Of a stretch of DNA of 64,000 nt, positions 1 through 64,000 are shown piece after piece. The stretch lies in sequence record OZ196285.1; one strand, given 5' to 3'. A model generated the notes under the pieces. That model searched no databases. It saw nothing but the letters and a program-made list of their open reading frames with translations, and had not been told where the DNA came from. Every line of letters begins with the position of its first letter. The stretch's first letter is position 1. A program made the position numbers and the translations under genes.

Positions 1-80
1 AACTTTAAGTTTAACAGAGTTGACATTGACGCTATGATGTATTTGTCAACTCGACAACTCACAACTAAAAGGTCTACTAC

Positions 81-794
81 ATGGGCAAGAAAAAACCTTC
101 AGAAGATCCTCGTAACTCACAAAAAGTTGAATTACTTTCTTTCAATCAAGAGCAATACGCAAGCGCGATTGAAGAGGAAGTCAAAGAAGATGGCTCAGGC
201 GCATTCGTCTTTGCAATCGGTTCGGCTGGTACGGGTAAAACATGGTTAGCGACAACATTGGGTGCTGATTTATATTCAATGTTCGCGTACAATCAATTCT
301 TGATCTTGAAGCCAACACTTTCGTGTGGTGAAGAACTTGGCTATTTGCCGGGTACTCTTGAAGAGAAAATGGAACCGTGGATTCAAACAGTCACGCAGCC
401 GTTGAAAGACCGTCTGGGTGCTGACAAGTTCAAATGTGATTGGAACAAGCGTATTCACGCAGAGCCTATTCAGTTCGTTCGTGGTAAAACGTTCGATAAC
501 TGTTTCATTGTAGTCGATGAAGCTCAAAACTTAACGAAGACTGAAATTGAAACTATCATGACTCGTATCGGTGAGAACACGAAAATGGTGTTCTGTGGCG
601 ACTTGAAACAAGACGACCACAAGCTAATCTACCGAACAGGCAAGAAAGAAATCAGCGGTCTAGCATGGATGGTGAACGAGATTCGTCGTCAGCAACGTGC
701 AGGTATTGAAATCATCGAATTCACTAAAGAAGATGTTGTTCGTTCAGGTGCTTGTAAAATGGCATTAGACATCATCGACACAGCAGGGGATTAA
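81..794 (+). CDS. phoH: PhoH-like ATPase
   Basis: Walker A GSAGTGKT, GYLPG..EEKM motif, FVRGKTF, Walker B VVDEAQN, GDLKQDD. Confidence 0.95.
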   Translation: MGKKKPSEDPRNSQKVELLSFNQEQYASAIEEEVKEDGSGAFVFAIGSAGTGKTWLATTLGADLYSMFAYNQFLILKPTLSCGEELGYLPGTLEEKMEPWIQTVTQPLKDRLGADKFKCDWNKRIHAEPIQFVRGKTFDNCFIVVDEAQNLTKTEIETIMTRIGENTKMVFCGDLKQDDHKLIYRTGKKEISGLAWMVNEIRRQQRAGIEIIEFTKEDVVRSGACKMALDIIDTAGD

Positions 795-1108
795 TGAAAA
801 CACTGATCAATAACAAGACAGTGAAGATCACAGACTCTGGCAACTTCAATAAGCTTGTCAGAGTCTGGTTCGATAAAGACGGCGTTGAAATTGTCGGTCT
901 ATCTCTCGATGAAGACGATATCGTCAACATCAAAGAGTACAAAAACTTGACCGTACCGGGCGGGGTACACACGCTCATTGCCAAAGCCGTCGAAGGCACT
1001 GTTTACACTTCAACAGTTCTAGGTCGTCTGATATTCAATCGGAAAGACGCATCATACAAGATGAAAGAAGACCGACATCGAATTCAGTTCACTGAGAATC
1101 TGAAATGA
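794..1108 (+). CDS. Hypothetical protein
   Basis: 104-aa ORF coupled to phoH by a TAATG overlap and followed by a terminator. Confidence 0.75.
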   Translation: MKTLINNKTVKITDSGNFNKLVRVWFDKDGVEIVGLSLDEDDIVNIKEYKNLTVPGGVHTLIAKAVEGTVYTSTVLGRLIFNRKDASYKMKEDRHRIQFTENLK

Positions 1109-1110
1109 TA

Positions 1111-1133
1111 AAAGCGCCTACGGGCGCTTTTTT
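1111..1133 (+). terminator. Rho-independent terminator
   Basis: AAAGCGCC-TACG-GGCGCTTT followed by a T run. Confidence 0.85.
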
Positions 1134-1134
1134 G

Positions 1135-1163
1135 TTTAGAACGAGCACTATATACACTATAAT
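1135..1163 (+). promoter_or_regulatory. Sigma70-like early promoter
   Basis: TTTAGA-17 bp-TATAAT upstream of ORF 1211. Confidence 0.65.
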
Positions 1164-1210
1164 GAAGAACGAGACTTCACAACAAAAGCCACAGAACATC
1201 GGGGAGTTGA

Positions 1211-1942
1211 ATGGAACGAACAGAAATCGTAATTCCGACGACTAGCGTTAGAAATGCGGGTTACGAGTTTGAAGTAATTGACACAAGCAAGCTAGATCAC
1301 TTTCATGTACGTTGCGTAACGAATACATTGTACGACAATCAGATTCAAGGTTCTAAACTAGACGGCTTTCGTGCCGAAATAACTTTAATGGACGCAGAAT
1401 CACTAATATTCTTGAACTCAATGAATCTTTATGCTAACTTTACTGAGTCGAACCGTGCAAATAATGGAATGAAGCGAATTAAGTCGGCTCGACATGATTA
1501 TTATCACTATTATCAACAACAAGAGGACTGGTTTAAAGGCATACTCAAACAACACAAGATTACAGTAAAATACCCCGGCGGAGAAACACGAAAGAAGCTT
1601 CCCAAGTTCTACACGTGTGGTCTGCGTTTGTCGAATGTAAGACGTTCGGCAGATAAAGCGTGCGCGATGCTCGTTCTCGACGAGTGCGGCAAGCCGTTGG
1701 TCTATGCTTTTGCAATCGGTAAACTTAGGTACGTTGTGGATGCTTATGATAGAACTATCAACGTTAACTGCCCTGCTCAAATAGGGAAAAGAACAGTTGA
1801 CGTAATCGAATGTTTAGATTACAATGACGGAGACGATTGGAATGACGAAAATGAGCTAGAAGAGACTCATAAAAAGATTGTTATTCCAGATGTATCCGAT
1901 TTAGACAAAGTATTAATGTCACTAGATGAAGAAGAGCTTTAA
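1211..1942 (+). CDS. Hypothetical protein
   Basis: 243-aa ORF with SD GGGGAG and an upstream promoter; no family recognised. Confidence 0.75.
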   Translation: MERTEIVIPTTSVRNAGYEFEVIDTSKLDHFHVRCVTNTLYDNQIQGSKLDGFRAEITLMDAESLIFLNSMNLYANFTESNRANNGMKRIKSARHDYYHYYQQQEDWFKGILKQHKITVKYPGGETRKKLPKFYTCGLRLSNVRRSADKACAMLVLDECGKPLVYAFAIGKLRYVVDAYDRTINVNCPAQIGKRTVDVIECLDYNDGDDWNDENELEETHKKIVIPDVSDLDKVLMSLDEEEL

Positions 1943-1946
1943 TTAT

Positions 1947-2255
1947 ATGATGAACGAACAGCCAGTAACAAACTACACCGATATGTCAGAACTAGCACTA
2001 GACATCGCAGCTTATGCTTCACTATTAGTAAAAATGGGTCACTGCGATTGCGTGACGAATCAAAAACTTTTCGTTGAAATGTGCAACGAAGCAGGCTTTA
2101 GAACAATTACAGGTAAAGAATTCAGTCAAATGTCATTCAGAAAGATGTTTTTCCGATTACCGAAACGAATCAAAGATGAAGTACGCAAGATTTTCGAATG
2201 GGGCGACAATGCACCAGGCGAATCTCTATTAGAATCAGTTTATAATGTACATTAA
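1947..2255 (+). CDS. asiA: AsiA-like anti-sigma70 factor
   Basis: ASLLVK..D.V.N...F....NE.G....G....Q.SFRK aligns by eye with T4 AsiA. Start moved from 1926 to ATG 1947. Converges on the holin-position gene as in T4. Confidence 0.8.
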   Translation: MMNEQPVTNYTDMSELALDIAAYASLLVKMGHCDCVTNQKLFVEMCNEAGFRTITGKEFSQMSFRKMFFRLPKRIKDEVRKIFEWGDNAPGESLLESVYNVH

Positions 2256-2263
2256 GAGGCAAC

Positions 2264-2557
2264 ATGAATTTCGAAAGAGCACTAGAAGCAATTAAAGACG
2301 GGCTGCGCGTGCAGCGTGAGGGTTGGAACGGTAAGGACATGTTTGTTGTTCAGATGCCGGCTCTATATCTGCCGCCATACAACACACAAGAACCCGGTCC
2401 TAAAGTGAACGACCGTACTGCTAAACACATCGGCGAAGATACGCCACTTGACTGTCAGCCGTATATCGCGTTGTTTACTCAAGACAAACTATGGCAACCT
2501 GGGTGGTTACCCTCTCAAGCAGATCTGTTTGCTGAAGACTGGGAAGTTTTAGATTAA
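2264..2557 (+). CDS. DUF2829 protein, Tad2-like (Thoeris anti-defence)
   Basis: MNF..AL..K.G..V.R.GWNGK.MF and GW.PSQ.D..AEDW motifs. Confidence 0.85.
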   Translation: MNFERALEAIKDGLRVQREGWNGKDMFVVQMPALYLPPYNTQEPGPKVNDRTAKHIGEDTPLDCQPYIALFTQDKLWQPGWLPSQADLFAEDWEVLD

Positions 2558-2559
2558 AA

Positions 2560-2599
2560 AAAAAGGCGTGAATCTGTAATATCAGGTTCACGCCTTTTT
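2560..2599. terminator. Bidirectional terminator
   Basis: A run, GGCGTGAA...TTCACGCC stem, T run; lies between convergent genes. Confidence 0.85.
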
Positions 2600-2612
2600 G
2601 TTGGTCACTACT

Positions 2613-3176
2613 TTACTGTTGGTCAGATAATTTCTCTACCCTAGCATCCAATTTTTCGATTTGCGCCTTTAGCATATCTGCTTCAGAACTCGTGAAACGG
2701 TCTTCGTTAACTGCGTCTAGGCGTGTGTTCACTCTCGCCAAGTCTGCTGCGAATTCACCGTCTTTCGCATTACGCGCATCGATTTTGATGCCTAATTCTC
2801 TCTGAGATTCATGCAGTGTGGCAATGTTGGCACGCAAACTTACGTCTGCTGCTGTAGTTGTCACACGAAGAGATTCAACACTTGTTTCTAGTTTGCCGTA
2901 TGAAGCAAGCAACTGATCTTGCTTATGTCCAATCGCTGCTTGTTGCCCTTCGAGTGAAATAAGCTGCTGCGCTTGCGTTGCATTGGTTAATTTAATGTCG
3001 CCAATCTCTTGCACGATTTTAGTGTTTAGCTCAATGGTGGTAGCGCCTTGGTCTTGTAAAACTACAAGAGCCTCTTGCATCCCACCATAGCTTGTCGCTA
3101 CACTCAATGAAGATATAGATAGAGGAATAAGAATCGTCCCTACAATTGCTAAAACGCCTTGCCAGAACTTTGTCAT
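2613..3176 (-). CDS. Membrane-anchored coiled-coil protein; candidate holin (T position) or i-spanin
   Basis: One N-terminal hydrophobic helix then a long coiled coil; own TATAAATA promoter; sits after the fibre genes and converges on asiA. Confidence 0.5.
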   Translation of the reverse strand: MTKFWQGVLAIVGTILIPLSISSLSVATSYGGMQEALVVLQDQGATTIELNTKIVQEIGDIKLTNATQAQQLISLEGQQAAIGHKQDQLLASYGKLETSVESLRVTTTAADVSLRANIATLHESQRELGIKIDARNAKDGEFAADLARVNTRLDAVNEDRFTSSEADMLKAQIEKLDARVEKLSDQQ

Positions 3177-3219
3177 AGTATTGGTTCCTATGTATTATTT
3201 ACTCTTATGTCTTCAAACG

Positions 3220-3227
3220 TATTTATA
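3220..3227 (-). promoter_or_regulatory. T4-type late promoter
   Basis: TATAAATA on the minus strand, overlapping the fibre stop codon. Confidence 0.75.
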
Positions 3228-6200
3228 AGCGGAAAAGTTTCTTCCACCACGGCTTTTTAAGCTCTTGTACTTCGTTCTGAAGCGTATTGACAGTTTCGTT
3301 AAGCTCTTTAATCGATTCGATTATAAGACCGCTTAGATTGCCGTACGCGACTGATTTGATGCCATCCGCGTCGTTATTATCGGCGCGAACCGCTTCAGGC
3401 AGAACTTTCTCAACTTCTTGAGCAATCACACCCGTTTCACGCGTTGTCTTGTCTTCGTGCAATGACAATTTCTTGTCGTAAACATACCCGCCAAGTTGCA
3501 TGATCTTCTCTAGTGGATTTTCGATGCGCTCGATGTTGCTTTTCAGGCGAATATCAGAGTAAGCAGTTACGTTGCCAGTTGCAGTAAAGTGCCCTGCATC
3601 ATCGAACGTAAATCGAGTCGTTGATCCGTCACGAACATACCAGTTACCAATACCGCTGTTCAAGTCAGTGTACATGTGAGAGCCATTACAGAAGAACTCG
3701 ACATCATCACTTGAACCGAAACGCATGATATCGTTATCAGCCAAATCGATTGCTGTACGAACACTCAACGTTCCATTAACCGTCATGCTACCAGTTATCG
3801 TACCGCCAGTTAGCGGTAAGTATCCCGCGCCTGACAGAGGAGCAAAACGCGCATCAGCTTCAGCTTCTGTGTAGTAACGACCATCATGTGTATGCGAATC
3901 GTTAGCAACTGCAACAGTGATCGAAGCGTTCGCTGAACCATCGAACAAGACTGAACCACTAGCATCACCTGCTAATGAAATCGTACGGGCTGTATTCAAC
4001 TTAGTTGCTGTTCCCGCATTTCCGTTCAGTGCACCTTGGAATGTGTTTGCTAACACCGTACCAGTAGACGCTTGAAATTTGAAACTAGAAGTGTCATACA
4101 AGGCGTTACTGTTGTTATGCCAAACTACAGGATAGAACGTAGATGACGTTGAGTTAGAAACAGTTACTTTGCTTGCAGCATCTAATATTCCAAGATATTT
4201 CGCACTCAGTGCAGTAGTACCCTCGTAAATCGAGTTCGCGTACAGTTGACTGAATCTCCATGTACTTGTACCTAGAGCACCCACCCCATTCGAATGTGGC
4301 AATAGGCCATCACTCGTTATACGCACATATGCAGTTGTTGAATTACTTCTACCGGTCATTTGACGATATGTACTTGAATCGTTAATGCCCATGTAATTGG
4401 TGTGCGCGTGACTATCGTTAGCAACAGTAACGGTCAGAGTTTTGTTAGCTGATCCGTCAATCGAAACTGAACCACTTACATCACCGTTAAGCGTGATCGT
4501 ACGAGCTGTTGTCCATTTATCAGCATTCGGATGATAGTTGTCTGCAAACAATCTTTCCCATGATGACCATGTCCCGTTATTTTGACCGCGAACATACCAA
4601 GCGTTGGTTCTCCAGTCACTTGCTTGCTGCGTCTGCCACGAAACACTATATGAGTTCGTTTGAATCGCGTGATCTTGTCCCGAAGGTGCGTTACTTGCAT
4701 CGGCTCCAAGATAACGAACTGAGAACCCGCCAACATCACCTACTGTGTCTGCGTTGACTGTTGATTTATCAGCCAAGAACGCATCAAATCTATCATGCGC
4801 GTGACTATCGTTAGCAACAGTAACGGTCAGAGTTTTATTAGCTGATCCGTCAATCGAAACTGAACCAGTCGCATCGCCACTTAACGTGATCGTACGAGCT
4901 GTTGTCCATTTATCAGCATTCGGATGATAGTTGTCTGCAAACACACGCTGTGTGTTGTTTGCATAAATCTCGCCCTCTGCATACGTTGCGTCGCGAGTAA
5001 CCCAGAAAGAACGTCGGTTGATAACATGACCAGTCGTATCACTCGCAGTTGAATGCAACACACTGAATGAATCATTATCGTCATTTGCAGAGATTACAAC
5101 CGCAGCATGACCGTTATCAGGGCCCCACAATGAAAGACAGTTGTTCGAACCTGGGATTAAACCATCGCCCGGGTTTGTGCTTCTGGTAATGTACGCGCCA
5201 GTATCGAATAGTAGCGAATTAACACCCAATATAAGCGAACCCGTCATTGTATCGCCTGATTTAGACACGTAGCGAGCGTTCGATTCTGCTTCTGTGTAGT
5301 AACGACCATCATGCGTGTGCGAATCGTTAGCAACAGTAACGGTCAGCGTTTTATTAGCTGATCCGTCAATCGAAACTGAACCACTTACATCACCGTTAAG
5401 CGTGATCGTACGAGCTGTTGTCCATTTATCAGCATTCGGATGATAGTTGTCTGCAAACACACGCTGTGTGTTGTTTGCATAAATGCTACCAGTCATGTAC
5501 ACGTTATTGCTTTCTCGTGCACCGCTCATTACAAGATGGTCGGCTCCCCCAGTTCTACGCCACAACTGCCAGTCGTTCACGTCACCATCATACTTCAAGA
5601 AAGCACCATGCTGTCCGCTATCTTCAGTCATACGCAATTCAGAATCGGTGTTTGCAGTTGCATTCAAGTGAAGTAATGAGTTTGCTTTAGTGATCGTCAG
5701 ATTACCCGTCATCGAATCACCAGACTTAGAAACGTATCCCGCACCATTAATAGGCGCGAATCGTGCATTAGCTTCTGCTTCTGTGTAGTAACGACCATCA
5801 TGAGTGTGCGAATCGTTCAGAACAACAACTTCTAGTGTTTCGTTTTCAGAACCATCGATTGAAACTGAACCAGTTGCATCGCCTGAAAGACTTAGTGTTC
5901 TTGCTGTTGTCCATCTATCCGCATTCGGATGGTATGTGTCGGTGAAGAACATGCGCCAGTCTGCCCATGTGCTTTCATCAGTCGCTACACGAGTGCCAAC
6001 GTTGCCGTTATCACCGAATGCGAATTGCAAACTACGACCACCACTCGATCCCTGCCATGCATCGAAGTTCATCACTCGGTGGTATGTGCCACCTCCATGA
6101 GTAAAGCCGTCAATCGTGTTGTACTTGAAGTGATACTCAACACCATCACCGTAGTCGCTTGGTAGATAATCAACACTTCGGCTATCTTTGCGCGGTAGAA

Positions 6201-7035
6201 CATCAGCTCCACCCGCCCCTTGACCAACTCTCATGTATCGAGTATCGTGCGTATGCGAATCGTTTACAACTGAAACGATCAGTGTTCGATTAGACGAACC
6301 ATCGATTGAAACTGAACCAGTCGCATCGCCACTTAACGTGATCGTACGAGCTGTTGTCCATTTATCAGCATTCGGATGATATGCATCGTGAAATACATCA
6401 TTGCCCTTGTACGTGATGCTCATCGCGTTCACGTCAAACGTCGAGCCATCACTACCGACACGAAATGCGTTGTCTGTTCGAACAACTGACGATCCGAAGT
6501 AAATACCGCTCGTGAAATCAAGCTGATCGTTGATTCTCAGCCATGCATCATATCCGCGCATAACAGTTTTATCGTTAATCGATAGATCATCGACGAACAA
6601 TTTAAACTCATTGCTGTACAGAGAAACACGCGTATTTGATGTACTACCTTCACGAAACGAAACGAACCCACCATCATTGACTAAAAACCAGTTTTGAGCA
6701 TTAGAGCCTGAGTTATCAGTCAGCGTTAGTCGTGGCGAGCTACCCTGTATTTCAATATCATTCGCAGCAACAGTCAATTTACCAGTCATCGTGTCACCAT
6801 CGCGCTTCATGTACCCCGATGGTACAGTATCAGCAAAACGCGTGTCTGCTTCTTCTCTGGTATATGCTGACGTACTGCCTCCGTTACCAAGCTCACTCGG
6901 TAACGGAGTGTCGTGTTCTGTGAAGATTTTATAGCCGCTGTAGCGAATTGTCTCGCCTTGTGTATCAAAGCGTAAATTCCCCCCATGCCATACTATGTTA
7001 CCGCCAATCGCAGTAGTTGACTTTAATTCTGCCAT
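3223..7035 (-). CDS. Long tail fibre with gp36-like N-terminus, six internal repeats and a C-terminal intramolecular chaperone (peptidase S74-like)
   Basis: N-terminus MAELKSTTAIGGNIVWHGGN resembles T4 gp36; repeated HPNADKWTTARTITL.GD..GSVSIDGS..NDSH.H; C-terminal YSDIRLKSNI...GVIAQEV...VAYGNL. Confidence 0.88.
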   Translation of the reverse strand: MAELKSTTAIGGNIVWHGGNLRFDTQGETIRYSGYKIFTEHDTPLPSELGNGGSTSAYTREEADTRFADTVPSGYMKRDGDTMTGKLTVAANDIEIQGSSPRLTLTDNSGSNAQNWFLVNDGGFVSFREGSTSNTRVSLYSNEFKLFVDDLSINDKTVMRGYDAWLRINDQLDFTSGIYFGSSVVRTDNAFRVGSDGSTFDVNAMSITYKGNDVFHDAYHPNADKWTTARTITLSGDATGSVSIDGSSNRTLIVSVVNDSHTHDTRYMRVGQGAGGADVLPRKDSRSVDYLPSDYGDGVEYHFKYNTIDGFTHGGGTYHRVMNFDAWQGSSGGRSLQFAFGDNGNVGTRVATDESTWADWRMFFTDTYHPNADRWTTARTLSLSGDATGSVSIDGSENETLEVVVLNDSHTHDGRYYTEAEANARFAPINGAGYVSKSGDSMTGNLTITKANSLLHLNATANTDSELRMTEDSGQHGAFLKYDGDVNDWQLWRRTGGADHLVMSGARESNNVYMTGSIYANNTQRVFADNYHPNADKWTTARTITLNGDVSGSVSIDGSANKTLTVTVANDSHTHDGRYYTEAESNARYVSKSGDTMTGSLILGVNSLLFDTGAYITRSTNPGDGLIPGSNNCLSLWGPDNGHAAVVISANDDNDSFSVLHSTASDTTGHVINRRSFWVTRDATYAEGEIYANNTQRVFADNYHPNADKWTTARTITLSGDATGSVSIDGSANKTLTVTVANDSHAHDRFDAFLADKSTVNADTVGDVGGFSVRYLGADASNAPSGQDHAIQTNSYSVSWQTQQASDWRTNAWYVRGQNNGTWSSWERLFADNYHPNADKWTTARTITLNGDVSGSVSIDGSANKTLTVTVANDSHAHTNYMGINDSSTYRQMTGRSNSTTAYVRITSDGLLPHSNGVGALGTSTWRFSQLYANSIYEGTTALSAKYLGILDAASKVTVSNSTSSTFYPVVWHNNSNALYDTSSFKFQASTGTVLANTFQGALNGNAGTATKLNTARTISLAGDASGSVLFDGSANASITVAVANDSHTHDGRYYTEAEADARFAPLSGAGYLPLTGGTITGSMTVNGTLSVRTAIDLADNDIMRFGSSDDVEFFCNGSHMYTDLNSGIGNWYVRDGSTTRFTFDDAGHFTATGNVTAYSDIRLKSNIERIENPLEKIMQLGGYVYDKKLSLHEDKTTRETGVIAQEVEKVLPEAVRADNNDADGIKSVAYGNLSGLIIESIKELNETVNTLQNEVQELKKPWWKKLFRL
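3501..3975. repeat. ~475-bp near-identical direct repeat, copy 1
   Basis: Matches 7372-7846 with few substitutions; encodes the fibre tip and start of the chaperone. Confidence 0.85.
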
Positions 7036-7064
7036 GTTTTTAATCTCATTTGTGCATTTACATG

Positions 7065-7071
7065 TATTTAG
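7065..7071 (-). promoter_or_regulatory. Late promoter variant CTAAATA
   Basis: About 30 nt upstream of the 7035 start; the same variant precedes several late genes. Confidence 0.65.
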
Positions 7072-7078
7072 CAGACAT

Positions 7079-7103
7079 AAAAAAAGCCCCGACGGGGCTT
7101 TTT
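7079..7103. terminator. Terminator after the 973-aa fibre
   Basis: AAAAAAAGCCCC-GAC-GGGGCTTTTT. Confidence 0.85.
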
Positions 7104-7105
7104 AG

Positions 7106-10027
7106 TTAATTAAACAGTTTACTGTATATTTTTTTGTACCACGGAGTTTCAAGTCGTTCAACTTTTTCATTAAGCTCCTTGATTGATTCTACTAACAAGC
7201 CAATCATGTTTCCGTAAGCTACAGATTTGATGCTATCGGGGTCGTTAGCGTCAACGTGTACCGCTTCAGGCAGAACTTTCTCAACTTCTTGAGCAATCAC
7301 ACCCGTTTCACGTCTCGTCTCGCTCTCGCTCATAGAACGCTTCTTATCGTACGTGTAGCCACTAAGCTGTTTGATCTTCTCTAGTGGATTTTCGATGCGC
7401 TCGATGTTGCTTTTCAGGCGAATATCAGAGTAAGCAGTTACGTTGCCAGTTGCAGTAAAGTGTCCTGCATCATCGAACGTAAATCGAGTTGTCGAACCGT
7501 CACGAACATACCAGTTACCGATGTCACTATTCAAGTCAGTGTACATGTGGGAGCCATTACAGAAGAACTCGACATCATCACTTGAACCGAAACGAAGAAT
7601 GTCATTATCTGCTAAGTCAATCGCAGTGCGAACACTCAACGTACCGTTCACCGTCATACTACCAGTTATCGTACCGCCAGTTAGCGATAAGTATCCCGCA
7701 CCGTTAATAGGTGCGAATCGTGCATCAGCTTCAGCTTCTGTGTAGTAACGACCATCATGTGTATGCGAATCGTTAGCAACTGCAACAGTGATCGAAGCGT
7801 TCGCTGAACCATCGAACGAGACTGAACCACTAGCATCACCTGCTAAACTGATTGTTCTTGCTGTTGCAAGCTTCGATGCGCTTGATGCGTTGCCAATGAA
7901 CGACGCTGCTGTTACCGATCCACGAAATTCCCAGTTGTTTGAGTTGTATTTGTTTCTAGCCGTCCAGTTATCATCAGAACCTGCTCGGTTAAACAGTGTG
8001 ATGTAGTCTGAGCCAGAGCCAGAGCCAGTCGGAGTACCGTCACCGTTGTACTCAAGACCACCACCATGAGTTGAAGACTGACCCACATAAATTCGACCAG
8101 TACCTTGCGACCCACCCATTGCTTGAATATTAGCCACGCCCGCATCGTCACAAATCACATTTAGTGTTGATGATGTGCCTGCATCGATAGTCATACTACC
8201 CGTCAGCGATCCACCCGTCAGCGGTAAGTATCCCGCACCATTAATAGGTGCGAATCGTGCATTAGCTTCTGCTTCTGTGTAGTAACGACCATCATGTGTA
8301 TGCGAATCGTTAGCAACTGCAACAGTCAAAGTCTTGTTCGCTGAACCATCAATTGAAACTGACCCACTAGCATCACCTGCTAAACTGATTGTTCTTGCTG
8401 TCGCCCATTTGCTTGCCGTCGTTGCGTTACCAGTCAATGCACCACTGAATTTTGTTGCAAAAACAGTCCCAGACGATCCTTCAAACTGAACACCAGTATG
8501 ACTATACATTAAGCCATTAACGTCAACAGTCATCGGGTATTTACCGCTGAACGTCGTTGTGATATCAACTCGATCTGCTAATGCTGCATGAGTTGCTTCG
8601 TTCACATCGACTGTGATACTCGCGTTAGCTGAACCGTCCCATGATACTGAGCCAGTTGCATCACCAGTAAGACTTAATGTTCTTGCAGTTGTCCATTTAT
8701 CAGCATTCGGGTGATAGTTGTCCATGAAAATACGCTGAGATGTTGCGTCGGACGTTGTATTACTCGTATTGTTTTTATACGCATAATGTAGTTTATCAAT
8801 GTTGCTAGTATCCGTCCATAATGAATGTCTGAACTTAGACCCCCCGTTATGACCCCACTGAATCCAGTTGATGAAATCATTACTAGGTGCCCCAGAAACA
8901 TTAGATGCCGACCCGGTTCTAAATTCGTCAGTTTGCGCGTTCCAGTCTGCGTTTAACGGGTCGATTCTAGTATGTAAGTGACTATCGTCTGCAACTACGA
9001 CATTGATACTTGCATTAGTTGATCCGTCAATCGAAACTGAACCACTAGCATCACCAGTAAGACTCAACGTTCTTGCAGTAGCCCATCGACTTGATGTTGA
9101 AGCATTACCACTTAATGCGCCGTATACCGTATTAATGTACGCACTACTAAACCTCCAAGAAGATGTACCCAAAACACTGCCACCAGAAGTGCCAGATTTA
9201 TAGGGAAGCAAACCGGATGCAGGTGTACAAATATAAGTATTTGCATTAGTCTTACCACGAATTTGATAATAAGACCCAGATGGGCTTAATGTATCACCCC
9301 GAGCATATCTAGTATCATGTGTATGGCTATCATTTGCAACTACAGTTGTAATCGTAGTAGTTTTATTCCCAGTGCCATCCACGCTCATTGATGCCGAACC
9401 CGTAACATCGCCCGTTAATGTAGTTGTTAATGTTCTCGCAGTCGTCCATTTATCAGCATTCGGGTGATAGTTGTCCGCAAACACGCGTTGCGTGCCACTT
9501 GCGTAGATGTTACCACCAACGACAATATGTAACGGGTGCGACGTTGAACTCGTGTCTTCGAAAAACAAGGCTTGACCCGACGTATTCGGCAGATTACCAT
9601 CAGTTATTTCGTGACGAATTCTCGCGTTCTGTGTTGAGTCGGATACGAAATTAATCGTTGCATCTATAGCTGTACTAGTCGATGTAAGCGACAAGAATGG
9701 AGAATTCCCGTATGCTTCAATTCCGTATTCAAGAACACGCAATTTGCTCCCTTTCAAGTCAAGAACGTTGCTTGAAGATGCATCGAAACGAGCGTCGTAA
9801 TCAGACGCGCCGCCTGAGATATGAAAGTCGATGTATCTACCGACTTCCATAACCCCGTTTGTTCCTATGACTGGAATCATTTCAGTATCTGGCGTTCCAT
9901 CAGTCCCGAAAAGACCGCCAGTCGCAACTACAGCACCGTTTAGCGTATTCAAGATCACATCGTTTAAAGACGTAACCCCTGTTACGTCTATACTACCGTA
10001 AACCGTAGTAGGGCCTAATTTAGCCAT
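7106..10027 (-). CDS. Distal tail fibre with five internal repeats and a C-terminal intramolecular chaperone
   Basis: Same repeat family and chaperone motifs as 3223-7035, but a different N-terminus. Confidence 0.88.
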   Translation of the reverse strand: MAKLGPTTVYGSIDVTGVTSLNDVILNTLNGAVVATGGLFGTDGTPDTEMIPVIGTNGVMEVGRYIDFHISGGASDYDARFDASSSNVLDLKGSKLRVLEYGIEAYGNSPFLSLTSTSTAIDATINFVSDSTQNARIRHEITDGNLPNTSGQALFFEDTSSTSHPLHIVVGGNIYASGTQRVFADNYHPNADKWTTARTLTTTLTGDVTGSASMSVDGTGNKTTTITTVVANDSHTHDTRYARGDTLSPSGSYYQIRGKTNANTYICTPASGLLPYKSGTSGGSVLGTSSWRFSSAYINTVYGALSGNASTSSRWATARTLSLTGDASGSVSIDGSTNASINVVVADDSHLHTRIDPLNADWNAQTDEFRTGSASNVSGAPSNDFINWIQWGHNGGSKFRHSLWTDTSNIDKLHYAYKNNTSNTTSDATSQRIFMDNYHPNADKWTTARTLSLTGDATGSVSWDGSANASITVDVNEATHAALADRVDITTTFSGKYPMTVDVNGLMYSHTGVQFEGSSGTVFATKFSGALTGNATTASKWATARTISLAGDASGSVSIDGSANKTLTVAVANDSHTHDGRYYTEAEANARFAPINGAGYLPLTGGSLTGSMTIDAGTSSTLNVICDDAGVANIQAMGGSQGTGRIYVGQSSTHGGGLEYNGDGTPTGSGSGSDYITLFNRAGSDDNWTARNKYNSNNWEFRGSVTAASFIGNASSASKLATARTISLAGDASGSVSFDGSANASITVAVANDSHTHDGRYYTEAEADARFAPINGAGYLSLTGGTITGSMTVNGTLSVRTAIDLADNDILRFGSSDDVEFFCNGSHMYTDLNSDIGNWYVRDGSTTRFTFDDAGHFTATGNVTAYSDIRLKSNIERIENPLEKIKQLSGYTYDKKRSMSESETRRETGVIAQEVEKVLPEAVHVDANDPDSIKSVAYGNMIGLLVESIKELNEKVERLETPWYKKIYSKLFN
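7372..7846. repeat. ~475-bp near-identical direct repeat, copy 2
   Basis: Matches 3501-3975. Confidence 0.85.
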
Positions 10028-10060
10028 ATATGTTTTCCCAATAAGTTATGTATAATGAGT

Positions 10061-10068
10061 TATTTATA
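10061..10068 (-). promoter_or_regulatory. T4-type late promoter
   Basis: TATAAATA upstream of 10027. Confidence 0.75.
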
Positions 10069-13000
10069 CCTCGTTGAACTCAAACGTGTTCGTAGACCCA
10101 TCAGATTTAATTCGCGTTGCATTGTTTTCATACTCACCTAGTGTGTTGTAACAACTGACAATAGGCGTATGTTCAGCGCCTGCACACAACTCGGCAATCG
10201 AGGGTTGAGTCCCATCCATCACATCAACTCGCGGTCTATGATAATTCTGAATCGTGTTCGCATCAGTAGAATAATACAAAAAGCTTCGATGTGTATTGCT
10301 CGTCGAGCCCGCCTTGCTGCGAAAGTTGGATGATATATTGCCAATCTTCTCGCCATTGACGTTGTATATGCCATAATCGGTATATGTGTTTGTGTCAGTC
10401 GTACCCGCTGCATACAAATAAGCAACGACTAAAAACCACTCGTTGCCATTTGGCAAATTACCAGACGATATAAAGTATGGGTTGGTATTTGCAGACCCAC
10501 TGAGATTTTCAGTATGCGACCCACTACACCCCAAATACCAACTACCGTTGCCCGTAACTTCTCGTTGAATCCAATTTGTATATCGATGATGCTTGGTAGA
10601 ATCAATCGCGACTGTCTGACCGTACCATCCACCATCACTACTGCTTGTCCCGCGAGTCATACCTTGCCATACAACATCATGGTCACCCCACGGATTTTTC
10701 TTTATAGTTATCAAATTCTCAATAGGATCAGATGTGCCGAATCCGCCATCATCACCGATAACCCACGTCGAATAGTCCAACAACGAAGGCTCAAAATTCG
10801 TTTCAATCAGCTCGCCTGCATGAACAACTCCGTCACGAGTAACACCCGTGTCGTGGTAGCCGCCGGTCACGAATCGCGAATTTGTGTAGTAAACAATCGA
10901 CCCGCTTTCGTTATATCGCCTTCCCTCTGCGAATTGAGACAGCAATTCACCGTTCTTGATGCCCATGAATCCCCACGTTCCGCGTGATGCAATTGCGTGA
11001 TCCTCAGTAACCCCAAAATACTTCAAGAATGTTTCTCTAAGTTGACCGTTCTGAGTCGTACTAGCATCACATCGAGCAGCAGTCATCAACCATCCATCTT
11101 CCATATTGTCCATTGCATGAATCAGCCAGTCAGCAGCTTCTTGAGCAGAGTCAGCGATATCATTTGCAGACGCAACATAAACAGTGCCGTCGAACTCATA
11201 ATACTGAGTAGTCGTGCCCGAATATGTATCCAACGAACCGTAGCCGCGCAACGTCATGCTTTCGTCGTAAATACAGAAGCTAATGCCGCGACTACTAGAC
11301 TGATAACCTTGCTTAACGCCATTGATAAACGTACCGGTATTTCCTGATGAGCTACTGCGAATTTCGATTTCTAAATCGCCATCGCTATCCCAACCCTCAA
11401 CGAACTCAGACGCACAAAAAACACCCGTTTCAACAACAGACGCTCGGACTCTAGACAAACGATTGATCTTCTCTGCTGATAGCTCTGACGCATATACTCG
11501 AACATCAGATACGTGACCCTCATTCATCTTGCGATATTCGTAGCTACCACTAGCACCCGCATCGTAATTGATCATTAGTCGATACGCAGCGCCCGGGTTG
11601 GTATTTACGTTCTCGCCAGTTCCTTCAAGAACGCCATCGACGTATGTTTTGTAAACGCCATCAGCGTACGACATTGCAAGGTGATGCCAAACGCCATCAG
11701 AGACTTGACTCGTGCCCGTTGCAACTTGCTTGTCTGTACCAGTCGAGCTATCACCATACAAATGACATGCTAGTACGCCCCCTTCGATTTGCATCGAATT
11801 TAGAACATTGTTACCGGTTCTACCACCAAACAATAAGAATACAGCCGAATCGGTAGTTTTTACCCACAACGAGCGAGTAAACGCAGGCAATGTTGCTAGA
11901 TAGTCGTTCTTGAACTTAATTGAGTTGAAATGTCCATCAGCAGACGGTCGAATGTAATAACCACTGGCACCAACTGCTGCATCAGAACTCCATCCAGCGG
12001 TTGTCGAATCAAGATACGCATCGTTGCCATACCCCGAACGGTCGTAGACCGCATCAGATTGTATGTCTTGTGGTTCACGTGCCAACGTATCAGACTGAAC
12101 AGCAACAGAACGAGCAAATTTGTACCAGTATGAATTCCCATCACTCGCACCCCCAATTCGCGATGTCAATTTCAAAATATCAGACGAATCAGTCGTGCGA
12201 TGTGACTGAAACATGTATCCTGTTTTCGTTATGAATTCTTTCGTTCCTGATTTGGTTCCGTCACCAACACCCTCATTTTGATACGAAATGAAGTACAAAT
12301 GATCGCGATATGAGGGATCATTTGTGGCGATCAATTCTACACCAAATGTATATGGTGTATCTGATTTCATATCAGTCACATTGAGCGAGTTCGTGTACCA
12401 GCTACCCACATCACCTGTCGTAGTTACAGTAAACGTACCATCGTCATTATTCACAACAGAATTGCGATAATGATTCCCACTAGCGTGTCCATCGCTCAGA
12501 TTCAATCCGAACAGTGGAGCACCGCTCAGATGAACAATTTTCGCGTCTAAAATTTCATCCAATTCGAGGTCTGTGATGCAATGATCGTAAATTCGAACAT
12601 CATTCATTTTTCCATTAGGGCGATAACTCGAACTCGAACTATTCGTTACAGACCAGTTGAACAACTCAAGATATTCTTCAGTATATGCAAACGACGAATA
12701 CGGCTGAGTTTTTTCGATTACCCCGTCAACGAGAAGTTCAAGTTTTGTGCCGTCATAACGATAAGTTAAGTGACGCCACGCCCCGCGCAAATCACTAGTT
12801 CCGTAATAAGCGTTGTATGTTCGACCTGTACCACTCCCCGTGCTACACCCTATGTAAATCTCGCTACTATTGGTTCGCTTCATTAACCCAAGGCATGGGT
12901 TCGAATTCGCGACGTGATTATGTAGAGTTACCAGCCCATTCGCAGTATTCGTATGAGCACTACCTCCACTATAGAACCACGCTGTCATTGTAAATTCTTT

Positions 13001-13192
13001 AGTAAGCAAGATCTTATTATCAGAACGGAGCAAATCTACGGTATTGTATGTAATTCTTTCATGACAACGACCGATTTTACCGCCAGTCGCTGAAGCGATA
13101 TTAGCCTCGCTCCCGACTAATGACAAGTGGTTTGCATTCCCACTTTTATCGTGTAAGTCCCCGTCTAGTGGGTACCATGCTATTAATGACAT
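10064..13192 (-). CDS. Tail-fibre-associated lectin: two LamG/ConA-like domains, an ILEI/GG-like domain and a C-terminal beta-sandwich
   Basis: AWYPLDGD..DKSGN, W.HL.......LYVDG and D.R.Y motifs twice; central RGI.F..YD...FDTY...WGF.GIKNG segment. Confidence 0.75.
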   Translation of the reverse strand: MSLIAWYPLDGDLHDKSGNANHLSLVGSEANIASATGGKIGRCHERITYNTVDLLRSDNKILLTKEFTMTAWFYSGGSAHTNTANGLVTLHNHVANSNPCLGLMKRTNSSEIYIGCSTGSGTGRTYNAYYGTSDLRGAWRHLTYRYDGTKLELLVDGVIEKTQPYSSFAYTEEYLELFNWSVTNSSSSSYRPNGKMNDVRIYDHCITDLELDEILDAKIVHLSGAPLFGLNLSDGHASGNHYRNSVVNNDDGTFTVTTTGDVGSWYTNSLNVTDMKSDTPYTFGVELIATNDPSYRDHLYFISYQNEGVGDGTKSGTKEFITKTGYMFQSHRTTDSSDILKLTSRIGGASDGNSYWYKFARSVAVQSDTLAREPQDIQSDAVYDRSGYGNDAYLDSTTAGWSSDAAVGASGYYIRPSADGHFNSIKFKNDYLATLPAFTRSLWVKTTDSAVFLLFGGRTGNNVLNSMQIEGGVLACHLYGDSSTGTDKQVATGTSQVSDGVWHHLAMSYADGVYKTYVDGVLEGTGENVNTNPGAAYRLMINYDAGASGSYEYRKMNEGHVSDVRVYASELSAEKINRLSRVRASVVETGVFCASEFVEGWDSDGDLEIEIRSSSSGNTGTFINGVKQGYQSSSRGISFCIYDESMTLRGYGSLDTYSGTTTQYYEFDGTVYVASANDIADSAQEAADWLIHAMDNMEDGWLMTAARCDASTTQNGQLRETFLKYFGVTEDHAIASRGTWGFMGIKNGELLSQFAEGRRYNESGSIVYYTNSRFVTGGYHDTGVTRDGVVHAGELIETNFEPSLLDYSTWVIGDDGGFGTSDPIENLITIKKNPWGDHDVVWQGMTRGTSSSDGGWYGQTVAIDSTKHHRYTNWIQREVTGNGSWYLGCSGSHTENLSGSANTNPYFISSGNLPNGNEWFLVVAYLYAAGTTDTNTYTDYGIYNVNGEKIGNISSNFRSKAGSTSNTHRSFLYYSTDANTIQNYHRPRVDVMDGTQPSIAELCAGAEHTPIVSCYNTLGEYENNATRIKSDGSTNTFEFNEV

Positions 13193-13203
13193 TGTTTACC
13201 GCC

Positions 13204-14844
13204 TTATGCGAAAATAAAATCGATTGATTTAGATGTCGAATTGTATTCAATCGTTGCAGCCCCATCGTCGAAGTTCATTTCAGAACGACCATCGTGTTGC
13301 ATAGGGCTGCCGTTGTATGTTACTGCGTCGGCTGAACTTGCACTCGTTGTTGAGTCAATACGCAGTGTGTTTTTAGAACCTGCGCCTGCACGCAACTCGA
13401 TTCCTTCAGTTGCACCAGTCCCGTCTAAGTCAGCTTGAATGATCACACTTGCGTTCGACTGCAACGTAGGTGATGAATTACCACCCATCAGATTCAAAAA
13501 GTATCCGATTGACGAACCAACGATAGAGTTAGTACCAATCGTCAAGTTACCAGTCATCGAATCACCAGTCGCATTCACATAACGGCTGTCTAGCTTCGAC
13601 GTGTAGTTACCCATGTGGATAAGATCGTGACCGTTGAACTCAACTCCGTTAATGTCCGTCCCTCCGCCGCGAACGCGCAACGTGTTCAGACCTGCTTTTA
13701 GATTTAAGTATCGTGTTGCTTCGTTATCATTAGAATCGGCTTCAATTGTGATATCACCGACCGATTGCATATCAATCGACGTGGTATTGAATTTCAGATT
13801 ATACGATGCATTCGAACCCTCAAGACCATGACCGACTTCAAACCGAATATCAGTGCCTTTCATGTCAAGGTCGCCTGCGGTAGTGAATTCCCAGTTGTCA
13901 CCACTCACTTTATTACCACGAAACGCAACTAATGAACTATCATCCCCATCCCCGATGTAAATCGTATCTGAGTATATGTATGTAGTCGGTGCGCCTGACT
14001 GAATGTAAAAATTACCGCCAGTGAATGCTGTTCGACCATCAGAGTCTGTATAGAAATACCCGTTGCCTTTATCGCCAAGATAAACTCTAGGCGCGACCAG
14101 CGCAGTGTCAGAACTCACGTCCCCGTCGAACGATGCTGCACCGTTGCCTAAATTAAATTCAATTCGCGATATATCAAGGTCGCGGTCGATGAATCGCAGC
14201 AGCTTAGAAACGCTGTAGTCAATACCTGCGATGTATGCAGAGTTTTGAAATTGCAATTCAGATGAGTAAGACGTACCATTATCTTGCAGAACTATGTCAT
14301 CAGTAAATATAACTTTACCAGAGAACGTGTTATCGCCATCAGTACCTGCATAACGCGAGTCAAGATACGTCGTATAGTTGCCAGTATGAAGCATTTTGCT
14401 CGTAGATGAACCGTCGTAATAATCGAAATTACCGTCATGATCGAATTTCCACGATTTATTCGAATTAGTCGATTGAATCATGAACTCATTGCCGTCAGTC
14501 CCTGACGTACTACCCAGATATGTCAAATTCCATGCATACGTAGAATTACCCATGCGAATCCACGCATCAGTGCCACCAAGAGTGTCGCCACTGCCATCAG
14601 ATACGCCACCATCAATTGACAACGCAAGTCCTGTTTTGTTTAGATGCAGCGGGCCGCTCATCGAATCGCCTGCGCGTTTAACAACAGATTCAGTCAAGCC
14701 GGTATGCGGGTCTGGTTTGTCGTTCTCAGTGTAAATTTTATAGCCGTCGTAACGAATCGAATCGCCCTGTGGATCGAAACGTAAATTCCCTCCGTGCCAT
14801 ACTATGTTACCGCCAATCGCGGTAGTTGACTTTAATTCTGCCAT
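13204..14844 (-). CDS. gp36-like proximal fibre or hinge connector
   Basis: First 24 aa identical to the 1270-aa fibre; GD.M.G.L motifs; C-terminal IEYNSTSKSIDFIFA. Confidence 0.8.
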   Translation of the reverse strand: MAELKSTTAIGGNIVWHGGNLRFDPQGDSIRYDGYKIYTENDKPDPHTGLTESVVKRAGDSMSGPLHLNKTGLALSIDGGVSDGSGDTLGGTDAWIRMGNSTYAWNLTYLGSTSGTDGNEFMIQSTNSNKSWKFDHDGNFDYYDGSSTSKMLHTGNYTTYLDSRYAGTDGDNTFSGKVIFTDDIVLQDNGTSYSSELQFQNSAYIAGIDYSVSKLLRFIDRDLDISRIEFNLGNGAASFDGDVSSDTALVAPRVYLGDKGNGYFYTDSDGRTAFTGGNFYIQSGAPTTYIYSDTIYIGDGDDSSLVAFRGNKVSGDNWEFTTAGDLDMKGTDIRFEVGHGLEGSNASYNLKFNTTSIDMQSVGDITIEADSNDNEATRYLNLKAGLNTLRVRGGGTDINGVEFNGHDLIHMGNYTSKLDSRYVNATGDSMTGNLTIGTNSIVGSSIGYFLNLMGGNSSPTLQSNASVIIQADLDGTGATEGIELRAGAGSKNTLRIDSTTSASSADAVTYNGSPMQHDGRSEMNFDDGAATIEYNSTSKSIDFIFA

Positions 14845-14883
14845 TGAAAAATTCCCAATTTATGAAAATAAGATATATGACAG

Positions 14884-14890
14884 TATTTAG
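14884..14890 (-). promoter_or_regulatory. Late promoter variant CTAAATA
   Basis: Upstream of 14844. Confidence 0.6.
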
Positions 14891-14898
14891 TATAGCCG

Positions 14899-14922
14899 AA
14901 AAAAAGGACGCCTTAGCGTCCT
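14899..14922 (-). terminator. Rho-independent terminator
   Basis: AGGACGC-loop-GCGTCCT followed by a T run on the minus strand. Confidence 0.75.
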
Positions 14923-15443
14923 TTAGTTTTTTTATATTTCGCTTTCTTATTCTTTCGATTAATCTTGCGAACTTCTTTTCGTTTAGCGATTTTATCAGCT
15001 CTTCGCACTGCATCGTAATCAGCAGCACAAGACGCTGCAAACGCATCAGGCTTGAATACAGGCTCCTGACCTACATAACCCAAGATCGTGCCCTTAGCTT
15101 CGTTATACGCAATGCTAGACTTATGTTTCGGGTCAGGATTGATATCGACGTGAACTTCAAAGCCACGAGGACCGCACATTGGCTTAACGCGCAACGCACA
15201 TTCACCTGCTTTGTAGACTTCATTCATTAGACGACTGCGAATACCGTCAGTCGCGTTCATGTATGCAGGTTCAGTTTCAACCATCTTGAAGACTTGAGCA
15301 CCTTTACTGCCTTCCAAGTGAATTATGATTACAGTCGCATAACTGATTAAATCACTCTTTCGCTTACTGTCACATCCGACATAAATCGTGCTGCTCGGGT
15401 GACTATTGCATATCGCTGTTTCTATTGCTTCCCAATCAAACAT
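14913..15443 (-). CDS. RNase H-like protein, YkuK/DUF458 family
   Basis: IYVGCDS, YATVI..H...GA, RLMNEV, EVHVDIN...KS and AASCAAD motifs; basic C-terminal tail. Confidence 0.85.
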   Translation of the reverse strand: MFDWEAIETAICNSHPSSTIYVGCDSKRKSDLISYATVIIIHLEGSKGAQVFKMVETEPAYMNATDGIRSRLMNEVYKAGECALRVKPMCGPRGFEVHVDINPDPKHKSSIAYNEAKGTILGYVGQEPVFKPDAFAASCAADYDAVRRADKIAKRKEVRKINRKNKKAKYKKTKGR

Positions 15444-15455
15444 TGTTCACCTCAC

Positions 15456-15478
15456 AAAAAAGGCGGCATGAAGCCGCC
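15456..15478 (-). terminator. Terminator between the DUF2828 and RNase H-like genes
   Basis: GGCGGC-TTCAT-GCCGCC-TTTTT on the minus strand. Confidence 0.7.
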
Positions 15479-15487
15479 CCATTCTAG

Positions 15488-16936
15488 TTATACTGCGTAC
15501 CGGTCGATACCAACAGTCTTCATCATGATCTTCACTGGCTCAAGCTCGCCATCAAGTAAAGAAGTCAGGATAGATGGACTACAACCCGACACAAGTGCCG
15601 TACCTGCCTCACCCGTTTTCACTGGTACGTTGTCTAGACGACCGCGAATGTTCCAGAACGCTAGTTGCGGCATTTCGTAGCCCGCTGCTGCGTATTGAGC
15701 TTTGATAGCATCAAAGTTTGTTTCTGTGCGGCTTGGCCAACCACCACCGCATTTCGCAGTGTTGAATTCCATGTCAGACATGATCAACATCTTCGTAGGC
15801 ATTTCAGATTGTGGCAAGTTTGCACGCTGCGCACGCTCCAATAGCACTTCGAAACACTTCTGAATATCAGTGCTCATGTTCTCACCAGAACGACGCATGT
15901 TAGCAAGACGCGTTGACAGTGTATCACCAACAAGCTTGTGGAAATGTGGATCGCCTGAGAACGAAATGAACTGATCTTTGAAGATACCTTCGTTACGTTC
16001 AGCTACGTAGACACCAAGAGACATCGCTACGTCCATACAAGTTGTAACAGTGCCCTGTGAATAGCAGCTACCTTGTTCTGAGTTAATCGCACAATTCATT
16101 GAGCCAGACACATCAACAACAGGGATGATGCGCTCGTCAGACCCTTCCATGTAATTCGGAAGTGCTTTCCATTGCTGATCTGCTACACGTGAATCGCCCA
16201 TTCGTACGCTGCGAACAACGTCGTAAGGGAAGACTGCACCTGCATTGATCTTAGCTTCGCCTTTCTCAAGCTTGTTGATGTACTCACCGTAGTTCTCAGC
16301 CGCGTTACGACCGAATGCTTTCTGATAACGCGCAGACGCTACAGATGGCAACTTACCGAAGTCGATCTCGTTCCAGTTCTGTGAACACATTTTCTGTTCA
16401 ACAGTGTCAGACAGCGTAGAAATGACCTTACGCCATTGCTTCGATGTCACGCCAAGCGCCTTGATAGTGCGCTTAAACACGATACCGTTTTTACTCTTCT
16501 CACGAGGGAACCACTTCGCAGCCAGTGCGTTTTTGCCGTTCACGATTGCATTTGCCCATAGAGCAATTGCATCAGACTCAAGAGGAGTACCGAACGCAGT
16601 CACTAAGTCATCGAAACGACCTAATTCTGGCACCTTGTGCATTACAGCACGTGCAACGTCAGGGTTTTTCGCGATAAGTTCAGCGAAAATGCGACGGAAA
16701 GTACCGCGCTCACCTGCACCACCGCGCACGTCGCGAGACCATAGCAAGATACGTGTTGCTAGTTCAGGGTTTTCACCGTATGCGCGATTGAACGCATGTA
16801 CTGAATCTTTGTTACCGCGCATTGCTGCTACAGTAAAGAACAAGTTCAGACACTCGTTACCCGAAGTGCTGTGTGTAATTGCACCGTTTGCTGTACGTGC
16901 GTCGTTTGTGCTCATTGCGTTCATAAATGCTGACAT
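15488..16936 (-). CDS. DUF2828 TROVE-like/vWA protein (Ro60-related RNA-binding protein)
   Basis: T.NGA..H..S, RDVRGGAGER, GRFDDL, AAKW.PR and SVA..RY.KAF motifs; vWA MIDAS VVDVSGSM and MSDMEF. Start moved to 16936 (SD GAGGA). Confidence 0.9.
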   Translation of the reverse strand: MSAFMNAMSTNDARTANGAITHSTSGNECLNLFFTVAAMRGNKDSVHAFNRAYGENPELATRILLWSRDVRGGAGERGTFRRIFAELIAKNPDVARAVMHKVPELGRFDDLVTAFGTPLESDAIALWANAIVNGKNALAAKWFPREKSKNGIVFKRTIKALGVTSKQWRKVISTLSDTVEQKMCSQNWNEIDFGKLPSVASARYQKAFGRNAAENYGEYINKLEKGEAKINAGAVFPYDVVRSVRMGDSRVADQQWKALPNYMEGSDERIIPVVDVSGSMNCAINSEQGSCYSQGTVTTCMDVAMSLGVYVAERNEGIFKDQFISFSGDPHFHKLVGDTLSTRLANMRRSGENMSTDIQKCFEVLLERAQRANLPQSEMPTKMLIMSDMEFNTAKCGGGWPSRTETNFDAIKAQYAAAGYEMPQLAFWNIRGRLDNVPVKTGEAGTALVSGCSPSILTSLLDGELEPVKIMMKTVGIDRYAV

Positions 16937-16984
16937 TGTGTATTTCCTCTTAAATAATATGCTGTAAAATGTCTTATGCGTTGT

Positions 16985-17013
16985 ATTATACACACGTTTT
17001 TACGAGTGTAAAC
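16985..17013 (-). promoter_or_regulatory. Early promoter of the DUF2828 gene
   Basis: GTTTAC-17 bp-TATAAT, the T4 early consensus. Confidence 0.8.
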
Positions 17014-17035
17014 AACATTTTCAAGTTTTTTTTAA

Positions 17036-17356
17036 TTATCGCTGCATCGGATTTCTGCGAGTAAATGCCGTACCATTCTTGTGTACTTCGACAAGAATAT
17101 TACCTGCTGTACCGTAACTCGCACGAACAGTACGATACCCGTATTTCTCAAACCAATTGCGAATGATCGTCGCTCCACGCTTGTCTGTGTCAATTACATG
17201 AACTGGCACTTTGAACGTAATCGGAAACACCTGATTCGCTTCTACTGCTGCCATAAATTCAGTTTCACACTTTGACGTGTAGTGGTCGGTCAGTGTTTTA
17301 CGCTCATCAGCAATGCGCGTTTCGATTGCATCTTGAAGTTTGGTATATTCAATCAT
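17036..17356 (-). CDS. Hypothetical protein
   Basis: 106-aa ORF in a tightly packed minus-strand run. Confidence 0.7.
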   Translation of the reverse strand: MIEYTKLQDAIETRIADERKTLTDHYTSKCETEFMAAVEANQVFPITFKVPVHVIDTDKRGATIIRNWFEKYGYRTVRASYGTAGNILVEVHKNGTAFTRRNPMQR

Positions 17357-17361
17357 GGTGA

Positions 17362-17685
17362 TTATCCATTATTCTCGCGAATTAACAGAGTCACGTATGA
17401 GAATGATACCGCGTTGTATTCACGATAATCTGCGTCATGGCGACCGAATTCAGCGTCGAAGTTAAAAAATCCCTCATCACGAAGCACTTCATGAATAAGT
17501 GTCATGTATTCCGAACACGCATCGCTTTGTGAGTCAAGTGTAATTTGCATTTTCAAAGGGAATCGATATCCCTTTGACGAGTCAATCAAATCTGCAATCG
17601 ATTTGCGTAGCTTGACTGTGAAGTCAGTTGCACGCTGAGAACGATTGTCTTTGACTTTCGAAACTAAGTTGTCATATAAACTCAT
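17362..17685 (-). CDS. Hypothetical protein
   Basis: 107-aa ORF, coupled overlap with its neighbour. Confidence 0.7.
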   Translation of the reverse strand: MSLYDNLVSKVKDNRSQRATDFTVKLRKSIADLIDSSKGYRFPLKMQITLDSQSDACSEYMTLIHEVLRDEGFFNFDAEFGRHDADYREYNAVSFSYVTLLIRENNG

Positions 17686-17978
17686 GATTGTACCTTAGGC
17701 AGCATTGAAACTGTCAGTTTAGGTTCGTTAAGACGACCGCGAAATTTCACAAGCATTCGGTGACTGAAGTCGTCGGGATGCTCTTCAAGATGGGCTGCAA
17801 ACTCCCACAGACGACAGTCGTTGCGCATTGCTCGACCGATAGTGTGATGATAAGCTGATAAGTCAGTCTCATCATTCAGAAACTGCTCACGCGCTTCTGG
17901 TGGGCTATTTTCCCAAAGTCCCTTCAACCAACGCTGACAGTGTGCAGCTAGAATATGTTTCACTAGAAATGTTTTCAC
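17682..17978 (-). CDS. Hypothetical protein
   Basis: 98-aa ORF with ATGA overlaps. Confidence 0.7.
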   Translation of the reverse strand: MKTFLVKHILAAHCQRWLKGLWENSPPEAREQFLNDETDLSAYHHTIGRAMRNDCRLWEFAAHLEEHPDDFSHRMLVKFRGRLNEPKLTVSMLPKVQS

Positions 17979-18346
17979 ATGTAATCCTTAATGTCACCAA
18001 CAAAATGACGAATGCATGAGCTATCAAGTCGAGGACGCGTGTCTTCTTCTGCAATAGCAGGTAAAATGTATTGATCATTAAAAGGCTGACCACTTGCCTT
18101 TGCGATTTCGAGCGCATCACCGCGATTGAAATACTCACCGCAGAAATTCACAAACCCCTGCCCGCGATCACCGAGTTCACTTCGATGTCGAATCGTACAA
18201 CCAAGCTCTTTAAGAGTCTTGATTATAGGCGACATGTTTCTACCAAAGTGACAGCTATCAACGACGACGAGATCTTTCACTGTACCGTCAGGGTACGTTA
18301 CTTCAATCGCGTTCGCAGCAGCAGAGATTACATTAATATGTTCCAT
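17975..18346 (-). CDS. Conserved phage hypothetical protein
   Basis: ISAAAN...QGFVNFCGEYF.R..A..IA...GQ pattern is common in phage proteins; function unknown. Confidence 0.7.
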   Translation of the reverse strand: MEHINVISAAANAIEVTYPDGTVKDLVVVDSCHFGRNMSPIIKTLKELGCTIRHRSELGDRGQGFVNFCGEYFNRGDALEIAKASGQPFNDQYILPAIAEEDTRPRLDSSCIRHFVGDIKDYM

Positions 18347-18347
18347 A

Positions 18348-18680
18348 CTATCTCCGTGTAAAAATTGAGCCTAACTGACTATACTTGTTGCTGTGTAGCA
18401 ACATTTGTTTCATTCGAGCGAGTGCAACTGAATTGCTCGTCACTAGAACGATAGTTTTTGGAAAGTTACCGTGGTCGATAGCATAACTTAAAATATCATA
18501 ACCTTCACCATCGTAAGTTCCCAAGTCGTTGTCCATGAACAGAGTGATGTCAGTCAAGTTCGTGAACTTAACGTATTTCATCCCATCTTCGAACGTTCGA
18601 ATCGTGAGTTTTTCGTCATCGAGAACGTGATCAGCAGTCATCTTGTTGATATCACGCAAATCATCGATTAGCACGTACAT
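18348..18680 (-). CDS. Cyclic-phosphate-processing receiver (cREC-like) domain protein
   Basis: LIDDLR, MDNDLG...GYD and VTSN motifs. Confidence 0.7.
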   Translation of the reverse strand: MYVLIDDLRDINKMTADHVLDDEKLTIRTFEDGMKYVKFTNLTDITLFMDNDLGTYDGEGYDILSYAIDHGNFPKTIVLVTSNSVALARMKQMLLHSNKYSQLGSIFTRR

Positions 18681-18946
18681 ACATCAATCTCCACGGCATG
18701 TAAGTCTACAAGCCAATAAGTTAAATCATAAGCAGAAGCTAAAGTCGGAGTATACGAAATCCAATAATGCATGTTATTAGACATCGATTCTAGATAGAAC
18801 ACTGCTTCGTCAGCAGACACGCGATAGATGAATTCTGAATTCATGTACGCATCAACAACTTTAGTACGAGGATCGATGATAACATCGAACCCAGCTTGCG
18901 TAAACAAGCTTGCAATTGTCTCGTGTTCAGTCAGAAGTAATGACAT
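18668..18946 (-). CDS. Hypothetical protein
   Basis: Start moved to MSLLL at 18946 (SD GAGA). Confidence 0.6.
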   Translation of the reverse strand: MSLLLTEHETIASLFTQAGFDVIIDPRTKVVDAYMNSEFIYRVSADEAVFYLESMSNNMHYWISYTPTLASAYDLTYWLVDLHAVEIDVCTC

Positions 18947-19007
18947 TTTCGTTTCTCTCGTTCGCTTCGATAAATACAAATATACAGATACAGTAAGGAC
19001 TTGTCAA

Positions 19008-19385
19008 ATGAAAGATGAAAAAATCTCAAACTTTTGTGAATACCTAGAAGAGAGTTGGGTTGAACGTAAGTGGAAAGAGTTTAAAGATGGCGGCGAACAG
19101 CGCACGTTGAAAAGCTTAGGTAAGAAAATGACCAAGCTCAGTAAGACGATGAAGCAAGCTGAGAGCAACGAGAACCGCAAAAGATACGAAGCAGCAGAAA
19201 TGAACTTCAAGAAGATACGAATGGACGCTACTCACGCGCTGCGTACAGCCCAGAAAGTGTCGAAAGGAAAGAACATGAGCGTTGATATGTATGAGGCGCT
19301 TAAAGTCATTGAGAGTGAGCTACAGAGCTGGATTCAATATGCCAACGATGGTTTATTGAGATTAATGACGAATCAGTTAATTTAA
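19008..19385 (+). CDS. Late-expressed basic helical protein; possible internal head protein
   Basis: GATAAATA at 18969, SD AAGGA, N-terminal F.EYLEES; start moved from 18828. Confidence 0.6.
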   Translation: MKDEKISNFCEYLEESWVERKWKEFKDGGEQRTLKSLGKKMTKLSKTMKQAESNENRKRYEAAEMNFKKIRMDATHALRTAQKVSKGKNMSVDMYEALKVIESELQSWIQYANDGLLRLMTNQLI

Positions 19386-19388
19386 ACC

Positions 19389-19415
19389 AAAAAAGCCCGC
19401 ATTGAGCGGGCTTTT
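19389..19415. terminator. Bidirectional terminator
   Basis: AAAAAAGCCCGC-ATTGA-GCGGGCTTTT between convergent ORFs. Confidence 0.85.
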
Positions 19416-19418
19416 GTT

Positions 19419-19658
19419 TTAATGGTTATGGCGTAACTTGCGATTGATCGTTTGATCTACAACCGTGGAGTACATTAAATGTTCTTTATAATATTTCTCA
19501 TCAACTCGATTGCATTGGAATTGTCGAAAGTCTTTGCGCAGTCTCGCAATGAATTTATTCAGTGCTTTGCGTACTTGGCAAACTTCGTTTAGTTCCATGC
19601 CTTTTAGCGTATCTTCAGAAAGTATTTCCATGATTGTTACCTCTAGGTTATTAGACAT
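19419..19658 (-). CDS. Hypothetical protein
   Basis: 79-aa ORF ending at a terminator. Confidence 0.55.
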   Translation of the reverse strand: MSNNLEVTIMEILSEDTLKGMELNEVCQVRKALNKFIARLRKDFRQFQCNRVDEKYYKEHLMYSTVVDQTINRKLRHNH

Positions 19659-19727
19659 AAAGGCGGGGTCAGGACTCGAACCTAACGTGTAACCATTCCC
19701 ACCACCGAGAAAGTTACACCATGCTGA

Positions 19728-19943
19728 CTAGTAAGCCATGCTTTGAAGACGTTTCATTCGTTCTTTAAGCTCAAGATCTTCAAGATCTACCGCTTCGACT
19801 TTCACTTCTTCTGTATCAGGCTTTTCATCTTGTTTTGATTTGAGACCGATATTGTCCCACAATGGACTATTACGCCAGTTGTCGTTATAGCCATTGCCAA
19901 CGCCTCGACCTTGCCTTGCGTGTGATTTATTTGCTTGACTCAT
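19728..19943 (-). CDS. Hypothetical protein
   Basis: 71-aa ORF with a TAATG overlap. Confidence 0.65.
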   Translation of the reverse strand: MSQANKSHARQGRGVGNGYNDNWRNSPLWDNIGLKSKQDEKPDTEEVKVEAVDLEDLELKERMKRLQSMAY

Positions 19944-20170
19944 TATTCGTTTGACTTCTTCGTAACTTGTGAAGCAACAGCAGCAGTTGCACCCGCAGCA
20001 GCGACTTTAGCACCAGTCTTAGCAGCTTTACCCGCTTTCTTAGCACCAGATTTCACGCGATCAGACATTGAACGCTTTTTCTTTTCAGGCTTCTTCTTGT
20101 CATCGGAAGGCTTTTCGTTTTTCTCTTCTTCTAACTGCCCCATGAATTGATCAAATGTTTTGTCACTCAT
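19943..20170 (-). CDS. Lys/Ala-rich basic protein; candidate internal head protein
   Basis: MSDKTFDQFMGQLEE N-terminus; CTAAATA promoter at 20202-20208. Confidence 0.6.
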   Translation of the reverse strand: MSDKTFDQFMGQLEEEKNEKPSDDKKKPEKKKRSMSDRVKSGAKKAGKAAKTGAKVAAAGATAAVASQVTKKSNE

Positions 20171-20204
20171 TGTGAGTTTCTCCATTGTGTGTGTATGAGT
20201 GTAT

Positions 20205-20582
20205 TTAGAATAACTTTTCTGTTACCACTAACTCAAGTTCAGAACTCATTCGAGTTTGAGTTGGGTTCATCAAAATTTCATCAATAGAGAATCGAGCACG
20301 CTTATTTGACATGTTCAATGACATATCAAGCCAACGGTCGCGATTTTCATCAGTACCGAACCAACGACGCTGACCGCGAAGCTGTGGGCTGCTACGCTGC
20401 GAGAAGTCATTGACGATAGAATACACGTATCGACCGTGAATAACGATAGCAGACAAGTGTGTAGTCGTCTTAACGACATTCTTAACGATAGTATCAGAAT
20501 GACGCAACTCAAATAGAACAGTCGCGTCGGGCATCTTAGAAATGCGTGCAATTTTGGCAGGTGAAACGAATTTCTCAAACAT
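20205..20582 (-). CDS. Hypothetical protein
   Basis: 125-aa ORF with SD GAGGA. Confidence 0.7.
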   Translation of the reverse strand: MFEKFVSPAKIARISKMPDATVLFELRHSDTIVKNVVKTTTHLSAIVIHGRYVYSIVNDFSQRSSPQLRGQRRWFGTDENRDRWLDMSLNMSNKRARFSIDEILMNPTQTRMSSELELVVTEKLF

Positions 20583-20647
20583 GATTTATTCCTCTTTTGT
20601 TTTACTCAGCATCGCACATTACGACAGTTTTGTAAACCACAAAAACA

Positions 20648-20670
20648 AAAAAGCCCCAATTAAGGGGCTT
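20648..20670 (-). terminator. Terminator ending the tRNA/ncRNA transcript
   Basis: AAGCCCC-TTAATT-GGGGCTTTTTT on the minus strand. Confidence 0.85.
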
Positions 20671-20685
20671 ATTCGTGCAATAATC

Positions 20686-20877
20686 AGACATTCGTGAACA
20701 GTTTTAAAGTCTTTCGCATAAATCACATTTGACTTTCATGTTTAACGATACATGAATCCCTAACGACGAATCGTCAGTCGTGCCTTCGAGCGTATTGCTT
20801 TAAATCACCGAGAAAGCGGCTATGCGTTGCTCTATTCTTTTAAGTAAGTTTTGTTAGTTGGTTGCAGTACAATGTCT
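20686..20877 (-). ncRNA. ~190-nt structured RNA carrying the CWGCAA motif (element A)
   Basis: Closing helix AGACATT/AATGTCT, then GTA-CTGCAA; internal hairpins TTCATG/CATGAA, AAAGTC/GACTTT and GACGATTCGTC; no ORF. Confidence 0.6.
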
Positions 20878-20887
20878 TTTGCAAAAT

Positions 20888-20976
20888 TGGCGGAAGCACT
20901 GGGAGTCGAACCCAGAGAACGCTATTAACGTCCGACACCTTAGCAGGGTGCTGTCATACCATTAGACCATGCTTCC
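20888..20976 (-). tRNA. tRNA-Ser(GCT)
   Basis: Cloverleaf, long variable arm, G73, CCA. Confidence 0.95.
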
Positions 20977-20982
20977 GTAATG

Positions 20983-21059
20983 TGGTGCTCAACCCGAGAT
21001 TCGAACTCGGACGTTCTAGTGTTTGAAACTAGTGACTCTGCCAATTGGCCTAGTTGAGC
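20983..21059 (-). tRNA. tRNA-Leu(CAA), short variable loop
   Basis: Cloverleaf, loop TTCAAAC, CCA. Confidence 0.9.
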
Positions 21060-21065
21060 GATGTT

Positions 21066-21142
21066 TGGTACGCGTGGGCGGATTCGAACCGCCATCCCTG
21101 AGATTTTAAGCCTCATGCCTCTGCCAATTGGACCACACGCGC
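21066..21142 (-). tRNA. tRNA-Leu(TAA), short variable loop
   Basis: Cloverleaf, loop CTTAAAA, CCA. Confidence 0.92.
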
Positions 21143-21144
21143 AT

Positions 21145-21218
21145 TGGAGCTCGTACAGAGAATCGAACTCTGACCGTGAGATTTGCAATCTCCCATACTA
21201 CCGTTATACGATACGAGC
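21145..21218 (-). tRNA. tRNA-Cys(GCA)
   Basis: Cloverleaf, U73, CCA. Confidence 0.93.
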
Positions 21219-21233
21219 ATTAAAAATGTACTT

Positions 21234-21310
21234 TGGGGTGACCGACGGGGATCGAACCCGCATCTTCCGGAATCACAACCCGGAGGTATTTCCACTTCAC
21301 CCACAGCCAC
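21234..21310 (-). tRNA. tRNA-His(GTG)
   Basis: Cloverleaf, C73, CCA; base -1 is T. Confidence 0.93.
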
Positions 21311-21402
21311 ACCAAAGTACACTTCGGGACATATAACGTCTGTCAACCGGACTCATTTACGTGGGTCATTCGAGCAAAGCACAACTTTGCTAGTAAGTTT
21401 TC

Positions 21403-21630
21403 TTAACTGAGATAAATTCTATCAGGAGAGAGTTCGCGATTAAACATTTTTCTAAAGAAAATTGCAACGTCATCACTAGTGATATTCGACTCGATTTGTT
21501 GTGCAAGCTCAAGCACTTTAACGCGCTTATAGCCTTTACGCCAACAATCAAACATCAATCGATCCATTTGCTTCAATTTCTCGACTTGGTTCGAGTGAAC
21601 ATACTCGTGGGTTTCTAATAGCGAACTCAT
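21403..21630 (-). CDS. Hypothetical protein
   Basis: 75-aa ORF between tRNAs with a GAGA SD. Confidence 0.55.
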   Translation of the reverse strand: MSSLLETHEYVHSNQVEKLKQMDRLMFDCWRKGYKRVKVLELAQQIESNITSDDVAIFFRKMFNRELSPDRIYLS

Positions 21631-21650
21631 AATAAAAATCTCATAATAAA

Positions 21651-21724
21651 TGGTGTTCCCTAGTGGAGTTGAACCACTGACTCCTCTTTGTAAGAGAGGC
21701 GTATTCCCGTTATACTAAGGGAGC
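21651..21724 (-). tRNA. tRNA-Val(TAC)
   Basis: Cloverleaf, one acceptor-stem mismatch, CCA. Confidence 0.9.
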
Positions 21725-21729
21725 AGATT

Positions 21730-21805
21730 TGGAACGCGTAACGAGATTCGAACTCGTACTCTCGGTTTGGAAGACCGCAGTGCTACCGTTAAACACCATA
21801 CGCGC
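21730..21805 (-). tRNA. tRNA-Gly(TCC)
   Basis: Cloverleaf, U73, CCA. Confidence 0.93.
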
Positions 21806-21967
21806 ATTGTAAGTTAGTCAGACGCATTGAACAAGTCTTGAATTGCTTTCAAGTTGGTCAACTCTACTTCAAGTGTTCTTATAAAGAACGGGTTGGTCTC
21901 TATTGAGAGACGATATTCAACATCGCGAATAAATCGACCGATGTTGCCCTTGCTTAGTGTAAAGTAG

Positions 21968-22081
21968 TCATGCTTCTTTCTCTTCGTTTGAGGTTAGTAT
22001 TAGATGAACTTGTTCGTAAACTTCTTGCTCAATCAGCCATTGTTCGTAAACGTAGTCTGCATACAAAAGTGTTTCGTACAT
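21968..22081 (-). CDS. 37-aa acidic small protein (not in the ORF track)
   Basis: SD AGGTGA; MYETLLYADYVYEQWLIEQEVYEQVHLILTSNEEKEA. Confidence 0.45.
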   Translation of the reverse strand: MYETLLYADYVYEQWLIEQEVYEQVHLILTSNEEKEA

Positions 22082-22101
22082 ACTTCACCTATTTTAAAAT
22101 G

Positions 22102-22178
22102 TGGTGGTGACTCTGAGGTTCGAACTCAGTACCAGCGGCGTATGAAACCACGACTTTACCATCATAAGCTAAGTCACC
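22102..22178 (-). tRNA. tRNA-Met(CAT), elongator-like
   Basis: Cloverleaf, loop TTCATAC, CCA. Confidence 0.85.
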
Positions 22179-22321
22179 AAAGACGATATTTCTCATTTAA
22201 TCTGCACACGGGCTAGACACCATATTTTAATGGTCTGAGTGAAGAACCTCTGCACAACAATCCCGATCTAATTGCGTTATGTGGTGACTGTCACGAGGAA
22301 TCGTATCTTCAAATTAGTATC

Positions 22322-22530
22322 AGGCAATCGCGAAATGTTTTATCGTCTTTTGCATAAATCGCTATTGACTATCTTGTGTATTCTGTACAAGAACATATCA
22401 CATTTTCGCAAGTGAGGCTATCATATCATCACTGATATGCACGTCTTGTAATGCTTGAAGTGACACGTTTCCGCTCACCCGCACCAAGAGCCATCTTTGA
22501 GTTAGAAAGATTAGTTGCAGTACATTGCCT
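22322..22530 (-). ncRNA. ~210-nt multi-hairpin RNA carrying the CWGCAA motif (element B)
   Basis: Closing helix AGGCAAT/ATTGCCT, then GTA-CTGCAAC as in element A; at least five internal hairpins. Confidence 0.6.
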
Positions 22531-22573
22531 AGCGCACGTTTTAGCCGAAGCAAACGTGAACTCTAATTATGTG

Positions 22574-22649
22574 TGGCACGCCATATAAGATTCGAACTTA
22601 TAACCCCGAATTTAGAAGATTCGTGCTCTTCCAATTGAGCTAATAGCGC
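22574..22649 (-). tRNA. tRNA-Arg(TCT)
   Basis: Cloverleaf, CCA. Confidence 0.93.
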
Positions 22650-22726
22650 ATCATTAAGAATCGAACCATAAGATCTTGTGACACGATGGTAGTAAAGAGA
22701 GTGTCTATCTCATGTGTTCGAAAATT

Positions 22727-22801
22727 TGGTGGACCGTAAGGGACTCGAACCCTTAACTCCGCCTTGCAAGGGCAGTGTATTCCCACTTATACTAACAGCC
22801 C
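22727..22801 (-). tRNA. tRNA-Ala(TGC)
   Basis: Cloverleaf, G3:U70, CCA. Confidence 0.95.
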
Positions 22802-22807
22802 AAATTG

Positions 22808-23017
22808 TTATAACTTGACGACGTTAATAACTCTCCAAGAGAACAATCCGTCAAGATCTTCTGCCGACTCACCTGTACATGCAGAGAGTTCAGCAACAAC
22901 TTTCGCCTCGATTTCATCGACGCTTAGTGAATCATCTACGATATACGCTTCTTCGTTGTTATTACCACCGAACGCGCCATTAAAATCGTATTCACACCAT
23001 ACAGAAATGAATTTCAT
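22808..23017 (-). CDS. Acidic hypothetical protein
   Basis: Start moved to MKFISVW, because the longer ORF overlaps tRNA-Thr. Confidence 0.6.
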   Translation of the reverse strand: MKFISVWCEYDFNGAFGGNNNEEAYIVDDSLSVDEIEAKVVAELSACTGESAEDLDGLFSWRVINVVKL

Positions 23018-23041
23018 TATATATTCCAAAGTTGTAAAAAA

Positions 23042-23116
23042 TGGTGCACCCACTCAGACTCGAACTGAGATAGTCGGATTACAAAACCGATATAATTGCC
23101 TTTATATTATGGGTGC
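23042..23116 (-). tRNA. tRNA-Thr(TGT)
   Basis: Cloverleaf, CCA. Confidence 0.9.
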
Positions 23117-23119
23117 GTT

Positions 23120-23233
23120 ACTGAGTGTCGTTTATACCGCGTCTCCAAGACCTGAGCTACCAACTCAGCGTGAGATTCGAACTCACAACGTTTCTTGTAT
23201 CGAAAGAATTTAAAATTGCTGTAAACACTCAAT
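23120..23233 (-). ncRNA. Circularly permuted tRNA-mimic RNA (YrlA-like) with CAGCAA (element C)
   Basis: 9-bp closing helix ATTGAGTGT/ACACTCAGT, TTA-CAGCAA, canonical T arm GTGAG-TTCGAAT-CTCAC, then CTGAG/CTCAG and GTCT/AGAC hairpins; no anticodon arm and no CCA. Confidence 0.7.
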
Positions 23234-23239
23234 GGTATC

Positions 23240-23314
23240 TGGAAGGGCTAACAGGATTTGAACCCGTACTCCGAAAGTCAAAGTTTCGTATGCTACCAGT
23301 TACATCATAGCCCT
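23240..23314 (-). tRNA. tRNA-Gln(TTG)
   Basis: Cloverleaf, CCA. Confidence 0.92.
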
Positions 23315-23318
23315 ATTG

Positions 23319-23512
23319 TTTGTCAAGACATCTTACACGACGGCGTAAGTGAACGTTCTAATGGTTAGTTCAGAATCCACGTCATAATATTGATGCTATA
23401 TTCGCGCCACTATCTGCTGATAGATATGTTATGCATCATCTATGCAGACTCTTCTTGCGCTGTAAATTGCCTTCTTATGATATGAGACTGTCACTTCTCA
23501 AATCACGACAAA
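23319..23512 (-). ncRNA. ~195-nt multi-hairpin spacer RNA
   Basis: Closing TTTGTC/GACAAA plus four or more short hairpins; no ORF. Confidence 0.45.
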
Positions 23513-23513
23513 T

Positions 23514-23588
23514 TGGCGGTCCCGAAGGGAATCGAACCCTCATCTCAGCATAGACAGTGCAGCATAATTGCCATTATACGACGAGACC
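23514..23588 (-). tRNA. tRNA-Asp(GTC)
   Basis: Cloverleaf, G73, CCA. Confidence 0.93.
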
Positions 23589-23603
23589 TTTAAATTAAGT
23601 ACA

Positions 23604-23664
23604 GTAATCGTTTTAGTTTTTTTTCAAATAAAAAAAAATTTTAGTTTGTTTGCAGAATGATTAC
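23604..23664 (-). ncRNA. Minimal CWGCAA-motif hairpin (element D)
   Basis: GTAATC/GATTAC helix, ATT-CTGCAAAC, apical T8/A8 hairpin. Confidence 0.5.
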
Positions 23665-23671
23665 TTAAATC

Positions 23672-23747
23672 TGGCAGGGACGCTCAGACTCGAACTGAGA
23701 CCAACGGATTTGGAATCCGTCATGCTAGCCATTAACACCACATCCCT
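23672..23747 (-). tRNA. tRNA-Trp(CCA)
   Basis: Cloverleaf, CCA. Confidence 0.93.
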
Positions 23748-23756
23748 AAAATAAAT

Positions 23757-23830
23757 TGGTAGCCCCAAGCAGACTCGAACTGCTAACTAGCGATTATCGG
23801 TCGCACGTTTTACCTTTAAACTATGGAGCT
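23757..23830 (-). tRNA. tRNA-Ile(GAT)
   Basis: Cloverleaf; loop CCGATAA has C33. Confidence 0.88.
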
Positions 23831-23894
23831 AGAGTGTGCTCGAAAGCACACAATGTTAATCGGTTAAGTGACTAGCTCGACCAATGTAACATGC

Positions 23895-23987
23895 TGGAGG
23901 AAAGTAACAGAGTCGAACTGTCACCACGCTACTAACGCAGTGGGCTGGTTTTCAAGACCAGTTGCGAACCACATCGCCCTACCTTCC
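23895..23987 (-). tRNA. tRNA-Ser(TGA)
   Basis: Cloverleaf, long variable arm, CCA. Confidence 0.9.
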
Positions 23988-24001
23988 ATTCAATGAGTTG
24001 T

Positions 24002-24265
24002 CTACTTGTTACGACCCCACATTGTTTTATCAAATTGACTGAGATACTTTTCAACCGCTGCAACTTGTGCTGAAGAAACAACCCACTCATTATCGCGTGA
24101 TTTTGTTTCGGCAGGTGAGCGTAGTCTAGCTCCAAGCTTCTGCATAGCGTTTCTATGCTTCTCTCTGTCCATCGAACCAGATACTAATGATCCAGATACA
24201 CCGTATACAACTTCATCAGAAGCAGACTCGGCGATGAACGCGTCGAATGTTTTTAGTTCTTTCAT
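24002..24265 (-). CDS. Candidate internal head protein
   Basis: LKTFDAFIAES resembles the T4 capsid-targeting sequence; CTAAATA at 24291-24297. Confidence 0.6.
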   Translation of the reverse strand: MKELKTFDAFIAESASDEVVYGVSGSLVSGSMDREKHRNAMQKLGARLRSPAETKSRDNEWVVSSAQVAAVEKYLSQFDKTMWGRNK

Positions 24266-24305
24266 TGTAGTTTTCTCTTATGTAAAACTATATTTAGAAC
24301 GAATT

Positions 24306-24382
24306 TGGATGCGTGAGAGTGGATTCGAACCACTGACCTCCGGCTTATGAGACCGACGAGCTGACCGCTGCTCTACTCCGCA
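24306..24382 (-). tRNA. tRNA-Met(CAT), initiator-like body
   Basis: D arm and variable loop resemble tRNA-fMet; one bulged base in the acceptor stem; CCA. Confidence 0.8.
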
Positions 24383-24387
24383 ATTGT

Positions 24388-24582
24388 TTATTTGCTGAAC
24401 TGAACTATACAAGTATCTGATTGATACACTAGTGTGCCAGTTGCTTCCGCGTCTATCTGAACGATACAGCCGTTAGCCCCATCTTCACCGCGTGATGCTA
24501 CATCTTTTACTGAAATACCGCTTGCACAAGCTGTTAGAGATAGTGCAAGTAAAGCTGCCATTATAGCTTTCATGATGCTCAC
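24388..24582 (-). CDS. Small lipoprotein
   Basis: Signal peptide with lipobox LSLTAC; 64 aa. Confidence 0.7.
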   Translation of the reverse strand: MSIMKAIMAALLALSLTACASGISVKDVASRGEDGANGCIVQIDAEATGTLVYQSDTCIVQFSK

Positions 24583-24589
24583 CTTAATT

Positions 24590-24674
24590 TGGTGGGCGAT
24601 AGAGGAATCGAACCTCTCTTCCCGTTAGGGACACGGGGTTACAGCCCGCTACTCCACCTTGGAGCATATCGCCC
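24590..24674 (-). tRNA. tRNA-Tyr(GTA)
   Basis: Cloverleaf with variable arm, CCA. Confidence 0.93.
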
Positions 24675-24680
24675 AGGAAT

Positions 24681-24754
24681 TGGTACTCCGTACGAGGATC
24701 GAACTCGTTCCCTGATCTTGAAAGGATCATGACCTACCATTAGTCCAACGGAGC
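24681..24754 (-). tRNA. tRNA-Glu(TTC)
   Basis: Cloverleaf, CCA. Confidence 0.93.
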
Positions 24755-24884
24755 ATTGAAAAAATATTTGTTAGCAAACTAGCAAGTTATTTGACATAAT
24801 CATTTAACGGGCCCAGCTAGTAGGCTAACAGATACTCTTTCAAGAATCTAGAGATAGTTTAGCGACTTCTCAACGGTCGAAATA

Positions 24885-24959
24885 TGGTGGGTCCACAGAG
24901 ACTCGAACTCTGACAGAATGGTTAAAAGCCACATATGCTACCAATTACATCATAGACCC
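24885..24959 (-). tRNA. tRNA-Lys(TTT)
   Basis: Cloverleaf, CCA. Confidence 0.92.
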
Positions 24960-24965
24960 AGAATA

Positions 24966-25040
24966 TGGTGCACCCTCTCGGAATCGAACCGAGCACTGTG
25001 GGACTTCACTCCACCGCTTTTCCTGATAAGCTAAGGGTAC
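24966..25040 (-). tRNA. tRNA-Phe(GAA)
   Basis: Cloverleaf, atypical loop GTGAAGT, CCA. Confidence 0.82.
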
Positions 25041-25048
25041 ATCTAATT

Positions 25049-25123
25049 TGGCGCCTCATGTAAGATTCGAACTTACGACTCCCGAGTTAACAGCTCGGCA
25101 CTCTACCACTGAGTTAATGAGGC
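25049..25123 (-). tRNA. tRNA-Asn(GTT)
   Basis: Cloverleaf, G73, CCA. Confidence 0.95.
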
Positions 25124-25500
25124 ATATTCTTTTGCAAGGCGTGTTCTTCTCGATGACAGTTAGAGCAAAGCATTATACACTTCTCTAATTCAGCTTCAAT
25201 CAATTCCCAACGCATAGTATTGCCGTTCGAGATACCGAAGTCTTTGCCACCGGGTTCTACGTGATGAAACTCAAGAGCATCAATACATCTATCGTAGCCA
25301 CACCGTTCACAACAACCGCCCTTCGATTCAACCGCCCGCAACTTAGTGCGTCGTCGATAAGAAACGACTGCTTTCTTATTCTTTTCTTTACGTTCTTCAT
25401 CGCTGTACAGTCGTCTATGTTTTCCCATATACAGACCGCCACATTTGCGACTACAGAATTTATTAAGTGCATCAGCACCACAATTTAAACATTTGTTCAT
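25114..25500 (-). CDS. HNH endonuclease, free-standing homing endonuclease-like
   Basis: CxxC zinc fingers, CERCG...LEFHH...C..LCSNCHREEH. Confidence 0.9.
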   Translation of the reverse strand: MNKCLNCGADALNKFCSRKCGGLYMGKHRRLYSDEERKEKNKKAVVSYRRRTKLRAVESKGGCCERCGYDRCIDALEFHHVEPGGKDFGISNGNTMRWELIEAELEKCIMLCSNCHREEHALQKNMPH

Positions 25501-25633
25501 GAGTTACCCCTTTATTAAAAAGAAAGTAGCTCAAGGCATGAGATTTCGATCCGCCACATTCGTAAGTGAATGACTCTGTTACAGTGTTGATTAAGTTCTC
25601 GCGTTACTGAGAATCACAACACTGTCTTTAATT

Positions 25634-25710
25634 TGGTACGCAGAGAGAGATTCGAACTCTCAACTCACAGTTTCTAAAACTGCCGGCTCTGCCAATTGGC
25701 CTACCTGCGC
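25634..25710 (-). tRNA. tRNA-Leu(TAG), short variable loop
   Basis: Cloverleaf, CCA. Confidence 0.92.
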
Positions 25711-25740
25711 ATTATTCTTGTTTAGAACTTTCGTTCTTAC

Positions 25741-25933
25741 ATTGTACATGATGTTTTCATCGTTGTAAACATCTTTTTTGAAAAACTTTTCGTTCGTTTT
25801 TGAACGTTTAACTGCTTTTCTCTATTGTACATGATGTTTTCGTTGAAGTAAACATCTTTTTTAATTTATTTTGAAGAACTTAACGTTTTTGTTTCTATGC
25901 GTTAATTCTAACATCGCTCAGACAAGTGTTAAA
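25741..25933 (-). promoter_or_regulatory. Three tandem sigma70-like promoters
   Basis: TTTACA-17-TACAAT (25741-25769), TTTACT-17-TACAAT (25824-25852) and TTTAAC-17-TAGAAT (25905-25933), each with an upstream AAAAAGATG. Confidence 0.85.
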
Positions 25934-26010
25934 CATCTTTTTAGAAAAGATTTCGTTAAATTCTATCATCACGACAGTAGATAACGAGACACGGTCCTAA
26001 GCGTATCGTT

Positions 26011-26086
26011 TGGCATCCCACAGAAGATTCGAACTTCTAACCTGCGCCTTCGTAGGACGCTGCTCTTCCAATTGAGCTAGTGGGAC
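26011..26086 (-). tRNA. tRNA-Arg(ACG)
   Basis: Cloverleaf, CCA. Confidence 0.95.
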
Positions 26087-26094
26087 ATTAATAA

Positions 26095-26169
26095 TGGTCG
26101 GAGTAGAAGAATTCGAATCTTCACCGCTCGGCCCCAAACCGACTATGCTGCCATTAACACCATACTCCG
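26095..26169 (-). tRNA. tRNA-Pro(TGG)
   Basis: Cloverleaf, C1:G72, CCA. Confidence 0.93.
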
Positions 26170-26210
26170 AAAACACTTGACAACTAATGGGTTGTGATTG
26201 TCTAGTGCGT

Positions 26211-26256
26211 TTATTTGTTTATCATACTCTGTAAACAAAGTGTGTTAAACAAATAA
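26211..26256 (-). promoter_or_regulatory. Promoter flanked by an 11-bp inverted repeat
   Basis: TTTAAC-17-TATGAT inside TTATTTGTTTA...TAAACAAATAA. Confidence 0.6.
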
Positions 26257-26276
26257 TTTCTTTTTCTTTCGCCCAT

Positions 26277-26301
26277 AAAAAAGGACGCTATCTGCGTCCT
26301 C
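26277..26301 (-). terminator. Rho-independent terminator
   Basis: AGGACGC-AGATA-GCGTCCT followed by a T run. Confidence 0.75.
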
Positions 26302-26560
26302 AAGTATACTTCTATGTTATACTATCGGACTACGTTTGTGGATCCCATTTTTGTTCAATGCTCGGATTTGACAGATACACCGCGCCTGTTCGCATAAAAT
26401 CATTGCGTAAAGCTTTAGGTGAATGTGAAATCGAATGTGGCATCAATTGGGTCTCTTTTAACGAAAATTTTAATAAGTTTTTTTTATTCTACAATTGTAC
26501 TTATAAGAGTAAAATCAAGGTTTCGGGCTTTTTTCGCAAAAAACCCGAAAAAATTACAAT

Positions 26561-26800
26561 TTATTTTTTAAAGTGTTCACGCTTGCTGCATTCAGCAAGA
26601 ATTTCATTGTCATAATGATTCTTCAGTTGCTTGAATTTAGCGTGCTGATCAGACGTTAGCTCGTTCTCATCACGTAGGTTCTTCAAGAACCCTAGAGGTT
26701 TACGAAACGACTTGCGATACTCGTCTAGACGCTTGTCAGTTAGACCTACAAGCTGCTTTGGAGTTAGCAACGTTTTATTGATGTCGAATTTATTACTCAT
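26561..26800 (-). CDS. Hypothetical basic protein
   Basis: 79 aa, SD GAGAGG. Confidence 0.7.
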   Translation of the reverse strand: MSNKFDINKTLLTPKQLVGLTDKRLDEYRKSFRKPLGFLKNLRDENELTSDQHAKFKQLKNHYDNEILAECSKREHFKK

Positions 26801-26826
26801 GTGTAACCTCTCATTGTTATAAATGG

Positions 26827-26979
26827 CATAGTTTGCTTTTGCAGTGCACCGTCCCGTTTCTCAATTACTCTGCTCTACAGACGTTAGCTGCTTGATTAAC
26901 AATTGCAGTCGCATTTGGTATAACATGTCGCCATCATCTTCCAGATGAATCTAGCGTATGCACTCAAAAGCAAACTATG
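26827..26979 (-). ncRNA. 153-nt RNA closed by a 21-bp helix with one bulge
   Basis: CATAGTTTGCTTTTG/CAAAAGCAAACTATG is a perfect 15-bp pair, extended by AGTGCA/TGCACT. Confidence 0.55.
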
Positions 26980-26987
26980 TAAAAAAA

Positions 26988-27467
26988 TTATGTTCTAGTG
27001 ATTGTAAACTTACCTTGTCGTTTACCGACGTATTCAAACCCTAGTTGTTCGATGCTCGACTTCATGTTCTTGCTATTCAAAATAGCGTTGTACAATCGAT
27101 CTAGACGCGAATCAAACCCACTGAATACAATCTCATTAATGGTAGGCTTAAACTTGATATATTCAATCGTGACGTACATCACAGAGCCCAACACAGGCGC
27201 TGCGTTATTAGTGCTAACACGTTCTACATTGTAATCATTCCAGTCAGTGCTCTTTATAGAAGAAGCACCAAACACGATTTCATATGAATCACCGTTTCCG
27301 TTTAATGGCGAGGCGCCCCACATGTAGTAGTGACCACCGACTTCAAAATATGTGGTGTCCATTTCGGGATGCATTCTAAATTGCATGTTACTCATATCAG
27401 CATCAGCACCGTATGAAGTAACAGCAGGTCTAATAGATTCAGATAAAAATTGTTCTAATGTTTTCAT
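26988..27467 (-). CDS. Candidate internal head protein
   Basis: MKTLEQFLSES N-terminus; GATAAATA at 27489-27496. Confidence 0.65.
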   Translation of the reverse strand: MKTLEQFLSESIRPAVTSYGADADMSNMQFRMHPEMDTTYFEVGGHYYMWGASPLNGNGDSYEIVFGASSIKSTDWNDYNVERVSTNNAAPVLGSVMYVTIEYIKFKPTINEIVFSGFDSRLDRLYNAILNSKNMKSSIEQLGFEYVGKRQGKFTITRT

Positions 27468-27491
27468 TGAAAACTCCGATTAAACACATAT

Positions 27492-28010
27492 TTATCTAAG
27501 GCTGAACTGCAAGTTGCGCCAATCCCAAGAACTATTGCCTTTGCGATTGTGCCATGCGTGCCAGTCTATTTTAATGGGACAGTTCTTCGAACCGACACGA
27601 GCGTAGAAACGTTCGTATGTGTCAGTCTCTCTAGCCTGCTCTCTAAGCAACTTTTGACGTTCATTGATATAATCACTGCACGCTTTGTTATAGTCTGCCC
27701 TAGAGAACTTGTGTTGCTTACTGCGTTGCGTGCTGAATTTCATATTCAGATAAGGTCGAATCACATTGACGTGAGTACGTGACCATCGCATACTGAAGCT
27801 TTCTTCAGTCTGTCCTAGAATTTCACCAGTCTTCTTGTTGCGTGACAAAAGCACCCAACAGCGTTCACGAGTATAATCAGCCCGTGACATCACATTTACA
27901 GATTCAGTATGACGCATGTTATACAAGCGTCGTACGTCTGAACGAACCCCGGGACTCATTTTGTCTCTAGTCTCACGGTCAAATGCATGTGCAAATCGCA
28001 ATAGTTTCAT
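27492..28010 (-). CDS. Arg-rich hypothetical protein
   Basis: Start moved to MKLLRF at 28010 (SD GAGGA); the longer ORF runs into an ncRNA. Confidence 0.65.
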   Translation of the reverse strand: MKLLRFAHAFDRETRDKMSPGVRSDVRRLYNMRHTESVNVMSRADYTRERCWVLLSRNKKTGEILGQTEESFSMRWSRTHVNVIRPYLNMKFSTQRSKQHKFSRADYNKACSDYINERQKLLREQARETDTYERFYARVGSKNCPIKIDWHAWHNRKGNSSWDWRNLQFSLR

Positions 28011-28023
28011 GATATTTTCCTCT

Positions 28024-28267
28024 TGTCGCCGCCCTGTGGAATCGAACCACTTCAAACACAACACATCATCAACCCGATAAGAGTTTCGAAAGTCAGAGCC
28101 TACCAGCATGTCAGATCTTGAGCTTTTTTTATTGCATCAGAGAAATTCGACTCCCTCTGATCTTTTTCTTATTACTCGCCCGAGTGATTCGCAACGGAAG
28201 TCAGTAATTAATTGACGACTGAAGTAATGTTCGGGAAACACTGCGTATTGTACACCGAGTAGGCGGC
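28024..28267 (-). ncRNA. ~240-nt RNA closed by a tRNA-like acceptor stem and T arm
   Basis: 5' GCCGCCT pairs with 3' GGGCGGC after GTGG-TTCGATT-CCAC; several internal hairpins; dedicated promoter. Confidence 0.6.
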
Positions 28268-28289
28268 ATAATGTTAATTTCTAGACACG

Positions 28290-28318
28290 AGCTTAACGCT
28301 TTTTTTAATGTCTGTCAA
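28290..28318 (-). promoter_or_regulatory. Sigma70 promoter
   Basis: TTGACA-17-TAAGCT just upstream of the 240-nt RNA. Confidence 0.75.
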
Positions 28319-28341
28319 CGTTTATTTTCACTTTTTTAATA

Positions 28342-28419
28342 TGGTGACCCTCGCGGGACTCGAACCCAGCTATCTTTCGGTTATGAGCCGACTGCTTTTA
28401 CCTGTTAAGCTAAAGGGCC
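28342..28419 (-). tRNA. tRNA-Ile2(CAT), lysidine type (alternatively Met)
   Basis: GGCCCTT acceptor and CTCATAA loop as in ileX-type tRNAs; CCA. Confidence 0.8.
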
Positions 28420-28420
28420 A

Positions 28421-28783
28421 TTATGATAACCACTTACCGACTTTAGCCGCGAAGATTGTCGATTCTTCATTTATCAGTGCAGTGCTCTTGATTTGATGAA
28501 ACGCATCTTGTTGATGCATCTGATCAAGCTTGTGAGCGCACTTGGCTAAGTCTTTAATCGTTTTCATTATTTCTTCTGTATCGAGTTGAGACGTTAAGGG
28601 ATGATGCACTAGATCGTCTAGCACAGCTTCTATCTGCCCGTAACAGCCCATACCGATGAAGTTAACAATAAGTCGATACTTCATTTCAACAGAGAACGAA
28701 CAATGCTTTCTCAGATTGCGTTTTACAACTTCACAACGAGTCAAGCATACATCTAGTTCTGTCTTAATTGCGTCAAACGGCAT
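28421..28783 (-). CDS. Hypothetical protein
   Basis: 120 aa, SD AGGTGA. Confidence 0.65.
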   Translation of the reverse strand: MPFDAIKTELDVCLTRCEVVKRNLRKHCSFSVEMKYRLIVNFIGMGCYGQIEAVLDDLVHHPLTSQLDTEEIMKTIKDLAKCAHKLDQMHQQDAFHQIKSTALINEESTIFAAKVGKWLS

Positions 28784-28800
28784 ATTGTCACCTTTTTAAA

Positions 28801-28923
28801 TGGTGGAGAGTAGTGGATTCGAACCACTGACCTAAAGACCCATTCGTTTTAATGTTTGCAGCATGAATGCTTTACAGAATTCTTTTAACATTCTTTTGCT
28901 CTACCAAACTGAGCTAACTCTCC
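28801..28923 (-). ncRNA. 123-nt tRNA-like RNA with an expanded anticodon domain carrying CTGCAA (element E)
   Basis: Perfect acceptor GGAGAGT/ACTCTCC-A-CCA, canonical D and T arms, AAAGA/TCTTT stem enclosing about 53 nt. Confidence 0.8.
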
Positions 28924-28935
28924 AGAAAAAACACA

Positions 28936-29057
28936 TTGATGCGGGTGCAGGATTCGAACCTGCGTCACGATCTTATGAATGATATGCGATTTGATTGCTG
29001 AATACAAGTTTGTCAACTTGCGTTTGCTACGTGTGCTAACCACTACACCAACCCGCA
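28936..29057 (-). ncRNA. 122-nt tRNA-like RNA with an expanded anticodon domain carrying CAGCAA (element F)
   Basis: TGCGGGT/ACCCGCA acceptor, D-like arm, T arm GCAGG-TTCGAAT-CCTGC; ends CAA rather than CCA. Confidence 0.8.
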
Positions 29058-29100
29058 TCAATGTGTTCTTGTGATGCTACGAATCAACGTAGCATCCGAA

Positions 29101-29233
29101 CCTGTTTTATATTGCCTTAGCTAACTAACATAATCTGAAATCATGCGCTTTAATATAGGGAGGCGTCCCCATTCGCACAGTTAGCATAGAAAAGCTATAC
29201 ACCCATTCTTCTATCATGTCCAAGGCAAACAGG
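29101..29233 (-). ncRNA. ~130-nt nested-helix RNA
   Basis: Nested pairs CCTGTT/AACAGG, TGCCTT/AAGGCA, GCTAACT/AGTTAGC and TGCG/CGCA. Confidence 0.45.
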
Positions 29234-29301
29234 ACTATGAAAACGAGTGCGAGAAAATAGACAATCAAATTGCATTACCTCGCTAATTTATGAAAGCACA
29301 T

Positions 29302-29423
29302 TGGTCGAGTGTACTAGAATCGAACTAGTCCCACGATCTCCTAATGATATGCTAAATTGGTTGCTGAATACAAGCTTGTCAACTTGCGTTATGCTACGTG
29401 TGCTGCCACTACACCAACACTCG
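29302..29423 (-). ncRNA. 122-nt tRNA-like RNA, paralogue of element F (element G)
   Basis: CGAGTGT/ACACTCG-A-CCA, T arm ACTAG-TTCGATT-CTAGT; insert nearly identical to element F. Confidence 0.8.
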
Positions 29424-29440
29424 ACCAATATGCTTTCTAT

Positions 29441-29591
29441 TTCTTTTAAATGTGCGCTACTTGCACGACGACTGAGCGAATCTTAACTCAGCTAGTTTTT
29501 GTTCGATGTGTCCGCGGCTAAGCTTCTCACCTGCTTGTCAGAACTTACCTGACCCCATGTATTCATTGCGTCTAGCGCACATTTAAAAGAA
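29441..29591 (-). ncRNA. ~113-nt structured RNA inside a perfect 19-bp inverted repeat
   Basis: TTCTTTTAAATGTGCGCTA/TAGCGCACATTTAAAAGAA; inner GTCAG/CTGAC and CTGAG/CTCAG hairpins. Confidence 0.6.
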
Positions 29592-29604
29592 TTCTTATCT
29601 TCAG

Positions 29605-29826
29605 TAAAGAGCAGAAACGATAAGACTAGTCTGTTTATTCAAGAGTGTTCATCTTCAAGAAGAGGCGAAAACGATGAACTTAGTTCGCTTAATCAACTGT
29701 GTTAATCTTAGCAGCATTTTCGCTGAAGTCAAACACTTTTCAAATTTCTTTCATCGAATCAAGAGTTTGTGTTGCTATCTCTCGACTCGATGAAATACAT
29801 TCTACAGGCTTTTGAACGTAAGTCAA
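29605..29826 (-). promoter_or_regulatory. rrn-like leader with tandem promoters and boxA
   Basis: TTGACT-16-TAGAAT (29799-29826), TTGACT-16-TAAGAT (29705-29732), hairpins, then TGCTCTTTA (29605-29613). Confidence 0.65.
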
Positions 29827-29844
29827 ACACTTTTTTCAATCTTT

Positions 29845-30117
29845 TTACGATTGAATGATAATGCCGCTTTCCGTCTCACCGCGCTCTAGTGCTGCATGTT
29901 TAATTTGCAACTGAGAGACTGCGTGCTGAAGCTCAGTGATCGTCTGGTCATATAGCTTCATGTTGCTTTGCATGTGTTTGATTTGATCGCTCTGCAAACC
30001 CATGATGTACGTTAGTAGAATGATGCTCTCATTATCTTCAAGAGATTCGGGAGCTTTATTGTACTTGTCTAGTACGCTTTGCAGTGTGACACCGCCAAGA
30101 TTAGTTTCATCAGCCAT
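29845..30117 (-). CDS. Hypothetical coiled-coil protein
   Basis: 90 aa, overlaps the end of 57B. Confidence 0.7.
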   Translation of the reverse strand: MADETNLGGVTLQSVLDKYNKAPESLEDNESIILLTYIMGLQSDQIKHMQSNMKLYDQTITELQHAVSQLQIKHAALERGETESGIIIQS

Positions 30118-30565
30118 TGTCTTCCGTCCACCTTAGGTCTAGTGGTTCGACGTATTCATCGACTAAGCGAATTTCAGCGTCTACTTGTAAAGGAGTGATT
30201 GCATCATCATACGATAGTGTGACGTGCGGTGAGTAGTCAGGGTAGTCGTGAGTACCGCCGATAGAGATAAGATCGTCGTGACGTTCTGTAAGCTCAGGAC
30301 AAACAAGTTTTGCAACGACTGCAAACTTACCGTCCTGAGTTTTCCAACAATCAATATAAGTCACTTTAGCAACGAACACTGTATCAACAGTAGGTACGTC
30401 AACTTGTTTGCGGCTGTATAGAGTTGTTACGTGAAACTTCTCAGGGTCTAAAGGGTTTTCTAGACGAAGAGTTGTTTGCAAGCGAACTAACTCTTGCTTA
30501 CTCGCTTCGTCTAGTTTGATACCAACGTACGTTCCCTGACTTTCAAGGAACGTAGATAGTTTCAT
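30110..30565 (-). CDS. 57B: gp57B 2H-phosphoesterase (Acb1-like)
   Basis: Two HxT motifs (FHVTTLYS, PHVTLSY); position after 57A. Confidence 0.9.
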   Translation of the reverse strand: MKLSTFLESQGTYVGIKLDEASKQELVRLQTTLRLENPLDPEKFHVTTLYSRKQVDVPTVDTVFVAKVTYIDCWKTQDGKFAVVAKLVCPELTERHDDLISIGGTHDYPDYSPHVTLSYDDAITPLQVDAEIRLVDEYVEPLDLRWTEDNG

Positions 30566-30834
30566 TATTCTGCTTCTTCTTCTGTAGTTTCAGCAGGGCG
30601 TTCAGCCTTGCCAGTTAGAATCGCGATTTCGTCAACGTAATTTTGAAGCGAACCTGCTTTCTCTTGATCGAAATCTAGAAGTTGTGCTAGTACACCAACG
30701 AACTGACCGAATGATTGACGTTCAGCAGAAAGTGCTTCTTGTGTGTCGAACTGACGTACTTTCAGATCTTTTACTTGACCTTGTAGCTGTTCGATTACTT
30801 GTTCTGGAGTTGCTTGTTGTGACATGTTATTCAC
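30565..30834 (-). CDS. 57A: gp57A tail-fibre chaperone
   Basis: Coiled coil, LK.R.FD..E motif, synteny between 1 and 57B. Confidence 0.8.
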   Translation of the reverse strand: MNNMSQQATPEQVIEQLQGQVKDLKVRQFDTQEALSAERQSFGQFVGVLAQLLDFDQEKAGSLQNYVDEIAILTGKAERPAETTEEEAE

Positions 30835-31474
30835 CTATAGTTAAATTGTCGATTTGTTCATAAAGCTCTTCAAGTGAGCCGTTATTGTCTATTTGAACTG
30901 CGGTCTTAATATGACCAAGTTCTGTGTCGCTAATGTGATTTGATGCAAGCGAACCGTTTCGGTTAACTTGAAGCATCGTGCCACCAAGCTCATATACTAA
31001 ATTCAATTCGTTTTCGAATCGCACATCAGTAATTATAAACGTTAAATCAGCGTTGTTAAACACCATTTCGTTATATTTGTTTCTAGCGTAATTAACCCAA
31101 TGTTGATCGTCGATTGAGCGTGCTACGTCAGTACCAGCCATTTGCAATAAGTCGCGAATGCTGAATAATCCGATGTGAGGCAACAAGCAGTAATATACGT
31201 AATGCCAGTCAGCGTCTACATTGGCGTATTCGCAACATTGCAATACGATTTCAATAGATTCATCAAGTGAGAAAGTCGGGACTTCTCTGTCAAAATTATC
31301 TTGCCCATCAATGTCTGCATACGAATATCCGTATTCTGCAAGCCCGATAAGCAACCCTTCTTTAATAGGATCAGCGAATTTGTAAATAAACGTCTGATCA
31401 CTATGAGTTTCTTTAATGGCATGTGCTACGGTGTCTTTGCCCGAGCGTTTTTGTCCATTTATTCCTATAATCAT
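30827..31474 (-). CDS. 1: gp1 deoxynucleoside monophosphate kinase
   Basis: IIGING.KRSGKDT, FADPIK, R.LLQ..GT, ITDVRF.NE and HISD motifs. Confidence 0.95.
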   Translation of the reverse strand: MIIGINGQKRSGKDTVAHAIKETHSDQTFIYKFADPIKEGLLIGLAEYGYSYADIDGQDNFDREVPTFSLDESIEIVLQCCEYANVDADWHYVYYCLLPHIGLFSIRDLLQMAGTDVARSIDDQHWVNYARNKYNEMVFNNADLTFIITDVRFENELNLVYELGGTMLQVNRNGSLASNHISDTELGHIKTAVQIDNNGSLEELYEQIDNLTIGE

Positions 31475-31506
31475 AATGATACCAGTTGTGTGTTGTTCAT
31501 AACGTA

Positions 31507-31535
31507 ATTATAGACGGAAAGCAGGTGATTCTAAA
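31507..31535 (-). promoter_or_regulatory. Early promoter
   Basis: TTTAGA-17-TATAAT. Confidence 0.7.
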
Positions 31536-31557
31536 CAATATGGCAATGCGTCGCTCA

Positions 31558-31621
31558 TTTCTCTAATATCTCTAATTTCCCTAATACCCCTAAGTGTACT
31601 AATACTACTAAGATGATGCGG
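31558..31621. repeat. Six tandem 9-bp iteron-like units plus GATGATGCGG, copy 1
   Basis: Units end in CTAA at 9-bp period; an inverted copy lies at 57561-57624. Confidence 0.85.
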
Positions 31622-31683
31622 TTTTTTCGAGCCAAGGCTCTCCAACCGACACCAGTCAAATCCTGCCGCTATCGCTCAGTCCT

Positions 31684-31705
31684 AAAAAAGCCCCTATTCG
31701 GGGCT
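31684..31705 (-). terminator. Terminator after gene 3
   Basis: AGCCCC-GAATA-GGGGCT followed by a T run on the minus strand. Confidence 0.8.
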
Positions 31706-31714
31706 ATTATTGAG

Positions 31715-32248
31715 CTAGGGAGTTATCGGACTTATAATAACTTCAGTTCCATCGACTTTATGAACCATTTCAAAGTAAGCATATTCGAAATCAACATCGC
31801 AGGTAACTGCTTCAACATCACCTGCTTCTGTGTAGTTCCATTCAACAGCACTTAGACTCTTAGGGAATGCGTTGATGAATCGATATGTTGCTACGATATG
31901 TTCCTTGTTATTGTCTAGTACATGCAGCAACAACGTAACTGGTACAATGCCATCACTTGTACTTGCACCTGTTGGGTTGTTCATTGTTATCATCCAACGA
32001 TACAACTCAGCATATGCTTTCATGTCTTCATCGACTAGAAATTGAATCGATAGGTCGTCGTAACTTGTACCTGAACCTGCAACGTTGTTGTTTGCTAGTT
32101 TAGCGTACTTCGGACCTCGATTGATACTTGCTACTTCCATATTGACACCAGGGATAGTGGCAGTTTGAATCTGCCACACGAACGTACCCGTTGCGTTGTT
32201 ATCTGGTACATCAATACGGAAATTGCTTTTCGTAGTAATGTTTTTCAT
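31715..32248 (-). CDS. 3: gp3 tail tube terminator
   Basis: Q.A.IPG, YDDLSI.FLVDED...Y.ELY.W and V.F.Y..F motifs. Confidence 0.9.
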   Translation of the reverse strand: MKNITTKSNFRIDVPDNNATGTFVWQIQTATIPGVNMEVASINRGPKYAKLANNNVAGSGTSYDDLSIQFLVDEDMKAYAELYRWMITMNNPTGASTSDGIVPVTLLLHVLDNNKEHIVATYRFINAFPKSLSAVEWNYTEAGDVEAVTCDVDFEYAYFEMVHKVDGTEVIISPITP

Positions 32249-34206
32249 TAGTTGACTGACCCTCTTCCGGTTTCTTTAGCTGAACCACCAGTTGATAGCG
32301 GTGAAGTAAAGTTAGTTGTTGCTTGAGAAACATTGTTCACTGCTTGATTCACCATTGTGTTACCAACAGTCGCTGCTTGTTGAGCAGCTTTGAACGCAGC
32401 ATCGCGAACAGCCATAGCTTCTAGAAGTGCTGCATTCGAGATTGTTTTCGCCCCCTCGATGCCTTCGGCAATCATTCGCTGACGTTCAGCTTGTAATGCT
32501 GCTGCTTCTGCTTGCTGTTTCTTCTCAAGTTCCATGTCAAGGAATCGATTTAATCCCTCGGTTGAATCTGCTAAACTCTTCACTGGGTTACGAAGTGTAT
32601 CAGTTACGCTCTTCGCACCGTCTATAATCGCTTGTCCTGCAACGTTAGCCCCATCAACGATTGCATCCCCAGCTTTGCCTAGATAATCAGTTTCGTAGCG
32701 TGCAGACATTCTAGCTTTCGTTGTTGCTTCGTCGGAATCGATACGCTTGCGCTCTTTCGAAAGTGTTTTCTCGTCTAACCAGTCAGGAACATCAATACCA
32801 GGGATGTAGTCGATAACGCTACCGATCACTTCTTTGATGTTTAACATCATGTTGTCAACTGCTAACATAAGCAACTTGAACGAATCGGGAATACTCATCC
32901 AACTAGCGATGATACCATTAATAGCATCGACATACATACTGAATGCTTTCTGTACGAAGGCAGTAATCTTGTCAAAACCTGCTACGATTCCATCAATTGC
33001 ACCCTCTGGTACTGCGTCCTTGATCTCATCACCGACTAAGCCAAACCAGTTGCCGATGCCGTTTAGAGTATCAGTAAACCACTGTGACACTAAGCTGAAT
33101 AATAACTGACGTTTTTCGGGGTCTGAGAATATCGATTTCAGAGTGCCGAAGATACGGTCGATTTCTTCTTCGAAGATTTTATAGATACCGTAACCTGCAA
33201 GCATTGCAGTTAGAGCAACAGGGTTCATCATGATCGCTACCATGCGACCTAGACCCAAGAATGCTTGTTTTACAACTACCCACATCCAACTTTTAATCGT
33301 TCCGCTCATATCATACGCGAGTTTCTGAACGATATTACCTGTCCCTTGAGTCAATTTACCGAATCCTAATAGAATCGACGATGCAATTCTACCTAATTTG
33401 CCAAATTTCGCTGCTGCTTGAGCCGCTGTGGCCATAGTTGCACTAAACGTCATGATCTTTCCGCCTAACAATGCTAGACCGATACCGACGTATTGAAACA
33501 GTTTCGCAATCCATCCTAACTGCTTGCCAGTCAAGTGATTCGCGATACGCTTCAAGCTGCTCGCCTGATCACGTTGAACTTTCATGTTCATTTTGTAGCG
33601 ATGTAGTTCTGTTTTACGGTCACGCGCACGCGTAACAGTTTCGTATGCGAAGATCTTCTTATACAGTGAGCTTATAAAGCCCACTGTAAGCGGCGAGTTG
33701 TTACCCGCACCCGATGTCAAGAACGAGTTTAAATCGTCTGACGAGTTCTTCTGCATCCCAATAAGCCGCTTCATATCATTGACTCTGAAAATCAGACGTT
33801 CGAACCAACGATTAAAGCCCTCCTGCATACGCATGAAGCCCATTTGTGCAGTTAATTTGGCTTCTTGAATGCCGCGTTCGATACGCGACAAGTGACCTTT
33901 AAAGTCTAATGTTGTTTTGATCACATCAGTCAATGAAATGATCGACGCTCTTAGCTTATTAGACCCTTGTTGGAAATTCTCACCGATGCGCTGAAACAAT
34001 GTTTTTTGCTGAATCGTTTGTTTCTCGTTCACTCTGAACACTGATTTCATCGTGTCTAGAAGCGACGATGTTGTTAGATCAATGTTGCCGACGTGACGAG
34101 CCACACGCTGCATCGTGTAAATTTCGGGTCTATCTTCTTGTTGAAGAATCATGTGATCTAATCTTCCGATTATCTCATTAATCTTCTTCGTGTTATCAGC
34201 CGACAT
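32248..34206 (-). CDS. 29: gp29-like tape measure or baseplate hub protein
   Basis: 652 aa, helical with hydrophobic stretches, located next to 51, 26 and 54; assigned by synteny. Confidence 0.55.
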   Translation of the reverse strand: MSADNTKKINEIIGRLDHMILQQEDRPEIYTMQRVARHVGNIDLTTSSLLDTMKSVFRVNEKQTIQQKTLFQRIGENFQQGSNKLRASIISLTDVIKTTLDFKGHLSRIERGIQEAKLTAQMGFMRMQEGFNRWFERLIFRVNDMKRLIGMQKNSSDDLNSFLTSGAGNNSPLTVGFISSLYKKIFAYETVTRARDRKTELHRYKMNMKVQRDQASSLKRIANHLTGKQLGWIAKLFQYVGIGLALLGGKIMTFSATMATAAQAAAKFGKLGRIASSILLGFGKLTQGTGNIVQKLAYDMSGTIKSWMWVVVKQAFLGLGRMVAIMMNPVALTAMLAGYGIYKIFEEEIDRIFGTLKSIFSDPEKRQLLFSLVSQWFTDTLNGIGNWFGLVGDEIKDAVPEGAIDGIVAGFDKITAFVQKAFSMYVDAINGIIASWMSIPDSFKLLMLAVDNMMLNIKEVIGSVIDYIPGIDVPDWLDEKTLSKERKRIDSDEATTKARMSARYETDYLGKAGDAIVDGANVAGQAIIDGAKSVTDTLRNPVKSLADSTEGLNRFLDMELEKKQQAEAAALQAERQRMIAEGIEGAKTISNAALLEAMAVRDAAFKAAQQAATVGNTMVNQAVNNVSQATTNFTSPLSTGGSAKETGRGSVN

Positions 34207-34373
34207 TATGAATTTTCCTTATTCTTTTCTTGAATATGATGGATTAATTGGGCGGCGTAAATGTCGCGCTCGAATAGAATCATAGTTTCTAAATCGTAAA
34301 GAGAAAAATTGCCATGAGTTACCATGGCAAAGTTTTCTTTGTAATACTCTTCTAGCGAGTATCTACCGAGCAT
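34206..34373 (-). CDS. 51: gp51-like baseplate hub assembly protein (55 aa, not in the ORF track)
   Basis: SLEEYYKENFAMVTHGNFSLYDLETMILFERDIY matches the short gp51 family pattern; coupled overlaps on both sides. Confidence 0.8.
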   Translation of the reverse strand: MLGRYSLEEYYKENFAMVTHGNFSLYDLETMILFERDIYAAQLIHHIQEKNKENS

Positions 34374-35218
34374 TAAACGAAAAAATCTTCAATCCCTTTC
34401 AGGGTTACTTTCTCGTGGTTACCACATTTAGGACACTTAACATCAATGTGCGTAGTCAAACGCGGTACATTATCGACGAACTTCTGCACTTTCGAGAATG
34501 CGTTCGTGTCAAGCTCACCCATGATGTCAATTAGCTTGCCTTGTTCTGCAAGTTCCTGCTTCGTGTACACTGTTTCGCCTACGTGAACTTCGTGAATCGC
34601 AGCAACTGCAATGTTGAACAACCCCTGAGGTTCATTCGGGTTGTTATCTTCGTAAACCTTGATGTGCGGGTGTTGAAGAGAGATAATTACTTGACTATTC
34701 ACCTTGATTAGAGTCTCACCTTTGAACTCAGGCACATATGCTTTATTCAAGTCTATGTGTGTGGTGATCTTTTCGCCACATAGAGACTTGTCTGGTGCGA
34801 ATACTTTCTCGATTGCTTCTTCATCAGTTTGATTGACGATTTCGGCAAACAGATCGTCGGCAGATTTTTCAAGCTCGGCTTCTTCTTCAGCAGATAGATG
34901 TTCTTCCGAGTCTGTTTTCTCTGCACAGCAGTTGTATTCTGCTTGAATTTCAGTAACGCCATTGCTGTTCATATACATGTGCATGAACAAGAACTCAGCG
35001 TCACCGACAGTCAGATCTTCCATTTTAATATCAGATACGATACAGTTCGACAGTGCTTGCTCGATTGCATCGATCTTTTCATCAGATTCATTGGCTATTA
35101 GTAACGCTTTGTGCTCTTTTGCAAGCATTGCGCGAAGTTTCACTTCTTCACCAGTTGAAGGCAGTTTTACAGAATATTGTGGCGCAGCTAGTACGTTAAT
35201 ATCGAATGTTTTAGTCAT
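34373..35218 (-). CDS. 26: gp26 baseplate hub subunit
   Basis: Y.VKLPSTG..VK.R....KE.K.LL.A and C-terminal CPKC...L.G...FF. Confidence 0.85.
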   Translation of the reverse strand: MTKTFDINVLAAPQYSVKLPSTGEEVKLRAMLAKEHKALLIANESDEKIDAIEQALSNCIVSDIKMEDLTVGDAEFLFMHMYMNSNGVTEIQAEYNCCAEKTDSEEHLSAEEEAELEKSADDLFAEIVNQTDEEAIEKVFAPDKSLCGEKITTHIDLNKAYVPEFKGETLIKVNSQVIISLQHPHIKVYEDNNPNEPQGLFNIAVAAIHEVHVGETVYTKQELAEQGKLIDIMGELDTNAFSKVQKFVDNVPRLTTHIDVKCPKCGNHEKVTLKGIEDFFV

Positions 35219-35228
35219 TATGTTTACC

Positions 35229-35969
35229 TTATAAAAGACCAGTAAGAGCTTCAGTGCTCGTATTATAAATGCTGTTGAATCCAGTTTCGTGTGCTTGTTC
35301 TATACCAAGAGCACCTGAAACTTTGTCTTTGATATCTTCGGATATATAAGTCGCAGATTCATACACGAATTCGACTTCAAATTCGGCAATAGCGTTGTTG
35401 TTTTCGTAGCCTAGCTGAACTCCACCTACTCGCGTAGGGAATGCGTTCTTCAAGCTCGTCATTGTAACCATTTGTGTGTTGCGGTCGTATGTGTAAATCT
35501 CGATTGTACGTACGTAGTTCGCGGCAAAGCCAACTTGTGCGCTTGAATTCGTATAGATTTGTTTGAACCAACCGAGCATCATTTTTCGCTCGGGGTGTTT
35601 CGGTGACAAATACATCGTCATCGTGACCGGCTCGTCAGTTTTCGCTTTCACGATATGAGACGGTGCTCGGCGAGTTTTATCAACGTCTGTTTCGTACGAT
35701 GAACCCGGGATGTTCACAGATTTAACCATCATCCCGATGTTGCGTTCATACTCAAACCCCGAACCAAACAGATCCATCGTTGACATCATCGCGTCTTCTA
35801 CGCCAATGCCCTTTACTGTATCGGTTGCTGCGTTGTAAATAGTCTCGCCTGTATTCGCTACTTGCTTCGCTGTGTCTTGCAGCGATGCGAAACGCACCGC
35901 GTACAAATTTGGACGAGCTAAATCGTTCTTAGTGATTTGTGCTAAGAACTTTTTAACATCAACTGTCAT
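35229..35969 (-). CDS. 54: gp54 baseplate tail-tube initiator
   Basis: DLARPNLY.V, SVNIPG, AFP..VG...L.YE and F.V.F.Y motifs. Confidence 0.85.
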   Translation of the reverse strand: MTVDVKKFLAQITKNDLARPNLYAVRFASLQDTAKQVANTGETIYNAATDTVKGIGVEDAMMSTMDLFGSGFEYERNIGMMVKSVNIPGSSYETDVDKTRRAPSHIVKAKTDEPVTMTMYLSPKHPERKMMLGWFKQIYTNSSAQVGFAANYVRTIEIYTYDRNTQMVTMTSLKNAFPTRVGGVQLGYENNNAIAEFEVEFVYESATYISEDIKDKVSGALGIEQAHETGFNSIYNTSTEALTGLL

Positions 35970-35971
35970 GT

Positions 35972-36571
35972 TTATCTCCTACGTCTGTAACGATCATCGT
36001 AAGCACGAACAGCAGAAATATTACGACCATTTTTAGCAACGAATTGCTGAAGTGGCATGTGAATAACATTGAACCAGTCATGAGGCTTCACTTCTTCAAG
36101 GGAGCCTTTTATTCGCTTCATGATGTACAATTTCACCATGTGCTTACTGAATTTAATGTTCCTCACTCGACCCCAATCGACGATTAGGCGCGTAGAGTTA
36201 CTAACTGTTTTTGTGTTTGAGAATTTAATTAACGTCGTTAAAAATTTCTCACGATCTTTCGGTGGTATATAGTGTAAGTTCAGTCCGAGCATATAGCCCT
36301 TGCTTTGACCTAAACAGATAATGCATGGGAACTTATCCCAATACGGCAGTTCTGCTTTGCCTTTCGCGTCGTATGCAAATACATACATGTTGCCTTTATG
36401 GGGAACTTGAACCTTTTTGCTTCGAATAGCATTGCTAACACGCTGCTTGAACCAAGAGATCGACTTTCGCTGATTCTTCGCGACTGGCTGACGACCTAGC
36501 TCGTGCATTTGAGCTTTAAAGCTCTGTAGCAAGCTTTCTTTTTTATTCGGTGTTCTGTCTACTTTTGCCAT
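35972..36571 (-). CDS. 2: gp2 DNA end protector
   Basis: Y.F.YDAK.K..LPYWDKFP and GLNLHYIPP motifs. Confidence 0.95.
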   Translation of the reverse strand: MAKVDRTPNKKESLLQSFKAQMHELGRQPVAKNQRKSISWFKQRVSNAIRSKKVQVPHKGNMYVFAYDAKGKAELPYWDKFPCIICLGQSKGYMLGLNLHYIPPKDREKFLTTLIKFSNTKTVSNSTRLIVDWGRVRNIKFSKHMVKLYIMKRIKGSLEEVKPHDWFNVIHMPLQQFVAKNGRNISAVRAYDDRYRRRR

Positions 36572-37026
36572 TAGATTCTAAGCCCTATCAACTTTCTCAA
36601 CCCATGCTCAGTCAAAACTTTGAACGACCATCCCTTCTGCTTTGCGTATTTAATAGCAGCTTCCCACTTGTCTTGATTGACTTGATATGTGTAAACGTCG
36701 TGTAATAGTCGTTTCTTCGCTTTCTCAGTCATTCTCTGAGGTTTTTCGGGTGGTCTTGTTTCTTTGTGTGGTTTGATTTCAAAAATGAACTCGCGACCGT
36801 CTGAGAATTTCACAAAAAAGTCCATGAAATATCTTCTCTTCTTGCCGCCATCCGCTTTGCTAACGTACGGGATTACAATTTCTTCGCTGTTCCATCGAAC
36901 TACGTGTGGGTTGTTGTCGCACCAACGCATGAACGAAAGCTCCCATGAGCTTCGATATTCTATCTTCTGATAGTTACCTTTATACTTCGATTTATTCGTC
37001 GGGACGAATTTTCCAGAATATGCCAT
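36571..37026 (-). CDS. 4: gp4 head completion protein
   Basis: MAYSGKF.P.N..KY.G, YRSSWE, IPY and EIKP motifs. Confidence 0.95.
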   Translation of the reverse strand: MAYSGKFVPTNKSKYKGNYQKIEYRSSWELSFMRWCDNNPHVVRWNSEEIVIPYVSKADGGKKRRYFMDFFVKFSDGREFIFEIKPHKETRPPEKPQRMTEKAKKRLLHDVYTYQVNQDKWEAAIKYAKQKGWSFKVLTEHGLRKLIGLRI

Positions 37027-37044
37027 AAAACGTCTCCTTTCTTA

Positions 37045-37067
37045 TATTTAGTGTCGCGTCTAAATAC
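37045..37067. promoter_or_regulatory. Back-to-back late promoters for genes 4 and 48
   Basis: CTAAATA on both strands. Confidence 0.65.
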
Positions 37068-37093
37068 GTGTATATTACTAATCGGAGAATAAC

Positions 37094-38236
37094 ATGGGAC
37101 TATTTGGCTATATAGGGCTAGACGGAGGTCAAAGCGACACACTAGACAGAGTGTTAGCAATGGACAACTCGGGTGGTCTTGACTCAACAACAACAACAGA
37201 AATCACGGATACTGATCAAGGACGGGACGCACAATCGAAACAAATGGTCGCGTTAACATACCCACTGAATCTAGGTGTTGCTAGTGGACATCCGAACTTT
37301 TTCATATTTCGGGCGTATGATATGGCGAGTACGACGAAACAACATTACACGGACATGCGAAGCTCATTTACCGCTCAGACAAAAGAGAGTGAAACTGCTA
37401 CTGAAATTCCACAGGAATTGATGGCGACTATCGCGCTATATGCACCGAATCTAGTTGAGGAGGTGTCTCATGAATTTGATAAAACGCCGACCTCTGTTAT
37501 GTCAGATTTTCTTGCTGATATGGCGAAGGTTCCTGGCGCAGAATCAGTTCAAGAGGGTGTTAATTTAGCAGGCAAGGCAGCAAAGACAGGTGCAGGCGCG
37601 ACAGTCGCGCAATTTCAGCGTTCATTCATTCAAAACAACGCTGCGGCTCAGTTGAAGAAAGACAGTAAAGTCGTAACGGATAACGTGACCGTGTCCGCGT
37701 ATAAAGGTACAGCTCAACGTACTCAGACAGTTGTATATATTTTTCATCCGAAATCACTAGCAGAGCTGAAAGAAGTCGGTAATATCATCAAGACATTTTA
37801 CAGTCTATCATTACCAGTGAAAACATCGATGGATAGTGATTTTGTAGGTGCTGACGCACTGGGATCTGCGGGATCTGCGGGATTTGGTAAGTATGCAACT
37901 ATGCTGAAAACGCCACCAGTTTGGATGATCGAAGAAGTTACTGACAGTAGCGCACCGCGTTACACTCCTCGATTTGTGTTCGGTCCGGCCGGTATCACAA
38001 ACGTTAAGTTGAACAGAACACCCGACCAATACTGGCGTACGTTTAGAGGGACATCAGGCGATTCGTCAGGGATTGAACTTGAGATTACGTTTACAGAACT
38101 TATTCCGCTTGATCGTGACATGTACAACCGTGACATTAGCAGTTATACACAAGGGTATCAAGATAACACAGTGAGTGCTTCGGGCGACAGTACGGGTTCT
38201 GCATCTATAATTGACGACATTACGGGGATTTTCTAA
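37094..38236 (+). CDS. 48: gp48 baseplate tail-tube cap
   Basis: RTQ...Y.F.PKS..EL, PPVW.I, FGPA.IT....RTPD and LE.TF.E motifs. Confidence 0.85.
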   Translation: MGLFGYIGLDGGQSDTLDRVLAMDNSGGLDSTTTTEITDTDQGRDAQSKQMVALTYPLNLGVASGHPNFFIFRAYDMASTTKQHYTDMRSSFTAQTKESETATEIPQELMATIALYAPNLVEEVSHEFDKTPTSVMSDFLADMAKVPGAESVQEGVNLAGKAAKTGAGATVAQFQRSFIQNNAAAQLKKDSKVVTDNVTVSAYKGTAQRTQTVVYIFHPKSLAELKEVGNIIKTFYSLSLPVKTSMDSDFVGADALGSAGSAGFGKYATMLKTPPVWMIEEVTDSSAPRYTPRFVFGPAGITNVKLNRTPDQYWRTFRGTSGDSSGIELEITFTELIPLDRDMYNRDISSYTQGYQDNTVSASGDSTGSASIIDDITGIF

Positions 38237-38814
38237 TGATTTTTTCTATATTTGAACGCGTCGAATATGAGGGGGTTGCTACGGCTGATATTTTCAAGAA
38301 CTTGAATTATTACCACAAGCAACTAGCCGATGATTACGACATAATTCAATACAAAATAAGGGGCGATTATCGCCCCGAACAAATAGCATATGAACTGTAC
38401 GGCGATACATCGCTATACTGGATGATTATGCTGTTCAATGAACGCGTAGATCCGTTTTACGATTGGGTTCAGCCCAATGAAACAGTGTCTGAAAATTCAG
38501 AATATCGATATCAGTGGATTGGCGGTAATGACCAAGTACATCATCACATCGACGAGCAAGGTCGATGGTGGTATGATATGACAGAAGACCCAGATAATCC
38601 ACGCAATTGGTACAACAATTTCGACTTCATTAACAACGCGCCGGAAGAGGGACAAGAAGATCATCGTGAGCTACTTTATCACGGTGTTATGATCCCTGTG
38701 TCAGTTGATGAGTTCGAATTTGATAAAAATGAGGGTTATCGTGTGATTAACGTCATTGCACAAGATGATGTTGCGACATACGTTAGCTCGTTTATGAGAT
38801 TAGCAGGGGTATAA
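38236..38814 (+). CDS. 53: gp53 baseplate wedge subunit
   Basis: RPEQIAYELYGD..LYW.I...N...DPFYDW. Confidence 0.92.
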   Translation: MIFSIFERVEYEGVATADIFKNLNYYHKQLADDYDIIQYKIRGDYRPEQIAYELYGDTSLYWMIMLFNERVDPFYDWVQPNETVSENSEYRYQWIGGNDQVHHHIDEQGRWWYDMTEDPDNPRNWYNNFDFINNAPEEGQEDHRELLYHGVMIPVSVDEFEFDKNEGYRVINVIAQDDVATYVSSFMRLAGV

Positions 38815-38815
38815 C

Positions 38816-40087
38816 ATGTTTGAAATGCGCTCGGCTAACCCGGTAGAAAACTTCGTGGTTAGCCAAATCACCATTCGTGGCGTTAATTACTCTGCGGCTG
38901 TTGAAAACGAAATTACGCACTTGGAAGTATATGAGTCGCTTGACGGTTTGACTTCGGGTGTTGTGATGTTCACTGATACAGCGGGCATCGCTGATACAGT
39001 TCGAATGAACGGCTTCGAAGCAGTAGATCTTGAGTTCGCATCGTTCGTGGGGGCGCAAGCGAACAAAGTTTATCGCAAGTCGTTTCGATGTACTGGTATT
39101 TCACGTAGTCCGTCGAGAACTGGTGGATTTGAGACTGTAATGGTTCGTTTCACTAATAACTTGCTGACACTGAACGACTACAAGAAGCGCCCGTATGTGT
39201 TTAAGAAGACGAGTATATCGAACATCATCAAAGCAATTCTAGATGGAATGGGTGATGAAGCACAAGTATATGACCTTGAGCCTAGCTTGTATCAACGAGA
39301 TTTCGTGACTCACATCACGAAACCGTTCGACACGATCAAAAGCATTGTGAATCACGCAAGCACCGATGTTTCGAACTCATGTAAGTTTGTGTTCTATGAA
39401 GATCGTGACGGTTTGAAACTAAAGTCACTCGGAACCCTGCGTGCTCAAGAGTACGATTATATCATTCGCAAAGGTGCCGATACCGGAGACGGTAAATGGA
39501 CATCAGGTAAAGGCACTACTATCACGGCACTTCGCGTGATGGTAAAAGAACAATCTGATATGAAGCGCATTCGTAGTGGCATATATGGCTCGCGTACGTA
39601 TGCGCACAGTTTAATCAACAAAAAGCTAACAACTAGTGATGTTCGTAGAAACGATTATATCGCAAACGTCGGGATTTTGAATGATGTTGCTCACTTGTAC
39701 ACTAGCGAAGACGTTATGGCGAGCGAAGTTCCTGATAATGAGCAGCCGCTAAACAGTATTCAGCTTGTTTCGCATGACGGTTTTTACGAGAAAGACACAA
39801 ATCACCCGTTGGGGTCGATACATGGCGTCGGTCTTATGGAAGATACATACATTAATGCAAAGCGAATCGTAGTTGAAATTCCTGGTAATACGAATATCAC
39901 AGTTGGTGAAGTTGTTTACATGGACTTTAAATCGGTTACTGGTGACAATCACGCGAGTATGGATGCATCTGGTAGATGGCTCGTGCATGAAGTCAAGCAT
40001 CGCGTTGAATCGAATAAATTCGTCACGACTCTTGAGTTGGCTAATGATTCGTCTGTTGACATCGCAATCGCGGGGAGCAAAAAATAA
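38816..40087 (+). CDS. 27: gp27 baseplate hub subunit
   Basis: Precedes gp5; FYEDRDG and IPGN...TVG motifs. Confidence 0.75.
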   Translation: MFEMRSANPVENFVVSQITIRGVNYSAAVENEITHLEVYESLDGLTSGVVMFTDTAGIADTVRMNGFEAVDLEFASFVGAQANKVYRKSFRCTGISRSPSRTGGFETVMVRFTNNLLTLNDYKKRPYVFKKTSISNIIKAILDGMGDEAQVYDLEPSLYQRDFVTHITKPFDTIKSIVNHASTDVSNSCKFVFYEDRDGLKLKSLGTLRAQEYDYIIRKGADTGDGKWTSGKGTTITALRVMVKEQSDMKRIRSGIYGSRTYAHSLINKKLTTSDVRRNDYIANVGILNDVAHLYTSEDVMASEVPDNEQPLNSIQLVSHDGFYEKDTNHPLGSIHGVGLMEDTYINAKRIVVEIPGNTNITVGEVVYMDFKSVTGDNHASMDASGRWLVHEVKHRVESNKFVTTLELANDSSVDIAIAGSKK

Positions 40088-41352
40088 TGTTTATGGGATT
40101 AGATGGATTTGAGTGGTGGACTGGCGTAGTTGAAGATCGCACGTCTGACCCTCTCAAGTTAGGTAGAATTAAGGTGCGAATGATCGGTTTGCACCCCGAG
40201 AAAAAGAACTCAGAGCAGGGTATCAAAACTGAAGAATTGTTGTGGGTTTTTCCCATGCAGTCTTTCGAAAACGCTGGTATGAATGGGATAGGACAGACTC
40301 CGCTAGGAGTAGTTGAGGGAACGTGGCTTGTCGGCTTCTTCAGAGACAAATTGCATCAAGATGCTGTTGCAATGGGCGTATTACCCGGGATTCCGGGTGA
40401 AGTCGCCAACGGATCTCGTGGATTCAATGATCCGAATGAGAAATATCCGTTATCTGATAAGCTCAATGAGCCAGATACGAATCGCCTTGCACGCAACGAC
40501 GTTTCATCAGACGAATACGATGAACAAGCAGCAGTAGACGCGTTTGAGCGCGGTGATACTGATTATGTTCATCGACCGCACGCAGTTATTGCAGCTAAAC
40601 GCGCTTTAGACGAGATTGAAATCCCGACAGCGGGATATAATGCTGCTGGTGCGCTCTATGACGAGCCTAGTACCCCGTATAACGCGCAGTATCCGTTCAA
40701 TCACGTTCATGAAAGTGAATGTGGGCATATCAGCGAAATCGACGACACGCCCGATACAGAGCGTTTGCACACGTATCATAAAAGCGGCACATTTGAAGAG
40801 ATTCACCCTGACGGTACGCGAGTTGTTCGAATCATCGGTGATGACTTTGAAGTTGTCAAACGCAATCAGAACTTGTACGTGAAAGGTAACTTGAATGTGA
40901 CCGTTGTCGGTGATGCGACGTTCTATTGTCAGCAAAACGTTACTCAACAAATCGACGGTAACTTGAAGCAGCATGTGAAAGGCAATGTTGATCAGCACGT
41001 CGAAATGAATGTAACGCAAACGGTTGACGAGAACGTTGTTCAGACAGTGCATGGGAATGTTACTCAAGAGATTGATGGTGATGTATCGCAAACGGTTCAT
41101 CAGAACGTCACACAGACTGTTGACGGTAACGTTAATCAAAATGTGGGTGGCAGCGTTCAAAGCACGGTTACAGGGGATTACACGCAACATATCAGCGGTA
41201 ATTACACAATAACAGTCGGCGGTTCGATGTCAGAGAGTGTGAGTTCGTCTTATTCTCGTTCAGCTTCGTCTATTTCAGACGATGGTGGTGGCGCGACATT
41301 GAATCTTGCAGGTGCAGCAGCACTAGACGGTTCAACAGTGAGCTTGGGTTAA
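40087..41352 (+). CDS. 5: gp5 central spike without a lysozyme domain
   Basis: OB fold (WW.GVVEDR.DPLKLGR), YP.NHV.ESE.GH, C-terminal V.G beta-helix repeats. Confidence 0.93.
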   Translation: MFMGLDGFEWWTGVVEDRTSDPLKLGRIKVRMIGLHPEKKNSEQGIKTEELLWVFPMQSFENAGMNGIGQTPLGVVEGTWLVGFFRDKLHQDAVAMGVLPGIPGEVANGSRGFNDPNEKYPLSDKLNEPDTNRLARNDVSSDEYDEQAAVDAFERGDTDYVHRPHAVIAAKRALDEIEIPTAGYNAAGALYDEPSTPYNAQYPFNHVHESECGHISEIDDTPDTERLHTYHKSGTFEEIHPDGTRVVRIIGDDFEVVKRNQNLYVKGNLNVTVVGDATFYCQQNVTQQIDGNLKQHVKGNVDQHVEMNVTQTVDENVVQTVHGNVTQEIDGDVSQTVHQNVTQTVDGNVNQNVGGSVQSTVTGDYTQHISGNYTITVGGSMSESVSSSYSRSASSISDDGGGATLNLAGAAALDGSTVSLG

Positions 41353-41353
41353 T

Positions 41354-41836
41354 ATGGCTAGTATTCTTCCGCTTTTGCTAGAAGAAACGCCAGAGGCAGA
41401 GAGCGTAGATGTTACGTTCTCTGCTGTTCTCGAAGAGGGCGAGACGTTAGACAGCATTAGCATTACATCACACAGAGAAAACACGGGAATTACTGTGTCA
41501 GGCGCGAGATTTCATGGTCAGTACGTTGATTCGTTCGACTTGGGTCCGAATGGCTTGTTATATCGCGATACGCGAGACAACAGTTATCACAGCGTCGGTG
41601 GCTTTGACGAGCTACCCGAGAATCCCGTTAACGGCCACGTGTATCGATTCGAAGCACCTAGTCCATTAACGACAGATTACGATTACACGGTAACTTTAAA
41701 TTACACGTACGAAGATCCGCTTGTACCGGGAATGCCTGAAGAGCTTGAAATAATCGAGACGTTCACTCAAACAGTGAAAGGTAAATGGGACGCATGGGGT
41801 CAACAGCTACGTGATTACATAGCAGCAGGGAACTAA
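41354..41836 (+). CDS. gp5.1-like protein
   Basis: Synteny between 5 and the PAAR gene. Confidence 0.55.
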   Translation: MASILPLLLEETPEAESVDVTFSAVLEEGETLDSISITSHRENTGITVSGARFHGQYVDSFDLGPNGLLYRDTRDNSYHSVGGFDELPENPVNGHVYRFEAPSPLTTDYDYTVTLNYTYEDPLVPGMPEELEIIETFTQTVKGKWDAWGQQLRDYIAAGN

Positions 41837-41837
41837 T

Positions 41838-42134
41838 ATGCCAGCAATAGCAAGATCAGGTGACCCGACAACAGGTCATGCAACATACCCACCAACGACT
41901 GTAGTGGGTGGTAGTCCAAAAGTATCAGCTCAAGGGATTGGGGTTTTGTCAGAAGCGAATTTGATTCACGTTACGCATTGTAACACAGTCAAACCGCACG
42001 ATTGCCACGCAGGTAGCGCAGCAACGTTCAGTGATAAAGTGTTTATCGAAGGAAGCCCCGCAGTTCGCATAGGGGATATGCTAACTTGCGGAGATACTGT
42101 AGCAGGTGGTGCAGGTAAAGTCGTTAGTGCTTAA
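41838..42134 (+). CDS. 5.4: gp5.4 PAAR spike-tip protein
   Basis: PAIAR.GD...GH, VFIEG.PAVRIGD...CGD. Confidence 0.92.
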   Translation: MPAIARSGDPTTGHATYPPTTVVGGSPKVSAQGIGVLSEANLIHVTHCNTVKPHDCHAGSAATFSDKVFIEGSPAVRIGDMLTCGDTVAGGAGKVVSA

Positions 42135-42484
42135 AGATCGTTATGTTCTTTAATCTTCGCGTTATCAGACACGCTTGTATCAACGAATTCAGGCTCGAAC
42201 GAGTTGTCTTTCGCGATTGGTAACACTAATATTGTGTCTTGTGGTACTTGATATTGACCGATGTCGTTTTTAACTTCAGTAATAACAGGTCGCGTGATTG
42301 GCGAAGTGATCACTTTGTATGCGCTGAACACGATAGTCAGTACGATTACTGCTAGTGATACACGACCATATGGGAATTTCAGTTCGAATTTACACAGTTT
42401 CGCGATGAATGCCATCAGAAACATGATTAGAAATACGATTACAGCAGCGCCTACAACAGGCAAGATAGGGAGTAAGAATTCCAT
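42131..42484 (-). CDS. Two-TM membrane protein
   Basis: Two hydrophobic helices; start moved to MEFLL (SD AAGGA). Confidence 0.7.
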   Translation of the reverse strand: MEFLLPILPVVGAAVIVFLIMFLMAFIAKLCKFELKFPYGRVSLAVIVLTIVFSAYKVITSPITRPVITEVKNDIGQYQVPQDTILVLPIAKDNSFEPEFVDTSVSDNAKIKEHNDL

Positions 42485-42539
42485 GATATTTTCCTTATTT
42501 AAAAAGGGCGACATAATGCCGCCCTTTTTGATTAGATGA

Positions 42540-43418
42540 TTACTTGTTAATCGGAGAGTTAATCGCGATTTCGTCAAGCATTGCAGTTGGTACGAACACT
42601 TTGTTGTTACCTTGAGCCATTAGGCGTAGAGTTTTTTGCTCTTCAAGGAAGCGAACGTTTTTGTTCATTAGCTTGTCAGCAACAAGTTTTTTCGTTTCAG
42701 CTTCGTACAGTTCGATGTCACGCTCTTTCTTTGACACTTCTTCACGTGTTGTGATTTTAAGTAAGTCAAGTTTACGCTGTGCATTAACCGTATCTTCTTG
42801 TTGACGACGTTCCGCAGACTTGATTTGTGCGTCTGTGATTGTCTTCGGGTACACTACATCAGTCACACCAACAACTTTAAGAACGAACGGTGTTGAAGCA
42901 AGTTCTTTGTTAAGTCGTTTCATTACGTATGCGTTCAGTGCTTCACGTGTACTTGCAACTTCACTGATTGAATATTCCGCGATAATCGACGGGATAATCG
43001 TATTCAGTTTAGCTTTTGCGTAACGTTTGAACACGTCAGCTTGTTCAATCACACCTAGCTGATCAGCTTGAGCGCGGAACGGCACTTTAGTGAAGACGAA
43101 GTTTTGCTTCGCAGGGTTAAGAGCCATCGTCATTTCGATGTTGTAATCGAGCATCAGCTCATCTTTCGGCATGAACGTACTGAACTTCATTGAGTAGAAC
43201 TGGTCAGATACATCAAGAAGAACTAGACGATCTGGGTAGCGCCATGCCCAATCAAGACGAAACTTAGAAGGGCCACGCGGAGTTGCATTTGCATCGAAGC
43301 CATCTTTCGTCTGAATCTTACCGACATAACCAGTCGGGATTTCAGCAGGTGTGCCACAGCCTACAAGTGCTAGACCTAGTGCAGCTACTGACATCAATTT
43401 AGCGATTTTCTTAATCAT
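42540..43418 (-). CDS. SPFH/band-7 family lipoprotein
   Basis: Lipobox LVGC, V..GYVG motif, SPFH-like core and coiled-coil tail. Confidence 0.8.
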   Translation of the reverse strand: MIKKIAKLMSVAALGLALVGCGTPAEIPTGYVGKIQTKDGFDANATPRGPSKFRLDWAWRYPDRLVLLDVSDQFYSMKFSTFMPKDELMLDYNIEMTMALNPAKQNFVFTKVPFRAQADQLGVIEQADVFKRYAKAKLNTIIPSIIAEYSISEVASTREALNAYVMKRLNKELASTPFVLKVVGVTDVVYPKTITDAQIKSAERRQQEDTVNAQRKLDLLKITTREEVSKKERDIELYEAETKKLVADKLMNKNVRFLEEQKTLRLMAQGNNKVFVPTAMLDEIAINSPINK

Positions 43419-43484
43419 GTATTACTCTCTTAGTTGTGATTGATATTGCTATCATTGTGTGCGCTTCGTTGCGCTGAGGAGTAC

Positions 43485-43529
43485 ATAGTAGGGCTAATCG
43501 TCGTGACTGTCAACAATTTTATATAAATA
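43485..43529. promoter_or_regulatory. Divergent early (minus) and late (plus) promoters
   Basis: Minus strand TTGACA-17-TACTAT (43485-43513); plus strand TATAAATA (43522-43529). Confidence 0.8.
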
Positions 43530-43550
43530 AATTCAAAATAGGGAGAAAAT

Positions 43551-43970
43551 ATGGCTATCGCAGAGTTGAACACGCTGAAACCAGGGAAATATTACTACAG
43601 TGATGTCCCCGCAAACTTCGGCAAAAGTGTTGTAAACAATGACTTGAGCGCATCATATGACTTGAACGCAGTACAAGAATCTATATTGGGCATCGTGAGC
43701 ACAAACAAAGGTGAGCGCCCGTTCAACCCCGAATTCGGGTGTGACATCAGCAATCAGCTTTTCGAGAATATTTCACCTGCTAGTGCGTTTTCAATCAAAT
43801 ACAGTATCGAAAACGCAATAAGCAAATGGGAGCCGCGTGTAATCATACGCAACGTTGAGGTATTGCCTCTGTATGATAGAAACACGTATCAAGTGACGAT
43901 TAAGTATCACTTGAAAACAAATCTTGATCGTTTGTTCGCAACAACAACGATACTAGCGAATAAAAACTAG
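43551..43970 (+). CDS. 25: gp25 baseplate wedge subunit
   Basis: YSD, T.KGERPF.PEFGC and WEPRV motifs. Confidence 0.95.
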   Translation: MAIAELNTLKPGKYYYSDVPANFGKSVVNNDLSASYDLNAVQESILGIVSTNKGERPFNPEFGCDISNQLFENISPASAFSIKYSIENAISKWEPRVIIRNVEVLPLYDRNTYQVTIKYHLKTNLDRLFATTTILANKN

Positions 43971-43973
43971 TAG

Positions 43974-43999
43974 AAGCCCGCCAACGAGCGGGCTTTTTT
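43974..43999 (+). terminator. Terminator after gene 25
   Basis: AAGCCCGC-CAACGA-GCGGGCTTTTTT. Confidence 0.85.
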
Positions 44000-44054
44000 G
44001 TGCATTAAATATAAGAAACGAATTATACAAAATTTCTACTACAGGGGAATACAC

Positions 44055-46013
44055 ATGACAACTAACTCGAATTTGCCTGTTAGTTCTGGGTCTTTTGAGA
44101 CAATCAAACAAGATCTAATTCAGTACCTTAAAGGTCAAGATGAGTTCAAGGACTATGACTTCAAAGGTTCGCGACTAAACGTTCTAACAGATTTGCTTGC
44201 GTACAACACAATGTACATGCAGCACTATTCAAACGCAGCGTTGTACGAAGGGTTCATGCGAACTGCTCAACAACACAGCAGCGTTGTACAACACGCGCAG
44301 GATATGGGTTACGCACCGAGTTCTTTGTCGGCTTCTACTCATACAATCGGTATTAAAGCATATCACGCGGCAAACCCAGTTGAAATTACACTAGGTACAG
44401 GCACGCGATTCAGTGCAGACGTTGATAACATCGACCACTACAGCTACATCGTATGGGAACCTCATATTCTGATTGGTGCGAAAGAAGATGCACTTGACCC
44501 TAATAGCCCGCTAGTATATCAAGATCAGATTGATGTTGTTCAAGGTACGCTTGGTCGTTACGAAGTTGTCTTCACTGAAACAACAGCAATCACAATTAAA
44601 GACCCGGACTTAGATAGAAACTACGTTCGAGTGTTCGTCGATGATGCAGAATGGATCAACTGGACGAATAAATCAATCATCAACGTTTCAGGGGGTTCGA
44701 ATGTGTTCTACTTGCGTGAGACTGTTGATGGTTACACTGAAGTTTATTTTGGTGAAGGCGAACTGACAGATTTTACAGAGACAGCAGGAGCATATGACCC
44801 AAGTTACATCGGCGGTTTACGCCCGGTTAATGGTCAGCGTGTTCGTGTTCAATATGTAAAGACATCAGGCGAAGTCGCTAACGGTTCGAAGAACTTCACA
44901 TGGGCAGATGATATCCCGAACTTCCAACTCGATGACAAGAATATTGACGACAACCCGAATGACGATGAAAACTTCGTTGGTTCGATTGGTGGTGGTGGCG
45001 CTGAAGGCACTGAGCGTATTCGTGAGCTTGCCCCTGTGTTTCGTGAATCGCAACGTCGTTGTGTAACGAAACTCGATTATGAGACGTTTGTTTCTCAGAA
45101 GTTTGGTAACATTGTTCAGGCGGTTCAAGCATTCGGGGGTACTGATAAGCCAGGTTACGTGTTCATCGCTATCAAGCCGAAAACGGGGCTTACGTTGCCG
45201 CAAGTTGCGAGAACTGATATCGAAGATTATCTTAGTGAGTTCAACATAGTGACAATCACACCGAAAGTTGTTGACCCTGATTACTTATACGTGAATCACA
45301 ATCTACGCGTTAACTACCGTATCGGCTCGCTGTCAGAAGGCGCCGATTACTTGAAAGCGAAAATCATCGACGCGATCAGTGATTACTACTACAACGAAGT
45401 TGAGATTTTCAACGCATCGTTTCATGTATCGAAAATGCTAGGATATGTCGATGCTGCACACTCTGCGATTCTAGGTTCTCGATGTGACATTGAACTTGTT
45501 CGTGAATTGACGAACTTCAGCCAGACTCCGATGAGTGGATATAGTTTCTTGAATCCGGTTACATCTCGTTCTGTATTGTCAGGAGACGTTGAATACATTC
45601 CGGGAGGGTATAACGTGCATGTCACATCGACTGAGAATCGAACCGCTCCTACTGAAGAGAATATAGGCGAGCTGTTACTAGGCCCATTTGCATCAGGCGA
45701 TATCACGGATCCTATTGACCCCGTGACGGGATTACCGACGACTGAATACACGCCTAACGACTTTGATCGCGTTGTGATTGATGATCGCAGTCTGTACTAC
45801 AAGATTGGGTCAGTTAACTACGAAACTGGATTCATGGAATACAGCTTCAGTAACTTAGGCGTAGATACAGCAGATTGGGATGTTGTTGGCAACTTAGTCG
45901 TAACAGCAACGCCAACACGTGCGAACATTTATACCGATGACGGTAGTTTAATTGTGTACGAAAACGAATTGCGTCCACAATATACAAATATTGAATTAGA
46001 AGGCATTGCTTAA
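44055..46013 (+). CDS. 6: gp6 baseplate wedge subunit
   Basis: F.DYDF.GS.LNVL.DLLAYNT and Q.RCVT..DY motifs; start moved to 44055 (SD GGGGA). Confidence 0.95.
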   Translation: MTTNSNLPVSSGSFETIKQDLIQYLKGQDEFKDYDFKGSRLNVLTDLLAYNTMYMQHYSNAALYEGFMRTAQQHSSVVQHAQDMGYAPSSLSASTHTIGIKAYHAANPVEITLGTGTRFSADVDNIDHYSYIVWEPHILIGAKEDALDPNSPLVYQDQIDVVQGTLGRYEVVFTETTAITIKDPDLDRNYVRVFVDDAEWINWTNKSIINVSGGSNVFYLRETVDGYTEVYFGEGELTDFTETAGAYDPSYIGGLRPVNGQRVRVQYVKTSGEVANGSKNFTWADDIPNFQLDDKNIDDNPNDDENFVGSIGGGGAEGTERIRELAPVFRESQRRCVTKLDYETFVSQKFGNIVQAVQAFGGTDKPGYVFIAIKPKTGLTLPQVARTDIEDYLSEFNIVTITPKVVDPDYLYVNHNLRVNYRIGSLSEGADYLKAKIIDAISDYYYNEVEIFNASFHVSKMLGYVDAAHSAILGSRCDIELVRELTNFSQTPMSGYSFLNPVTSRSVLSGDVEYIPGGYNVHVTSTENRTAPTEENIGELLLGPFASGDITDPIDPVTGLPTTEYTPNDFDRVVIDDRSLYYKIGSVNYETGFMEYSFSNLGVDTADWDVVGNLVVTATPTRANIYTDDGSLIVYENELRPQYTNIELEGIA

Positions 46014-49000
46014 TGACAACTTTACAAGCACCACCAATTATGGGCGTGTACATTGATAAGTTATCGCGTAATTACGTTGACTTGTCATGGGATGCAGTTG
46101 GTGACAATTTTAGATATGAAATTCACGTTCGCTCGGCTGGCTCATACGAAAACGTGCTGCTTGAGTCGTATCAACCACTTTACCCAAACCCGTATACAGG
46201 CGAAGTTCGTCTGTATGCTCAAATCAATGCATCGGTGCGCTACTATCAGTGGCGCGTTCGTGCAGTTTACAAAGATTTTGAGCCGGGTGAGTGGACGTCG
46301 TCTGACATAGGATACACATCAGAAACGAACGAATACGAGATCGAAACACAATCTCAGTTCACCGTTGCGAACTCATTTATCGAAGCTCGACTGAATGACG
46401 ATAACGAATCCTACTTAAATGCTCGAAATCCTCTCCAGGCTACGCTTGTGCGTCCAGGCTATGAATTTGACTCGGACATGTTTAACGTCGATTCAGCAGC
46501 ATACTGGTTCGTTACAAATCCAGGATTCAGCGCAAATTATGGGCATATTCCTACAGTTTGTCAATCAAATTCTCGCGTAATTCCATCAGTAATTGACGAT
46601 GTGATTTACGCATTCGAGCGTTGGCAAGAAGTTTGTAAGGTCTCGAACGATGGCGGGCAGACATGGCAGACATATCGAGCAACAAACTCGCGCCTAGGAA
46701 ACCCTGTTTATGATTGCATCTGTAAGCAGTCTGAGACGTTTAGTTATCTACTAGGGTACGATTACCTCATTCAGGGCGTTGCGTCGTCTGACGTTGATTA
46801 CTCGCACGATAACGGAACGGAATACTCGCATGCCTCAGTAGACTTGACGTTCGATAAGCTAGATTTCGATTTAGGTTTTGGTTTTGAAGTTGAGCGTTTC
46901 AAAGATCTTGCGGTTTTACCACCCCAAGTGCGCCATAAGGCAGATGCGTTTGGAGTTGATAACGTGATGACGGTTGTCACGTCAGGAAACACATGCGTTT
47001 GGCACAATAACAGAATCCCTAACATATTTGACAATGTTAGTTCAGATCTTTACGGATCGCGCATCTTCGAAACAATCGGTGAATTGAACAACGAGCCAAT
47101 GTATTCTGAATCTTACGTCGTGTGTAATGACGATATGCGACCTGATTTCGACGAAACAACTGCTGACGTTGTAGTGAAAAAGATTCAATACTTTGACGAC
47201 CCAGAAAAAGGGATCGATTATCAAGACGGTAGCATGTATGCGCTTGTTCTAGGTGAATGGGTTCATGACGAAAATGGGAATCGTGTTGGCGTGAGCGATG
47301 ATAGTGAGATTCGCGGTATATATCGCATGAGTCGCACTCCAGTTATGAACGGTGATGTTGTTGTTAGTTACACCGATGTTGAATGGAGCCGCGTATACGG
47401 AAACATTGAACCAGAGCGCGATCTAATCAACGAGCGAACCAACATTTCTCGTGATAATGAACATCTAATCGTAGGGCATGATTTAACCAGAGCATACGGT
47501 GAAGATGGCGACGCAGAGTACGACAATCGTCAAGAGTCGAGCGGAGCCCCTGGCAACTATCACTCTGAGGCTGGCGATCATTATGGTACAATCGATGACG
47601 TTACACTAGTTCAGGACAATGCTGAAGTATCAGAAGCTGTTCGAATGTTCAGTAAGCCATACTACACAACAAATGTCAAACCAATGTCGCAAATAATTGC
47701 AACGAAAGACGGCGAGACGTGGGCGTATAAACCACAAGATTACTACGGGAACGCGAACTTCAACTGGATGGAGCGTGCGCAGACGCGAGATTGGAAATCA
47801 TGGTCAAATGAGATCATGTATTACAAGAAAGAGTCTCTATTCCGACGTGATTTTGATGACACTACAGACGAACGTTGGAGCGAATCGCTAAATGAAGGCT
47901 CATATGTGTTCGAAGCGCCAGATCTAGACATATTCGGATTTAATGGGTACTGTGCAGGTGCATTAATTCACACTGCACACGATAACAAAGTAGTCGGTTA
48001 CTACAAGTTCACGTATCGAGTATCGAACAACGCGTCGATTGAATGGTCGCCAAAACGAACTGCGGTGACAGGTGCATTGACAAACTATACACCAGTTACG
48101 ATTGAAGAGCCCGTAGGTGACCCGACAACGATGATCGACCCGACAATTACCCCGTTGGTATACAAAATGATGCCTGAAAACTATCTAGATTCATCAGGAG
48201 AGTACAAGGCATTCGTGAAGCACTATCTTGATTTCGTCAGTAAAGGTAACGGCACAGCGTACAACAAGCTGTATAACTTGATGAACAGCAAGAACCCGCT
48301 TGACGACCATTACACGGAATACTTACATAAGCTTGTATACGAGCGCAACCGCATCATTGAGCCAGAGAAGCGCGACGCAGTTGTGAAATTCTTCTTGGCG
48401 AGACGTGCGGATTTCTATAGTACGAAGGGTATTCTTGATTCGTACAAGTTTCTGTTCAAGTTGCTGTACAACGAAGACGTTGACGTTGAGATTGAATCCC
48501 TGAACACATTTGAGTATGCGATTACAGTTGCATCAAATGACGTAACCGAAGACATCGTAGGCAAGCGCATATACAATGATCACGGTCAAGCTGACGTAAC
48601 ATATATTGAGCGCGAATACATCGATGGACGCAGACATTGGAAGCTGACGCTGAACAACCTTATTGGTGAGTTCACAGCAGGGGATGACATTTCCATCAAC
48701 GACTTCGATTTCGAAGGAATTGCACTATCTGGTGTGAAAGGTGTTCGAATCGATTATGACTCAAACGAATACACAGACAGAAGTAAATCATATTACGTTA
48801 TGAAACTTCGTTCTGAATTGCAATTGAGTCAGTATCGCGATGATGTGATTCGTTTCGTACACCCAATCGGTTTCGGGTTTGTTGGTATCACTATGCTGAC
48901 GATTCTAGTAAATCAGGGTGTTTCTGTTGCGCATCATGAAACAATCGTTGACTCATATCGTTCAGTTCGTTACGACAACGGTATTGGTTTGAGCTACACA

Positions 49001-49507
49001 GAAGAAACGAGTCTTTTAGACAACGTCGATGAACGTCAATACAACGATTTCAACGAGTTGATCTTAAAGCCGCATCCACATTACGGGGAATCTCCGATTG
49101 ATAATGCAATACAAGACAGACTCACAAACGTTCAGGGCGTGACAGAGACTGAATACAACGACTATTGGGCAAATGACCGTCACATCGCACATGATGAATA
49201 TCGTGCTGTTGATGAGCAACGATACATTGAAATTGATACTGGCAATCCTGACGATGCGTTCGGAGGAAAACAGCGTGTTCTAAATCCCGATTACAACCCA
49301 TGCGCTAAGATCCAAGCAGCAGATATAAATGATTCGCTTGCATGGGGATTGACTCCGTATGAACGTGCGCCTGGATTCATGTTTGATATGTCATCAGCAT
49401 CATTAAGTATTAGTGATATGTACGAAGACTTGAACAATCGATTGAAAGATAACGTAGGTAATCCGTACGACCCAGAAGAGCCAACACAGAAAAATATAGG
49501 TGAATAA
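46013..49507 (+). CDS. 7: gp7 baseplate wedge initiator
   Basis: 1164 aa after gp6; FY..KG...SY.FLFKLLYNEDV and FVHPIGF motifs. Confidence 0.92.
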   Translation: MTTLQAPPIMGVYIDKLSRNYVDLSWDAVGDNFRYEIHVRSAGSYENVLLESYQPLYPNPYTGEVRLYAQINASVRYYQWRVRAVYKDFEPGEWTSSDIGYTSETNEYEIETQSQFTVANSFIEARLNDDNESYLNARNPLQATLVRPGYEFDSDMFNVDSAAYWFVTNPGFSANYGHIPTVCQSNSRVIPSVIDDVIYAFERWQEVCKVSNDGGQTWQTYRATNSRLGNPVYDCICKQSETFSYLLGYDYLIQGVASSDVDYSHDNGTEYSHASVDLTFDKLDFDLGFGFEVERFKDLAVLPPQVRHKADAFGVDNVMTVVTSGNTCVWHNNRIPNIFDNVSSDLYGSRIFETIGELNNEPMYSESYVVCNDDMRPDFDETTADVVVKKIQYFDDPEKGIDYQDGSMYALVLGEWVHDENGNRVGVSDDSEIRGIYRMSRTPVMNGDVVVSYTDVEWSRVYGNIEPERDLINERTNISRDNEHLIVGHDLTRAYGEDGDAEYDNRQESSGAPGNYHSEAGDHYGTIDDVTLVQDNAEVSEAVRMFSKPYYTTNVKPMSQIIATKDGETWAYKPQDYYGNANFNWMERAQTRDWKSWSNEIMYYKKESLFRRDFDDTTDERWSESLNEGSYVFEAPDLDIFGFNGYCAGALIHTAHDNKVVGYYKFTYRVSNNASIEWSPKRTAVTGALTNYTPVTIEEPVGDPTTMIDPTITPLVYKMMPENYLDSSGEYKAFVKHYLDFVSKGNGTAYNKLYNLMNSKNPLDDHYTEYLHKLVYERNRIIEPEKRDAVVKFFLARRADFYSTKGILDSYKFLFKLLYNEDVDVEIESLNTFEYAITVASNDVTEDIVGKRIYNDHGQADVTYIEREYIDGRRHWKLTLNNLIGEFTAGDDISINDFDFEGIALSGVKGVRIDYDSNEYTDRSKSYYVMKLRSELQLSQYRDDVIRFVHPIGFGFVGITMLTILVNQGVSVAHHETIVDSYRSVRYDNGIGLSYTEETSLLDNVDERQYNDFNELILKPHPHYGESPIDNAIQDRLTNVQGVTETEYNDYWANDRHIAHDEYRAVDEQRYIEIDTGNPDDAFGGKQRVLNPDYNPCAKIQAADINDSLAWGLTPYERAPGFMFDMSSASLSISDMYEDLNNRLKDNVGNPYDPEEPTQKNIGE

Positions 49508-50531
49508 CGTGGCAAAAATCTACAGATCCGCAATCACGACTGAATATCGTGTAAACAACTTGATGAATTTTTACGAGAATATCGGGGATGATTCTGACCA
49601 CAACACGATTTATCTCATGTTTGGACGAAACACGCCCTGGTCTGACCGCGAAGATGAAATAAACTTCGCGCCCCCTTACCCGAATGACTCAGCAGACGGT
49701 AAAGCCGATGTATGGGCTCGTTCTCTAGGCATGATTAAGATTCCTAAGTCTCAGTTGCGCCCAGTTCTTGTGCGCAAGGATTGGGGCGACCCTGACTTGA
49801 ACAACTCACTGCGATTTACATTTGGTGACATAGTAACTGTAAACACAATGTCAATTAACTCGCATCCAAGTGCGTTGAACGGCTATATGGTTTATCGCTG
49901 TGTCGATATCCCAGAAACAGATGCATACAACGCGAATATTCGCGGCACGTGTTCAATACCCACCATCACAAACAAAAGTGATTGTGTTGCAGTCGGTGGA
50001 GAATGGACAGCCCCTAGTTCACCTGGCAACCAAGAGAACATCCCTCATGGTACCGGTAACGCGATTGATACAGGCGATGGGTATGTGTGGGAATACCTGT
50101 ACACGATTCCCCCATCTGAAGTTCTGACGAACGTTACGCGTGAATACATCGTATGCCCATTCCCAGACGAGGTCATAAATGATCGTAAATCATGGGGATT
50201 AGATCAGAACATCATTTTCAATGCCGAAACGGACGAAACAATTTACAGTGTAGGTGTAGTCAACTTGCGTTTCAGGGCTAAACTGTCGGGTAGCGACTTC
50301 ATTCACTTATTCGGACCTGGTAATCAAGGATATCGTCAAGTGAGTCTGGTTCAAAATCCATTGCTGATACGCGAAGAAGGCGCGACCGTCGATATAAAGG
50401 CGACAGAATCGCTGTACAATCCTCATGAAATTCAGGAAGGGACAGGTCAGATAATTTACATGGAGAATCGTCAGCCGATTCGCAAAACGTTAGACCAAGT
50501 AGAAGAGTTCAACCTGATCTACACATTCTAA
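49500..50531 (+). CDS. 8: gp8 baseplate wedge subunit
   Basis: YL.FGR..PW, PPYP.D, GDGYVWEYLY.IP and YMENR.PI motifs. Confidence 0.95.
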   Translation: MNNVAKIYRSAITTEYRVNNLMNFYENIGDDSDHNTIYLMFGRNTPWSDREDEINFAPPYPNDSADGKADVWARSLGMIKIPKSQLRPVLVRKDWGDPDLNNSLRFTFGDIVTVNTMSINSHPSALNGYMVYRCVDIPETDAYNANIRGTCSIPTITNKSDCVAVGGEWTAPSSPGNQENIPHGTGNAIDTGDGYVWEYLYTIPPSEVLTNVTREYIVCPFPDEVINDRKSWGLDQNIIFNAETDETIYSVGVVNLRFRAKLSGSDFIHLFGPGNQGYRQVSLVQNPLLIREEGATVDIKATESLYNPHEIQEGTGQIIYMENRQPIRKTLDQVEEFNLIYTF

Positions 50532-50588
50532 TAAATACAACAAACACTCATCGGGCTTGATTGTCAAGCCCTATTTGGAGATTTAAAG

Positions 50589-51545
50589 ATGGGAAGATCA
50601 AGATTAGAAACTGGTACCGCGGGGTCGGTCGGTACGGGCGATACGATTCACAACGGTGGTAATAAATTGCGTGATAACTCAGATGAGTTCTATCACATGT
50701 TTGCAGACTTCGAGTTAACAGAAGCAGGAGAGGGTTATATCCCCTCGTACAACGATTCTTTTCCTCGACCACATGCAGACGGCTACTGGCAACGTATTCC
50801 ACCAAGTTCAACAGCAGGTGGTTCAGGTGGCGCGAATGCTACGAACTTACTGTCATCAATTATCACGGGCGGGAAGTATGATATAGATACATCATCGCTA
50901 GGTGGTGGCGCAATGATGACGCTGAATTTGCCGAAAATTGGTACTTCAGCAGGTCAAGCGAAACGCGGCGAGGTTATTTCGTTTCAGAACACGACAGCGA
51001 CATTAGACACTAATCCAATGGTGCTTAGTTCAGCGTCAGGTGATGCGATTGTCGGTGCAACTGAATTGAACGGCACGCACATAATCCGTACGAATTATGC
51101 ACGCGTTTCGTGTGTTGTTATCGACGACGGTACTGGTATTGCTGGCACTCCTCAATGGGGTATCAAGATTGAGCCGATTATGGGAGATTTCGGGTCACCT
51201 GTTAACGATACAATTTACACTATTCCGAATACAGCAACAGAGACAATTCCTCTGTTCGACACACTTTCATATGCCGCAGTGAAATTGATGGTTTATTCTG
51301 AGAATAGCGATCCTGCTCAGGGTGGTATCGTGACTCGACGTTCAACGTCTGAAATACTACTGCTAAATAACATTACAAACGCATACATTGATGAATACTC
51401 TGTTATCAACACAGACCGAGACTTCGGTAACCTTGCACAGATCGTGCCGCGCATCGAAGATGGCATAGTATACCTCGACATCACATCAAACGATGATAAT
51501 GTATCAATATCGATTAAATCAATCGAAACTATCAGATTATCGTAA
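50589..51545 (+). CDS. 9: gp9 long-tail-fibre connector
   Basis: G....GTGD..H.GG.KL..N N-terminus; synteny. Confidence 0.88.
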   Translation: MGRSRLETGTAGSVGTGDTIHNGGNKLRDNSDEFYHMFADFELTEAGEGYIPSYNDSFPRPHADGYWQRIPPSSTAGGSGGANATNLLSSIITGGKYDIDTSSLGGGAMMTLNLPKIGTSAGQAKRGEVISFQNTTATLDTNPMVLSSASGDAIVGATELNGTHIIRTNYARVSCVVIDDGTGIAGTPQWGIKIEPIMGDFGSPVNDTIYTIPNTATETIPLFDTLSYAAVKLMVYSENSDPAQGGIVTRRSTSEILLLNNITNAYIDEYSVINTDRDFGNLAQIVPRIEDGIVYLDITSNDDNVSISIKSIETIRLS

Positions 51546-51554
51546 GGGACACAA

Positions 51555-53801
51555 ATGAAACAGACGATCAATGTCGGACAAGTTGTCGATGATGGTACCG
51601 GTGACTACCTAAGACAAGGTGGCATCAAGACTCGCGACAACTTTGATGAAATTTATAGTCATCTAGGCGACGGTAGTAAAATTTTTGCTGCCGGGGCGTG
51701 GCGCAACTGGAGATTTGCGTCAACATACCTAAACGGTGACACGACATACAACGAAGCAAATGCAGAAAACTACTTCGACGCTGACGGCAATGGTCAAGGC
51801 CCAGAGCTGCACGTAGACTTCGGCGAATCATGGACAATCGACACATCGCTAGGTGCCGTTAATGTTCATCTAGTCGGCGGGGTAGAAGAAGCTGATTATG
51901 GTAAAGCTATTCGTCTTCGCGATGTGAAAGGTACATGGGACCGTTTCATCGTAACCGTGTACCCTAATCAACGAGATTCAATCAAGCGAGTTGCAACTAC
52001 ATTAAATCGTGAATTGGGTACTGGCGCAGAATTTAAGAATGCTTATCAAGACCTTGAGCTAGTATTCACACCGCCTCGACACTGGGAATACGTAGCACAG
52101 AAATATGTAACTGGACTGACGTTCGGTGATGTGCCTAGTGTTCTCAGACGCGCTTTAATCGCTCGCCAAAAACAACGCGATTTCAATATGTCACTTGAGT
52201 TAGGTGGCGGTGTTTACAATCAAGCAGCAGTCGAAGTTTATCGACGCGGTAACTTGATGTATTACGGTAACGAACTGAATGACATGTCAGATTACGGGTC
52301 AGTGCCATTACATACGGTGGATGCATGGATCCCTTCGAATCCCGACACGTATTTCGTTGGCGATCTAGTACGCGGCGATTCTTCATCCGGACTTGATGAC
52401 CGCGTATGGCAATGTATTGTAGAGCATAACGCAATCGGCGCATGGGAAACATCCAAATGGGCTGAATTTGCTGAATTCCCTGATTATGACGACCACACAA
52501 CATCAACACTATACGAAACTGGTGTAATTGTAACGCAAGAACATGATGGATTCTCTCAGACGTTTGAGTGTCAACAATCTCACACATCTTCGAGTACATA
52601 CACTGACTTGACTACTGATAGTCGATGGAAGCAGCTTACTAATGACGATTTGGCGCCTTTGGATGGCAAGACGATTCGTTTAAGATTAGGTGCTAATAAT
52701 GGCGATCCTGTTGCTATGGTCACGTACTTGAGTGACGTTTCAAGCTTTCGTAGCAGCTACGTGCTGAAGTCGATTAAAGTGGTTGACGAAAATAACCACG
52801 GTGTTGCTGAAACCCCAGGTTCTGTTGTTAAAAAAGATTTCGTGCCTGGTATGACACTAAATCTTGTCGATTTCGGTATGCCTAGCTACACGCAGTTTAA
52901 CACTGAAACGCTTGAGCTGCTGTTGAACGGAACTCAAATGACGCGTGCGAACACCGCAGGTCAAGGCGATAGCGAGAATGGCGGGGATTACGATTACGAT
53001 TACGTTCAAGACGCTGACGGGCTATGGAATACGTTTGTGTTTTCAGAAGCACTTGCCGATAGTGATATCGTGACAATTCGATGGTATGATAACGTAATCG
53101 GCACACTTTTGTCGTGGGATGAGGGTGACGACAACTTACAAACTCGAACACGTGAGCTTTTTGTTTCTCGCGACGACTGGGCAGACATTAGACGCAATAA
53201 CAAGATTCTGTATACTGATACTGACAACCCATCCGCGGCTGTCACTGAAGTTTTGCCAGAGCTAGAAACGTTTGCACCGGGCGGAACGCTTACATCATTG
53301 ATGGAAAGTATATTCCCTATTGGCTCGATTTACACGAACGCGAACAACCCGAACAACCCAGCCGATTACATGGGCTTTGGTAAGTGGGTTCGATACGCAG
53401 AAGGCAAGACGATTGTCGGCTGGAACCCAGAAGATGACGGTAGTTTTCATCGAAACAACAACAACGAAAATATCACTCAGGCGGGTGGTACCGGTGGTTC
53501 GATTGGTGTTACGTTGACACAATTAAACATTCCAGAACTAATAAGTACAACAAACCCAAATCATTCAAACGACTCAGAGCGCGATATCAGTAATATCACT
53601 GAGCAATATAGCTTAGTCGCTCGTGCTGCAACGTCTGGCGGCGACATCAACTTGAATGGTTGTTTAGGTGACCCTGATAACACGGCGCCACTTGCGTATT
53701 ACGCAGAAGAGCCGATCAAAGTGAATCACGGTCAAATTGCTCAGGCAGTTGACGTAACTCAGCCGTACATCACTGCATATACGTGGATAAGGACTGCATA
53801 A
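51555..53801 (+). CDS. 10: gp10 baseplate wedge or pin, with an insertion
   Basis: MKQ.IN.G.VVDDGTGDYLR.GG.K and C-terminal FPIGSIY.N..NPNNP. Confidence 0.93.
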   Translation: MKQTINVGQVVDDGTGDYLRQGGIKTRDNFDEIYSHLGDGSKIFAAGAWRNWRFASTYLNGDTTYNEANAENYFDADGNGQGPELHVDFGESWTIDTSLGAVNVHLVGGVEEADYGKAIRLRDVKGTWDRFIVTVYPNQRDSIKRVATTLNRELGTGAEFKNAYQDLELVFTPPRHWEYVAQKYVTGLTFGDVPSVLRRALIARQKQRDFNMSLELGGGVYNQAAVEVYRRGNLMYYGNELNDMSDYGSVPLHTVDAWIPSNPDTYFVGDLVRGDSSSGLDDRVWQCIVEHNAIGAWETSKWAEFAEFPDYDDHTTSTLYETGVIVTQEHDGFSQTFECQQSHTSSSTYTDLTTDSRWKQLTNDDLAPLDGKTIRLRLGANNGDPVAMVTYLSDVSSFRSSYVLKSIKVVDENNHGVAETPGSVVKKDFVPGMTLNLVDFGMPSYTQFNTETLELLLNGTQMTRANTAGQGDSENGGDYDYDYVQDADGLWNTFVFSEALADSDIVTIRWYDNVIGTLLSWDEGDDNLQTRTRELFVSRDDWADIRRNNKILYTDTDNPSAAVTEVLPELETFAPGGTLTSLMESIFPIGSIYTNANNPNNPADYMGFGKWVRYAEGKTIVGWNPEDDGSFHRNNNNENITQAGGTGGSIGVTLTQLNIPELISTTNPNHSNDSERDISNITEQYSLVARAATSGGDINLNGCLGDPDNTAPLAYYAEEPIKVNHGQIAQAVDVTQPYITAYTWIRTA

Positions 53802-54487
53802 TGACAAGTAAAGCAAGACATTCATCACGAGTATGGACGAATGATTCGCGCTTGAAGATTTTCGACCAAGATGCTATCAGCGACTCGGGTTTATACCCGG
53901 GTGGTCGTTATAACTTTCAAGGTGCGATTTTGGGGGATTCTACCGTAGATGAAATCGAAAACGGAGCATGGAATCCCAACGCACAGTCTGCAATTATGCA
54001 ACTCGCGATGGCAGCGATTTTGCCAATCGGAAGTGTACTACTATCGACTGACGAATCAAACCCATTCAACTCGGCTCAATTTAACGAAACTATATCATAC
54101 ACAGGAACGGCTGCCGTAGACAATATCAGCCTGTATGGTGTATCAGTATCGCTATTGCCAGGCGATTCAGACAACGACATCGCAGAGAAAGTATTCATTT
54201 CGTTGTTAGAGTCAGGGTTGTTTGATATGGACCCTACTGATCACGTACCGCCGTCGAACACGTTTGTGTTGAAGCATCGTAGTTCAAGACCGCATAATAC
54301 GTCGTATACGTCAACATACGCTGACATATTAGATCCACTAGGGGAAAGTACAGGCATACAAGCAAAAAGCGTCGTAGCGGGTGAATCGAGCGGCGAAACG
54401 AGCTTAGGTTACGGACAGTGGGAGTTGTATTACACCGACACCACAAACTTCCCTACAAACATGTATTACTACAGAAGGATTGGCTAA
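53801..54487 (+). CDS. 11: gp11 short-tail-fibre connector
   Basis: Synteny, TAATG overlaps, G.W....YY..RI C-terminus. Confidence 0.8.
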   Translation: MTSKARHSSRVWTNDSRLKIFDQDAISDSGLYPGGRYNFQGAILGDSTVDEIENGAWNPNAQSAIMQLAMAAILPIGSVLLSTDESNPFNSAQFNETISYTGTAAVDNISLYGVSVSLLPGDSDNDIAEKVFISLLESGLFDMDPTDHVPPSNTFVLKHRSSRPHNTSYTSTYADILDPLGESTGIQAKSVVAGESSGETSLGYGQWELYYTDTTNFPTNMYYYRRIG

Positions 54488-56028
54488 TGAGTGGAACAAA
54501 CATATTCACGCACGCAAGTGATGAGGCGAAATATGTTTACCTACAGCCGTTCACGTCGCCCGGTTCAGCATTTGAATCTGGCGGCGATGTTCAAGACATC
54601 ATCGAGCAGATCGATATCAATGCGCTTTTGCCTCTACCACCCCTGCCATTCGCAAGTGAAGATGAGCAAGGCTCTGTTCAGTATGCAACACAATCTCAGG
54701 CAACTGAACTTGATGACGTGCTACTGGTTATCACGCCACACAGTCTAAATGGCGTAGATGTGTTCGTATCTCCCTCGAATGATGTGCAATTAGGTAACGT
54801 GAAAGAGGTGTCATTCGGTGATTTGACTCGAACGACCGCGAGTTCGACCGCCGAAGATATTGTTTCATATCGTCGTTTTAATGACATGATGACAACACGA
54901 AACGCCCTTGATGATGACGGGTCAGTTCAATCATCGGGGTTTGCAGAATTTGCAACTGTTGATGAAGCACTCGCGTACAATCCGTCGAGGGTTATATCCC
55001 CTATGCGAACGTGGAATTTAATCAAGAATGAAATTCCAAACCCATGGTGGCAAGCAACCGAAGAAATTTTAGGCATTTTACGAACCGTTAGTCCGCGAGA
55101 TTCATTGCAGTCAGATAAGACAATCGCGATAAGCGTACATGGTATCAATAATGTGCTTGCGTCTGCGTCAAAGCGAGGCGCGTTCAAAACGCCATCAAGC
55201 AACATACCACGCGATTCACTAGACGCGAATGAATACGCGATTACGCCATCGACAATTTCAAACATCGTTGCTAATGAGAATGAAGTAGGTTTCTTTGAGT
55301 TGCCATCATCGTTCGTAGATGATTCATCAAAGGCGGTTAGTGCATCACAAGGGTATACTCTGAATCAGAAACTTGGCCCTGACGGTGGTACGATTACAGG
55401 TACATTGAACAGCGACAATTTTGTAGCAAGAACAACACAACGCGTCAAACAAACGACTAGTAGCGGCGGCTATTATTATACAGATGTATCAGAAGAACGC
55501 GATCTATATCCGGACGAACAACTTGACCAACGAGTTGGCTTGAATGGTAGGCCAGTAGGCAGCATTTTCCACACGACAAAAACAACCAACCCGAATACGT
55601 ATTTTGGCGGAACATGGTATAGAATCGGCTCAGGGCGAACTATGGTCGGAGAAGGTACAGGTAACGATTACAACAGAAAGCGTTACTTCTCGTCTGGATC
55701 ACAGGGTGGTGAAGTAAAGACGAGATTATATGAATCTCATTTACCTGCGCACAAACATGCGAGTTGGGGTGAACGATATTCGACTACAAGCGGGGCATGT
55801 GTACGTTATCAGGTAGTACGAAGTCCTTACGGTTCGACGTATCAGTGTAAAGAATACGCAACAGCGAGTTACTGGAGATTCGGCAAAACGGGAAGTCGAA
55901 ATCATGCTGGCATGGGATCGACAGACAGAGACAATTACATGTACTACACGTCACCTGTTGGCGGAAACGGCTATCATGAAAACATGATGCCATATTACTC
56001 AGTTTATATATGGAGAAGAGTGAAATGA
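54487..56028 (+). CDS. 12: gp12-like short tail fibre, copy 1
   Basis: H.SDEAKYV N-terminus, ASE...G...AT repeats, PVGSIF collar-like domain; start moved to 54487. Confidence 0.8.
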   Translation: MSGTNIFTHASDEAKYVYLQPFTSPGSAFESGGDVQDIIEQIDINALLPLPPLPFASEDEQGSVQYATQSQATELDDVLLVITPHSLNGVDVFVSPSNDVQLGNVKEVSFGDLTRTTASSTAEDIVSYRRFNDMMTTRNALDDDGSVQSSGFAEFATVDEALAYNPSRVISPMRTWNLIKNEIPNPWWQATEEILGILRTVSPRDSLQSDKTIAISVHGINNVLASASKRGAFKTPSSNIPRDSLDANEYAITPSTISNIVANENEVGFFELPSSFVDDSSKAVSASQGYTLNQKLGPDGGTITGTLNSDNFVARTTQRVKQTTSSGGYYYTDVSEERDLYPDEQLDQRVGLNGRPVGSIFHTTKTTNPNTYFGGTWYRIGSGRTMVGEGTGNDYNRKRYFSSGSQGGEVKTRLYESHLPAHKHASWGERYSTTSGACVRYQVVRSPYGSTYQCKEYATASYWRFGKTGSRNHAGMGSTDRDNYMYYTSPVGGNGYHENMMPYYSVYIWRRVK

Positions 56029-57449
56029 CAACTAAAGGTACTCAAATATTCGACCATATTATCGATGATGCAGGTACAGTCATTGTTGAGATCGAAGGTA
56101 CTGCGTTCGAATATCAGACGGGCGGGAATACGGATTTACAGTCGTGCTTGGAGGCAATTCAGTCACACGCAACAGACCCTATCCCTGATTACCCAATCGC
56201 GAGTGAATCAGTTTCTGGTATAACATACCTGACTAACGATACAACAGTATTAGACCCGAGCAATGAATCTAGTGCAGTTACGCCAAGCTCATTGAATCAT
56301 TGGATGAATGAACATGCGACCGCAACTGAAGTTCAGTTCGGCTTCGTCAAATTAATCAATGAGAATACAATTGACACGGTAGACCCGACTGCATCAGTCG
56401 AAGAAGCGCAGAAACACGCGTTCACGCTACGAATGTTCAATTACGCTATAGACACTCGCTTTTATGCGTCAGAGTCTGCTCCGGGCGCTGTGCGTCTCGC
56501 TACGCAGGCACAAGCAACAACTACTGGTTCATTATCGACTACAGTCGCGATGACCCCTCAACGCGTTAAGCAAATGCTAGATGTGTGGGCGAATACGACA
56601 GCATCAGACGCGAGTGAGAGTACGAAGGGATTGATACGTCTTGCGAACGGGGCTGAAGTGAATAGCGAAGCTGCGAGTGAAAACAATCTGGCTATTTCAC
56701 CGTATCGTTTCAACGAACGAACGGCATCTACGACGCGAAAGGCAGGATTCATGCTGCCAACTCAGAGTGTTGCGAACGCGAGAACATCGAATGATCATGC
56801 AGTAACGGTAGGGACGCTAGATTTGTTTAGCGCGAACTCGTCTCGTGTTGGCGTTGCTAAACTAGTAAACAACTTGACAACGAATGATTCATCACAAGCA
56901 CTGAGTGCAGCGATGGGATTCAAGTTGAACAACGAGAAGATCGGTGCGCCTGGTGGTACTGTTAGCGGAACATTGAAAATCAACAACATGCAATCGGTTG
57001 ACGGTACTCAGTTAATGTCTAATGGTATAATCGAGTCACGTGCAATGCTGAACATGTATCCAGTCGGTGCGATCTACATGAGTCTAGTGTCAACGTCACC
57101 TGCAACATTGTTTGGTGGCGGTTGGTCTAGAATTGCCCAAGGCAGAGTGTTAGTATCAGAGGGTTCGTATGGCGGCAGAACCTTCAATGTTCGTTCTACT
57201 GGTGGTGAGTATGCAGTAACGTTGACCGAATCGACAATTCCGAGTCATAAACACGCAGGATGGGGTGAGGCGTACAACGGTAACGGCATTGGTTTCGGCG
57301 TCGCTACACAATACGGGCGTAATAATCCAGGTTCACGAAAGACCGATAGCGATAACTACTTATATTACACATCGCCGGTTGGTGGGAGCCAAGCTCATAA
57401 TAACATACAGCCTTACTACACTGTATACATGTGGGAAAGAACTTATTAA
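56025..57449 (+). CDS. 12: gp12-like short tail fibre, copy 2
   Basis: H..DDAGTV, ATE...G.V.LAT repeats, YPVGAIY domain; start at 56025 (ATGA overlap). Confidence 0.85.
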   Translation: MTTKGTQIFDHIIDDAGTVIVEIEGTAFEYQTGGNTDLQSCLEAIQSHATDPIPDYPIASESVSGITYLTNDTTVLDPSNESSAVTPSSLNHWMNEHATATEVQFGFVKLINENTIDTVDPTASVEEAQKHAFTLRMFNYAIDTRFYASESAPGAVRLATQAQATTTGSLSTTVAMTPQRVKQMLDVWANTTASDASESTKGLIRLANGAEVNSEAASENNLAISPYRFNERTASTTRKAGFMLPTQSVANARTSNDHAVTVGTLDLFSANSSRVGVAKLVNNLTTNDSSQALSAAMGFKLNNEKIGAPGGTVSGTLKINNMQSVDGTQLMSNGIIESRAMLNMYPVGAIYMSLVSTSPATLFGGGWSRIAQGRVLVSEGSYGGRTFNVRSTGGEYAVTLTESTIPSHKHAGWGEAYNGNGIGFGVATQYGRNNPGSRKTDSDNYLYYTSPVGGSQAHNNIQPYYTVYMWERTY

Positions 57450-57485
57450 AGACACGTATATTGTATCTTGAAATACGTTGATAAT

Positions 57486-57513
57486 AAACGAGTGATACTA
57501 GTATCACTCGTTT
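57486..57513 (+). terminator. Perfect 28-bp palindrome; likely terminator after gene 12
   Basis: AAACGAGTGATACTAGTATCACTCGTTT followed by further Ts. Confidence 0.65.
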
Positions 57514-57560
57514 TTGTATCCCTGAATACCAAGCGAAATGAATCGAGAGGCGGAAAAATT

Positions 57561-57624
57561 CCGCATCATCTTAGTAGAATTAGTACACTTAGTGATATTA
57601 GAGATATTAGAGATATTAGTATAA
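57561..57624. repeat. CCGCATCATC plus six tandem 9-bp TTAG units, copy 2 (inverted)
   Basis: Reverse complement of the 31558-31621 array. Confidence 0.85.
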
Positions 57625-57632
57625 TATCCTTG

Positions 57633-57661
57633 TTTAATCTCAGAACGTTCACTGCTAGTAT
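57633..57661 (+). promoter_or_regulatory. Early-type promoter next to the array
   Basis: TTTAAT-17-TAGTAT. Confidence 0.5.
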
Positions 57662-57748
57662 AGACACATAAAGATAAACCCTCCTTGATCCTTTGTATTG
57701 CTATAAATAGTAGTAAGCTATGTTCATTTACAATACAAGGGAACAAAC

Positions 57749-59434
57749 ATGACAATTCAAAAGCCTATCATTGAAGAGCTTAGATATGTAAATGGTCAAC
57801 CAGATCCTGCTCAACGTCCCGATCAAACTCGTATCAATTGGGCGAAGAACGGAGAAAGCATTAACGGTGCATCTGGTGACACGACTTCCGACGGCGTTCT
57901 TAACCGAGCACCTGTTGAAATTCAAGAAAACGTATTAAACTCTCATCACAACACAAAAGCACAGCAAGTAACAATCGAAACCCTAGTTGATACTGTTAAC
58001 GAGCTAACCGGTGGCGAAGATGCCGACTTGGGCACTCGTATTTCAACGAATGAGTATGATATTGAAGTTCTTCAGACGCAAACTACGAATATTATCGCAG
58101 ATGTTGGGACCCCGTCGAACTCAGATACACTTGCGACTGGTTTACATCGAACTACCGAAGATATTATATCGGACGTTGGTGTGCGTAACCCACAAGACAT
58201 GCCAAACGACGTTGAGAACAACGACACTGTGCGCAAAGATTTGTATTTCATCAAGCGACGTATCGGTAATGATCGTAACTATGATGTTAACGGAAATCTA
58301 GTACCTGATACCGTACCAACCGGCATGAAATATCAGATTGACGAACTGTACAATCGTGTTGCGACTGTTAATCAGGAGATTGGGGAAGATAGTCAACCGT
58401 CAACGATCAATGGTCGCATTTCAGAACTTGAGCAGAATTCACAAGCCGGTTCGGTTGCTGAAATACGTAATGAGTTAGGTGATTCAGAAGATGCAGTCGA
58501 GGGTCGTACCGTTTACTTGCGTCTTGATGACATCGAAAGTGCTCAGGCTGACATTGTGATAGATGTTACTTCTATTGAAACTACGATTACTGCTCCTGAT
58601 ACGGGATTGATGTCTCGTGTGCAAGTTATTGAAGGCGAGCAAATCACATCGAACGCGCAACTTGACGCAAACACTCTGACAATCTCTAGCGTGTCGTCAG
58701 ACATCGGAGATTATTCACTAGGTGATTCATATAATGGATCGATGAAAGCTCGTCTGAGTACGCACAGCGACGATTTATCGGCATTGTGGACTCGTATCGG
58801 CACTACTGACGACGTGACGGGTTCTATCGGTGAGCGTGTCAAACTTCTAGAGAACTCACTGGGTGATACTAACAGTCCTGTTGAATTTACCGCGTGGTTT
58901 GATATTCAAAGCAACGCAGCAGATATTCTTCAGCTTCAACAAGATTTAGCAACAGTAACACCGTTGGCAACTGCATTCGTTGCCCCTGAAACCATCGAAT
59001 CTCGCATTGACACTCTTGAAGGGAATCGTGCGTATGCACTGCTTTCATCAGAGACGCCAGAAAATATCAGTTTGACGACATCGTTTCAGAACGTTGCTGA
59101 TATAGTTGACGAAGAGCTTGAGCTTGACGGATACACGTTCGTTAATGGTGCAATCGTTCGCGGTAGTGGTTCAACTCAGACAAATATGACAATCGCGTGG
59201 GTTCTATACGAGCCGGCCGACCACGAGCATATTGTGACCGTGCGTGTTGAAGTTACTCACCCTGATACAACTGTTGAAATCGATGATTACACTCGCAAGC
59301 TTCGTGGCTTGACTGTTACTCCGATTGCGATTAGTCATACGGTTAATTTAGTTGAGGGTAGTGAAATTCGAGTTCATATCGTGTCTGATAGTGTAAGTGA
59401 TGTCGAACACGATTCTTTATTCATTCGACTATAA
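57749..59434 (+). CDS. wac: Fibritin (whisker)
   Basis: L.YV.G.P...Q..I.W.KNGE...GA...G.LNR N-terminus, long coiled coils; TATAAATA upstream. Confidence 0.92.
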   Translation: MTIQKPIIEELRYVNGQPDPAQRPDQTRINWAKNGESINGASGDTTSDGVLNRAPVEIQENVLNSHHNTKAQQVTIETLVDTVNELTGGEDADLGTRISTNEYDIEVLQTQTTNIIADVGTPSNSDTLATGLHRTTEDIISDVGVRNPQDMPNDVENNDTVRKDLYFIKRRIGNDRNYDVNGNLVPDTVPTGMKYQIDELYNRVATVNQEIGEDSQPSTINGRISELEQNSQAGSVAEIRNELGDSEDAVEGRTVYLRLDDIESAQADIVIDVTSIETTITAPDTGLMSRVQVIEGEQITSNAQLDANTLTISSVSSDIGDYSLGDSYNGSMKARLSTHSDDLSALWTRIGTTDDVTGSIGERVKLLENSLGDTNSPVEFTAWFDIQSNAADILQLQQDLATVTPLATAFVAPETIESRIDTLEGNRAYALLSSETPENISLTTSFQNVADIVDEELELDGYTFVNGAIVRGSGSTQTNMTIAWVLYEPADHEHIVTVRVEVTHPDTTVEIDDYTRKLRGLTVTPIAISHTVNLVEGSEIRVHIVSDSVSDVEHDSLFIRL

Positions 59435-59444
59435 GGGGTAGTGT

Positions 59445-60374
59445 ATGAACACGTATAACGCAACATCACCACGTGAAATGAAAGACTTGATATTGAGACG
59501 ATTAGGTGCACCAATTGTCAATGTGGAAGTAACTGAAGATCAAGTATACGATTGTATTTCTCGTGCGCTTGAGTTGTTTATTGAGTATCACCCAGATGGT
59601 GTTAACAAGACGTATTCTATCATCACTCTTTCCGAGGAACAAGCAGCATCGGGGATTATTCAGATGGATATCCCGGCTCAAGCTGTGACCAAGATTCTTC
59701 GTGGTGAAAGCACGTTCTGGACTATGGATGGTAATGCAACTTACTCATGGTTCAGTGACTTTCTGACAGGTCTTGCGGGTGGTTCGATGGGCAACGGGTC
59801 GTGTAATTCGTATCATGGTGGTATGATGAGTGGTTCGAGCGGCTTGAGTGACTACTGGAACTTGATGAGCTACAAAAACACGATGATGGATATTCTATCT
59901 CCTGAATACGACTACTGGTACAACTCAGTGAGTAAAACGTTGAAGTTAAACGCGAACTTACAAGTAGGCGAGATCGTCGTTGTAGAGGCGTTCGTTTCAA
60001 CAGCATTGCTAGTGCAAGAATCAGGTACTGGTATCATTGGCAATAAAGCAGCGGAAATAGGATCTTATGAGGACGTGACATCACAGCAACTGTTCGACGA
60101 CCCGTACAGTATTCTTCGTCAGAACAACACGATTGGTAACCCTAATCAATATGCAGAGCAAAACGCGTATTCTGTTCGTTGGGTGAAAGACATGGCAACT
60201 GCATTTACGAAGCAGATGAACGGCATTGTTCTTAAAAAGCACCAGGGGTTACAACTACCAGGTGGTATTACAGTTGACGGTAAAGAGATTTACGAAGAGG
60301 CAGTGGTTGAAATCGAGCGTCTTCGCGAAGAGTTAATGTCACTAACACAGCCACTCGGCGTATACATAGGGTGA
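59445..60374 (+). CDS. 13: gp13 neck protein
   Basis: P.ELK..ILRRLGAP.VNVEVT.DQ and LPGG.T.DG motifs. Confidence 0.95.
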   Translation: MNTYNATSPREMKDLILRRLGAPIVNVEVTEDQVYDCISRALELFIEYHPDGVNKTYSIITLSEEQAASGIIQMDIPAQAVTKILRGESTFWTMDGNATYSWFSDFLTGLAGGSMGNGSCNSYHGGMMSGSSGLSDYWNLMSYKNTMMDILSPEYDYWYNSVSKTLKLNANLQVGEIVVVEAFVSTALLVQESGTGIIGNKAAEIGSYEDVTSQQLFDDPYSILRQNNTIGNPNQYAEQNAYSVRWVKDMATAFTKQMNGIVLKKHQGLQLPGGITVDGKEIYEEAVVEIERLREELMSLTQPLGVYIG

Positions 60375-60379
60375 TTTAG

Positions 60380-61201
60380 ATGAGTGCATATGACCGAAAT
60401 TCGGGTGGTATGTTCGCGAAGTTGGAAAATCAAAAAGGGTTTGATAAGATCTATGATGAACATCTTGTCAACCCTTATTTCAATTGGGTGAACAATCAGA
60501 ACGAACAAAGTTTGTCCGACATGTTAGTTGCTGAAGCAATTATCAACCGTGGTGTTGAGAGTGTTTACATTCGACGTGACATGGACAATGTTGATTTGAT
60601 ATTCGGCGAAGACCCGTTGAGTTATTTTCACAGAAACTTTCGTATGGCTCTATATGTTGAGTCGTTTGAGGGGTGGGATGGTGATAATGACTGGTTCAGC
60701 AAATTTGGGTATCAAGTCAACGATGAAATGAGCGTGTGTGTGAATCCGAAGCTGTTCGCACAGCAGGGTGATGGTCAGGGACCTTTGATGGGCGATTTGA
60801 TCTATTTTCCTCTGGCAAACAGCTTATTCGAAATTACGTGGGTTGAGAAAGAAGACCCGTGGTATATGAATGGCGCCTTACCAATGCGTAAACTTAAAAT
60901 GCAGAAATTCGTTTACTCTGGTGAAGAAATTAAACTTGAACGCCCTGACTCTGTTGTCGATTCTATTGCTGACATTATGAGCTTTGGTGAGGACACCGAC
61001 GAAATGATCGATATTGACAAGATAAATGCACTTGACGGGCGATGGGACATTGGTATCACGCAAGGCGAAGAAATGGAGCAAATCGATTCTGAAGTCGACG
61101 AGTTCTACGAGGGCGAACAAGTTGTGCCTAATGGTAGTGAAATTCAGCCTACGTCACCGCCAGTTGGGTTCAACGTAGACAATCGAAATCCGTTCGATTA
61201 A
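60380..61201 (+). CDS. 14: gp14 neck protein
   Basis: LVNPYFN, LVAEAI..RG, FSKFG and GDLIYFP motifs. Confidence 0.95.
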   Translation: MSAYDRNSGGMFAKLENQKGFDKIYDEHLVNPYFNWVNNQNEQSLSDMLVAEAIINRGVESVYIRRDMDNVDLIFGEDPLSYFHRNFRMALYVESFEGWDGDNDWFSKFGYQVNDEMSVCVNPKLFAQQGDGQGPLMGDLIYFPLANSLFEITWVEKEDPWYMNGALPMRKLKMQKFVYSGEEIKLERPDSVVDSIADIMSFGEDTDEMIDIDKINALDGRWDIGITQGEEMEQIDSEVDEFYEGEQVVPNGSEIQPTSPPVGFNVDNRNPFD

Positions 61202-61212
61202 GGGGAATCTAA

Positions 61213-62775
61213 GTGAAAGGTTATTTCTATCACAGCTCGATTCGAAAGTACGTTCTATTGATGGGCAATCTTTTCTCTAGTATATACGTCGCACGCGGCG
61301 AAGACCAGTATAGAAAAGTTCCCATTACTGTGAGTTCAAAGGAGCAGTTTGTCGCTGCTCTTAACTCCCAAGAGCTAAACGGTGACGGCATGGTCGCTAA
61401 TGTTTCGACTATGCTGCCTCGAATTGGACTGGACATGGTGTCTTGTACGTATGACTCGACACGCAAGACAAACGTATCAAATCGTAAACTGTCTCAAGAT
61501 TACACAGCAGATCGCCCCGCGCAAAATCGCTTGTTTAACCCTGTGCCTTACGACTTTGAATTCGAAGTAAGCATTTATACACGTCATCAAGACGATGCTT
61601 TTCAAATTATAGAACAGATACTACCGTACTTTCAGCCTGCTTTCAACACGATGATTAAAGAGTTGAATGAGAATGAAGTAGTCGTGGATAAGCGCGACAT
61701 TCCAATCATTCTTGAATCGGCGGTACCGGAAACAACATTTGAGGGTGAAGGAGGAGAGACTCGCCATATTGAATGGACACTGAACATGCGCCTGAAAGGC
61801 TGGCTTTACCCGCCAACGAATGCTCAGTTCGGTGAAATTAGAACGATATACTTGAACTTTCAAGACGAAGAAACCGACGTTATTCACGCTGAACGTGAAC
61901 CTGTTAGTCGTCTTCACGACCTGGCATGGTCAATTCGTTCATCTATTGGTATCACGAACGAAGTCAATTGGCGTTCATCTATCGACCTTCTATCTAGTAT
62001 GACGTGGAATAAACGCGAGTCTATTGTTGAAGCATCAGAACTAGATTGGTGGATTCGCCCTCAAATTGCAACTGAGACTGAAATTTCTTCAATGATACGT
62101 GGTGCATTGTCTAAACAACATGTTATCTCGTGGGATGAAGCTGCTCAAGTTGAATCTAGCTATGAGTTTGACTGGTCGACGCAATATCCAATTGAATCGG
62201 GCGCTGAATTTGAGTGGTCTACACAATACCCAATTGACAACGACACTGATATTGATTGGTCAACGTTAGGTTCGGTTGAATCTGATACTGAGATTGTGTG
62301 GAATCAACGTGAGATTGTACTTGGTGCGTCACAGGCTCGTTGGGACATTCGTAACGCGATAAGCGGCGATTCGAATATCGATTGGGGTGCTCAAACTTCG
62401 ATTGAATCAGACGTTGCGTTCGATTGGACTGGATTGACTGTTATTTCAACGTCAACAGACATCAAGTGGAACAAACGTATGACTACGATTGGTGATACGC
62501 AAGTTGTATGGGGAACGTACGAGCCTGTTACATACGATACTGACATCAGTTGGGGTATTTCGCCAGCGGTTGAGGCTGATACTGAACTTGAATGGCACAA
62601 ACGTACAGACCTATCAAATGATACTCAAATGGCATGGCATATTCGCGAATCTGTTGCATACGACACTGACATCAACTGGGGGTCGTTAGCTGTTGACTCA
62701 ACGCTCGCCCTGTCATGGGCAACATTGCCAACAGCAGAAGTCGGTACCGACGTGTCATGGGGTTCAGACGTTTAA
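61213..62775 (+). CDS. 15: gp15 tail sheath terminator with a C-terminal Trp-repeat extension
   Basis: YFYHSSIRKY..LMG.LF, LPRI, EQILPYFQP and GWLYPP motifs, then about 20 repeats of 14 aa. Confidence 0.92.
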   Translation: MKGYFYHSSIRKYVLLMGNLFSSIYVARGEDQYRKVPITVSSKEQFVAALNSQELNGDGMVANVSTMLPRIGLDMVSCTYDSTRKTNVSNRKLSQDYTADRPAQNRLFNPVPYDFEFEVSIYTRHQDDAFQIIEQILPYFQPAFNTMIKELNENEVVVDKRDIPIILESAVPETTFEGEGGETRHIEWTLNMRLKGWLYPPTNAQFGEIRTIYLNFQDEETDVIHAEREPVSRLHDLAWSIRSSIGITNEVNWRSSIDLLSSMTWNKRESIVEASELDWWIRPQIATETEISSMIRGALSKQHVISWDEAAQVESSYEFDWSTQYPIESGAEFEWSTQYPIDNDTDIDWSTLGSVESDTEIVWNQREIVLGASQARWDIRNAISGDSNIDWGAQTSIESDVAFDWTGLTVISTSTDIKWNKRMTTIGDTQVVWGTYEPVTYDTDISWGISPAVEADTELEWHKRTDLSNDTQMAWHIRESVAYDTDINWGSLAVDSTLALSWATLPTAEVGTDVSWGSDV

Positions 62776-62832
62776 CATAAATGGTGGTCTTCTAAATAAG
62801 AAGACCATCCCTTTTTTATTTGGAGAAATGAA

Positions 62833-63381
62833 ATGCCTATTTTATCAGGTGATTTGAAATTCAAGAAAAGTCTGCACGAAGTTGCAGCAGGCGTAGACAA
62901 TGGCAACACACATGATCTGGCAGTAAGTTCACTGGGTCTAGGTGTTTCGACTGACGAATTAACGTCGGGTCTACTTCACGATCTTTTCGATGCTGTACCA
63001 TCGTCAGAAGCAAGTGCAGGTCGTGTGGAATACCGCTGCATTTACGTAGAGAACGATCACGCATCACTAACGCTTTACGATTCAAAGATTTTCATCAGTA
63101 GCAATACAGATTCATCAGGTACAACTATCGAAATCGGTGTTGACCCTGTATCTGTAAACGGTGAAGACTCATTGATTGCACTTGTGGATGAAGTTGATTC
63201 TTCAAACTTGCTTTCGTCAGTTGTATGGTCTACAAGCCCGACGTTCGATAACGGTTTGAGTCTTGGCAACTTAGCTGCGGGTGAGCAGCGTGCGGTTTGG
63301 ATTCGTAGAACAATCAACTCAGCAACTGTAGCGACTGCTGAAACTGCGACGCTTGCATTGCGAGGCGATACAGACGCTTAA
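62833..63381 (+). CDS. Hypothetical beta-sandwich virion protein
   Basis: 182 aa between 15 and 16; EYRCIYV.N and L.LG.L.AGE..AVWIRR motifs; CTAAATA upstream. Confidence 0.7.
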   Translation: MPILSGDLKFKKSLHEVAAGVDNGNTHDLAVSSLGLGVSTDELTSGLLHDLFDAVPSSEASAGRVEYRCIYVENDHASLTLYDSKIFISSNTDSSGTTIEIGVDPVSVNGEDSLIALVDEVDSSNLLSSVVWSTSPTFDNGLSLGNLAAGEQRAVWIRRTINSATVATAETATLALRGDTDA

Positions 63382-63492
63382 TGTGTCACTAACACGCTGT
63401 GTGCAGCTCGTACGCAGCGTGTTTCTATTTTATTGAGTATTTGTACTCAGATATTGTGATGAACGCTTACAGTGCGTTCTAGAGAGGAATGT

Positions 63493-64000
63493 ATGGACGA
63501 AGAACTTGTACGCCAGATGATGGCGTTGACAAATGTTGATGATCTAGGTATCCCGGGTGCAATTGAAGCGCCAGAGCCCGAAGAATTTCAGCCACCGGTG
63601 ATTAAAGAAGTAACGAGTAATCCGGGCGAACGTGTCAAAGATCTAGAGTCTGATTATGCAACAGTGCGTGATAACGCTCACTTCCAACAACAACTATTGC
63701 GTATGGCAGCAATGAAAGCGTTCGAAAACGCTAACATGTCAGACGCACCGAGAATGATGGAGGTGTTTGCAACGTTGATGACTCAGATGACCAACAACAA
63801 CAAACAGATTCTTGATATTCAGAAGCAGATGAAAGACATCACTCAGCAAGAAATTGCAACTGCGCAAGGGACTGGTAGTGGTACTGTTCAATCGATTAAT
63901 GCTGAAACGGCTGTATTTGTTGGTAATGCTCGTGATTTGTTAAATGATGTCGGTTCACGACAGGAGTATTTGCGCGAGAAACGAGAGAAAGAGGTAATCG
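63493..64000 (+). CDS. 16: gp16 terminase small subunit (runs off the window end)
   Basis: SNP..R..DLE.DY..VR.N.HFQQQ, PR..EVFATLM and VF.G motifs; open to the end of the window, so absent from the ORF track. Confidence 0.92.
   Translation, partial: MDEELVRQMMALTNVDDLGIPGAIEAPEPEEFQPPVIKEVTSNPGERVKDLESDYATVRDNAHFQQQLLRMAAMKAFENANMSDAPRMMEVFATLMTQMTNNNKQILDIQKQMKDITQQEIATAQGTGSGTVQSINAETAVFVGNARDLLNDVGSRQEYLREKREKEVI

Follow-up and report, generated by a model that had tools for sequence, protein, structure and literature searches.

The tRNA cluster of Vibrio phage F86, a KVP40-like phage, raises the question of what is encoded by two tRNA-shaped genes at its upstream end, called here elements F and G, which are recognized neither by ARAGORN nor by the Rfam tRNA model. 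The window analyzed is a stretch of 64,000 nucleotides of the record OZ196285.1; its minus strand carries between 20.9 and 29.4 kb a cluster of 25 tRNAs called by ARAGORN, with F and G located at the 5' end of the cluster. The 800 bases around these two genes are 75–82% identical to about 50 KVP40-like vibriophages. In KVP40 the orthologue of the neighboring element E and two related genes are labeled tRNA-Pseudo-3, -4, and -5, and F and G carry no annotation; in phi-pp2 and phi-ST2 the relatives of E, F, and G are designated tRNA-OTHER, Cys, Asn, or Phe. Orthologues and paralogues of the three elements, lying in the same cluster, have thus been filed as pseudogenes or odd tRNAs. In the F86 record E and F are labeled as tRNAs, and a CDS (29248–29487, plus strand) is annotated across G. 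Rfam, at the gathering threshold as well as at permissive thresholds, offers no family for F and G, returning weak tRNA-Sec and spurious YrlA matches only. In the literature searched, which did not extend to the genome paper of KVP40 or to the Ro60 review of 2020, neither an explanation of these genes in connection with phage tRNA introns, the KVP40 pseudo-tRNAs, or the protein domain DUF2828, nor a link of the KVP40 pseudo-tRNAs or DUF2828 to Y RNAs was found. Two sigma-70-like promoter matches, TTGACT-16-TAGAAT (10/12) and TTGACT-16-TAAGAT with TG, lie in tandem repeats upstream of G (29705–29826, minus strand); they are consensus matches only, in a number not above the shuffled expectation, and mark a candidate start of a transcription unit running from G through F and E into the tRNAs.

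Both elements are present on the minus strand, G at 29302–29423 and F at 28936–29057, as the 122-nt paralogous tRNA-like RNAs described in the initial annotation, and all the sequence strings quoted there were found. A profile of the family described below matches G with an nhmmer E value of 1.6e-24 and F with one of 3.3e-24. From its 5' end G comprises the acceptor strand, a D arm, A26, C27-G28, an arm of 48 nt, the hairpin AUC/AUUAGGA/GAU, C42-G43, UGGG, the T arm, the 3' strand of the acceptor, and the tail ACCA. The claim that the acceptor and T stems of the two RNAs differ in sequence and yet stay paired was borne out: the acceptors CGAGUGU/ACACUCG of G and UGCGGGU/ACCCGCA of F are paired at 7/7 positions and the T stems ACUAG/CUAGU and GCAGG/CCUGC at 5/5, with an F-to-G identity of 4/7 in either acceptor strand and 2/5 in either T-stem strand. 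The D arms are identical at 16 of 18 positions, and the tails are, as had been stated, ACCA in G and UCAA in F. The insert had been presented as nearly identical in the two RNAs and about 60 nt long; the near-identity holds (42 identical positions, two indels, ~90%), but the true length is 46–48 nt. The remainder, GCAUAUCAUU...GAUCGUG, contains the 3' strand and the inner half of an anticodon-like stem-loop, in the order C27-G28, insert, AUC-loop-GAU-C42-G43. Taken together, these features go far beyond chance.

The inserted arm of G (29349–29396, minus strand) is composed of UAGC, AUAAC, the hairpin P1 (GCAAGUU-GACA-AGCUUGU, 29370–29387, minus strand), AUUCAGCAACC, AAUUUA, and GCAU. The arm of F, of 46 nt, occupies 28984–29029 on the same strand, with P1 at 29004–29021 and the motif UUCAGCAAUC at 28993–29002. 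That the insertion falls exactly at nucleotides 28/29 had escaped the initial annotation, as had the permuted homologues and the tie to a Ro60-like gene discussed below. Within the window alone the motif, UUCAGCAAYC in its general form, occurs three times exactly and 16 times with one mismatch against 9.5 expected, which is not significant.

When 12 vibriophage loci were scanned for structure, five families of tRNA-like genes of 111–126 nt with inserts emerged, and pattern scans of IMG/VR and metagenomes gave an F/G family of 47 distinct sequences. These originate from vibriophages, a cyanophage, estuarine and aquatic contigs, and many rumen and gut contigs, the last being 100–300 kb long and rich in tRNAs. 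In some rumen contigs F-type and G-type copies stand side by side, so the duplication must be old; F and G are ancient paralogues differing mainly in the anticodon-like loop. A complete cloverleaf with an arm at 28/29 can be drawn for all 47 members. Their 5' half is composed of a 7-bp acceptor strand, U8, an invariant D arm GGUGUA..GG.A.CAC, A26, C27-G28, and an insert of 41–55 nt; in the 3' half there follow three nucleotides pairing with N39–41, a loop of 7–9 nt, C42-G43, U44-G45 with two further nucleotides, the T arm, the acceptor, and an N-C-N-A tail. No homologue devoid of the insert or of the stem pairing, the kind that the initial annotation had named as speaking against it, was found in related or distant phages, and the compensatory stems together with the insert kept across the 47 distinct homologues confirm its proposal that selection acts on the fold and on the sequence of the insert.

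The fold is reflected in the covariation of its helices. Among 45 aligned homologues the acceptor occurs in 20 sequence variants with 99.4% of the cells paired, compared with 41–55% when the partner strand is slid, and the T stem in 16 variants with 100% pairing. From an unsupervised MAFFT alignment RNAalifold recovered three helices, those of the acceptor, the D arm, and the T arm; of 16 pairs, 11 show compensatory changes. Approximately 35 positions of the family alignment are invariant. The inner pairs of the anticodon stem also covary in the 47 sequences (GAA/UUC in 30, AUC/GAU in 14, and AGA/UCU, UGA/UCA, and GAU/AUC in one each), and ACU/AGU and UCC/GGA were met in additional members. 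Since P1 and these inner pairs were located by a script requiring pairing, their 100% pairing is partly a matter of construction, and what counts as evidence is how many different paired variants occur and that their place in the RNA is fixed. As read off the family sequences, nucleotide 48 (C or U) changes in step with nucleotide 15 (G or A), which fits an L-shaped fold as in real tRNA. The attributes of a YrlA-type tRNA-like domain, i.e., a T arm, a D arm with GG, an acceptor-like helix, and the 15:48 covariation, are all found in the F/G family.

The insert starts with an invariant UAGC and ends with GC(R)AU. P1, 6–9 bp long, was seen in 17 different sequences, all of them paired, and after it comes UAC or AUUCAGCAAYC. 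The CAGCAA motif is missing from one subgroup of the rumen members, the UACAAUAUCAU type. The anticodon stem is complete except for its interruption between nucleotides 28 and 29, and the insert is, by its anatomy, a side arm of a three-way junction within this stem, with linkers of 2–3 nt by inspection. Several other structures were considered for this region and rejected. A second insert hairpin, ACAAU..AUUGU, appears in the minimum-energy fold of one rumen subgroup and is not conserved in other groups, and the alternative helix CACGGAA/UUCCGUG is likewise confined to one rumen subgroup. On inspection, a self-cleaving ribozyme (hammerhead CUGAUGA/GAAA) or a K-turn (GC-RAU-GA) is at odds with the Watson-Crick covariation of positions 29–31 and with the Vibrio copies, which have no GA.

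F and G depart from canonical decoding tRNAs, which have an uninterrupted 5-bp anticodon stem, a 7-nt loop, and a conserved anticodon, and are called by tRNA finders. The anticodon-like loop is 7–9 nt long and deviates from 7 nt in 14 of the 47 members, including F, whose loop AUUCAUAA has 8 nt. The loop triplet of G is UAG in F86 vs. AGG in KVP40, and among close orthologues the F-type loops contain CAU, UCU, UCC, and other triplets. U33 and R37 are kept; G-type loops have the form xUxxGGx, always with G36-G37, and many F-type loops the form xxCAUAA. Two scans of IMG/VR for the exact junction expected of arm-less alleles, of the rumen and the Vibrio type, returned 0 matches in one case and 6 chance matches in the other, none of them tRNA-like. 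As the loop varies in sequence and length and no insert-free allele was found, F and G do not appear to be ordinary decoders. One may speculate that the loop difference between them could aim F and G at different tRNA-recognizing partners.

Element E (28801–28923, minus strand), the orthologue of KVP40 tRNA-Pseudo-4, is separated from the 3' tail of F by 12 nt (28924–28935) and ends in CCA. It resembles tRNA-Asn(GUU), scoring 57.6 bits with the Rfam tRNA model when a 48-nt insertion is allowed for, and carries a related module of ~47 nt; the F/G profile matches it at E = 6e-4. The module, placed after position 37/38, consists of the hairpin GAAUUC-UGUAAA-GCAUUC followed by AUGCUGCAAAC. The Asn loops of the sister genes with the module are intact, CUGUUAA in KVP40 Pseudo-3 and in the cyanophage BUCT-ZZ01 and AUGUUAA in E. 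E probably belongs to the same RNA set as F and G.

Some loci were matched by the family profile in two pieces in reversed order and on reading turned out to be circularly permuted genes (L066 10111–10238 and 9992–10098; L035 1323–1445; L026 2463–2579; L091 638–758). Their elements follow in the order P1 strand, CAGCAA motif, hairpin, T arm, acceptor hairpin, D arm, CG-UAGCA, and the other P1 strand, the break point of the permutation being the P1 loop. In L066 (10238 to 10111) the first half reads GGAUC-AUUACAGCAAC..GCAU-AUC/AUUCGGA/GAU-CG-UGGU-T arm-GUGCCCC-ACCA-(9 nt) and the second U-GGGGCAU-UGGUGUA..GCAC-A-CG-UAGCAAAAAAGUU-GAUCC, and both the acceptor GGGGCAU/GUGCCCC and P1 GAUCC/GGAUC formed between the halves are perfectly paired. 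The second tandem copy in L066 has the P1 CCAACC/GGUUGG, while L035 has the acceptor GGGGCCU/GGGCUCC and the P1 CGAACC/GGUUCG; in all permuted homologues the complementarity of the acceptor and P1 across the halves is perfect or near-perfect. Folded without constraints, the permuted genes form a terminal P1 stem around the T arm, the acceptor hairpin, and the D arm. In one of them the linker in the acceptor loop is 170 nt long.

This organization can be compared with that of the YrlA-type Y RNAs (Rfam RF02553), Ro60-linked tRNA mimics with a T arm, a D arm, and an acceptor-like helix (Chen et al. 2014, PMC4201824). By their element order and topology, as read from the genes, the permuted homologues match the bacterial YrlA RNAs. 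The likeness extends to the T arm, the D arm, the acceptor-like helix, an apparent 15:48 co-variation, a separate stem/internal-loop module with a short conserved motif, and the genomic context: YrlA is encoded with a Ro60 orthologue and the permuted homologues sit directly after a Ro-like gene. P1 with UUCAGCAAYC sits, by its place in this order, where YrlA has its presumed Ro-contact motif. There are differences as well. F and G are unpermuted, and their ends lie at a genuine acceptor stem of 7 bp that carries an NC(N)A tail; their Ro-type stem is closed by a hairpin and inserted at 28/29, and they have an additional anticodon-like hairpin. The pairing of the RNA ends into the Ro-stem, typical of YrlA, is present in the permuted homologues but absent in F and G, whose termini lie at the acceptor and whose P1 is a closed hairpin. 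Their motif is UUCAGCAAYC rather than the GNCGAAN0-1G that YrlA has near the 5' strand of its stem; reading by eye did not reveal the latter in the members examined (GUCGAACC in L035 does not fit it). The partner protein would come from another branch of the Ro60 fold (DUF2828/DUF7788), and their genes belong to a tRNA cluster and are separated from the protein gene by 12 kb. The gathering threshold of RF02553, 69 bits, was reached neither by the F/G region, with 29.1 bits from a spurious combination of the T arm of F and the D arm of E, nor by the permuted homologues, with 23 bits. The F/G-type RNAs are thus set apart from Rfam YrlA by score, by motif, and, in the case of F and G themselves, by topology. 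Y RNAs mimicking tRNAs, phage ones included, are already known; what would be new here is an unpermuted, acceptor-ended Y-like RNA in a tRNA cluster, with a partner from the DUF2828/DUF7788 branch of Ro60. The comparison shows that F and G are tRNA-shaped RNAs preserved in evolution, that their additional arm is conserved too, and that they are homologous to the permuted YrlA-like RNAs.

The window also encodes a Ro60-like protein of 480 aa (15497–16936, minus strand), with the Pfam domains DUF2828 and DUF7788 and assigned to PHROG 850, 'RNA-binding protein'; it is 42% identical to the copy in L026. A search for PDB matches at the sequence level found none, and Pfam gives DUF2828 and DUF7788, not TROVE. 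The AlphaFold model of the protein (36 homologues; pLDDT 80.5, pTM 0.78) has as its top nine PDB matches exclusively Ro60 structures, with full-length alignments, E values of 3e-9 to 5e-5, and TM scores of 0.44–0.57; they include the Ro60 of Thermus phage phiLo (9KOP/9L5Y), Rsr of D. radiodurans (2NVO), and the Xenopus protein (1YVR, 1YVP, 2I91, 9NEP). The hallmarks of Ro60/TROVE-vWA proteins, a ring of HEAT-like repeats and a vWA domain with a DxSxS metal site, accompany this fold match, and D275-S277-S279 are invariant. The DUF2828/DUF7788 family comprises more than 7,500 proteins and occurs in 711 phage records, including the mycobacteriophage 'Ro-like RNA binding protein'.

The Ro-like gene is present in 40 of the 40 F/G-bearing phage records listed and always lies ~12 kb from F/G; in the rumen contigs it does not fall within the flanks covered. 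In the window the distance is 12.4 kb, with both on the same strand, and no Y-like RNA was seen beside the Ro-like gene. In other phages the same arm module adjoins Ro-like genes. The permuted RNAs begin 20–30 nt past the stop codon of the gene for a 476-aa DUF2828 + DUF7788 protein, and the unpermuted members L073/L090 are located ~100 nt upstream of the same gene. In BUCT-ZZ01 the DUF2828/DUF7788 gene is followed by tRNA-Met, an F-type RNA (L121 3081–3196), and an Asn(GUU)-type RNA with the module (3211–3327). In mycobacteriophage Rose5 the Rfam YrlA model matches over its full length (36 bits, E = 1.5e-5; threshold 69) just after the gene for the 'Ro-like RNA binding protein'. The same gene order is found in Aeromonas phage phiAS5, whose tRNA cluster contains three RNAs preceded by promoters; in these the terminal stem is directly followed by (G/U)UUCAGCAA(A/U)C, and at L124 10746–10642 the T arm is present in the permuted order. 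From the F/G family, the permuted RNAs, and the phiAS5 RNAs, the recurring unit can be defined as the stem P1 plus UUCAGCAAYC, and the inserted arm of G and F becomes a candidate Ro-binding module. The Ro60 of phage phiLo binds its own Y-like RNAs and the host PNPase (PMC12135203), and in a Listeria phage abundant ncRNAs arise upstream of an Rsr-like gene (PMC12282133). As Ro-like genes tend to neighbor tRNA clusters, the linkage of F/G to Ro could be partly indirect. The F/G family is genomically coupled to a protein with a modeled Ro60 fold encoded in the window, and the product of 15497–16936 is proposed as the partner of F, G, and E.

The reading of F and G favored here, with a probability of roughly 0.7, is that they constitute an unpermuted, tRNA-shaped variant of Y RNA whose inserted arm would bind the phage Ro60. 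They would be transcribed as the leading members of the phage tRNA cluster, and release and end maturation would be left to the tRNA machinery (RNase P, 3' trimming, CCA addition), as suggested by their NC(N)A tail and by the acceptor/T minihelix and D/T elbow that they preserve. A CCA-adding enzyme is encoded by KVP40-type phages, and in mycobacteria both RNase P and the CCA enzyme act on YrlA. The arm of 46–48 nt emerging at 28/29, with its GC/GC closing helix, A-rich 5' linker, P1, and the 3' motif UUCAGCAAYC, would serve as the binding platform for the Ro60-like protein. By analogy with Ro-Y RNA-PNPase complexes, the tRNA-like body may act as an effector or mimic module tethering Ro60 to a tRNA- or RNA-handling enzyme, e.g., the host PNPase, possibly for the quality control, decay, or repair of RNA while the phage infects its host.

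A competing view, which we regard as unlikely, would make F and G precursors of decoding tRNAs with a new kind of protein-spliced insert, cut out by an endonuclease acting between G28 and U and between U and N29, with the nick sealed by a phage RNA ligase; for the permuted genes, maturation would then involve a circular intermediate, as in the red alga Cyanidioschyzon with its own permuted tRNA genes. Removal of the arm indeed restores the anticodon stem exactly, the sister genes with the module (KVP40 Pseudo-3, BUCT-ZZ01, and E) retain perfect Asn loops, and KVP40-like phages encode RNA ligases besides the CCA-adding enzyme; 'enigmatic introns' in the tRNAs of megaphages offer a precedent. 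Such a scheme is difficult to reconcile, however, with loops that are often not 7 nt long and whose 'anticodon' shifts between close orthologues, with an insert conserved above its exons, the reverse of what is seen in protein-spliced introns, and with a junction that is three-way by inspection, has no bulge-helix-bulge, and has no match to a ribozyme family in Rfam. The IMG/VR scans gave no insert-free alleles, and the neighbors of the rumen loci include no splicing or repair enzymes, only homing endonucleases, ThyX, ClpP, a methyltransferase, and Band-7 proteins. The 170-nt acceptor-loop linker of one permuted homologue and the Ro linkage of the family also speak against splicing. A group I or bulge-helix-bulge intron was rejected, as 46–48 nt compares with a group I core of at least 200 nt, and neither such a motif nor, in IMG/VR, an intron-less allele was found.

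A role independent of Ro60, as tRNA-scaffolded decoys or sponges for host tRNA-directed enzymes such as anticodon nucleases, TrmD, or TilS, with the arm barring entry into the ribosome, has a still lower standing, although as an additional role it is compatible with the Y-RNA model. It would account for anticodon-like loops that diversify fast while keeping U33 and R37, for the G36-G37 of all G-type loops, and for the CAUAA of many F-type loops, and phage tRNAs are known counter-measures to tRNA-cleaving defenses, but it leaves the strict conservation of the arm, the permuted versions, and the linkage to the Ro gene unexplained. The notion of decaying tRNA pseudogenes with junk insertions, or of a protein-coding region, can be considered practically abandoned: it owes its existence to the labels tRNA-Pseudo-3/4/5 in KVP40, to the F86 CDS at 29248–29487 (plus strand), and to the absence of an ARAGORN call for F and G, and both forms of it are contradicted by the covariation, i.e., by four helices with compensatory changes across marine, freshwater, and rumen phages. 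Nor do the homologues represent recent copies of a single sequence. The ~35 invariant positions, the F/G duplication kept in rumen contigs, and substitutions that are RNA-like rather than codon-like point in the same direction.

Certain known systems resemble the F/G family in part. Permuted and split tRNA genes of Cyanidioschyzon merolae, Thermofilum, and Nanoarchaeum are processed through a bulge-helix-bulge by the archaeal/eukaryal splicing endonuclease to normal tRNAs. They share with the permuted homologues the location of the 3' half before the 5' half and a helix at the break point; the bulge-helix-bulge is absent in the F/G family, whose context is Ro60. T4 rnaC and rnaD (species 1 and 2) are stable RNAs of ~120–140 nt from a T4-type tRNA cluster, rnaC with a T-arm-like hairpin, but homology to them was rejected, as they are not matched by the F/G profile and no cloverleaf with a 28/29 arm is present in their sequences or predicted folds. 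The tRNA genes of Lak megaphages contain 'enigmatic introns', short and highly conserved (Devoto et al. 2019). By description only, these large phages can be likened to those studied here in having tRNA genes interrupted by conserved short inserts, for which no link to Ro60 has been proposed so far.

A bolder extension of the Y-RNA reading, rather improbable at present, is that the unpermuted form is bifunctional and couples Ro60 and tRNA metabolism mechanistically in these phages. In one version the Ro-bound arm would be cut out when needed, a phage nick-sealing RNA ligase would rejoin the anticodon stem, and RNAs of the F, G, E, and Pseudo-3 type would form a store of tRNAs guarded by Ro and protected from cleavage by anticodon nucleases. 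In another, the CCA-ended RNA would be charged or passed to tRNA repair enzymes, bringing Ro60 to damaged tRNAs. The 'enigmatic introns' of megaphage tRNAs might be explained along similar lines.

The proposed Y-RNA identity would assign a function to genes of KVP40-type phages that since 2003 have been either classed as tRNA pseudogenes or overlooked, and would add T4-type vibriophages, a cyanophage, an Aeromonas phage, and rumen phages to the carriers of Y RNAs. One RNA family would then be represented in both topologies, with the Ro module in the anticodon stem or in a permuted, YrlA-like form broken at the loop of the module, and the unpermuted form would be the intermediate predicted if Y RNAs arose from tRNAs. 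P1 with UUCAGCAAYC would provide a compact candidate Ro-binding module for the DUF2828/DUF7788 family, and the role of phage Ro60 would become directly testable in a tractable phage-host pair.

Element E, a tRNA-Asn(GUU)-like gene with a CCA end (28801-28923, minus strand), carries a module of about 47 nt of the type found in F and G, the two paralogous tRNA-like RNAs of Vibrio phage F86. It consists of a hairpin with the loop UGUAAA followed by AUGCUGCAAAC, and is located after position 37/38 in E, versus 28/29 in F and G. In two other Asn-type carriers, Pseudo-3 of KVP40 (L001, 1440-1551) and a gene of cyanophage BUCT-ZZ01 (L121, 3211-3327), the module lies within the anticodon stem and the body loop is a perfect CUGUUAA. 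Other interrupted tRNA-like genes, from rumen phage contigs (Tyr GUA-like and Thr UGU-like; L016, 1160-1319 and 612-771, and L021, 1686-1837), contain inserts of 70-90 nt at 37/38; these inserts are conserved but distinct in type from the F/G module, with AAAAC(C) after a hairpin, and may be akin to the "enigmatic introns" of Lak megaphages.

Among the permuted members, the homologues broken at the P1 loop, the T loop of L066, L035, L084, and L091 is UGCAAAU, UGCAAUU, or UGCAAGU, replacing UUCGAAU, and the D loop has no GG pair (AACAGAU, AAUAGUA). The two loops seem to have changed in concert at the elbow contact. The linker joining the acceptor strands of the L091 RNA has an insertion of about 170 nt (about 843-980, plus strand), bounded by terminal inverted repeats, AAAGCAACTTC...GAAGTTGCTTT. 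Three unannotated small RNAs are present on the minus strand inside the tRNA cluster of Aeromonas phage phiAS5 (L124, 11060-11009, 10943-10880, and 10746-10642), the first two preceded by a promoter-like TTTACA-17-TA..AT site. All three start with a stem strand and then (G/U)UUCAGCAA(A/U)C; one has the T arm in permuted order, and the two in which the tRNA-like domain is absent could perhaps be YrlB-like.

Upstream of G, tandem repeats of about 90 nt (29640-29830) each contain a promoter-like TTGACT hexamer on the minus strand. The public F86 record places hypothetical CDSs in the G-F spacer (29125-29268, minus strand) and over G (29248-29487, plus strand), the latter very likely spurious. Elsewhere in the window, a tRNA call at 24310-24381 (minus strand; Rfam, 53.5 bits) is missing from the ARAGORN list.

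About 5 nt upstream of F, a 9-bp hairpin, GAUGCUACG-UUGAUU-CGUAGCAUC (29062-29085, minus strand), repeats the family-invariant CGUAGCA; no counterpart was seen in nt-1 (L012), the single other vibriophage checked. In L073, the hairpin UUAGAUUC-AGCA-GAAUCUAA (about 2040-2018, minus strand), located between the RNA and the start codon of the Ro-like gene, in its mRNA leader, contains the AUUCAGCA motif and could serve as an autoregulatory binding site.

Follow-up and report, generated by a model that had tools for sequence, protein, structure and literature searches.

A short intergenic cassette is repeated around the genomes of KVP40-like Vibrio phages and apparently represents an undescribed, conserved DNA module of these phages. 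Its core consists of a hairpin (5-9 bp, AAA loop), the linker ATC, and five or six touching 9-bp units containing TTAG. We interpret the cassette as a strand-specific site of unwinding and loading, in other words a replication origin module, with a probability that we put at roughly 40%. The DNA analyzed, hereafter the window, comprises the final 64 kb of the genome of Vibrio phage F86 (OZ196285.1, 228,383 bp), a KVP40-like relative of T4; window positions equal record positions minus 164,383. An origin or loading module is favored because of the instability of the arrays, the spread of their copies, the mini-hairpins, the position of one copy at uvsY, and the likeness to the repeat modules of chromosomal islands. 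Co-orientation with genes, a composition bias of one strand, and hairpins on that same strand point to a function on or through one opened strand. A promoter-linked regulator site accounts for much of the same evidence.

The gap between gene 3 (tail completion; 31715-32248, minus strand) and gene 1 (dNMP kinase; 30827-31474, minus strand) holds one of the two window copies, copy D, with its parts on the minus strand in the order gene 3 terminator, GCGATAGC, small hairpin, CCGCATCATC, six TTAGNNNNN units, promoter and gene 1. The array of six 9-bp TTAGNNNNN units (31558..31611) has TTAG fixed in 6/6 units and spacers made almost entirely of T, A and G; read on the plus strand, CTAA is constant in the six units at an exact 9-bp period, followed by GATGATGCGG (31612-31621); six 9-bp units are what the earlier note had described for this gap. 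The pattern TTAG-N5-TTAG-N5-TTAG has eight overlapping matches in the window, all within the two arrays, against 0.01 expected from shuffles, and both arrays were also detected by Tandem Repeats Finder. On the array strand, GATGATGCGG becomes CCGCATCATC (31612..31621), which comprises the 3' arm of the core hairpin (hairpin 2) and the ATC linker, and CCG(C/T)(A/C)TCATC or a close variant was found in 29/29 copies.

Copy D lacks the usual 5' arm of hairpin 2, beside a 17-nt insertion, and stands alone among the five F86 copies in having this hairpin unpaired; a substitute hairpin specific to copy D, GAGCC-TT-GGCTC, lies at 31629..31640 (minus strand). Further 5' on the same strand are GCGATAGC (31668..31675), a mini-hairpin of the GCGNNAGC type whose orthologues read GCGAAGC in KVP40 and nt-1 and GCGTCAGC in D482, and the intrinsic terminator of gene 3 called by a terminator scan (31684..31705; stem 31705..31689 plus T run). 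At the other end, 22 nt from the array, a sigma-70-like early-type promoter, TTTAGA-17-TATAAT (31507..31535, minus strand; 10/12 letters), is directed to gene 1, which bears out the claim of an early promoter facing away from the array. Five phages have orthologues of the gene 3/gene 1 copy, with flanks about 77% identical between phages. The letters constant among the five are those of TTAG, of the 3' arm of the hairpin, of GTTTAGA (the -35-like box) and of TATAAT.

The second array of the window, copy E, also comprises six TTAGNNNNN units (57571..57624, plus strand), directly preceded by hairpin 2 (GAGGCGGAA-AAA-TTCCGCATC) with its ATC linker (57547..57570, plus strand). Farther 5', behind the tail-collar-fibre gene, a hairpin and T run resembling a terminator (57489..57515, plus strand) were recognized by eye and left uncalled by the scan. 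On the 3' side, TATAAATA (57702..57709, plus strand) stands before wac (fibritin, 57749-59434) and is presumably a T4-type late promoter motif. The second copy had been presented as inverted, 26 kb away and of the same geometry; the opposite orientation and the distance (26.0 kb) hold, and the likeness in geometry is partial, the promoter scan having called no sigma-70 site after copy E. Open reading frames annotated as 'hypothetical protein' overlie both arrays (VPHF86_0317, 31508-31645, minus strand; VPHF86_0343, 57468-57671, plus strand) and are probably artefacts of a repeat that is free of stop codons in one frame.

A pattern search across the whole F86 genome (228 kb), the check that the earlier note had asked for, found exactly five arrays, two of them in the window, each with 24/24 TTAG letters. 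They lie at record positions 21.9, 63.3, 106.4, 195.9 and 222.0 kb (spacing 26-90 kb); a reversed control pattern gave 0 arrays across this genome, and a relaxed scoring scan of it gave no degenerate sixth copy. KVP40 and nt-1 each carry six syntenic arrays and D482 five, at matching intervals round the genome (26-54 kb in KVP40, computed from coordinates). The extra copy of KVP40, termed X, maps into the long gap of F86, which has no X copy. A blastn search with copy E returned 292 places in 51 records, all of them KVP40-like Vibrio phages and mostly with six per genome, and a search of IMG/VR added only KVP40 and VH7D.

The aligned F86 copies share an element of about 85 bp, and TTAG is constant in units 1-5 of nearly all 22 aligned phage copies. 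Spacer identity was 0.62 within a genome versus 0.63 between orthologous loci, giving no clear signal of concerted evolution. Among contigs from sequencing runs, which tend to end at the arrays, a 97%-identical relative keeps the array length. Searches of 401 representative genomes of Vibrionaceae with a four-unit pattern, and of 285 Vibrio genomes with ATC plus three units, gave no phage-like array, and a search of a plasmid collection gave nothing relevant. One chromosomal look-alike from Vibrionaceae (L155 1480-1540, G114:C23), with a hairpin and four TTAG units, was judged to be a chance resemblance because it lies inside a 292-aa ORF of Leu-Ser-Ser repeats with no homology to F86 or other phages. 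Taken together, the alignments and searches indicate that the TTAG arrays are under strong purifying selection and are specific to KVP40-like phages and to islands of their hosts. A literature search found no published description of the cassette, with an earlier mention in the KVP40 genome paper possible (PMC180978; Miller et al. 2003); a full-text search for KVP40 together with iterons gave nothing, and a 2025 Schizotequatrovirus paper makes no mention of intergenic, direct repeat or origin of replication.

Several properties of the cassette distinguish one DNA strand from the other. The array is co-oriented with local transcription at 6/6 loci and in the islands, which for six independent loci plus islands would arise by chance about 1 time in 100. 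The array strand is nearly free of C (T 472, A 414, G 280 and C 22 over 22 phage copies), and the hairpins are on this same C-poor TTAG strand. Spacers have position-specific preferences, unit 1 being nearly always TAG(A/T)A. Hairpin 2 of the phage copies is typically GAGGCGGAA-AAA-TTCCG(C/T)(A/C)TC, with 5-9 pairs; in KVP40 copy D it reads GCCCAA/TTGGGC, with two pairs altered on both sides, and in F86 copy B pairing is kept via two G-T pairs. The alignments thus lend modest covariation support to hairpin 2, modest because the stem is otherwise conserved in sequence.

Within 40 nt 5' of hairpin 2, 12/29 copies (islands and metagenome copies included) carry GCGNAGC or GCGNNAGC, in the versions GCGAAGC, GCGTTAGC and GCGTCAGC, against a chance expectation of about 0.02 per copy by our own arithmetic. 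In F86, the only mini-hairpin among the five copies is GCGATAGC of copy D, which lies farther out because of the insertion. Sequences of the form GCGNAGC/GCGNNAGC, the 'mini-hairpin DNA' of Kimoto and Hirao, occur in the priming origins of G4, St-1 and alpha3, near ssiA of RSF1010 and in N4 early promoters (PMC13037366). The arrays are also exceptionally unstable: by nearest-neighbor energies, the five 54-bp arrays of F86 rank in the 99.66-99.99th percentile genome-wide for low duplex stability. Of the 2000 windows within +-1 kb, just 1-3 exceed the array in instability, and AT content is 69-78% as opposed to 56% for the genome.

The surroundings of the core vary among copies. Most copies are preceded by an intrinsic terminator, and F86 copies A-D have a good sigma-70-like -35/-10 pair 0-30 nt 3' of the array, the last unit overlapping the -35 in copies A and B. 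In KVP40 and nt-1, the X copy takes up all of an 80-nt gap that separates two co-directional ORFs, and it has no terminator and no promoter; the start codon of the next ORF is in the last unit, and a unit supplies AGGAG. Since the next ORF starts in the last unit, inside a co-directional run of genes, the X copy must be transcribed. Terminators and promoters vary, as copies E and X illustrate, and hairpin 2 plus the array is therefore the universal part of the cassette.

The X copies, with their start codon and AGGAG embedded in the units, are among the observations that would suit a role in RNA. Carried on polycistronic or read-through RNA, the hairpin and six UUAG motifs, within an unstructured stretch free of C, would then bind a multimeric RNA-binding protein, like TRAP with UAG/GAG or HutP with UAG, and control termination, processing or translation. 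Strand specificity together with co-orientation with transcription would be consistent with such a role, as would the tolerance of hairpin 2 for G-T pairs (G-U in RNA), a promoter-like unit that points into the island cassette, and the match of six units to a hexamer. We nevertheless consider an RNA role unlikely: most copies follow a strong intrinsic terminator and precede the gene's own promoter, and so lie outside the main transcripts, and the short reading frame after the array is unconserved between islands. Nor was an Rfam family matched, copy D giving no match and copy E only chance-level matches far below the gathering score.

The main rival to a replication origin is a regulatory array upstream of promoters, a possible if doubtful function. 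A DNA-binding protein, specified by the phage or the host, would coat the units, in the manner of MetJ, omega or ParR on tandem 7-11-bp repeats, and activate, repress or insulate the downstream promoter at boundaries where a late gene gives way to an early or middle one, and in the islands the same arrangement would serve as an infection-responsive switch. The placement of most copies between a terminator and, in copies A-D, a promoter at most 30 nt away would fit such an element, and the consistent co-orientation with transcription agrees with it, as does the island core, which heads a leader running toward a modular ORF. The genes 3' of the arrays include uvsY, gene 1 and the gene 55 region, which are early or middle genes in T4.

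A further argument for transcriptional control comes from the phage regulators. F86 has an AsiA gene (window 1926-2255, plus strand), and searches of F86 and KVP40 detected no MotA domain; another partner that re-targets RNA polymerase is therefore expected. A 243-aa ORFan (window 1211-1942, plus strand; PHROG 15600) overlaps the start of asiA by 17 nt, is syntenic in relatives and could be a partner of AsiA; its AlphaFold model is unusable (pLDDT 38). As a binder of the array the same protein is a possible but unsupported candidate, with no Pfam match, close relatives in phages only, and no significant similarity to island proteins. If the cassette were a promoter element, it would show how an AsiA-bearing phage without MotA redirects transcription.

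Regulation or insulation of promoters explains other features poorly. The array lies anywhere between 0 and 30 nt from the -35, and these distances show no helical phasing. Copy E lacks a called sigma-70 site and its gene, wac, is served by a late promoter; the X copy is without any promoter. The number of sites, five or six per genome, is small beside the dozens of middle promoters of T4, and a protein that binds the duplex would leave the near absence of C on one strand and the mini-hairpins unexplained.

A replication origin, our preferred interpretation, would make use of these strand-specific features. The AT-rich array would be the easiest local place to melt, and could be opened by negative supercoiling behind the early promoter firing outward or by a transcript through the array; the hairpins on the coding-sense strand would then fold and keep the array open. 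A phage-specified or host factor would bind the array, either as a duplex or through its unstructured, C-free TTAG strand, and would recruit a T4-type helicase/primase or prime synthesis. What the sequences show is the anatomy, copy number, conservation, orientation, composition and instability of the cassette and its capture by islands; each of these steps, as well as origin function, we infer.

Comparison with T4 is mixed. T4 has five or more early origins (PMC3016281), which the five or six spread arrays of F86 and KVP40 resemble, and copy A lies directly 5' of uvsY, the site of oriF in T4 (PMC3016281). The T4 background given in the earlier note was accurate: oriF and oriG use promoter-primed R-loops, and oriE has nearby repeats, iterons that have never been tied to origin activity (PMC3016281). 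Like the cassette, oriE belongs to a phage of the T4 family, has direct repeats by an early-type promoter in the tail/baseplate region, and is conserved syntenically with its role unproven. Its iterons are 12 nt long, evenly spaced and present at one locus (PMC3016281), whereas the cassette has a 9-bp period, five or six dispersed copies, and a hairpin and mini-hairpin that precede the array.

The cassette shares with oriF and oriG a very unstable AT-rich element beside a promoter, several origins (here candidate origins) per genome, and, for copy A, the location at uvsY. In oriF and oriG, however, the unwinding element lies 3' of a MotA-dependent promoter; in the cassette, the unstable array lies 5' of a promoter with early-type -35/-10 boxes that faces away from it. 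Neither a hybrid-forming downstream unwinding element nor a MotA middle promoter, the two marks of T4 R-loop origins, was thus found; a transcript entering the array by read-through from its 5' side may nevertheless occur. T4 origins furthermore share no sequence motif, whereas the cassette copies are near-identical.

Plasmid and satellite iteron origins (RK2, R6K, RSF1010 with ssiA/ssiB, PLE) provide a second comparison. As in these origins, the repeats are tandem, direct and non-coding, and an adjacent AT-rich unwinding element is present, in the form of the array itself. RSF1010 ssiA also has strand-specific hairpins of the mini-hairpin type; the motif of single-strand initiation signals (G4 origin, ssiA type) was found in 12/29 copies, as GCGATAGC in copy D and as CCGAAGG in island leaders, and is absent from 4/5 F86 copies. 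Iteron origins have a Rep protein, whereas neither the phage nor, judged by fold, the islands yielded one of the Rep type: none of the array-neighbor genes examined had a Rep-like Pfam/PHROG match, and a profile of the island ORF family against F86 found nothing (E > 0.5), leaving the array without a cognate initiator among these candidates.

The units themselves are 'iteron-like', as they had been called, in form alone, because they share only 4/9 positions and abut without spacers. Classical iterons are 17-22 bp long, conserved over most of their length and usually helically spaced, and a 9-bp period with four of nine letters fixed is therefore a poor fit to them. Ribbon-helix-helix proteins bind touching short repeats, 5-10 in a row, near promoters (MetJ 8-bp boxes, omega 7-bp heptads, ParR 10-11-bp repeats). 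The cassette is nearer to these tandem boxes than to classical iterons, and a period other than the helical repeat would, by this comparison, imply a protein spiral round the DNA. The sites of ribbon-helix-helix proteins differ in having neither strand composition bias nor flanking hairpins, and no such protein was found for the cassette.

On balance, the candidate origin put forward in the earlier note gains from a conserved, multi-copy and spread cassette, from its instability and priming-type hairpins, and from island capture, and loses from the failure to find an initiator and from an X copy that is transcribed and has no terminator or promoter. Also counted against an origin are the GC skew along F86, which shows no switch at the arrays, and the location of all five arrays inside co-directional gene blocks, away from strand switches and co-oriented with the surrounding genes. 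The lack of the X copy in F86 and the mini-hairpin in one of its five copies weigh on the same side, as does a modular island ORF with no recognizable initiator fold.

The island evidence derives solely from a metagenome scan (TCATC plus three units) and from protein look-ups. The scan found the full core on four contigs (L243, L229, L220 and L223) that otherwise resemble F86 neither in DNA nor in protein. L243 carries the Thoeris genes ThsA/ThsB and a BsuBI/PstI-type restriction-modification pair as cargo, as well as a chromosomal M32 peptidase gene. F86 has a Tad2-like (anti-Thoeris) gene directly after asiA (window 2264-2557, plus strand), and Thoeris is present on the TTAG-bearing L243. 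Relatives of a conserved island ORF (about 205 aa) number 98, and every named one is in a Vibrio chromosome, with hosts that include V. parahaemolyticus, V. alginolyticus, V. vulnificus, V. harveyi, V. splendidus and V. lentus. Six further contexts (L271, L272 and L274-L277) belong to one family of islands inserted beside a LysE/M32 locus, with a set of core genes, a serine recombinase and defense cargo that varies (AbiC, GmrSD, kinases with PP2C, TIR proteins).

In L271 and in L272, a single complete TTAG core is preceded by GAGCGAAGCG and by a hairpin with CCGAAGG. It is set in a 1.4-kb non-coding leader that runs toward an ORF of about 340 aa; about 70 bp alone of this leader match F86. Out of a whole phage genome, the islands thus carry only this core, which is therefore singled out as the piece recognized in trans. 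At 13200-13600, the leaders contain three promoter-like units ending in GCTATACAAGTCAAA, two of which bracket the TTAG core, with a conserved, structured-looking stretch after them. From its sequence, the bracketing looks like an insertion of the TTAG core by recombination at that unit.

Among the island contexts readable in this region, the TTAG core is present in four and absent in three. Islands without it have GCGAAGCG, a hairpin and an array of another motif at the equivalent place, before the modular ORF: ten TTCATTNNN units with a 9-bp period in L276 (10947-11036) and seven TTCTANNN units with an 8-bp period in L274 (about 14830-14885). These TTCAT and TTCTA arrays had no match in phage records. 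The ORF behind the island repeats is conserved over its C-terminal 40%, and its N-terminal halves are interchangeable; between L271 and L272 both the repeats and the N-terminal half differ. Such joint change of a repeat set and the N-terminal half of the adjacent ORF is the behavior of an initiator and its iterons. The initiator label is one that we infer from this behavior, because the ORF has no Pfam match, no PDB sequence match and no usable Atlas match, and its model (pLDDT 71) retrieved nothing by Foldseek at E <= 0.001. The islands may also use the TTAG core for something other than replication, since separate repeats of their own adjoin the modular ORF.

These observations permit a wider proposal, which we offer tentatively: the hairpin and TTAG core could be the cis handle of a KVP40-type initiation system, acting in origin firing or promoter activation through one phage factor, and could have been captured by Vibrio islands at the LysE/M32-peptidase locus such that infection switches on or amplifies the island. 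Islands with the same core would then be fired, or would sense infection, on the arrival of such a phage. This would constitute a new helper/sensor relationship between T4-like phages and satellite-like defense islands, and the island capture points to an interplay between virulent T4-like vibriophages and mobile islands with Thoeris, restriction-modification, AbiC, GmrSD and kinase cargo.

Two resemblances between island and phage proteins were the only ones seen. The F86 gp45 sliding clamp (record 73499-74164) has a counterpart of 227 aa with 44% identity in L271 (18032-18715, minus strand), encoded beside a serine recombinase, and this island protein may be a decoy or a hijacked phage clamp. 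The conserved first gene of the island core, encoding 187 aa, is weakly similar (E ~1e-4) to F86 VPHF86_0017 (L194 16096-16692, minus strand; 198 aa, PHROG 16422).

The bracketed island core also bears on DNA transactions other than origin firing: initiation of packaging, condensation or partition, a polar barrier to forks or transcription, or a selfish recombination cassette comparable to PeSL elements and passed among phages and islands. PeSLs combine an AT-rich stretch, -35/-10 boxes, a stem-loop and a Shine-Dalgarno sequence, occur in many copies clustered in hyperplastic regions, and mediate shuffling in nt-1 and KVP40 (PMC4122927). They resemble the cassette as short, conserved intergenic composites of promoter and stem-loop in these same phages, with modular exchange implicated in both. 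The cassette differs in sequence and in its order of terminator, hairpins, array and promoter, and it occupies six fixed sites. We regard this group of functions as quite unlikely. Even spacing round the genome, the duplicated promoter-like units about the island cassette, suggestive of insertion by recombination, and a ParA-like ATPase near the cassette in one island variant would accord with one or another of them. The six syntenic loci are, however, stable across relatives and, with the strict constant letters, argue against recent mobility, and the ParA-like gene is unconserved among islands. As for packaging, the T4 type has no known requirement for specific sites.

If the cassette is indeed an origin, it would be, for the T4 family, the first case of a sequence-defined origin or recognition module present at every origin of a phage. 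T4 is the long-standing model of phage replication; no motif is common to its origins, and what the oriE repeats do has been debatable for 25 years (PMC3016281). With six near-identical and sharply bounded candidate sites, the KVP40-like phages therefore make the question of repeats as origins directly testable.

Arrays with a 9-bp period were also observed outside Vibrio, on contigs of Alistipes/Tidjanibacter MAGs (L046, L048, L058, L067, L074, L086, L097, L124 and L132). These gut Bacteroidales arrays are of the TTAGGGAGT/TTAGGGAAT type, are often followed by the inverse motif, and form a recurrent family unrelated to the TTAG cassette.
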